A DNA stretch of 64,000 nucleotides from Octopus vulgaris (taxonomy: Eukaryota), in the NCBI GenBank assembly GCA_951406725.2, contig OX597829.1, forward strand, positions 16,802,001-16,866,000, in the 5' to 3' direction. The translations under genes and the position numbers were made by a program. Shown here piece by piece: positions 1 through 64,000 of this stretch; within the stretch, counting starts at the first letter, position 1; each line of letters starts with the position of its first letter. Below the pieces are notes generated by a model that saw nothing but the letters and a program-made list of their open reading frames with translations, was not told the origin of the DNA and did no database searches.

Positions 1-13939: not shown

Positions 13940-15490
13940 GTCTTTATTGGCCGCAAGGCCCGAACACAAAAACATATGGGTACAATACAAAACAAGAATC
14001 AAGTGGCGTTTAAAACAGAAAACGTGAACAATAAAAATCAAAAACAGTTAACAAAAAATTAAACAACAAAATTCCCCAATAGTAGGGAGTTCCACGTAGG
14101 GCCAACCAGGGTACCCCACACATCTAGGGTACCCCCAACTGCCAAGGGCATGCCAAGTAGGCACCCCTCTTCCCCTCAGCTGCTCCAGCTTACAGACGCA
14201 TATTTAGAGTAGGCCCATTCACATGAATCTTTTTCGCAACATTCCCCCACCTTTCAACAAACTTACTGGCGGAGTGGGACGGGCAGTACTCTCTACCCTC
14301 ACTTTCCTTTTCAAGTGGAACTTGTAAAAGTCAATGAGGGCTCGGCCGAAGATGAAAGTGTCTGTCCTCAGTCCTTCCATCCTTGTCCATCACACTACTT
14401 CTTTCGCCATAGCCACCAGACAGAGGAAAACTGCCTTTTCCTCCCGACCAAAAGAAGGCGGCTGAGCGATCCTTACAATGGACTCGGCTGACAACCGGAT
14501 CTGTCCTACACGTGACAACAGCTGTTCGACAAAGCTCCACAGATCAGTAATGCATGAACATTGGACGAATGCATGCAGGATGGTTTCATCGCCTTGCATT
14601 CACCTCGGACAGATTCATCTGACAGCACTTGCGTGTCTGTAGAGCTTGTCTCGAACCTGCAGGTAGCACTGCCAGGAAAGGAATTTCTGGAAGTTATCCA
14701 TAGGTCCTGGACTGAAAGTCCTCCGGAAAATACCAGTTAGTTGATCCCTCTCGACGCCCAGAGTTTCCCCGAGTACGCCGTCGCTCTTTCCCTCCACTAA
14801 TCCTCTATAGAACTCCATGGTTGAACTTCCGTCACCGCGTTGCCCAACTGGCAGAAGGCTGTGAGCGCTTGCCGATACTCCGGGTGCCAAGCGCTCTTTC
14901 TTGCTCTACGCTTGATCCATCACTGTAACTCCGTCAGTGAGACAAACTGCGCAAAGTCCCGTTTGAAGAACAGTGACCACATTTGCTCTCCGTTAAGGAA
15001 ACCTTGGAGATGTCGCGTATGACCAATGTCTGCGTATGACCAATCCTCCACCCAGCGGCTATTGACAGCAGATAGACCTTCTGACGAGCGGAACATGTAC
15101 CTTCCATAGAAAAATCGAATAGCAAGCGCTCCATCTTTATCAGTCACGAAGAAGGGCAAGGGACGACGGTCTGGCGGTAGTAGATGACAGAAGCGATGTA
15201 CGCATTCGCCACCTCCACCCGACCCTTCAACGACAGCTTCCTCTCTGCCTATTTCTGGGTGAGATTAACTACCCCGCTCGTCACCTCCCCCCAGTTCTTG
15301 GCCACCTGGAGGTCTGGGCCAAACCAGACCCTTAGCATTTTAACCGGTCCTTCCGTCCAGTGCTGTCAGTTGGCATGAACCTACTTCTCAAGGTACCGAG
15401 CTGCAAGCCCACCGACTTCTCTCGGCTGATCTTTACTCCTGTCACCGCTTCGTACTCCCTAGTGCAGTGCGACCATCTCGATTTCCGAGA
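13940..15490 (-). mobile_element. 5'-truncated, decayed Tx1/L1-clade LINE (end of RT, zf-RVT, 3' UTR)
   Basis: Minus fragments KISREKSVGLQLGT, MDNFQKFLSWQCY..VRDKLYRH and DETILHAFVQC..LWSFVEQLL. Homologous to 30040-31055. Confidence 0.8.
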
Positions 15491-16052
15491 TGTTTACGTT
15501 GACACTCTTGCTACTACGAGGTGGATTTTGTACTTTTCCTCCCTCTTTTTTCTCCTCCCCCTCTCGTGTATTGTTGCCAGTAATGGAGGGAAGAGAAAGG
15601 AAATCGGATACCTTTCTTTCTTGTAGTGTACGAATTGCGCCGTTTGATTTTGCAATGGATGTTGTATCCGTCATGACTATGTGATTACATTTCTACTTGT
15701 ATTCTCTTACACCTTGCTTTACTTTCGTGCAGGAGTGCTTTACATTAACGGATATATCTTTGACTTTTAAGATGTGCCGCATTTTGTTATATACTTTATT
15801 GGCGAAATAATTTTCTTGAAATCACAATTTTATGTCGATTACCCAAAAGATTACAGAAGTGTTAATAACACTACAACAACATATGCATTTAGTGAAAACA
15901 ATAACGCTGAATATACTTAGAAAACGCTGGTCGGTTGATACGGAATGACAACAGATATCATTAACAAAGTGATCGTTGTTTAAAACCTGAAAGATAAAGT
16001 CAGCTTATGCGAAACATATAGGACAGCGAAACAAACACACATACAAACAAAA

Positions 16053-16310
16053 GGCGGCGAGCTGGCAGAAACGTTAGCACGCCGGGCGAAATGCGTAGCC
16101 GTATTTAGTCTGCCGTTACGTTCTGAGTTCAAATTCCGCCGAGTACGACTTTGCCTTTCATCCTTTCGGGGTCGATAAATTAAGTACCAGTTAATCCGTT
16201 TGTCTGTCTTTGTTTGTCCACTCTGTGTTTAGCCCCTTGTGGGTAGTAAAGAAATAGGTATTTCGTCTGCCGTTAAGTTCTGAGTTCAAATTCCGCCGAG
16301 GTCGACTTTG
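16053..16310 (+). mobile_element. SINE family A (internal deletion, truncated second monomer)
   Basis: Homology to 936-1166. Confidence 0.85.
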
Positions 16311-16409
16311 TTAATCGATAAGATAAGATACGAAGGAATTGTGCTGTTATTTCTAACAGGCGCCAGAACACGATAATACTCCCTCTTAAGCTCGACTTCC
16401 ACTTTTGTT
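16311..16409 (-). repeat. ~100-bp dispersed repeat, reverse complement of 51667-51763
   Basis: ttaatcgataagataagatacgaaggaatt...ccacttttgt vs acaaaagtgg...cttatcttatcgattaa. Confidence 0.8.
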
Positions 16410-16525
16410 TCTAGTATATTAACTCTAGAGAGAAAAATCATCAGCATCCATGTTGGACAGGATAGAATCCAAACTGCCAACACTTGCTGAGAACTAGATT
16501 GTTTAGAACATGGCATGCAACCAAA

Positions 16526-16940
16526 GGCGGCGAGTTGGCAGAACCGTTAGCACGCCGGGCGAAATGTGTAGCCGTATTTCATCTGCCGTTACGTTCTGAG
16601 TTCAAATTCCGCCGAGGTCGACTTAGCCTTTCATCCTTTCGGGGTCGTAAATTAAGTACCAATTACGCACTGGGGTCGATATAATCGACTTAATCCGTTT
16701 GTCCGTCATTGTTTGTCCCCTCTGTGTTTAGCCCCTTGTGGGTAGTAAAGAAATAGGTATTTCGTCTGTCTTTATGTTCTGAGTTCAAATTCCGCCGAGG
16801 TCGACTTTGCCTTTCATCCTTTCGGGGTCGATTAAATAAGTACCAGTTACGCACTGGAGTCGATATAATCGACTTAATCCCTTTGTCTGTTCTTGTTTGT
16901 CCTCTCTGTGTTTAGCCTCTTGTGGTCAGTAAAGAAATAG
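16526..16940 (+). mobile_element. SINE family A dimer
   Basis: Two tandem monomers; the second starts at gtatttcgtctg. Confidence 0.9.
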
Positions 16941-17007
16941 AAACACACACACACACACGCACGCTCAAACATAAGCACACATGCATACACGCCCTTGCGC
17001 ACGCATA

Positions 17008-17172
17008 TGAGTGGCTGTGTAGTAAGAAGCTTGCTTCCCGACCACATGGTTCGAGGTTCAGTCGTTCAGTCCCACTGCGTGGCACTTTTGGGGCAAGTGT
17101 CTTCTACTATAGCCTCGGACCGACCAAAGCTTTGTGAGTTGATTTGATAGACGGAAACTGAAAGAAGACCGT
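17008..17172 (+). mobile_element. SINE family B, 5' half
   Basis: Homology to 18270-18425. Confidence 0.8.
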
Positions 17173-17232
17173 TGTGTGTGTGTGTGTGTGTGTGTGTGTG
17201 CATATATATGTGTGTGTGTGTGTGTATGTATA

Positions 17233-17263
<31 letters not shown>

Positions 17264-17269
17264 GATATA

Positions 17270-17309
<40 letters not shown>

Positions 17310-17952
17310 TAGATATATATATATATAGATAGATAGATAGATAGATAGATAGAGGTAAAAATCCCATTCGGTCATGAATGACTACGAGATTGCACCTAGA
17401 AATTTATCCTCCGAGGTATAAGTCCGGGAAAAGTTGTTTATGGCAGACCAGCAATCACCTATGTGTATCAGCCACCCCTCTCTACGCCACCGACCTTGCC
17501 CAAGGGAAAGGCAAAAACCGATACAGTTTGGTGCCAGAGATGCCACAACTCATTTATACAGCTGAGTGAACTGGAGCAACGTGAAACAAAGTGTCTTGCT
17601 CAAGAATACAACACACAGCCCGGTCTTATACGTATAATATACATGTGTGTTAGTGTGTGTGTGTGTGTGCGTGTGTGCGTGTTTCTGTCTGCGTGTGTCC
17701 TCCCACCGCTTGATAACCGTACCTTAGCATAAGTTCCTGGCTTAACAAGAAATAAGGATTTGTGGTCAATTTATTCAGCAAAAAGTCCTTCAAGGCCGTA
17801 TCTCGGCATGACCGCAACCTATTGACTTAAACATGTAAACGATGATATATATAGTATAAATAATATAGATGGAATGGGTGACGGATTTTATTGAGTACGT
17901 TTTGTACCCCAAAATTTCTGCATTATATATATATATATATATATACATATAT

Positions 17953-18246
17953 ATCACCGTGACCGACCAGGCTATCAGATGTTGCTACACATCGCTGGCC
18001 ACAATGCACTTCGCATTGTCTTAGCCTTCAAATGACGCCACCCCGCTGGCTAAGCTAGCGGGCCAACAGAAAAAAGAGTGAGAGAAAGTTGCGGCGAAAG
18101 AGTACAGCAGGGATCGCCACTACCCCTGCCGGAGCCTCATGGAGCTTTAGGTGTTTTCGCTCAATAAACACTCGGTCTGGGAATCGAAACCGCGATCCTA
18201 CGACCGCGATTTCGCTGCCCTAACCACTGGGCCATTGCGCCTCCAC
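17953..18246 (-). mobile_element. tRNA-derived SINE family C (RTE-type tail)
   Basis: Head gtggaggcgcaatggcccagtggttaggg...ggtttcgattccc; tail cctggtcggtcacggtgat. Confidence 0.9.
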
Positions 18247-18269
18247 ACACACACACACACATTTATATT

Positions 18270-18670
18270 AGTGGCTGTGTGGTAAGTAGCTTGTTTACCA
18301 ACCACATGGTTCCGGGTTCAGTCCCACTGCGTGGCACCTTGGGCAAGTGTCTTCTACTATAGCCTCGGGCCGACCAAAGCCTTGTGAGTGGATTTGGTAG
18401 ACGGAAACTGAAAGAAGCCTTTCGTATATATGTATATATATATATATGTGCGTGTATGTTTGTGTGTCTGTGTTTGTCCCCCTAGCATTGCTTGACAACC
18501 GATGCTGGTGTGTTTATGTCCCTGTCACTTAGCGGATCGGCAAAAGAGACCGATAGAATAAGTACTGGGCTTACAAAGAATAAGTCCCGGGGGTCGAGTT
18601 GCTCGATTAAAGGCGGTGCTCCAGCATGGCCGCAGTCAAATGACTGAAACAAGTAAAAGAGAAAAGAGAA
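18270..18670 (+). mobile_element. SINE family B, full length
   Basis: Same layout as 6745-7140. Confidence 0.9.
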
Positions 18671-19194
18671 AGATAATATTCTTTTATTATTTTACTTGTT
18701 TCGGTCCTTTGACTGCGGCCATGCTAGTGCAATGGGCTTCTTCCAATTTCCTTCTAGCAAATGCACCGAAAGTTACAGATGAAATAGCAGGGATTATTCG
18801 CAAAAGATTTGAAAGTTCTTGGAACCCAACCTAGGCCCCCAAATCTGCGGCTTTCGCTGCTGCAATAAGGAGTAGTTGGAGATCACGTGGTCGTTAACAT
18901 CAAATCGCCAGGCCTGATCGGCGTTTGTGAGTGATGCAGTATTGAGGATGAATGAAGCCAGCTTAACCCACCCCGGGTGAATGCTTTCAAGTCATCAAGT
19001 CAAGTCAGTCAAGAAACTGAAAAGTGGGCAGCAATATAGAAAGCCAATCACAAAAGAATGGTCATTGAAAAGGTGGTAATACTAGCGGTGATCCATCATG
19101 GGCTGAGCTTTGGGCTGAAATGCTTAAAAGAATATAAGAATATATCACCCTTATCTGCGCATCGCATCCATTACTCTCCAACTACAACTAAATA

Positions 19195-19604
19195 CCTATT
19201 TCTTTACTACCCATAAGTGGCTAAATACAGAGGGGACAAACAAGTACAGACAAACGGATTAAGTCGATTATATCGACCCCAGTGCGTAACTGGTACTTAA
19301 TTTATCGATCCCGAAAGGATGAAAGGCAAAGGCGACCTCGGCGGAATTTGAACTCAGAACTTAAAGGCAGACGAAATACTTATTTCTTTACTACCCACAA
19401 GGGGCTACACACAGAGGGGACAAACAAGGACAGACAAACGGATTAAGTGGATTATATCGACCCCAGTGTGTAACTGGTACTTAATTTATCGACCCCGAAA
19501 GGATGAAAGGCAAAGTCGACCTCGGTGGAATTTGAACTCAGAACGTAACGGCAGACGAAATACCGCTAAGCTCGGCGTGCTAACGGTTCTGCCAGCTTGC
19601 CGAC
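19195..19604 (-). mobile_element. SINE family A dimer
   Basis: Two monomers flanked by aact(a/g)caactaaatac direct repeats. Confidence 0.88.
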
Positions 19605-20428
19605 TTGGAAAACTGCAACTAAATACAATGGCTCAAAGATAGAAGGGTATCGACATTTTGAACCAGTTATTCTCAGAGAATCGACCAAGATTACTCTATG
19701 TTTTTGTCGATTGCAAAACCTGGAATCGTGTCTCATCATTGATACGACATATTTTCCTAAAATATGTATTTAAAACAATACACAGATATAAAATATAACT
19801 GTGTATACAGATGTTTAACAAATTCGGGTAGATTCAAACAGGAAAGACTTTTCACTGTAGTAACTCTCACGGAAAGTAAAAAAAAAATACATATCTACTT
19901 TTAGAATATGGTTCGGGGACATCATACCGAGTTGGGCTGATAAAACTGAACAAAATGTAGGACACATTTTATCAGCTCCAGACAACAAATCTATCGTTAT
20001 TAGCCCGCTAAAAGATGCTGATCTTACATGTAAACAACAAATAAATTTGCTGGCGTGTGCAAAGTTATGTAAAGCTGATGTTAATTACTAAAAGCACACA
20101 AAGCAGTGATAATGACAAAAAAGCTGACATACATTTATATTTATATTTAACAATTTCCTGCACACTCAAACATGCAAAGATACATGCTGCGATAACAGTC
20201 CCAGAAGAGAAAAACTCTGTAGAGAGTGTATGTGAAAAAATCCTCATAAAATACCGATATAAGCTGCGTGTAACGTCATCGAATTGCGTGCATCGTTATG
20301 TTCTATTAACTCTAGACACTGAAACCGTCAGTAAGTTCTTTTATACGCAATCAGGAAATAATAAATGGCTCTACATACGTGCGCGCCCGCATGTGTGTGT
20401 GTGTGTGGATGCATGCATATATCCATAT

Positions 20429-20741
20429 ATCACTGTGACCACCGTTACCGACCAGGCTATCAGATGTTGCTACACATCGCTGGTCACAATGCGCTTCGCA
20501 TTGTTTTAGCCTTCGAATTACGCCATCCCGCTGGCTAAGCGAGCAGGCCAACAGAAGAAAGAGTGGGAGAAAGAGTGGTGAAAGAGTACAGCAAGGATCG
20601 CCACCACCACCCGCTGGAGCCTCGTGGAGCTTTTAGGTGTTTTCGCTCAATAAACACTCACAACGCCCGGTCTGGGAATCAAAACCGCGATTCTACAACC
20701 ACGAGGCCGCTGCCCTAATCACTGGGCCATTGCGCCTCCAC
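20429..20741 (-). mobile_element. SINE family C
   Basis: Homology to 17953-18246. Confidence 0.9.
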
Positions 20742-21139
20742 ATATCCATATATATATATACATGCATATATATGTGTGTGTGTGTGTGTGTGTTTCTTTC
20801 TGTAGCTGTGTATTTGTGTATAAACATAAATATGTATTTCATTCTTGTTTATTCGGTAAAAGAAAAAATAAAACATACTATAAGACGAAAACACATTTTC
20901 AATAAAAAATACTGCTTAAAAAGATTTATTTTTATAGTTATTATAACTACTTCCTGTTCCATCTTTTCGGATCGATAAAATAAGTACCTGTGGAAAACCG
21001 AAGTGGATGGTATTGACTACACCCCTATTCACCTCAAGTTTGCTAACCTTGTTTCTAATTATTCAGAAATAATTATTATTAAGATCTTTCTATACGAGTA
21101 CAGCAGCAACAGTACCAGTTACTGCAGCACTAGCAAAAG

Positions 21140-21995
<856 letters not shown>

Positions 21996-22371
21996 TACAG
22001 TAGCCATCAACTTGTTTTTTTTTTCTCAACTGTATACATTACATTATGAATGATACCATTTTCTGATTACGGATACCATTGAAATATCCCTTGATGATTC
22101 TATGTTTTTGTTTTACCCGTGTTATTTCAGTCTCTAAACTAAACCACGTGACATATTTTCATCCATGTGATTTTACTTTTGTTTCTCCCTTTTTATATAT
22201 TTGTTGCATTTTATTTATTTTTTTCGGAAGTATAAAAAGGAAATACAATATTTCACTTTATTTCTTGTATTCGAAAAGGAAAAACAAACTTTTCATGTAT
22301 TTTTCTCATATTTGTCTTTTTTTTTTCGGTTTCTATGCTTTCCTAAATGTTTAAAACTTCTTTCAGTGACA

Positions 22372-22373
22372 TA

Positions 22374-22425
<52 letters not shown>

Positions 22426-22433
22426 TAATAATG

Positions 22434-22475
<42 letters not shown>

Positions 22476-22487
22476 GTAATAATAATG

Positions 22488-22557
<70 letters not shown>

Positions 22558-22558
22558 C

Positions 22559-22631
<73 letters not shown>

Positions 22632-22632
22632 G
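22372..22632. repeat. (TAA)n microsatellite
   Basis: Direct reading. Confidence 0.97.
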
Positions 22633-23425
22633 AATACTAAATAAAAATCCAAATTTTAGGATACATTTTCGCAGATATTTTTCGCTTATATCGTAACTTC
22701 TAATTCTCAGTAGAATCATTAACCTCATATTTCTTTGAAAATATATTTCCTTCACTTCTTTCGTTACTTCTTGGAGTCTCTAGTTTACAAGACTTCTAAT
22801 AAATAAAATAGGATTCATAAGGAAACCAACCAAAAATATCAAAAGAGCAAAAAGTAAGCTGTTATCAAGAACAAATATAACAATATCAAGTGGGGGGAAA
22901 AATTTATTGGACAACTATTTTCTCATAGAAATACAAGCTAAATATGTCGCAACAGCCAAACGTGTGAAAAAATGGAAAGACTTTGTAAAATGCTGAAGGA
23001 TGATCTGGAATCAAGGTACACTGTTAAGAGAAAATATTGAAAACAGCCCAATAAAATCTAGGAGATTTTACAAGTAAAACTAAATTTAGTTGAACTCAAG
23101 AAATGTGACGTTTCAAAATAAAATACTTGGTCTTTTAGCCACGCGGTCAGATTTATTTTTCTCTATTCGTAAAGCTACGTTTACGAATCCAGAGTAATGT
23201 TCGAAAATTAGAAAGAAAACAGTGAGATTAATTGGAAAAAAAAATAATAAAGCAAAGAAATGAATGTGTTAGATCATCGAGCTACCTCATTTAGACTGAC
23301 ATGTTCAGTAAAAAGCTACAATTTATCACACGGCAATGAATTATATATTGAAAATAATCTTATAGCGTTAGTTCTTCGTCATTACCAAATGGTAAATTAC
23401 AATTGTGGCTTTACAAATATGAATG

Positions 23426-23789
23426 ACTAGCATTATGACCCAGCAACACCGGGTCATAGTGCTAGTGCATGCATATACAGCTGCGTGCGTGCGCACATAC
23501 ACGCGAGTACTGTCCAAATCTCTGACCAATCACATACAGCTAGCTGGCATTCAATTGGCGTATCAAGTTTCGGCCATTTTGGTTTGGTTTTGGATAGAAA
23601 ATTCACAAAAAAGTCACTTCTATTGATTCTTTAATGGCTTTGCGGGGTGACTGGGGAAATGTAAAGATGTGCACAACCACCCTTGGACGGTTTTGAAAGA
23701 CCATAGAAAGTGCGAACCCTCTAACTGAAAAATTGTGGATTTGTATAAAGGACACGCACGGAGACATTTTGCCGTTTATATATACAGAT
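23426..23789 (+). mobile_element. Helentron/HINE-like element family H1
   Basis: 5' hairpin actagcattatgaccc..gggtcatagtgctagt (23426-23466) and 3' end tttatatatacagat. Second copy at 4369-4715. Confidence 0.65.
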
Positions 23790-24379
23790 AATTTAACATG
23801 GTTATAAAGTTATAAGTTTTTCCATTACCATTTGTTAACGGGAAAAATAAGTACCCATATTTATTTCAGGCTCGTCTTCAAAGAACCTCAATTGAATTTC
23901 TTTTTTTACTGCAGATGCATTATTTGGGAACACACACGCACATTCGCAAGCACGTAAATGTATGCATGTATGAATAAATGTGTATATCTATTAGGCATAT
24001 AAATGTACATAATACCTCACTTTACGAGGACCTGCTTTTCGAGTTTAATTTTTTTATTCCACCTTTAAAATGGTTAGCTGAAATTTTTCAAGGGCAAGAT
24101 CCAAATTTTGGGCGAAGTGCAAAAGTTCTACTACAATAACAAATTCTATTATTCTGCTACAATAACAAATACTTCTGCTACTCAGATACTTATAGAGAAC
24201 GAAATAAAGCTTCTACTAATTAAATAACTCTAGACTTGATTCTATGTTAATAAGAAATTTGCAAGTCTGTCTACGAGTGCTTGTGAATAAGCGATCGCAT
24301 TTACAAGTGATGGTGTGCACGGGCCTAGTGCGAGGGAAGGTGATGTAGAAAGCAATTATAATAATATTTTTTATTATAA

Positions 24380-25813
24380 ACTAGCAGTATCGCCCGGCGT
24401 TGCTCGGGTTTGTAAGGGAAATAACTATATAAGCATTTTTAGAGAGTTATAGCCAAAAAATAGCAAAAAAATGCATTAAAAATTGAAAAGAAAATTATGG
24501 TAAATTTTTTTTTAAATCGTTGACACATCGTAGATATTTTTAGAGAGTTACTTCCCTTATATAAAAGCGAAAAAATGCATTAAAATGGAAAAATATGATG
24601 GTAAATTTTTTTAAAATCGTAGACTCATCGTAGACGCACGCTAATACCCAGAAGGGCTCGATATGAATCACGACTATAAGATACCCGCTTTTGGTTAAAC
24701 TGCACCGCAAAATGTGGGAGTAGTTACGAATCTAAATCGTAGTAGACAGACACACAACTTCACTCTTATATAAAGATGCTTTTTTTTCAGTCATAGAGTT
24801 AGATTTATGAAGGTCTTCAGTAGAAAATCCTTCGAATTCTGACTCGCTGCTTGATATAATGAAATTCGTATCCATTTTTTGTCAGAATTACAAATTTTGA
24901 AAACACAATAGGAACAAATTTCGGAAAAAAATCTCCCATAATTCACGGAATTAAAATTACACTTCGATTTTTGTACAAAACTGTAGTTGAAGTGTTTCAT
25001 ACGTGTTTTCACATTATATATACATATATCTATATATAATATTATATAATAAAATATATACAGAGTAAAATAAAAACCAATTTACCTTTTCTGTCCGTCC
25101 GTGTGTCTTTGCAAATGTGTTGGAATGATAAGTGAGTTGTATTTTGGCGCCTTTTTTAATAACAAACACACACGTGTTTGTATGTAGTTGTATGTGTATG
25201 TAGTTGTATGTAGTTGTATATGTATGTGTATGCGTGTGTGTGAGGAATGACACACACACACTCACGCACGCACACATGTACATCAATGCTTTCGGAGTGA
25301 AATGTTAAAATATTGAGTTTTCTCGAAATTTGTCTTAATTGGGAGTGAAATTGAAAGAAATATATTATGGCATGAGCGAATGGAGTACTTTGAAAAATCT
25401 TAGGTAAATTCTAATTGAAGAAATTGTGTGAGGAGTAAATGGTTATGTATTTATTTGTTTCTGTTTGCTGTGTTTTTTTATTTTTTGAGTAGTGGTTTAA
25501 ATACTTTCAGTTTAGTCTTCCTCAAATCACTCTGTCGCTATTTACTTTCATTTTATTCGTTGCACACTGTGTGTGTGCGTTTGCGTGTGGTGTAAACCAG
25601 ACTAAGAAAAGCATTTGACACACACACCAGAATGTGAGTTTTCTGTAAATTTTGCTTAATTGGAGTTTAAATTTTAAAAACTGGACCTGGCATGACGCGA
25701 TGCATTCTACTCTTAAAAATGCTAGGTAAATTGTAATTGAAGAAATCCTATATTGTAAATTTCTATAACTCCCAAAGGGAGGCAGATAAAATCTGCCTTT
25801 TATAATAAGAGAT
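24380..25813 (+). mobile_element. Helentron/HINE-like element family H2, copy 1
   Basis: Starts ACTAGCAGTATCGCCCGGCGTTGCTCGGG. Ends with hairpins ctccc-aaa-gggag and ggcagat-aaa-atctgcc, then ttttataataagagat. Confidence 0.65.
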
Positions 25814-25962
25814 AATCTTGACATTCTCTTTAATTTACTTAGAATATTCTTTGCATTCAACTGTTGTTTTATTGCCATTTATTTACGAGTATTATAAATA
25901 CTATAGGTAAAATATTTTTCTGGAAATGAATTACGATTTATAATGTATGTATATATATATAT

Positions 25963-27136
25963 ACTAGCAGTATCGCCCGGCGTTGCTCGGGTTGTAAGGG
26001 AAATAACTATATAAGCATTTTTAGAGAGTTATAGCCAAAAAATAGCAAAAAAATGCATTAAAAATTGAAAAAAAATTATGGTAAATTTTTTTTTAAATCG
26101 TTGACACATCGTAGATATTTTTAGAGAGTTACTTCCCTTATATAAAAGCGAAAAAATGCATTAAAATGGAAAAATATGATGGTAAATTTTTTTAAATCGT
26201 AGACTCATCGTAGACGCACGCTAATACCCAGAAGGGCTCGATATGAATCACGACTATAAGATACCCGCTTTTGGTTAAACTGCACCGCAAAATGTGGGAG
26301 TAGTTAGGAATCTAAATCGTAGTAGACAGACACACAACTTCACTCTTATATAAAGATGCTTTTTTTTTCAGTCATAGAGTTAGATTTATGAAGGTCTTCA
26401 GTAGAAAATCCTTCGAATTCTGACTCGCTGCTTGATATAATGAAATTCGTATCCATTTTTTGTCAGAATTACAAATTTTGAAAACACAATAGGAACAAAT
26501 TTCGGAAAAAAATCTCCCATAATTCACGGAATTAAAACTACACTTCGATTTTTGTACAAAACTGTATTTGAAGTGTTTACGAAGTATAATACGTGTTTTC
26601 ACGAATGTACTAAAGAGATTTACTCTGATATTCTCATTTAAATATGAATAGGTAAATTCGGGCGGTTTGGTAACGAAAGGGTTTATATAAGTGTCGTCTG
26701 TTTATACATAAACACTGTTTCATACTTTCAGTTTAGTCTTCCTCAAATCACTTTGTCGCTATTTACTCTCTTCCAAGAACATTTTCACTCACTCTTATCT
26801 GTTAGCTTGCCATACATTTTACTCCTGTATCTATCAGCGTGATAGACAGAAACAAATATTACATCTAGTTTCACTTTATTCGTTGCACACTGTGTGTGTG
26901 CGTTTGCGTGTGCTGTAAACCAGACTAAGAAAAGCATTTGACATACAAACCAGAATGTGAGTTTTCTGTAAATTTTGCTTAATTGGAGTTTAAATTTTAA
27001 AAACTGGACCTGGCAAAACCCGATGCATTCTACTCTTAAAAATGCTAGGTAAATTGTAATTGAAGAAATCCTATATTGTAGATTTCTATAACTGACAAAG
27101 GGAGGCAGATAAAATCTGCCTTTTATAATAAGAGAT
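25963..27136 (+). mobile_element. Helentron/HINE-like element family H2, copy 2
   Basis: Near-identical to 24380-25011 and 25500-25813, with a different middle. Confidence 0.65.
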
Positions 27137-27217
27137 ATATATATATATATATATATGTTTGTATGTATGTATGTATGTATGTATGTATGTATGTATGTAT
27201 GTATGTATGTATGTATG

Positions 27218-27256
<39 letters not shown>

Positions 27257-27359
27257 CATACTTCGAAGTGGATGCGTGCGTTCTATCATATAATGACAAA
27301 ATACTAAATAAAACATATGTATATATACATACATATATGTACGTACCTACATCTATATG

Positions 27360-28335
27360 TATATATACATACATATATGGGTACAGGACGCCAAAAAACG
27401 TCGAACACAATGAGGAACGAAAATATAAACACAAAACCAAGGAAATGGAGATTTTTCTTAAACAACGAAAAAATAGAGTACAAGTATGTCTTGTACTCTA
27501 TTTTTTGATAATTCCGCATGATTTTAAACATCTCGGTTTGCCAGGCGTACCGATATCCTGTAACTTGTTTACATTTATATACTAGAGATATTTTTTAATC
27601 CACATCATTAACTGGTTGTTATATTATGGATGTTAGTTCCGTTCCGAACAGGTTTGAACATTTTAATAAACCGTTTTCCTTTTATCTTTCTTCTAACCTC
27701 ACTTGTATCAAGTAGTTTGTGGAAAGGGCAAAATAGAAACTTTTTCTAATTTCATGTCTCTATATGTTCGCTCAATGGAATTTGGAGAACATTGGTTACC
27801 CGCATTTGTTGTCTGTGGACTCGTGAGCATTCCGATAATGCATTCCCGGTCTCGCCTATATAGTGTTCGTCGCAATTCGGGCATGTAATGCAGTAGATCA
27901 AATTTCTGCTTTTGCAGTTCATATCTGCATTTGCGAAAATCTGTTCATTGTTTGTTCTAATGGATCTACCAGTGTGCATATATTGAGACGTTCCACATTT
28001 GTGATCATTACGCTTGGATACTGGGAATATTTTATTCTGTTTGTTCATATTGAATTTTGCCTTTGTTAATAGTTTCTTTAAATTATGTGGTTACCTTTAG
28101 CTTAAGATAAGCGCTTGATTAGTTATGGTTTTTAATTTTTTGCATTATCAGAACGCCCACGAGTTCACAGACAACAAACCCGGGACACCAATCTTCATCA
28201 AATTCCACTGAATGGATATAGAGAGACATGTGGTCAAAAATTGTTACTACTTTTTCCTTTGCACAAATTACATGACACAAGTAAGGTTGGAAGAAAGATA
28301 AAAGAAAAACGGTTTATTAGACTCTTCAAACTTTA
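27360..28335 (-). mobile_element. Decayed Penelope-like element (Neptune-type GIY-YIG) with inverted 3' copy
   Basis: Minus: PHNLKKLLTKAKFN..NCKSRNLIYCITCPNCDEHYIGETG..RVHRQQ. 27651-27842 is repeated inverted at 28141-28332; the element is flanked by (TA)n. Confidence 0.85.
27752..28048 (-). pseudogene. GIY-YIG endonuclease domain of PLE
   Basis: LIYCITC..C..HYIGET motif typical of the PLE GIY-YIG domain; frameshifted C-terminus. Confidence 0.85.
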
Positions 28336-28601
28336 TGAGCATAGCGAATTTTTTTTCAATGTTAAAATACCACAATAAAAAACGTAAAAAACAGACCATG
28401 TTTTAACTTTATTCAACTGTTATATTCTTTTATAAACATTCAAACAGATTTGAAAAATATATATATATATATACACACTATATATATATATATATACATA
28501 TTTACTCCTACACCCATATGCATGCGTATATTTACACACACATATTTGTATATACACGCACACACAGACACACACGCACACACACATATATACGCACATA
28601 T

Positions 28602-28632
<31 letters not shown>

Positions 28633-28829
28633 TACATATATGTGTGCGTGTGTGTGTGTGTGTGTGTGCGTGCGTGTGTGTATGTGTGTGTGTGTGTGTG
28701 TAGGCATAAGTTCTTCTAGCAATGAGTGTGTGAGATTCTCATCTAATCGAAATTACAAATCCTTCGCATAAGAATTTCAGGTATCGCTTCCTTCGCCGTC
28801 ACTGCTGCTGCTAGTCACGATTATTACAG

Positions 28830-29063
28830 CCACTGCTACTACTACCACCACCACCAACAACAACAACAACAACAACAACATCACCACCACCAGCTGCTGC
28901 TGCTACTACTACTACTACTACTACTATTACTACTACTACTACTGCTACTGCTGCTGCTGCTACTACTACTACTAATACTACTACAACCACTACTACTACT
29001 ACTACTACAACAACAACAACTACTACTACTACTACTACTACTACTACAGCAACTACTACTACT

Positions 29064-29098
<35 letters not shown>

Positions 29099-29128
29099 CA
29101 CCATCACCACCACCAGCTGCTGCTGCTG

Positions 29129-29159
<31 letters not shown>

Positions 29160-29455
29160 AACAACTACTACTACTACTACAACTAATACAACAACAACAA
29201 CACCATCACCACCACCAGCTGCTGCTGCTACTACTACTACTACTACTGCTGCTGCTACTGCTGCTGCTACTACTACTACTACTACTACTACAACAACAAC
29301 AACAACAACTACTACTACTACTACTACTTGTACCACCGTTGCTCTTGTTGTTGCTGCTACTACTACTTGCACTACTACCACTGCCACTGCTGCTTCCACT
29401 GCTGCTGCTACTGCTGCCACTACTACTACTACTACTACTACTATTACTACTACTC
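28830..29455. repeat. Compound (CTA/CAA/CCA/CTG)n array with three higher-order units
   Basis: caacaacaccatcaccaccaccagctgctgctgctact-like unit recurs near 28870, 29090 and 29195. Confidence 0.9.
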
Positions 29456-29864
29456 TTTTCACGACAATAGTTATATAATGTGTCAATTGCCCCACCACAC
29501 ACACACACACACTTTCTTAATATATCTACGGGTGTATAGATACTCATCTTGCGTACGTATTTAGAGATACGCACATAAGATGAGTGGAGATATCAAGCAG
29601 AACCAAAAATTATCAGATACTGTCTCACAGAATGTAACAACATGGCGATCCGATAAGAGCCGTGGGTGGCAATGTGTTAAGTTTTAAGTCCTTTTGATAA
29701 ACTTTGGGTTTTTCTCATGATCCTAAAATTTATTTCGCTTCGACCAGCTGCTGTCTAAAAGTGCACGTATAACTTTCGTTTTTAAAGAAGAAGAAGCAGA
29801 AAAAAGCAACGTAAAAAGAGAAAAAAACTCTTTTTGCCTTTAACTCTTTTGTATTTAAACCGTC

Positions 29865-30010
29865 CTCACCTTCAGCCATGGCCGAAAAACGGCTTCAGAA
29901 CCTGGCACATACATTCCTCACTGTGTCCCTGAAAAGATCTTCAGATATTTCCTTGATCTTGGCCACCAGCTTGGTCTTGGTGTTGTGACAGAACGCTTGG
30001 TGCATTTCCC
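29865..30010 (-). pseudogene. C-terminal fragment of Tc1/mariner (maT-like) transposase
   Basis: Minus HNTKTKLVAKIKEISEDL.RDTVRNVCARF*SR. Confidence 0.55.
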
Positions 30011-30039
30011 AAAGGCAAGGAAATACAACCACGGGAATT

Positions 30040-31055
30040 TGATGTATAGACATGTGTTGAGGCTGAAGTATCTCTGGCTCTACCTGGATGGTGAACAGGT
30101 GTGATCTCCGTTCGTCAAACTGATTCTTCCTCGCTTCACTAGTTTCGGTGGGTTGGAACCGTGGATAAAGTGTAGACCTAAGTTGGGTGCGTGGCTGGCC
30201 ATTTATCTGCAGGCACTAACGCTTCTCTACCAGACGGTTAATGCCGGTGGGTGGGGGTTCACCGCCTCGTCAGTTCATAGAGGGCTGGTAGAGGCAAAGT
30301 GTGACGATGATATGGGGGAAACCCTGCGCTTCGATAAAGCTCAGCTTATTGGTTTGTTCCGAAGGACATTCGGGCCGGGGCATTTGGATAACTTCCAGAG
30401 GTCTCTGGCTTGGCAGTGTTACCGAGGAGCCTTACCTGTTCGGCAGAAACTCGCCAGGCACGGCTTTCTATGCCAGACCACTGCCCAAGATGCAAGAAGA
30501 GCAGGGAAACTGTTCTGCACGCTATTGTGCAGTGTCCGAGGTTATCGGAGTTGTGGATTTTTGTCGAACACTTGCTGTCGTATTTAGGAAGAGTACAGTT
30601 GTCTTCCGAGTCTGTTCCTCCGCCCGCCCCCCCTCTGAAAGGAAGGGGAAGGTCTGTTTTTTACTGTAGTAGCGATTACATGAGAGGTAGTGTGGAAGTC
30701 GCGCATGAAAGGAATAGGGACAGGGTCGACTTCATCTCCAGCCGGGGGAGATGCTTTCCAACTCAAGAGGAAGGTGAGGCGAGAGAGGAGTTGCCTGTCA
30801 CTGAGTATATACGAGGAAATATGGAAGAAAGCGGCATACATGTTGAGAGTAAATGTACCTACTTAAGAGAAGACAAAATGGATCATGAAATGTTCAGTGG
30901 TGGATCGTGGTCTGTGGGGTCATACCCATTCATTACTCCATGTTATAGTTATTCATGTTATATTTGAAATGAAAAGATCATCCGATAAATCATTCGATGG
31001 CGAATCACCCCTGACGCCTTGTCTGTCCCCTCTATGTTAGGCCTTATGGCCATAA
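30040..31055 (+). mobile_element. 5'-truncated Tx1/L1-clade LINE (zf-RVT, 3' UTR)
   Basis: LDNFQRSLAWQCYRGALPVR.KL..H and CPRC...RETVLHAIVQCPRL..LW; tail tgtctgtcccctctatgttaggccttatggcc. Confidence 0.8.
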
Positions 31056-31059
31056 TATA

Positions 31060-31462
31060 TATTTCTTTATTGCCCACAAGGGGCTAAACATAGAAGGGAC
31101 AAACAAGGACAGACAAACGGATTAAGTCGATTACATCGACCCCAGTGCGAAACTGGTACTTTATTTATCGACCCCGAAAAGATGACAGGCAAAGTCACCT
31201 CGGCGGAATTTGAGCTAAAAACGTAAGGACAGACGAAATACCTATTTCTTTACTACCCACAAGGGGCTAAACACAGAGGACAAACAAGGACAGACAAACG
31301 GATTATATCGACCCCAGTGCGTAACTGGTACTTATTTAATCGACCCCGAAAGGATGAAAGGCAAAGTCGACCTCGGCAGAATTTGAACTCAGAACGTAGC
31401 GGCAGACGAAATACCGCTAAGCATTTCGCCCGGTTCGCTAACGTGTCTGCCAACTCGCCGCT
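31060..31462 (-). mobile_element. SINE family A dimer
   Basis: Two monomers in reverse complement. Confidence 0.88.
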
Positions 31463-31527
31463 TTAATATAATAAAATTATATGGCCATAATATAATAAAA
31501 TCCTTTCATAATTTAGACACATAAGGT

Positions 31528-32735
31528 ATGACCCGATTGTCAGTAGCACAGGGAGAACAAGCTATTGGCCGAATGCAAGCAGGACAGCGTGCCCTGTTTG
31601 TTGCGAAAGCTTACGATATCCAAGTCGGAACCATCTATCGCTTGCAACAACGATACACCAACAGCACTGCAGACCGTGCCCGCAGAGGGCACCCCCGGGT
31701 GACCACGCCTAGGCAGGACCGCTTCATCCACCTGCAACACCTCCGTGATCTCTGAAGACCGGCCAGCGTGACAGCTCACGAAACCATTGGCACCGGAGGG
31801 CGACCCATCATCGGCGACACGGTTCGACGTCGACTGGACGTCAACAACCAGCGTTACCGTCGTCCTGCACGAGGATCGGCCTCACGCCCCGCCACCGTCA
31901 GGCACAACTACAGTGGGCATCAACCATGGATGTCCCTAGTCTTCTCTGACGAGAGCCGGTACTGTGTTTCCACCTCAGATGGCAGAGTGAGGGTGTAGTG
32001 TAGGAAGGGGTGAACGTTACAGAGACGCATGTGTCGTGGGGAGAGACGCGTGTGTGGCCAAAGTATCGTTGTGTTGGAGTGCAATAGGCCTGAATCAGAG
32101 AATTGAGCCCCATGTGTTCTAAAATGTTGGTGCAGGCAGAGGGAATGGCATCACAGCACAACCCTACGTTGACCAGATCCTAAAACTTCACATCGTGCCC
32201 TTCTTCGCGCGTCACCATAGCAACATATCCCAACAGGACAATGCTCCCTCACACACGACCAAGGTCACCATGGACTTCCTGCGTTAGCACAACATCAGAA
32301 CCATGAGCTGATCCGGCTCTCAGCCCGGATTTGAACCCAATTGCATACCTGTGGGATGAAATCTAGAGACGGCTGAACCAGGTGGTCCTAAGGCCGACAA
32401 CTCATGTGGAACTGGAGGCAGCTTTCCTCAGTGTGTGTGTACAGGTGCCAATGGCTGTTTTGAACTGTCTCATGTACTCCATGTACCGACGGCGTATGGC
32501 AGTTTTGAACACCCAGGGAGGGCATACACGGTATTGAACATATCACGCCCTACAATCTCTATGTGCTGGATCCGCCCACTACCAGAACACATGACAAAGA
32601 CCCATAGACTGTGGCCAAAGTGCATCCAAGAACTTGACTTTATCAGATTTATCACAATTTATCTCTGACATAATGAATTTAAAACATATTTCACAGTCAC
32701 ACACGTCTCGCGTTTCTTCTGCTGTTCAACGTATA
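31528..32735 (+). mobile_element. Tc1-like transposon (DD34E-type) with pseudogenised transposase
   Basis: HTH with GHPRVTTPRQDRFI, then VFSDESRY, QQDNAPSHT, SPDLNPI..LWD and a terminal GGHTRY. Tc1-like end gcgtttcttctgctgttcaacgtata near 32711-32736. Confidence 0.88.
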
Positions 32736-33064
32736 TTATCTTGCCGAGGCGGCAACCTTTGTCGCCTAACTTGCAGCACGTGACCAAGCATATTAGGGCA
32801 CATAAGCATTATATCTATCTATCTATCTATCTACCTATCTATCTACATACCTACCCATCCATCCATCCATCCATCCATCCATCCATCCATCCATCCATTC
32901 ATCCATACAAACACATGCAAACAGACAAACACACAAATACCTACATGCATACATATATACACACACACACACATATATACACTATACACATAAATACGTT
33001 GGAATTATATATCTACATACACACACTCTCCCACACAGACACAGACACAGACACACACACACAT

Positions 33065-33095
<31 letters not shown>

Positions 33096-33454
33096 CATGC
33101 ATACGAATATATATACAAACACATATATGCATTGTAATGTAATGTTTGTTAGCATGTATACATGTATGTATGTATGTGTCACTAACTTCGTGGCTACGAT
33201 ATTCGAACAAGAATGCGAATGAAACGAGTTTATATCTTCACAAACACAATTAAATGAATAAATAAATAAATAAATAAATAAAAGCAAAACAAAGAAACTG
33301 AAAATGATATCTCGAATAGTCAACTGGTGGCCATTTAAAATTAAGAATAAAGGAACTTGAGGGCATACGTCTGAATCACAGCTCATCTTTTCTTACCCGT
33401 CGATAAATTCGTTAAGAACTAGATCTTCTACAAGTCTAATTAGTTACAGATGTA

Positions 33455-33486
<32 letters not shown>

Positions 33487-33565
33487 AGCGCGTATAGTTA
33501 TATATATACATTCCCATATAGATTATTAGAAGACAGACAGATAGACAGACAGACAGACAGATAGG

Positions 33566-33641
<76 letters not shown>

Positions 33642-33654
33642 CAGATAGATTGAT

Positions 33655-33708
<54 letters not shown>

Positions 33709-34697
33709 GGAGAGAGAGAGAGAGATAGGTAGATAGATAGATATGCATGTTATGCTGTGGATCGTGCTAGTGACCAGGTCGCAGCTTGTGCGACAAAAAA
33801 ATCTGATGCAAAATAATAATTGCTTGATTGAAGTTAACAGTATTTGCGAATTTATGAATGGCTAATATTTGTATTGCTCGTTGAAACAGTTTTAATTAGT
33901 TAGAGCTGTAATAAAAGTTTATCTGAAATAAATAAAACTGAAAAGGCATGGCCTTTACCAAAGACTGTACCAAAATGGGGTGTTTAGATGGAGCCCGGTC
34001 CCACCCACAATTTATCAAATCTGGAATGTGCAGTGATTCGTTTTATCCCCCGCTTTTCTTTTCCTTCACAGATTTTCTCACAGAGTTGAACAGCCTCCTT
34101 GTCATCACCTCTACAAACGCCCACTCTTTTGGAGATAGTTCAACGGCATTTCTCTCTCCGGCATTTTCAACCCTGACGTCATTTTCATGCAACACAGATA
34201 AAGCTAAAGCCAAAGGTGAATTCATGAACAGAAGCCTCGCTAATGTCGTTCTTGACTTGGAACCTGTCTTGTCTCTTTACACAGAATAACAATCACATAC
34301 ACAAACTGCATATGTGTGTACATGATATATATGTATATATACACACACAAACGTACGCACATGCATATATCATATATGTATGGATAGATATGTATGCATG
34401 TATGTATAGATATATACTAATATACGAGTGTATGTAAGCGCATATGTAACTTTATATATATGTTTGTTTTATGTCAAGTCATATGTGTGTTTGTTTGTGT
34501 GTGTGTGTGTGTGTGTCAATATTTGGCAGAAGCAAGTGACTGACTCAGATACGAAAGTTTTGTGCGTTGATGATAATTGTCAACGCACTAAAACTTGGGG
34601 CCTTGAGTGAGTATGTTGCTTCTACTAAATATACATAAAAATATGCATATACATATATTTTGAGTTCCTGTTTGCACCAACATACCTATATATATAT

Positions 34698-35252
34698 ATA
34701 CAAAATCTAAAGGACTGACCACTAAAAGTGGACGTTCAACATGCTAGATACAGACGTTAAAATCGCTATTTTCCACGAAGAATGTGTTCTCAAATAAAAA
34801 CTCAGCACAAACCAAAGTGTAAAAAATAATCAAGACAAATGAAAATATACGAAATAATAACGATTACCTATGTACTGATCAGATATCTAGTCCTGGAAAT
34901 TATATTTGTATACGACAGACTATGCTGATGAGCTTGCAGATTTCCACGTATCCATATGCGTGGATATTAACAAGCGAAACTGATCGGTACATAGGTAATC
35001 GTTATTATTTCGTATATTTTCATTTGTCTTGCTTATTTTTTACACTTTGGTTTGTGCTGAATTTTTATTTGAGAACACATTCTTCGTGGAAAATAGCGAT
35101 TTTAATGTCTGTATCTTGCATGTTGACCGTCCACTTTTAGTGGTCAGTCCTTTAAATTTTGTATGTAAAACTATTTTAATCTTCGGATTTTTTAATATGC
35201 TAGGCCACTGGTTCTAATTGATTAATATCAATTTCTACTCTTATTCAATTTT

Positions 35253-35260
<8 letters not shown>
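34698..35260 (+). mobile_element. Non-coding fold-back element: 185-bp inverted arms (34698-34882 / 34980-35164) around an HHR, within (TA)n
   Basis: The arms read as reverse complements with few mismatches; TA runs on both sides. Confidence 0.85.
34920..34994 (+). ncRNA. Type I hammerhead ribozyme, intact core
   Basis: CTATG-CTGATGA-GCTTG..(tccacgtat/atgcgtgga hairpin)..CAAGC-GAAA-CTGATCG-GTA-CATAG. Stem I CTATG/CATAG, near-palindromic stem III, GUA site at 34987-34989. Confidence 0.9.
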
Positions 35261-35314
<54 letters not shown>

Positions 35315-35376
35315 ACAGGGGTGATGGGGGTGTTACTGTTGCATTTAGCCCGGCGAACATCGGTGTTTTTTATCTA

Positions 35377-35422
<46 letters not shown>

Positions 35423-35667
35423 TATACAATATGTTACATTACACCGTCACGGTGTCCTTATCCTGCAAAGGGAGGTAATTCCCGATGAAGCGGAAACCAC
35501 ACACGGACCATCGGCCTATCGTCGGCGTGTGGCCTCCTTCCTCGACGAATTCTCACTCTGCAGGATATTCATATATAGATTTTCAAGCAAAATACATTTG
35601 CTGATTTCGAAAATCGTTCGAAAGCAATAAATTCTCTAAAAGAGATATAGACAGTAACTGCTCGTCA

Positions 35668-35747
35668 AGATAAAACTAACACCCCACCACCCCTGAGTTT
35701 CAGATGCCAATATGTGGAAATCCACAACACCATCTCTTCGGTTATCT
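35668..35747 (-). ncRNA. PLE hammerhead (CCGAAGA core) with enlarged stem III loop
   Basis: Minus: AGATAA-CCGAAGA-GATG..CATC-t-GAAA-CT[caggggtggtggggtgtt]A-GTT-TTATCT. Confidence 0.7.
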
Positions 35748-35941
35748 GGCTATTTGAAAACGTTATGAAAAAATACCGTTAAAAATGAAGGGACATTACT
35801 CTGTAATAACTCTGCTTTGCCTGCGTACTTATACATCGCTCGCGTTTTTCGTCATAAAAATTATATAAAAATACATAAAAATATATAAAAATATATAAAA
35901 ATATATAAAATCTTCTTGGGACATAACACAGAAAGCATGTT

Positions 35942-37062
35942 CTATCCGTTTTCTTTAGGGGACCAAAAACGTAACAGAAATTTAGTCACATGTGGGCATG
36001 ATCCGAAAAGCTCTGTCCTTGTATTTAGACATGTGGTAGGGTCTAAGCTGCTTTTCCAGATAAGCCATCTCTCCATGTCGCATAAACCGCACCTTCCGCT
36101 GCCGTTAGTGTAGGGCTTACATCTGGCCAAAATCTTCCATTGTATGTTATAATCGACACCTTTATCTCTTAAAGACCAAATATGATTGGATAATTGTGTC
36201 GCTTTTCTTTTGTTCCAGTGCCTAAAGCTCAAAGTGTGGTTATTGAACCTGGCCTTGAAATTACCCTCTGTCAGGCCCACGTATTTCTTCATCGAAACGG
36301 TGTCTTTAGTGGTTATAGAGTTCACGGTAGCTTCATATATGATGGTCTTGGACATGCAAGCCCCATTTAGTGGGCACAATTCTTTATTCCTGCATGAACA
36401 GCTGTTTTCTTCTTGTGTTTTTTGTATGTTATGATTGATTATGTTTTTAAAATTGGTAGTTGAACTAAAACTAATTTTTAAATTGTGTCTATTGAAGAGT
36501 TTCCTATAAGCATGGTTAACTGGAAAATGTCTATCTATCAGTGCTAGGAAATATTTACCTATATTGAAGGCCACCTCGGGTGAGTAAGGGGGCGTAGACC
36601 AGATGACCTTCCTATTTCTATTATTCCTTTTCCTTACTGTTGGGCTGGTGATAGGTGTATATTTTATTTTTTCGCTAAAACCACTATCTTTTAAAGCTTT
36701 ATTATAAACTGGGGCAACGCTATTGAAGATGTCCTCATTAGATGAGAGGCTAGAAATCCTCTTACTAATATTTTTAACTAAATTTTTGAATACTATAGGG
36801 GGATGGCATGAACCTACATTAATATAACTTAGTCTATCATTGGGCTTCCTATAAGGCTTATAAATATTATTATTAAGATCTAAGGAAACGTCTAAGAAAT
36901 TGACAACCGTCAGGTTAGTGTCTATAGTTATACTAAGTCCGAAGTGTTTCATTAACTGGATAATATCCTTCCTAAAACGATCTTGTGCTGGTCCATTTGT
37001 ATTAGCTGTTAAGGCGAGGGCATCATCTTTTTAGATGGCGAAATGTACGTTAGGGAATGTCT
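35942..37062 (-). pseudogene. PLE reverse transcriptase (C-terminal part) + Cys-rich linker + GIY-YIG endonuclease
   Basis: FAI*KDDAL (disrupted YxDD, TAA at 37031-37033), VNFLDVSLDL, YKPYRKPN, SCHPP, CSCR..CPLNGAC, IIYEATV..KYVGLTE..FKARFNNH, LNTRTE. Confidence 0.92.
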
Positions 37063-37429
37063 TAAAGACACCGTTTCGACGAAGAAATACGTGGGCCTGA
37101 CAGAGGGTAATTTCAAGGCCAGGTTCAATAACCACACTTTGAGCTTTAGGCACTGGAACAAAAGAAAAGCGACACAATTATCCAATCATATTTGGTCTTT
37201 AAGAGATAAAGGTGTCGATTATAACATACAATGGAAGATTTTGGCCAGATGTAAGCCCTACACTAACGGCAGCGGAAGGTGCGGTTTATGCGACATGGAG
37301 AGATGGCTTATCTGGAAAAGCAGCTTAGACCCTACCACATGTCTAAATACAAGGACAGAGCTTTTCGGATCATGCCCACATGTGACTAAATTTCTGTTAC
37401 GTTTTTGGTCCCCTAAAGAAAACGGATAG
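37063..37429 (+). pseudogene. Inverted duplicate of the GIY-YIG C-terminal half
   Basis: Peptide KKYVGLTEGNFKARFNNH...WSPKENG is identical to the minus-strand ORF. Confidence 0.92.
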
Positions 37430-37613
37430 AACATGCTTTCTGTGTTATGTCCCAAGAAGATTTTATATATTTTTATATATCTTTATGTATTTTTATATAA
37501 TTTTTATGACGAAAAACGCGAGCGATGTATAAGTACGCAGGCAAAGCAGAGTTATAACAGAGTAATTTCCCTTCATTTTTAACGGTATTTTTTCATAACG
37601 TTTTCAAATAGCC

Positions 37614-37676
37614 AGATAACCGAAGAGATGGTGTTGTGGATTTCCACTTCGGCATCTGAAACTCAGAGTTTTATCT
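37614..37676 (+). ncRNA. PLE minimal hammerhead (CCGAAGA core)
   Basis: AGATAA-CCGAAGA-GATG..gtgg/ccac..CATC-t-GAAA-CTCAGA-GTT-TTATCT. 6-bp stem I, palindromic stem III, GUU site. Confidence 0.78.
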
Positions 37677-37772
37677 TGACTACCGAGTAATGTAACATAT
37701 TGTATAGATAAATTTCCTCTATTTACATAATATTGAGGTCTCTTTCTTTCTTTTGTTATCTTACCGTTTTAT

Positions 37773-37840
<68 letters not shown>

Positions 37841-37880
37841 TCATTAAAACAAATTTCATAGTAAACTGAAAGATGACTCA

Positions 37881-38080
37881 AATTAATAAAGCGTCCGTTG
37901 ACGAGGTCAACCGTCAGCAACAAATGATGGGTTACCCTCTTTAGCTTACTATTTTTTGCCGCCCTCTTCAAGCCTAGCCAGGCTCATGGGCCCGGTTTCC
38001 CGGTTTCTGTGCCGTATATCTCTCCCCACGCCACTCAGCTGGACGGGACGCCAGTCTATCGCAGCGTTACTCAAGAAACA

Positions 38081-38120
<40 letters not shown>

Positions 38121-38469
38121 GAGAAAGTTGTGGCGAAAGAGTACAAACAATTTGCGTTTGGTTTCTAAGAATTTTAATCTGAACCCAATATGGATATAAA
38201 GAAAACACATCGGATCGTCTAGGTTCGTATCTTGACTATTCTCTAGGACAGAGGTAAGAATAGCACAAGTTGTCCACATTTCCAAACCGTCTGTTACACA
38301 GAAGACAAATTCGTCATTCTATAGAGTTGAACGAAATAAGCGTGGTAGACTTGTGCCGGTTCCTGCAAAACGAACGCTTCACTCCAGGTGCGGATTAACG
38401 AATTAATAAAGCGACCGTTGGCGAGTTCAATCGTCAGCAACAAATGATGGATTACTCTCTTTAGCTTAG
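37881..38469 (+). repeat. Two ~68-bp diverged direct repeats (37881-37949, 38401-38468) enclosing a SINE-C-related 3' fragment
   Basis: aattaataaagcg(t/a)ccgttg...cagcaacaaatgatgg...tttagctta occurs twice. Confidence 0.75.
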
Positions 38470-39196
38470 ATTAGCATCAGTTAAGTATAAGATGGTAGCG
38501 ATAGAGACAAATAAAACAGAGGGGAAGTTAGATACTATAAGAGACGTTTAAGAGAGGAATCGCAATCGTCGTGGTAGTGGTGAGGTTAGCACTTGACCAA
38601 TTCTTCAACGCAAAGCACCTAATTTGCATTGTCAGAGCCAGATGCAAGGGGCCGAAAGCCTCTTGAAGAGGCCTAGTAGTGGAGGCGCAACAAGGCAACA
38701 AAAGCACACTTCGCTTTTTGGTGGAGCTTCATTTGCGGATGCTACTCGAGCCCGAGTAGATGTGAACGACATTCAGTTCGGGACGAATGGTAGGCCGGAA
38801 CGCAGGATGGATTTCAGTACTTACCTCAGCGGATTGCCCCAATTCTCTGTAAGAGTGGAAAATTTGCAGAGAGTCGATAATGGTCGCTGAAATACGGGGA
38901 GGTATAGTTAGTTGCAGAGGGTATATGTTGCCTGAACTGAGTGGTCTACTCTACAAGCTTTACTTTTACATGCAAAACCTCTTGGCAAATATCTACCGCA
39001 ACAGCCAGAAAAGTGGGAGAATTTCTAGTTTTGTGAGCCGAACATCACTGCTAAAAAAATGTCTCAACCAAGACGAAAAACATACATAATTTTAGGCCCA
39101 TAGTATTACCAAGATCACATTTCAAAATTTTGGCCAGTGTCAGCAAATAGGTTTGCTGGCACTAGACAAATATGCACCATCCCAAACAGGTCTACC

Positions 39197-39426
39197 CATT
39201 TCTTTATTACCCACAAGGGGCTAAACAGAGAGGGGACAAACAAGGACAGACAAACGGATTAAGTCGATTATATCGGCCCCAGTGTGTAACTGGTACTTAA
39301 TTTATGACCCCGAAAGGATGAAAGGCAAAGTCGACCTCGGCGGAATTTGAACTCAGAACGTAACGACAGACGAAATACGGCCACGCATTTCGCCCGGCGT
39401 GCTAATGATTCTGCCATCTCGCCGCT
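39197..39426 (-). mobile_element. SINE family A
   Basis: TSD AAACAGGTCTACC at 39184-39196 and 39429-39441. Confidence 0.9.
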
Positions 39427-39908
39427 TTAAACAGGTCTACCTGCAACAGCACCCATCTCATGCGATACATCTTCAATTAACAAGATTATCAGTATACAAG
39501 CAGCTTGTAAGCAAAAACTCCCTCTGGCTCAGTGTTTAAAACATAAAATTGTAAAAACACGCGAGAATACAGCACAAAAGGTCGTAAATTAAAATGTTTA
39601 AAATCTATCTAAACTGGACGTTTTGCATGTCCAGTGTACTTTATTTTCTCCGTAGTCGGATGATTCGAAAGCAACGTGGCTATGTTTTACCATATTGGTC
39701 GACTGTAGCTTCTATTTCTGAAACAGTAATCACATTAAGTCGTGTGCGTTCTTTAGATTTAAATGTACCCGCGACATACAAAACGAACTTATCCTGAGCA
39801 AGTATAAATTTAAATCAAATAAGTATTAGACACATTGCATTGGATGTGTGTATCTTAATAGTGAGGGATTTTGGCTCCGCTTATAGCAAGTGGTATTTAA
39901 ATACCCAA

Positions 39909-40322
39909 AGCGGCGATTGGCAGAAACGTTAGCACGCCGGACGAAATGTTCAGTGGTATTTCGTCTGCCGTTACATTCTGAGTTCAAACACCGCTGAGGT
40001 CGACTTTGCCTTTCATCATTTCGGGGTCCATTAAATAAGTACCAGTTACGCACTGGTGTCGATCTAATCGACTTAATCCGTTTGTTTGTCCTTGTTTGTC
40101 CTCTCTGTGTTTAGCTCCCTGTGGGTAGTAAAGAAATAGGTATTTTGTCTGCCGTTACGTTCTGAGTTCAAATTCCGCCGAGGTCGACTTTGCCTTTCAA
40201 CCTTTAGGGGTCGATTAAATAAGTACCAGTTACGCATTTGGGTCTCTATAATCAACTTAATCCGTTTGTCTGTCCTTGTTTGTCCTCTCTAAGTTTAGCC
40301 CCTTGTGGGTAGTAAAGAAAGA
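39909..40322 (+). mobile_element. SINE family A dimer
   Basis: TSD GGTATTTAAATACCCA on both sides. Confidence 0.9.
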
Positions 40323-40803
40323 GGTATTTAAATACCCAATTGAATCTGAATTTAGTTTATATTTTACCTGTAAAGGTGTAAACTTGCGAGCCACCTTATT
40401 ATTATCATTAATATGATTATTAATAACGGTAATAATTCTTCTCTGATGTAAATTTATACAGGCTCACATAAGTTCGTTTTAAATGACACGGGGACATTTA
40501 AAAATAAAGAACGCACATGACGTTATGGGATGAATATTTTAGAAATAGATTTTAACGTGATATTTTCAGCTGATGAGCTCAAAGTGTGATTTTTCGTACA
40601 GAGGGTGAAATCAATTGATCCTGAAATATATATACATACCTTAATTCTGTGTTCCACGCAATGTAAGACTATTTCTGTTATGTTTATTGCATTGGCCATA
40701 CATATCTTAATAGTGAATAATTGGTTGCTTTGGAGCGATGGCACTGTTTATAACAATTGATACACTATTATAACGAGTGATACACTATTGAATCTGAAAT
40801 TAG

Positions 40804-40834
<31 letters not shown>

Positions 40835-40842
<8 letters not shown>

Positions 40843-41142
40843 ATCACGTAACCGACCAGGCTATCAGATATTGCTACACATCGCTGGTCACAATGCGCTT
40901 CGCATTGTTTTAGCCTTCAAATGATGCCACCCCGCTGGCTAAGCGAGCAGGCCAACAGAAGAAAGAGTGAGAGAAAGTTGTGGTGGAAGAGTACAGCAGG
41001 GATCGCCACCCCATGCCGGAGCCGCGTGGAGCTATAGGTGTTTCCGCTCAATAAACACTCACAACGCCCGGTCTGGGAATCGAAACCGCGATCCTACGAC
41101 TGCGAGTCCGCTGCCCTAACCACTGGGCCATTGCGCCTCCAC
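40835..41142 (-). mobile_element. SINE family C
   Basis: Homology to 17953-18246. Confidence 0.9.
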
Positions 41143-41149
41143 ACACACA

Positions 41150-41207
<58 letters not shown>

Positions 41208-41728
41208 CATACACACACACACATATATCTGTGTGCGTGCGTGTTTGTGTATTTGTATGCATGAATATGTGAGGTACAGAGAGTAAAACTATATCACACG
41301 TACACGCACACACACACACGCGCAAACATATACATAATTCATATAACACGGGTTCACCAATCCATGTCTTCACCTACATTAGTTTTACTCCGTGTCCATT
41401 GTCAATCTGTCCCGCTGATTATTTCAGTTGTGATGCTTTTTTCCTTTTTCAGGTAAGCAATAACTTTTAGATTATAAACAAAAAAAACCAAAAACATTAA
41501 TGAATAGACAACTAAATAAATAAATAAATTGCAAGCATACCTGTTTGTTTTCCCTTTAATTTAAAGTCTCACGCTTCACTGAATGCTGCTCGCACCTAAT
41601 GTGACATTTACCCGTGTATATCATTTATACGCAATGTGTTTGGCGGACAAAATAGATCGCGAAGGCTTGAATGGAAATGTAGATCAATTTGTAAAATGTA
41701 TTTATAGCAATATACATAGTTAATCTCA

Positions 41729-41758
<30 letters not shown>

Positions 41759-41759
<1 letters not shown>

Positions 41760-42175
41760 CTTTTACTCTGTTACCTATTTCAGTCATTTGACTGCGGCCA
41801 TGCTGGAGCACCGCCTTTAATCGAGCAACTCGACCCCCGTGACTTATTCTTTGTAAGCCCAGTACTTATTCTATCGGTCTCTTTTTGCCGAACCGCTAAG
41901 TTACGGAGACGTAAACACACCAGTATCGGTTGTCAAGCGATGTGTGTGTGTGTGAGGGGGGGGGGCAAACACAGATACACAAACACACAAACACACACAC
42001 ATATATATACATATATACGACGGGCTTCTTTCAGTTTCCGTCTACCAAATCCACTCACAAGGCTTTGGTCGGCCCGAGGCTATAGTAGAAGACACTTGCC
42101 CAAGATGCCACACTGTGGGACTGAACCCGGAACCATGTGGTTGGTACGTAAGCTACTTACCACACAGCCACTCCT
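41759..42175 (-). mobile_element. SINE family B
   Basis: Homology to 18270-18670. Confidence 0.9.
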
Positions 42176-42568
42176 GTGCATATATATATATGTGTATGTG
42201 TGTGTGTGTGTATATACATGCACACACACATAAACCCACAAATACCCAAACAAACACATATATGTTTTTTGCTTATCTGTATTTTGTTTCTCCGTCTTCT
42301 TTCAGCCATTGGATTTGGTTATGCTGGGACACCCTTTGGTGAGATTACTTACTTGGATATAACACCATTAGATAACGTTAACGGCTTAAAGTAGTATTGT
42401 ATAACCATACAGTTTCCTAATATTAACAGTTATATTAACTTAATTACATAGAATTATTTCTATTTCTAGTGAAGTACTCATATATCCAGCACCATTACAT
42501 AGCATTAATAGCCTTATCGAATACGACAATATTACATAATATCAAGTATCTTACATTAAATTCGTTGA

Positions 42569-42638
42569 ATCTTTTCGGTTTGAACGGCAGTTTTTAACAT
42601 AATTTCTAGGTAACTAAAAAAATTTTAACTTCGTATAC
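42569..42638 (-). mobile_element. Terminal fragment of the MITE at 50190-50599
   Basis: atcttttcggtttgaacggcagtttttaacataatt is the reverse complement of 50562-50598. Confidence 0.75.
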
Positions 42639-42718
42639 AATCCACGCAGCAGACAAAAAAAAAAGAAAAAAGTCCTGCAACTGACTGGCATCCCGTCCAC
42701 TGTGGTGGGAAATATATA

Positions 42719-42935
42719 CATGAGGGGTTTCTGATAGAGTTCTTGGCTTTGAGTAAAAGGAAGTAGAGGAGGATCAGTTAATTATGATTTTAATCAACAT
42801 ATTCCCCTGACAGATTCACACACATTCTGCATCAGCCATTCAGTTTTTCTAAGCCCCGTAAAAGGATCGGAAGATTGGGCCTTCAACCAGGCTTTTCGCG
42901 AGACCCTTAATGCCAGGAAGTTTTCAGCACTCCTT
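42719..42935 (+). mobile_element. Mariner-like MITE fragment
   Basis: Begins (ta)catgagggg..tgatagagttcttggcttt, resembling mariner TACGAGGG-type TIRs. Confidence 0.4.
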
Positions 42936-42961
42936 TGTGTGTGTGTGTGTGTGAATGCGTG

Positions 42962-43016
<55 letters not shown>

Positions 43017-43018
<2 letters not shown>

Positions 43019-43408
43019 CTAATGTAGGATAAATTTTTTTTTTCGGGAAAAAAATTTTTTATCAATGGCCAGCATATCAAAAAATACCTTTAAAGGTTAA
43101 ATTTATAAATAATTTACAAAATGAGGGCAAACGAAAAATTCTAATGCCAAATATGCCGAAAAAAAGACAAAAATTATCGATAACCATTATAATTTATGCG
43201 TTTCGAAACAAACCGATAGAAATTTCTAAAAAATCCGTTATTACCGTATTGGTCCCAATTTCGGGGTTAATTCATAAGAATTTTCCCCTCTTCAGCGATA
43301 AATACGTGAGATATAAGTGAAATACTTACTCATACCCATGGAAAAAGCAAGAACTAAGTCCTGAGCAGACCTAAGTACCCCAAATATATCCAAAATAGAT
43401 ATTAAATT
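43017..43408 (-). mobile_element. Non-coding PLE pLTR-like monomer in (TA)n; same family as 7177-7825
   Basis: Shares taatgtaggataaa..tcaatggccagcata..ctaatgccaaatatgccgaaaa..atacttactcataccca..taagtaccccaaata. Confidence 0.8.
43241..43301 (-). ncRNA. Type I hammerhead ribozyme, intact core
   Basis: Minus: TTATCG-CTGAAGA-GGGG..aattc/gaatt..CCCC-GAAA-TTGGGACCA-ATA-CGGTAA. Stem III ATTGG-GA-CCAAT; AUA site. Confidence 0.88.
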
Positions 43409-44633
43409 ATATATATATATATATTTTTTTGTATTAAGTATTATTTATCATAGTTATTTTATTAATAAATCTTATAATATAGAGTGATTTTATTCTTTAT
43501 TTGTGACTTCATTCTATTTACACTGATAAACCATTAATGTTCCCATTCACAATCTTCATTGATAAAGCGTATTTGTTCCTCACGCTTAATGAATTCTTCA
43601 ACAATTTATTCTTTTTTTGCTAATAATGTAATTCCACGAGTATTCTTATAAACGCTGTAAAGACGTTTTCCGATTCAAAATTTTAGTTCATTACAAAACC
43701 TCGCTAAGATAAGTATTTATTTATATTTAAGATCTTTAAATTTTAAATTTTAATATTTTATAAGTCTTTGGTGTAATAATATTTTCCTTATGTAAATATC
43801 GTTGTTTATGTAATGATCTAATTATCGTAATTTTCTATATTATTAGATATTAAATTTAAGTTTATTCGTAAGATATTACATAGCGATAGATTTGTTGTTT
43901 GATAGCAAGTATACGAGGTGTCTAAAGTTAGGCTTTTGTATATACATGAATTAATAGTATTAATTGCAGTTTTAAATTTCTTATAATTAAAATTAGATAA
44001 ACTTTGATAAACTTAGATATGTTTCGACTAAAGATTGGTCCAGGCCATGTCTAACTTAATAGCATAACTTAGTTATTGTCTTTTTAAATTGATATTTGCT
44101 AGTTATTCCCATTGATAATTATATTTATAGTATTTATAGTATTTATTCGATACTATATAACTACGAATTGATTATTTCTATAAGTATTTTAAATAAGATT
44201 TCCGAAAGTTCGTTTAAGTTTGTTTGCTTGTATTTTTGAAATTAGCTATTTCATCTTTAAATATGAAAAATTAATTTATTAGGTCTTTATTATATGTGCA
44301 TATATATTTATTTATCGAGATTATTTTAGATCTTAATTATAATATTTATATACATTTATATATTTTCATTGTTAATTTATATATATTAGTCATTTTTTAA
44401 AAATATTTACGTAATTAGATATAGATTATTACCGATATTAGATTATTGGTGGGTTTCTTACCTTATAAATTAAAATTAATATTTAACATTATAATCGATT
44501 TTGATATAATCATAATTGTTAAGTTTTAAGTTTCTAGTTTGATAATAGAGTTTATTATAAGTAAAATTATTATATTATTTATATCTTTAAAATATTGTTT
44601 AAATATTTCTGATTATTTTTAAATATTTCAATT

Positions 44634-44727
44634 AACCTGAAGATTGACTGTAACCATAACTTGAATTATTAATTGGATTTAAATTATTATTATTCGAATT
44701 GGTACAGCCATGAACGATCGTAGTGTT
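44634..44727 (+). ncRNA. Degenerate hammerhead-like motif
   Basis: CTGAAGA, stem II tgactgta..tacagcca, GAAC (one A short), palindromic ACGATCGT, GUA; weak stem I. Confidence 0.4.
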
Positions 44728-45174
44728 TTACTCATGATCTTTTATTAAACTTTTAATACTTTTGATATTTAAAAGAAAATTAATTAATTAATTAATCAAT
44801 AGATAAAATAATATATAAATATAAAAATATACATACATATATATATATATTTGTATATATATATAAAATTTATAAGTTTAAATTATTTAAATAATTTTTT
44901 ATTTTTAACTTTTATATTTTAAAATTAATTTAATGTATTGGCTTATGTTTTTCACTGTTTGATCGGCCTAATAGTGGTTTTATCTCTAATTTAATTTAAT
45001 ATAATATAATATATTTATACTATAAAATTGGATTTAATCCTAAATCTAATTTTTCCCTGTAAGTTTGGATTTATTCCCTAATATTATTATATATATATAT
45101 ATATATATGTATTGCTCCAGCATGGCCACAGTCAGATGACTGAAACAAGTAAAAGAGTAAAAGAGAGAGTAAGA

Positions 45175-45229
<55 letters not shown>

Positions 45230-45559
45230 TATATATACACATGTATATGTGTGTGTGTGTGTGTGTGTGCGTGTGTGTGTATACACACAAGCACAACTTG
45301 GTGCTAGTCAACTTGTAGCCACTCTCGAGCATTTCTAAAAGTCATCCCTTATTCAGTTTTCAAACAAACTGAATGCGCTTTCTTTAAAAATGATGGTCCA
45401 ATCCTTAGTTACATTTTGAAATTAAATAGGAGAAATTTTGAGAAAAAAAAAGGTGGGTCAAAAATGGGAGAATAAGCCGAAAAAGGAAATCTCTAAACCT
45501 GGGTAGTACATGTTTTAAAAATGTGGAATATTATAACACTTAAGTTATATGCAGCATAA

Positions 45560-46100
45560 ACAAAACAACCACATTTAGCTCTCAGTTAGATGATGGCTCT
45601 TGAAAAGCAATGCTTGTTTCTTGCTTATGTTTGCTTTGCCAAAGATTGACATTTGGTTCAATACCTGTTATTTGTAAGACAAGGAGAAGCAGGTGCAGAA
45701 GAGGAGTCAGTATTTCGGTTTTGAGCAATAGATGGATCACCATCGATGGTAGATTGTGATCGCTGCTTCATCGGTTTATTGAAAATGTTGTAGATGGTGT
45801 TTAGACACGTTATAAATAACCTGTGTGGTAGACTTAACAAATTATTGAACACTGTTACCACAACAGTAAATAAAACCAAAACAAATGCTCTCGATTCCCT
45901 TCTGTTTCAACAGCTCTGTGTTGAGCATGATAAAAAAATTTTAACTTTTGTTGTTGCATATAGAAGTTCGATAATTGGGATGATAATTGGGAAAACGCCT
46001 GGAATATTCTATTCCTCCTTTTAAGTTGTTGAATTCTTGCAAGGCTCTAATTCTGTTCTTAGTGATAAATTAGGAAACATGAAGCAGGACTAACAAAGCT
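45560..46100 (+). pseudogene. hAT (Charlie/Buster-like) transposase remnant
   Basis: IDGSPSM, LNTV...VNK.K.NAL..LLFQQLC and LLHIEVR* resemble TDGAPSM..LLHTEVRWL of Buster transposases. Confidence 0.7.
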
Positions 46101-47002
46101 CAGTACGCTTTGAACAGGTTATACATGAATGGCACATTACTAGTGGCCATCACATCCGATTAGGTATATTGCTATGTGCTCAATATCTGGCAACTGGTTT
46201 ACATGATCAAGAAATGATTGTTTACTTGTCATAAAAAGCATTAATAAATACAGAGTAGTACTTTTACACCTTTTAAGATTTTATTAATCACTGCCGAAAG
46301 TTTATTCACCCACCGGTGCTCTATATGGACCGCTTTAAGAAGCGACGTTTTAGACTGTAACACAACTAAACAGGTATTCGGTATTATGTGTAGCAGACCG
46401 TGCAGTCTAGTACAATATCTCTACAATCAAACACTGTTGACTTTGTTAATCATCATAATATCTGGTTTGTGGTGTTCGGTTTCATAGTCACATTGTACCA
46501 TAAAGTCCCATAAAATCTTGGCGTGGTCATTTTCTACAACAACCCCCGCCACCCTGATATTTCTTTCCCATTCCCTATCAGGATGTTAAACTGCCTTACT
46601 ATCTTTGCGTGGCATCCCTTAATCTTTGTTATCAAATAGCCCTGCACTTTGTCTGGGCCCAGTGGTGGCTTTCAGTTGTTCATACGTTCACTTCTTTATC
46701 GAATTTCGTTCTCCGTAATTGTAATTTCTGAGTGTTCCGGATATACGGTGGTTCTCGTTAGATCTTTCAGCATTTCTGTTGTGTTTTCCCCTTTTATTCC
46801 AAATATTACCCCCAAAGCTTTTTACATTACTGTTCAATTGGTATTAACTCTTCTGTTTCTAACCTTCCATTAATTTCCTGTTAGAATTTCTTTTGGTCCA
46901 ACCTGTAGAGCTTGTTTTGTCGGAATTGCTTAATTCGCGGCTCATACCTGGATACCTTAGCTTTCTTTGAAATTACTCTTTGTTTCAGTTCTTCCAATAT
47001 AT

Positions 47003-47233
47003 ATTTCTTTATTACCCACAAGGGGCTAAACACAGAGGAGACAAACAAGGACAGACAAACGGATTAAGTCGATTACATCGACCCCAGTGCGTAACTGGTA
47101 CTTAATTTATCGACCCCGAAAGGATGGAAGGCAAAGTCGACCTCGGCGGAATTTGAACTCAGAACGTAGCGGCAGACGAAATACGGCTACGCATTTCGCC
47201 CGGCGTGCTAACGTTTCTGCCAGCTCACCGCCC
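47003..47233 (-). mobile_element. SINE family A
   Basis: TSD ttcttccaatata on both sides. Confidence 0.9.
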
Positions 47234-47682
47234 TCGTTCTTCCAATATAATGAATGTTTCTGTGTTAAATTGTTTCCTCGGTCGTCTTTAAGTTTTCATT
47301 TCTGTATCGATTTGTTTGTGGCTATCCGCCCTTATTGTCTGCCTCTATAATACTTGCCACCTTAAGCAAATCATTGATCTCAGTAAGGTTGGTTTTATGG
47401 ATATACTTCAGGACTTCATTCACTTTCAATATCTCCTGCTTTAGGTTAGAATTATCAGCCTTCCATTGATTACAGATATAGTCGTTGTCTTCCCTTATAA
47501 GTCTTATTATTTTCCTGCCGCACGGTATTTTTGCTCCCGTGTAGGTTTTCTTATCTAAGCACGTTCAACTTAAGGAGTGCAGTATCTTAAGCAGTATCTT
47601 ATGTTGCACATCTTCGAATCTTCCACTCTTGACATTAAGAACCCTTCTTCTAATTAGCTCATTCTCTGGATCCGTTCGGTCA

Positions 47683-48507
<825 letters not shown>

Positions 48508-48784
48508 ATCGCTCTAACTTGATCGCATTATTCTCTGTTTAGTTGTTTCAAATATTTTCCTTTCTTTCCATTGTCTCAGCAAACTTTCGTCTGTATCCTT
48601 CAGGTAGGTCTTGTATTTTCAACAAGTGTTACTCATTTACCTGTTTGCTTTAACTCAGTCTTGCTCTTTGGCTAGCAGTTGCTGGTTGACGACTGAGACC
48701 ACCCTGCTACACAGCGGCACCTTACCGGATGTGTCAACTTCACCACTGTTAGTTCCAGTATCATTCACGTCGGTGGATACGTCT

Positions 48785-49292
48785 GAAAGGATTGGAGACA
48801 AACACTTTCCTCTCTGGTCAATCTCTCATCAACTTCTCCAAGTATCACTTGAAAAGAAAAGTGAGAGCAGAGAAGCAAGTTTTGTCTCGCGAATGTTTCA
48901 AAAAACGATGGGTGAATGTAGCAAGGATGGCACGTATGAATGACGAAGCCACCTTGAGCATAATCCTATGAACCCAGAAATTGAAAACAGAGGGTTACTC
49001 ACTTGCAAACAAATGTGGTAACATGTAACATTATTGACCGAGGTTACCGTGGTCTTTTCCATTGGCTTTTCTTCCCACGTATAAACCTTATCTGCTTCCC
49101 CCTTTACACTTTACATCATAACACTGTGATACACGATCCCTATTGGTCGTTTTTTTCCTTCTTTCCCTTTTACGATCCCTTTTGATCGAAAACCTACCCC
49201 ACCCTTTTTTCTCCTCTCCCCAAAAAAGAAAAGCTCTACTTTGTAATCTGCCCCGTCTGTGTGCAGCCCTGTGTGGCTAATAAAGAAACATA
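48785..49292 (+). mobile_element. 3' end of Tx1/L1-like LINE
   Basis: Homologous to 54030-54520 and to the reverse complement of 14220-14380; tail cagccctgtgtggctaataaagaaa. Confidence 0.7.
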
Positions 49293-49710
49293 TTTACTAT
49301 ATCTGTATTTCGCATCTTTCTCTCCAGTTTGACGGATGTGTTTTAAGGTTTCACCTACCAGTGTTTTCTTCATAACAACATCCTTAACGAGATCCTCCCC
49401 ACTCCCGAACAATAAAGGACTTTTGTAATCCTGGTTAGATTTTGGAGTTTCCGTCTCCCAGGAGTGTTGTAACTCAAGACTAAATAGCCACTCCTGCCCA
49501 TGAAGCATATGCTTGTTAACCCATAGCCGGGACTCTGACCGGTGCACAGAGGAGACCTGGGAACAAAAATGGTTACGAAGTGGTTCCACACTACTCAAAA
49601 TCCTAGAAATTCCAAACTAGAACCCAACTATCGGACGCAGTTTAAACTCATACTCAAGATTACTCAGTTTAAAGTCACACCTCAAACTATTCTTATTAAG
49701 TTGACGTGTA

Positions 49711-49935
49711 AGGCGACGAACTGGGTGAATCGTTTATCACGCCGGACAAAATGCTTAGCGGTATTTCGTCTGCCGTTACGTTCTGAGTTCAAACACCGCC
49801 GAAGTCGACTTTGCCTTTCATCCTTTCAGGGTCGATTATATAAGTACCAGTTACGCACTGGAGTCGATATAATCGACTTAATCCGTTTGTCTGTCCTTGT
49901 TTGTCGTCTCTGTGTTTAGCCCCTGTCTTTACGTT
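49711..49935 (+). mobile_element. SINE family A
   Basis: Homology to 936-1166. Confidence 0.85.
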
Positions 49936-50189
49936 CTGGTTCTGGTTATGTATGGAAATAACTTAAACAGGGCCAATGTTTCATCTATAAAAAACGCAAT
50001 GCGAAACATTCAGCCAGAAGTTGGCAATTAATAGAAATTTACAATAGTTTAAAGTGGTCCAAGACTTCTGCACGGTACTGTATATTATTAATAACGTCCT
50101 TAAAACTTCAACGTTCGACTCGATGATGTAACTGCTCATTTGTTAACAACCTATTTTCGCTCTTAATTTTCAACAATTTTCCTTGTATG

Positions 50190-50599
50190 GGATCTTTTCG
50201 GTTTGAACGGCTGTTTTTTCTAGCGGTGTCATATGAAATTGTCACCCATAATTATGACCCTAGTATCGATCTATTGCATTTCAAACTGTTTTAGGGTTAG
50301 GGGTGGGTGGAAGGGTATCTTTTTTTCTTCACAAATGTAAATAAAACCAATCTGTTTCTTAATCGTGGGACATATTCATACGGCACAGAATGTTTTTTTT
50401 ACCTCAATAGACGTCAGTGATTGGTTGAAATTGAAGAAATTGAAGAAAAACAACAAATATCTTACAAACTATAGAATTTTCTCAATAAAGCCAAGAGAAA
50501 ATGATGTTTTATAAACACATTCTACCAGTATACGAAGTTTAAAATTTTTTAGTTACCTGGAAATTATGTTAAAAACTGCCGTTCAAACCGAAAATATCT
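50190..50599. mobile_element. MITE with ~25-bp TIRs and 8-bp TSD (Merlin-like)
   Basis: TIR ggatcttttcggtttgaacggc / gccgttcaaaccgaaaatatct. TSD CTTGTATG at 50182-50189 and 50600-50607. Confidence 0.8.
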
Positions 50600-52739
50600 C
50601 TTGTATGTAACTAGAATTGGTTATTTTTAAAAAGTTTTCTGGTTATTAAACATTTGAAATATAAGGTACATAGGTTAATGTTAAAAGGATTTTAAAAAAC
50701 AGATCACCGGATATCTCGAAAAACTTCGATATATATTTCGTAACTTTCTCTGAGATGAAAATGCATGGTTGTAGTTAGCATTGCCGTTGCTAGTATTAGT
50801 GAAAAGGCCAGACAAATGCTTAGCGTCGTCCCGCGTTCAAATTCTGCCACTTTGCCTTTCATCTTTTAGGAGTCGATAAAATAAACCCTCTTCGCAATAA
50901 TTTTAGGCCTTGTACACTCTAGTAATAAAAATTGTTTAAGAAATCTTTCTGGCAGGACTTATATCACACCGGACAAAGTGCTTTGCGGCATTTTTGTTCG
51001 TCTTTATGCAGTTGACTTTGCCACTCATAAATTCAAGGTGATAGAATAGGTAGCAATTAGGTTACCGAGTTCGATGCAATCGACGTAATCCTCCCTTCAC
51101 ATTCGCTAACCTTATACCAAAAATAATTTTTAAAAGAATTGACTAATGCAGAGTTTGCCCCGTCCTTGCTTTTTATGCATTAGACATGCGACTGATTCAC
51201 ACACGGGGACAAAATCTGGTTTCATAAATTAAATGGGAAAAAATGTCTCGATGTTTTATTAGTATTTTAAAGAAATACCAAAAAGTTATATTAATTAATA
51301 TCATTTATTTATTTCCAATATGCAACACTAATTAAAATAGAATGCGATTTTAATATTTTATAGCAAAGTAAATTGTGTTGTAAATTTATCCGTTATTTGA
51401 ACGTAAGCATTGTTCGCAATTTATTCTGTGGAATTAAGTCCATGTCATTACATGAAGCTACTAGAAAATGTCTTGTTATGGAATTGGGACTTTTATTCTA
51501 TTGAACAACTGACAAAGTAAGTTATACTTTGAAACATTTAGTAATTTCTAATTTTTTGTTATAAGAACAATGTTTCAATTTGTATATAGGTATTAACGGT
51601 TTTATACGATGTGATTATTGCTCAGTATCTTATTTTCTAGATCAAATATGCGTTGGTACATGGCCACAAAAGTGGAAATCGAGCCTAAGAGGGAGTATTG
51701 TCGTAGTCTGTCGCCTGTTAGAAATAACAGCAGAATTCCTTCGTATCTTATCTTATCGATTAACAAAACGTATATCACGCGAAGTCTAAATTTAGACAAA
51801 AAATGGATAGGATAACTGGAACACCTTTGGAAGAAGCTTTCGTTGTCTCCTAGGGTTAAACAAAAATCATACAAAAGCACAGAAAAGAACATTTACAATG
51901 ATTCTTCAGGGAACTGAAATAGTTGAAAAGTTACCTTTCCGGTTGCTAAGTAATTAACAGATATATTTATATATTCAACCGAATTCATAAATTCAATCGA
52001 ATTATTCGGCACATACAAATATCTAGACCACGTTAATGCATAGCTGTGTGTTTTAAGTTTGCTGTTCAATTTTTTTCATTTCAATACCACGTTACGACAT
52101 TTTCAGTGAGTGTCTTCTAGCATAGCTGGGGCTCAACCTTGTAAACAGAAATGGCTTTAGTGTTAGCCCTGTGGACATCCTTGAAATGTACCGTATCCCC
52201 AATTAGATATTCCGAGTTTGTCACAAAAGGTTATCCATTTGTCTTCCTGAACATTACGCAAAATGGTTCAAAAATATTCCGAAACAGTCAGCCACTTAAA
52301 TGTTAAGCTAGAAATGGTTAAACTTAATAGAAGGGTTAATATATATGACTAATTTCACCATCTAATAAGCAGAATCAATAGAAATATGGGAGCTGATGGA
52401 TTTGAATGATGAAATAAGGGGAAAAGGAAATATTTTAGCGATAAACCTTGAAGGTTACATATTTCATTATTATGATTTGAGGTAGTTAACATACGACGTT
52501 GTTGAAAATATCTTTTTCATAGGTTTCAAGCTTTAAACGTGAAATTATTATTTACCCCCTGCAATAATTTACTCAGTATCATGGTAGGTTGTTTTTGACT
52601 GTCATAAGTTTCTGCTTACAGAGAATCTCAAATTTAAATTTGAAAAGGACCAAGTATGGTGCCATTGGAATGTAAGTATTTTCAAATGATGTTGAATTAT
52701 TCTGCATTTATTTTTGAATATGAATTCAGTTCACAAACT

Positions 52740-52855
52740 GGTGGAGGTTAACAATACGCACACCACCTGTTTTCGGTGTTACCCTAACCGTAACCGTAAC
52801 CCTAAACCTTAATCCTAGCCCTAAACACCGGGTGTGCGTATTCTTTGCCTTCGCC
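52740..52855. mobile_element. 116-bp MITE with GG..CC TIRs, 8-bp TSD and internal telomere-like repeats
   Basis: ggtggaggttaacaatacgcacacc / ggtgtgcgtattctttgccttcgcc. TSD cacaaac(t/c) at 52732-52739 and 52856-52863; internal ccctaaccgtaaccgtaaccctaa. Confidence 0.75.
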
Positions 52856-52988
52856 CACAAACCGAGAATGATGTTTTAGTTTCAATCTCCAGCTGAAGGC
52901 ACTAGTTTATTTAATCCACTGATGTCATCCAGAAAAGAATGAACATTACAACCTCCTATTTGTCTTCCTCTACAAAATTAATTCGAAA

Positions 52989-53060
<72 letters not shown>

Positions 53061-53067
<7 letters not shown>

Positions 53068-53650
53068 CTTAGGGTAGAAAAAAAATTTTAGAAAAATTCT
53101 CCGCTACTAGTGGTCTAGCGAGAAGGAAAAAATAGTCAATAGACTATATATTATTCATAGAAAAATACAGTGTGCATTTAAACACATAGGAGATGACCAT
53201 AATAGGACATCTGACTCACTAGAAAGAGCAGTTAAACTCCAAACCACTAATAGTTGTAATTCTGAAAGGGAAAGAGAAATAAAAACGTTTACCCTATCTT
53301 TCCTGGACTATGCATAGTTTCGGCAATCTTTTGTAAATAAAATAAAATGATTTTAATTTACAATTGGCGTTGCCATCTTCAGCAGGAAGCCAAGGCTAAC
53401 ATATAGGCACGAGGCGATAAGGACCTTGCCTCGAATCTATATGCTATAACTTTTCAAAATCCACCACGCACGTGCGGTTTTTTCAGCAGTAAATATAATT
53501 GCCGATTTTCTTTCAAAATTAGCAAAAAAAAACTTTTATCGTTAGGGTAGCAACAGAATTACAACTATTAGTGGTTTGGAGTTTAACTGCTCTTTCTAGT
53601 GAATCAGATGTCCTATTATGGTCATCTCTTATGTGTTTAAATGCACACTG

Positions 53651-53655
<5 letters not shown>
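53061..53655 (-). mobile_element. Non-coding fold-back element: ~100-bp inverted arms (53163-53264 / 53554-53655) around an HHR, within (TA)n
   Basis: The arms are near-perfect reverse complements; long (TA)n on both sides. Confidence 0.85.
53300..53388 (-). ncRNA. Type I hammerhead ribozyme, intact, canonical GUC site
   Basis: Minus: TTCCTG-CTGAAGA-t-GGCAA..ttgtaaat/atttacaa..TTGCC-GAAA-CTATGCATA-GTC-CAGGAA. Perfect palindrome ACTATGCATAGT forms stem III. Confidence 0.92.
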
Positions 53656-53738
<83 letters not shown>

Positions 53739-54029
53739 GTCTACTTTTCTTAGTTATAATTTAAAATAAATGAGCATTAAATACAAAAGCAAGCAGAATT
53801 ATTCAGGCTCGGACAGATAATGTCTTTTGAGTGTTCCTACATCTCTTCGCATCTAATCTGAAGTCTCGGGAAAGTTATTGCAACTTCTGTCCGTCTGAAT
53901 CATTAAGAGATAATTATGTATGAAGTACGGGGCACTATTTAATTCTGAGGACCGTTAAAATATTAGAAATTCATAATTAATAAAAAATGTTACAATTTGC
54001 GTTTTGTTTCTAAGAATTTTGAGTCTATC

Positions 54030-54520
54030 GTTAATATTGCCCCGCCTCCTTCCTTCAAACAAGAAGAAATAGCTGTTTTCATTGTACTAGTGGCTATGGC
54101 GAAAGAATATGTATAGTGGACGGGTTTGAAAGGCCTAGAAACAAACACTTTCCTCCCTGGTCAATCACGCATCAACTTTTTCAAGTATCTCTTGAAGGAA
54201 GGTGTGAGTAGAGAGGGAAGTTTTATCCAATGAATGTTTCACGAAAAAATGGATGACTGTTGCAAGAATGGCACGTGAGAAGGATGAACCAAAGAGAGAG
54301 TACTTTACTCTAATGAACTTACATATTCCATTGTCCGAGGTTACCGTTGTCATTTCGTAGGTTTTTCTTTCCACGGATAAACTTCTGTTTTTCCACTATT
54401 TCGACTTTTCGATTCCTTTTGATCGTTGCTCTTCTCCACCTTTTTTCTTCCTTTCGAAAAGAAAAACTCTACGTTGTATTGTCTCCTCTGTGTCGAGCCT
54501 TGTATGGCTCATAAAGAAAG
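54030..54520 (+). mobile_element. 3' end of Tx1/L1-like LINE
   Basis: KQEEIAVFIVLVAMAKEYV*W matches REEKAVFLCLVAMAKEVV of 14390..14599. Confidence 0.75.
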
Positions 54521-54579
54521 TTATCTATCTATCCATCTGCCCGGCGTCCGTCCGTCCGTCTGTCTGTCTGTATATATAG

Positions 54580-54646
<67 letters not shown>

Positions 54647-54769
54647 CATACATATATATATACATATATATACCTATCCACTCTCTATCTACCTATCGAT
54701 CTATCTATTTGGCTCTCTCTCCTTCTCTCCGTCTCTCTCTCTCTCTTTCATATATATATAATCTATCTT

Positions 54770-54965
54770 TCGCAATGACACATCGCTAGCCACTATACCT
54801 TTTTCAATTTTCCATTTTCTCTCCCTGTTTACTTCTGTGTTCCTTTTTTGTTGAAGAGCGTAGGTTCGAAACGTAAAAAAACTTTCTCACTTCCCGAGCG
54901 TTAATCTAATACATCTGTTTGTTGTTTACACACCCGTCTTTTGTTTTTTGTAAATTCTCACTATA
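54770..54965 (+). mobile_element. Probable PLE pLTR remnant with degenerate minimal hammerhead (54844-54879)
   Basis: tttt-TTGTTGA-a-GAGC gtag GTTC-GAAACGTA-aaaa, followed by (TA)n; the core has two deviations from CUGANGA. Confidence 0.45.
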
Positions 54966-54966
54966 C

Positions 54967-55023
<57 letters not shown>

Positions 55024-64000: not shown

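Follow-up and report, generated by a model that had tools for sequence, protein, structure and literature searches.

The element analysed here occupies positions 53060-53655 of a 64,000-nucleotide stretch of the Octopus vulgaris genome (contig OX597829.1, 16,802,001 to 16,866,000; hereafter the window), between (TA)n target microsatellites on its left (52992-53059) and right (53655-53736). Its main copy (53060-53553, minus strand) extends over one retrozyme monomer and, at 53542-53553, over 12 nt of the following unit; 14 nt have been deleted where the two units meet, and the 3′ end of this copy is at a fixed site that we call A (about 53060). Joined to it head-to-head is a second, 5′-truncated copy on the plus strand (53554-53655), whose 3′ end is at another site, B; the stretch of the main copy repeated in this arm is 53163-53264, and the "tail" of about 100 nt between the two end sites (53060-53162) is present on a single arm only. 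Inverted arms of about 100 bp around a ribozyme had been reported in the preliminary description, and they are indeed there, 102 bp long with two mismatches and with the ribozyme in the loop between them; they are not terminal, as the left arm begins about 100 nt inside the element. No open reading frame of 130 aa was found at the locus, and no empty-site joint appeared among the matches listed. Contigs from runs that we guessed to be RNA covered the repeat and not its unique flanks, with neither ends nor strand visible. Nearby, a short hairpin repeat of high copy number, with degenerate units resembling telomere repeats, lies at 52740-52860 of the window; it is unrelated to the retrozyme.

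The ribozyme is a type I hammerhead on the minus strand (53300-53388), recognised by descriptor and fold, with a predicted cut after 53306. Stem I (6 bp) pairs TTCCTG (53388-53383) with CAGGAA (53305-53300) and is followed by the core CUGAAGA (53382-53376), an extra U between A9 and G10.1 (53375), a 5-bp stem II formed by GGCAA (53374-53370) and TTGCC (53326-53322) that an AU-rich outer helix of 8 bp prolongs (53363-53356 with 53338-53331), GAAA (53321-53318), a perfect 12-nt palindrome serving as stem III (53318-53307), and the GUC triplet, in which C17 is position 53306. The motif therefore has the CUGANGA, GAAA and UH core and the three helices of a hammerhead open at stem I, with a U added after A9. 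Every part listed earlier (the stems, CUGAAGA, GAAA, the 12-nt palindrome and GUC at 53306) was recovered; the label "textbook-quality" does not suit it, given the extra U at 53375, a strict descriptor that missed the motif, and the lack of a match to any Rfam hammerhead family. Upstream of stem I, a conserved (U)GGC (53392-53389) could pair with an equally conserved GCC(A) in the internal loop of stem II (53368-53365) as a candidate loop 1-loop 2 pseudoknot, with hardly any two-sided change. Two further candidates were rejected by eye: an AUG created by the extra U, whose reading frame is 7 codons long, and a set of GT-AG stretches (31-34 nt) that the second subfamily described below does not retain.

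A descriptor search picked out four strict hammerheads in the window, and the same search of 10 block-shuffled windows gave zero every time, so that hammerheads here are not a product of chance. Searching Rfam with the locus gave no hammerhead family and six unrelated matches (best E 0.56), a miss likely due to the 54-nt stem II region and the extra U; with the whole window, the matches listed (150 of 295) were microsatellite-driven miRNA matches alone. In fold predictions, the full hammerhead fold (−23.8 kcal/mol) ties with the lowest-energy fold and makes up about 6% of the ensemble, while the palindrome is predicted to form a duplex of −15.9 kcal/mol and no hairpin by itself, which makes it plausible that the hammerhead could act as a dimer through its palindrome. 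Other hammerheads in the window belong to other repeats: an unrelated, (TA)n-flanked element at 34695-35258 has a canonical core at 34925 on the plus strand and shares the build of our locus, with a 188-bp inverted arm beyond which the main copy extends by about 90 nt, and two more complete motifs (40564-40626, plus strand; 43241-43301, minus strand) lie in other TA-flanked repeats.

The window also holds a homologue from a second subfamily (493-832, minus strand), 73% identical to the locus and with its hammerhead at 636-722. Its main copy (493-777) ends at site B and its inverted arm (772-832) at site A, giving B on the left and A on the right, the reverse of the order in the first copy. The stem sequences quoted for it in the preliminary description are present; its core is mutated, however, with C3 changed to U at 718 (C3 is kept in 28 other copies of the subfamily), the basal position of stem II is a C-A mismatch, stem I has 4 bp, and stem III contains G-U pairs and forms an imperfect palindrome.

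The compensatory differences between these two copies had been taken to indicate selection on RNA structure, and a larger alignment of the family bears this out at one level and not at another. From 115 ribozyme 3′ halves, 19 without a 5′ core were left out; the remaining 96 ribozymes divide into 40 whose stem II is in canonical register, 30 carrying the extra U and 26 mismatched at the base of stem II, and 63 of the 96 are fully intact. Two duplicate loci, L043 (of L042) and L057 (of L053), were also set aside. For 56 of the 96, aligned after thinning two oversampled subfamilies, 91.8% of cells in the paired columns were pairs, compared with 81.7% in shuffles (0 of 500 as high) and 27-48% in slid controls (maximum 47.6%). 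Two-sided changes occurred in 13 of 21 pairs, a count that 70 of 500 shuffles matched, so relatedness matters; when a tree of the sequence flanking the ribozyme is read by eye, at least 7 two-sided swaps fall on at least 5 branches. At the level of the family, covariation thus supports the earlier claim. At this locus it fails: among the 30 closest copies, rare substitutions are as frequent in the core and stems (24/1193) as elsewhere (185/7423; p = 0.36), as expected of neutral decay. These results support selection on the fold acting through the replicating lineage of source RNAs rather than on inserted copies, which decay neutrally after insertion.

The host genome is 2.8 Gb in size and rich in microsatellites, and the family is present in many hundreds of dispersed copies, mostly in (TA)n. 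Exact-pattern counts, which are lower bounds, gave at least 691 matches to an 18-mer of the ribozyme 3′ half and at least 1002 to a downstream 19-mer, with 0 for the reversed controls. An 18-mer spanning the extra-U core had at least 47 exact matches, which places this core in one small subfamily beside sister subfamilies with a canonical core. DNA searches with the locus and with the homologue each gave 48 matches (the best 40 of 2289 and of 960 candidates scored, respectively). Eleven of 12 full monomers have a unit length of 467-498 nt, and the several subfamilies, 61-95% identical, each retain the unit of about 490 nt. Tandem arrays reach 2.5 units (L092, with ribozymes 478 nt apart), and at their junctions the end of one unit abuts the start of the next with no open reading frame between. 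The family consequently shows the short, non-coding, AT-rich, head-to-tail unit with a type I hammerhead in each that characterises retrozymes, and the locus is a copy of an animal non-LTR retrozyme, or non-autonomous Penelope-like element (PLE), with a non-coding monomer of about 490 nt. With one ribozyme, where Li et al. define active copies by two consecutive ones, the copy in the window is likely a dead end that could not excise a monomer and just decays. Several variants were seen along the way: five copies (L064, L071, L074, L079 and L082) form a subfamily with a CCGAUGA core (U4 to C), a longer stem II and intact stems; in L080 and L091 a long degenerate minisatellite comes after variant copies, the arrangement recurring every 1526 nt; and in L056 (G000:C12:250 kb) the site A end runs into a few TTAGGG repeats, a hexamer that occurs once in the unit itself, at site A.

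A profile of the unit identified 183 elements, 104 in 98 loci and 79 in 80 further loci. Sixty of these (30/104 and 30/79) are head-to-head with their 3′ ends outward, a minimum since short arms are missed; the fraction was 43/122 in loci chosen by genome order. Three elements are complex, one of which (L235) contains the sole tail-to-tail pair. The 3′ ends concentrate at site A (47/134) and in a B zone about 70-108 nt from it (75/134), together 122 of 134, and 107 of the 134 have (TA)4 within 45 nt, compared with a background of 440/5000 (8.8%). Of the 60 inverted elements, 54 have just one of their arms ending at A: 25/30 in the first set (p = 9e-5 versus independent ends; 27/30 after two hand corrections) and 29/30 in the second (p = 3e-8). 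In the second set, 19 of 29 partner ends fall within the strict B zone and 10 outside. The exceptions to the A-plus-B pairing are three to five pairs with both arms at B and one with both at A; by eye, L052 and L060 are A-plus-A. Where the target was not a pure repeat, inverted elements are flanked by direct target duplications, 15 bp long in L093 and 11 bp in L261. The family thereby combines partial tandems, an inverted 5′-truncated copy, a one-ended tail and a microsatellite target, the marks of a non-autonomous PLE.

The arms themselves range from tens to hundreds of bases, differ in content from copy to copy, and in some copies include the ribozyme. The link between ribozyme and arms that the earlier account had implied is not supported: arm length and content differ in every copy, and most copies are armless. 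The inverted arm is best read as a second cDNA and not as a structural part of the ribozyme. We give hardly any credence to the arms being functional, whether as a 100-bp hairpin displaying or controlling the ribozyme, as a source of small RNA, or as the terminal inverted repeats of a MITE: the 98% identity of the arms and the ribozyme left in their loop would suit such a role, yet this variability, the 123 of 183 elements not scored as simple inverted, and an arm that is internal and variable where a MITE has fixed terminal inverted repeats all argue otherwise, and the 2% divergence between the arms fits the age of the insertion. That the arm arose after insertion, by fold-back repair of DNA or a local inverted duplication, is also quite improbable. 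True fold-backs do occur, as in the inverted element L013, where the flanking host DNA is inverted too, distinct from the usual insertions; a fold-back origin leaves unexplained the strict polarity, the rule of A plus another end, the direct target duplications of L093 and L261, and the same pattern in coding PLEs.

Those coding families, which we take to be Penelope-like from weak GIY-YIG matches (E 0.04 and 0.003), motifs and architecture, had no Pfam match for the two full coding ORFs. Copies of a 717-aa RT/GIY-YIG-type family are 99% identical and, in 28 of 30 loci, end either 282-296 or 359-374 nt after the stop codon, in (TA)n, at sites about 70 nt apart; one end of each kind was found in all four inverted pairs for which both arms were covered. 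In the window, head-to-head 5′-truncated copies of this very young family (22812 search candidates) lie at 35422-37777 in the same build as the retrozyme, the left arm with an insertion of about 230 nt in its 3′ region. The hammerhead descriptor found no motif in three full-length loci of the 717-aa family. A second young PLE-like family (L164-L168) has a 1312-aa ORF and two 3′ ends about 55 nt apart, and by eye its pLTR carries a hammerhead-like variant core, CUGAUGCG.

A search for an autonomous parent with the monomer profile met retrozyme copies alone in 68 loci of two coding families, and the similarity between the retrozyme 3′ end and coding family 1 did not reach significance (between 22 and 284 of 300 shuffles scored as high). 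PLE fragments adjoining L018, L037 and L079 were rejected as parents, having (TA)n in between or the opposite orientation. Two chimeras were found among 120 flanks, one head-to-head and one tandem. In L096 (G000:C1:225360223-225360800), a retrozyme arm ending at B is head-to-head with a 268-nt arm of a non-coding element, with no TA between; the 3′ end of this partner is 80% identical to coding family 1 and stops at the far end of that family. In L098, a family 2 pLTR and a retrozyme copy of like orientation are directly fused. No further hybrids were found in 46 more 5′ flanks with a small hand-made library. Each chimera is a single case for which chance adjacency may account; the two are suggestive as to the mover.

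It is also unlikely that the repeat is the pLTR of an autonomous Penelope element, all of its copies being 5′-truncated or pLTR-only. The architecture is the same as that of PLE insertions, PLE hammerheads are located in pLTRs according to the available part of one study (PMC4209133), and our comparison covered two of several PLE families; against this, tandem junctions join unit end to unit start without an ORF, among 100 loci, including 40 that spanned 6 kb, none had a PLE ORF continuous with the unit, and the diverged subfamilies all keep the same unit. We consider it probable, with good confidence, that the locus is a dispersed, protein-free retrozyme copy of about 490 nt, presumably inserted by a PLE enzyme into a TA microsatellite, and that the arm is a second, shorter cDNA of the same event. 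Mobilisation by Penelope and two-ended priming are what we infer from these patterns. Tandem source copies would be transcribed, and predicted cleavage after GUC, by a single hammerhead with 4 bp in stem III or more readily by a dimer through the palindrome, may give unit-length or circular RNA. A Penelope RT-endonuclease would then cut both DNA strands at the target, each free DNA end would serve as primer for reverse transcription from either A or B, fixed sites about 75-105 nt apart, and the two cDNAs would be joined 5′ to 5′. For the copy in the window, the A-primed cDNA would be the full unit plus 12 nt, pointing to a circular template or one exceeding a monomer in length, and the B-primed cDNA would have stopped after 102 nt.

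As far as the available text of Cervera and de la Pena (2020, PMC7229834) and of Li, Clavereau and Pollet (2026) goes, the family resembles metazoan non-LTR retrozymes in that its tandem units are AT-rich and non-coding and have one type I hammerhead each, its monomers and short arrays are dispersed, and it co-occurs with PLEs; the subfamily with the basal mismatch in stem II resembles HHR_Amex2 of the axolotl. Its unit of about 490 nt is longer than the 170-400 nt in the accessible part of the 2020 paper (PMC7229834) and within the 51-972 in that of the 2026 preprint (bioRxiv 10.64898/2026.07.22.740005), and it differs from the retrozymes in these excerpts in its very long stem II, its 4-bp stem III inside a 12-nt palindrome and, in the window copy, its single ribozyme. 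In Xenopus, one of nine predicted retrozyme dimers was cleaved in vitro, according to the same portion of the preprint (bioRxiv 10.64898/2026.07.22.740005). The traits of PLE insertions given in the accessible sections of Craig et al. (2021, PMC8557442) and Frangieh et al. (2024, PMC11167929) recur here: 5′ truncation, partial tandems, (TA)n targets, two fixed 3′ ends, a one-ended tail and, at the 5′ end, an inverted copy that is itself 5′-truncated, the Penelope tail being accounted for in the latter by two internal RT start sites. Relative to the insertions in those sections, the octopus repeat has no ORF and a tail of about 75-105 nt instead of 30-40 bp, and the pairing of one end at A has been counted (54/60). 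PLE hammerheads typically have an extra nucleotide between 9 and 10.1 and a helix III that is palindromic, in the part of PMC4209133 available, and the octopus motif shares both traits; a nucleotide added after A9 also occurs in the A10/U10 variant of the CChMVd (+) hammerhead, where U raised trans-cleavage 3-4-fold (PMC3705267, in part); unlike the hammerheads in these excerpts, the octopus motif is not minimal, with full stems I-III, and its extra U marks one small subfamily. The literature on cephalopod hammerhead retrotransposons and on Penelope inverted or twin-primed insertion, covered incompletely and without supplements, yielded nothing on this retrozyme family or on the pairing rule.

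The locus itself is an ordinary ageing copy of a known kind of genomic parasite, an animal non-LTR retrozyme with the footprint of Penelope insertion. In the available portions of the literature, how animal retrozymes are mobilised and how inverted, one-tailed Penelope insertions originate are questions left open, and the family gives them a countable footprint, one end at A and the other not in 54 of 60 cases. Ribozymes can be compared side by side by means of its natural cores: the canonical one and those with an extra U, a mismatch in stem II or C4. A tentative generalisation is that Penelope enzymes prime both cut ends at two fixed RNA sites, and that the arms can derive from two different RNAs; if this is true, enzymes of the family 1 type would be movers of the retrozyme despite the lack of sequence homology. 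If the L096 hybrid is one event, two RNAs can serve a single insertion, which argues against a single circular template, and the hybrid opens the choice between one RNA and two to a test in the in vitro system already available for Penelope.
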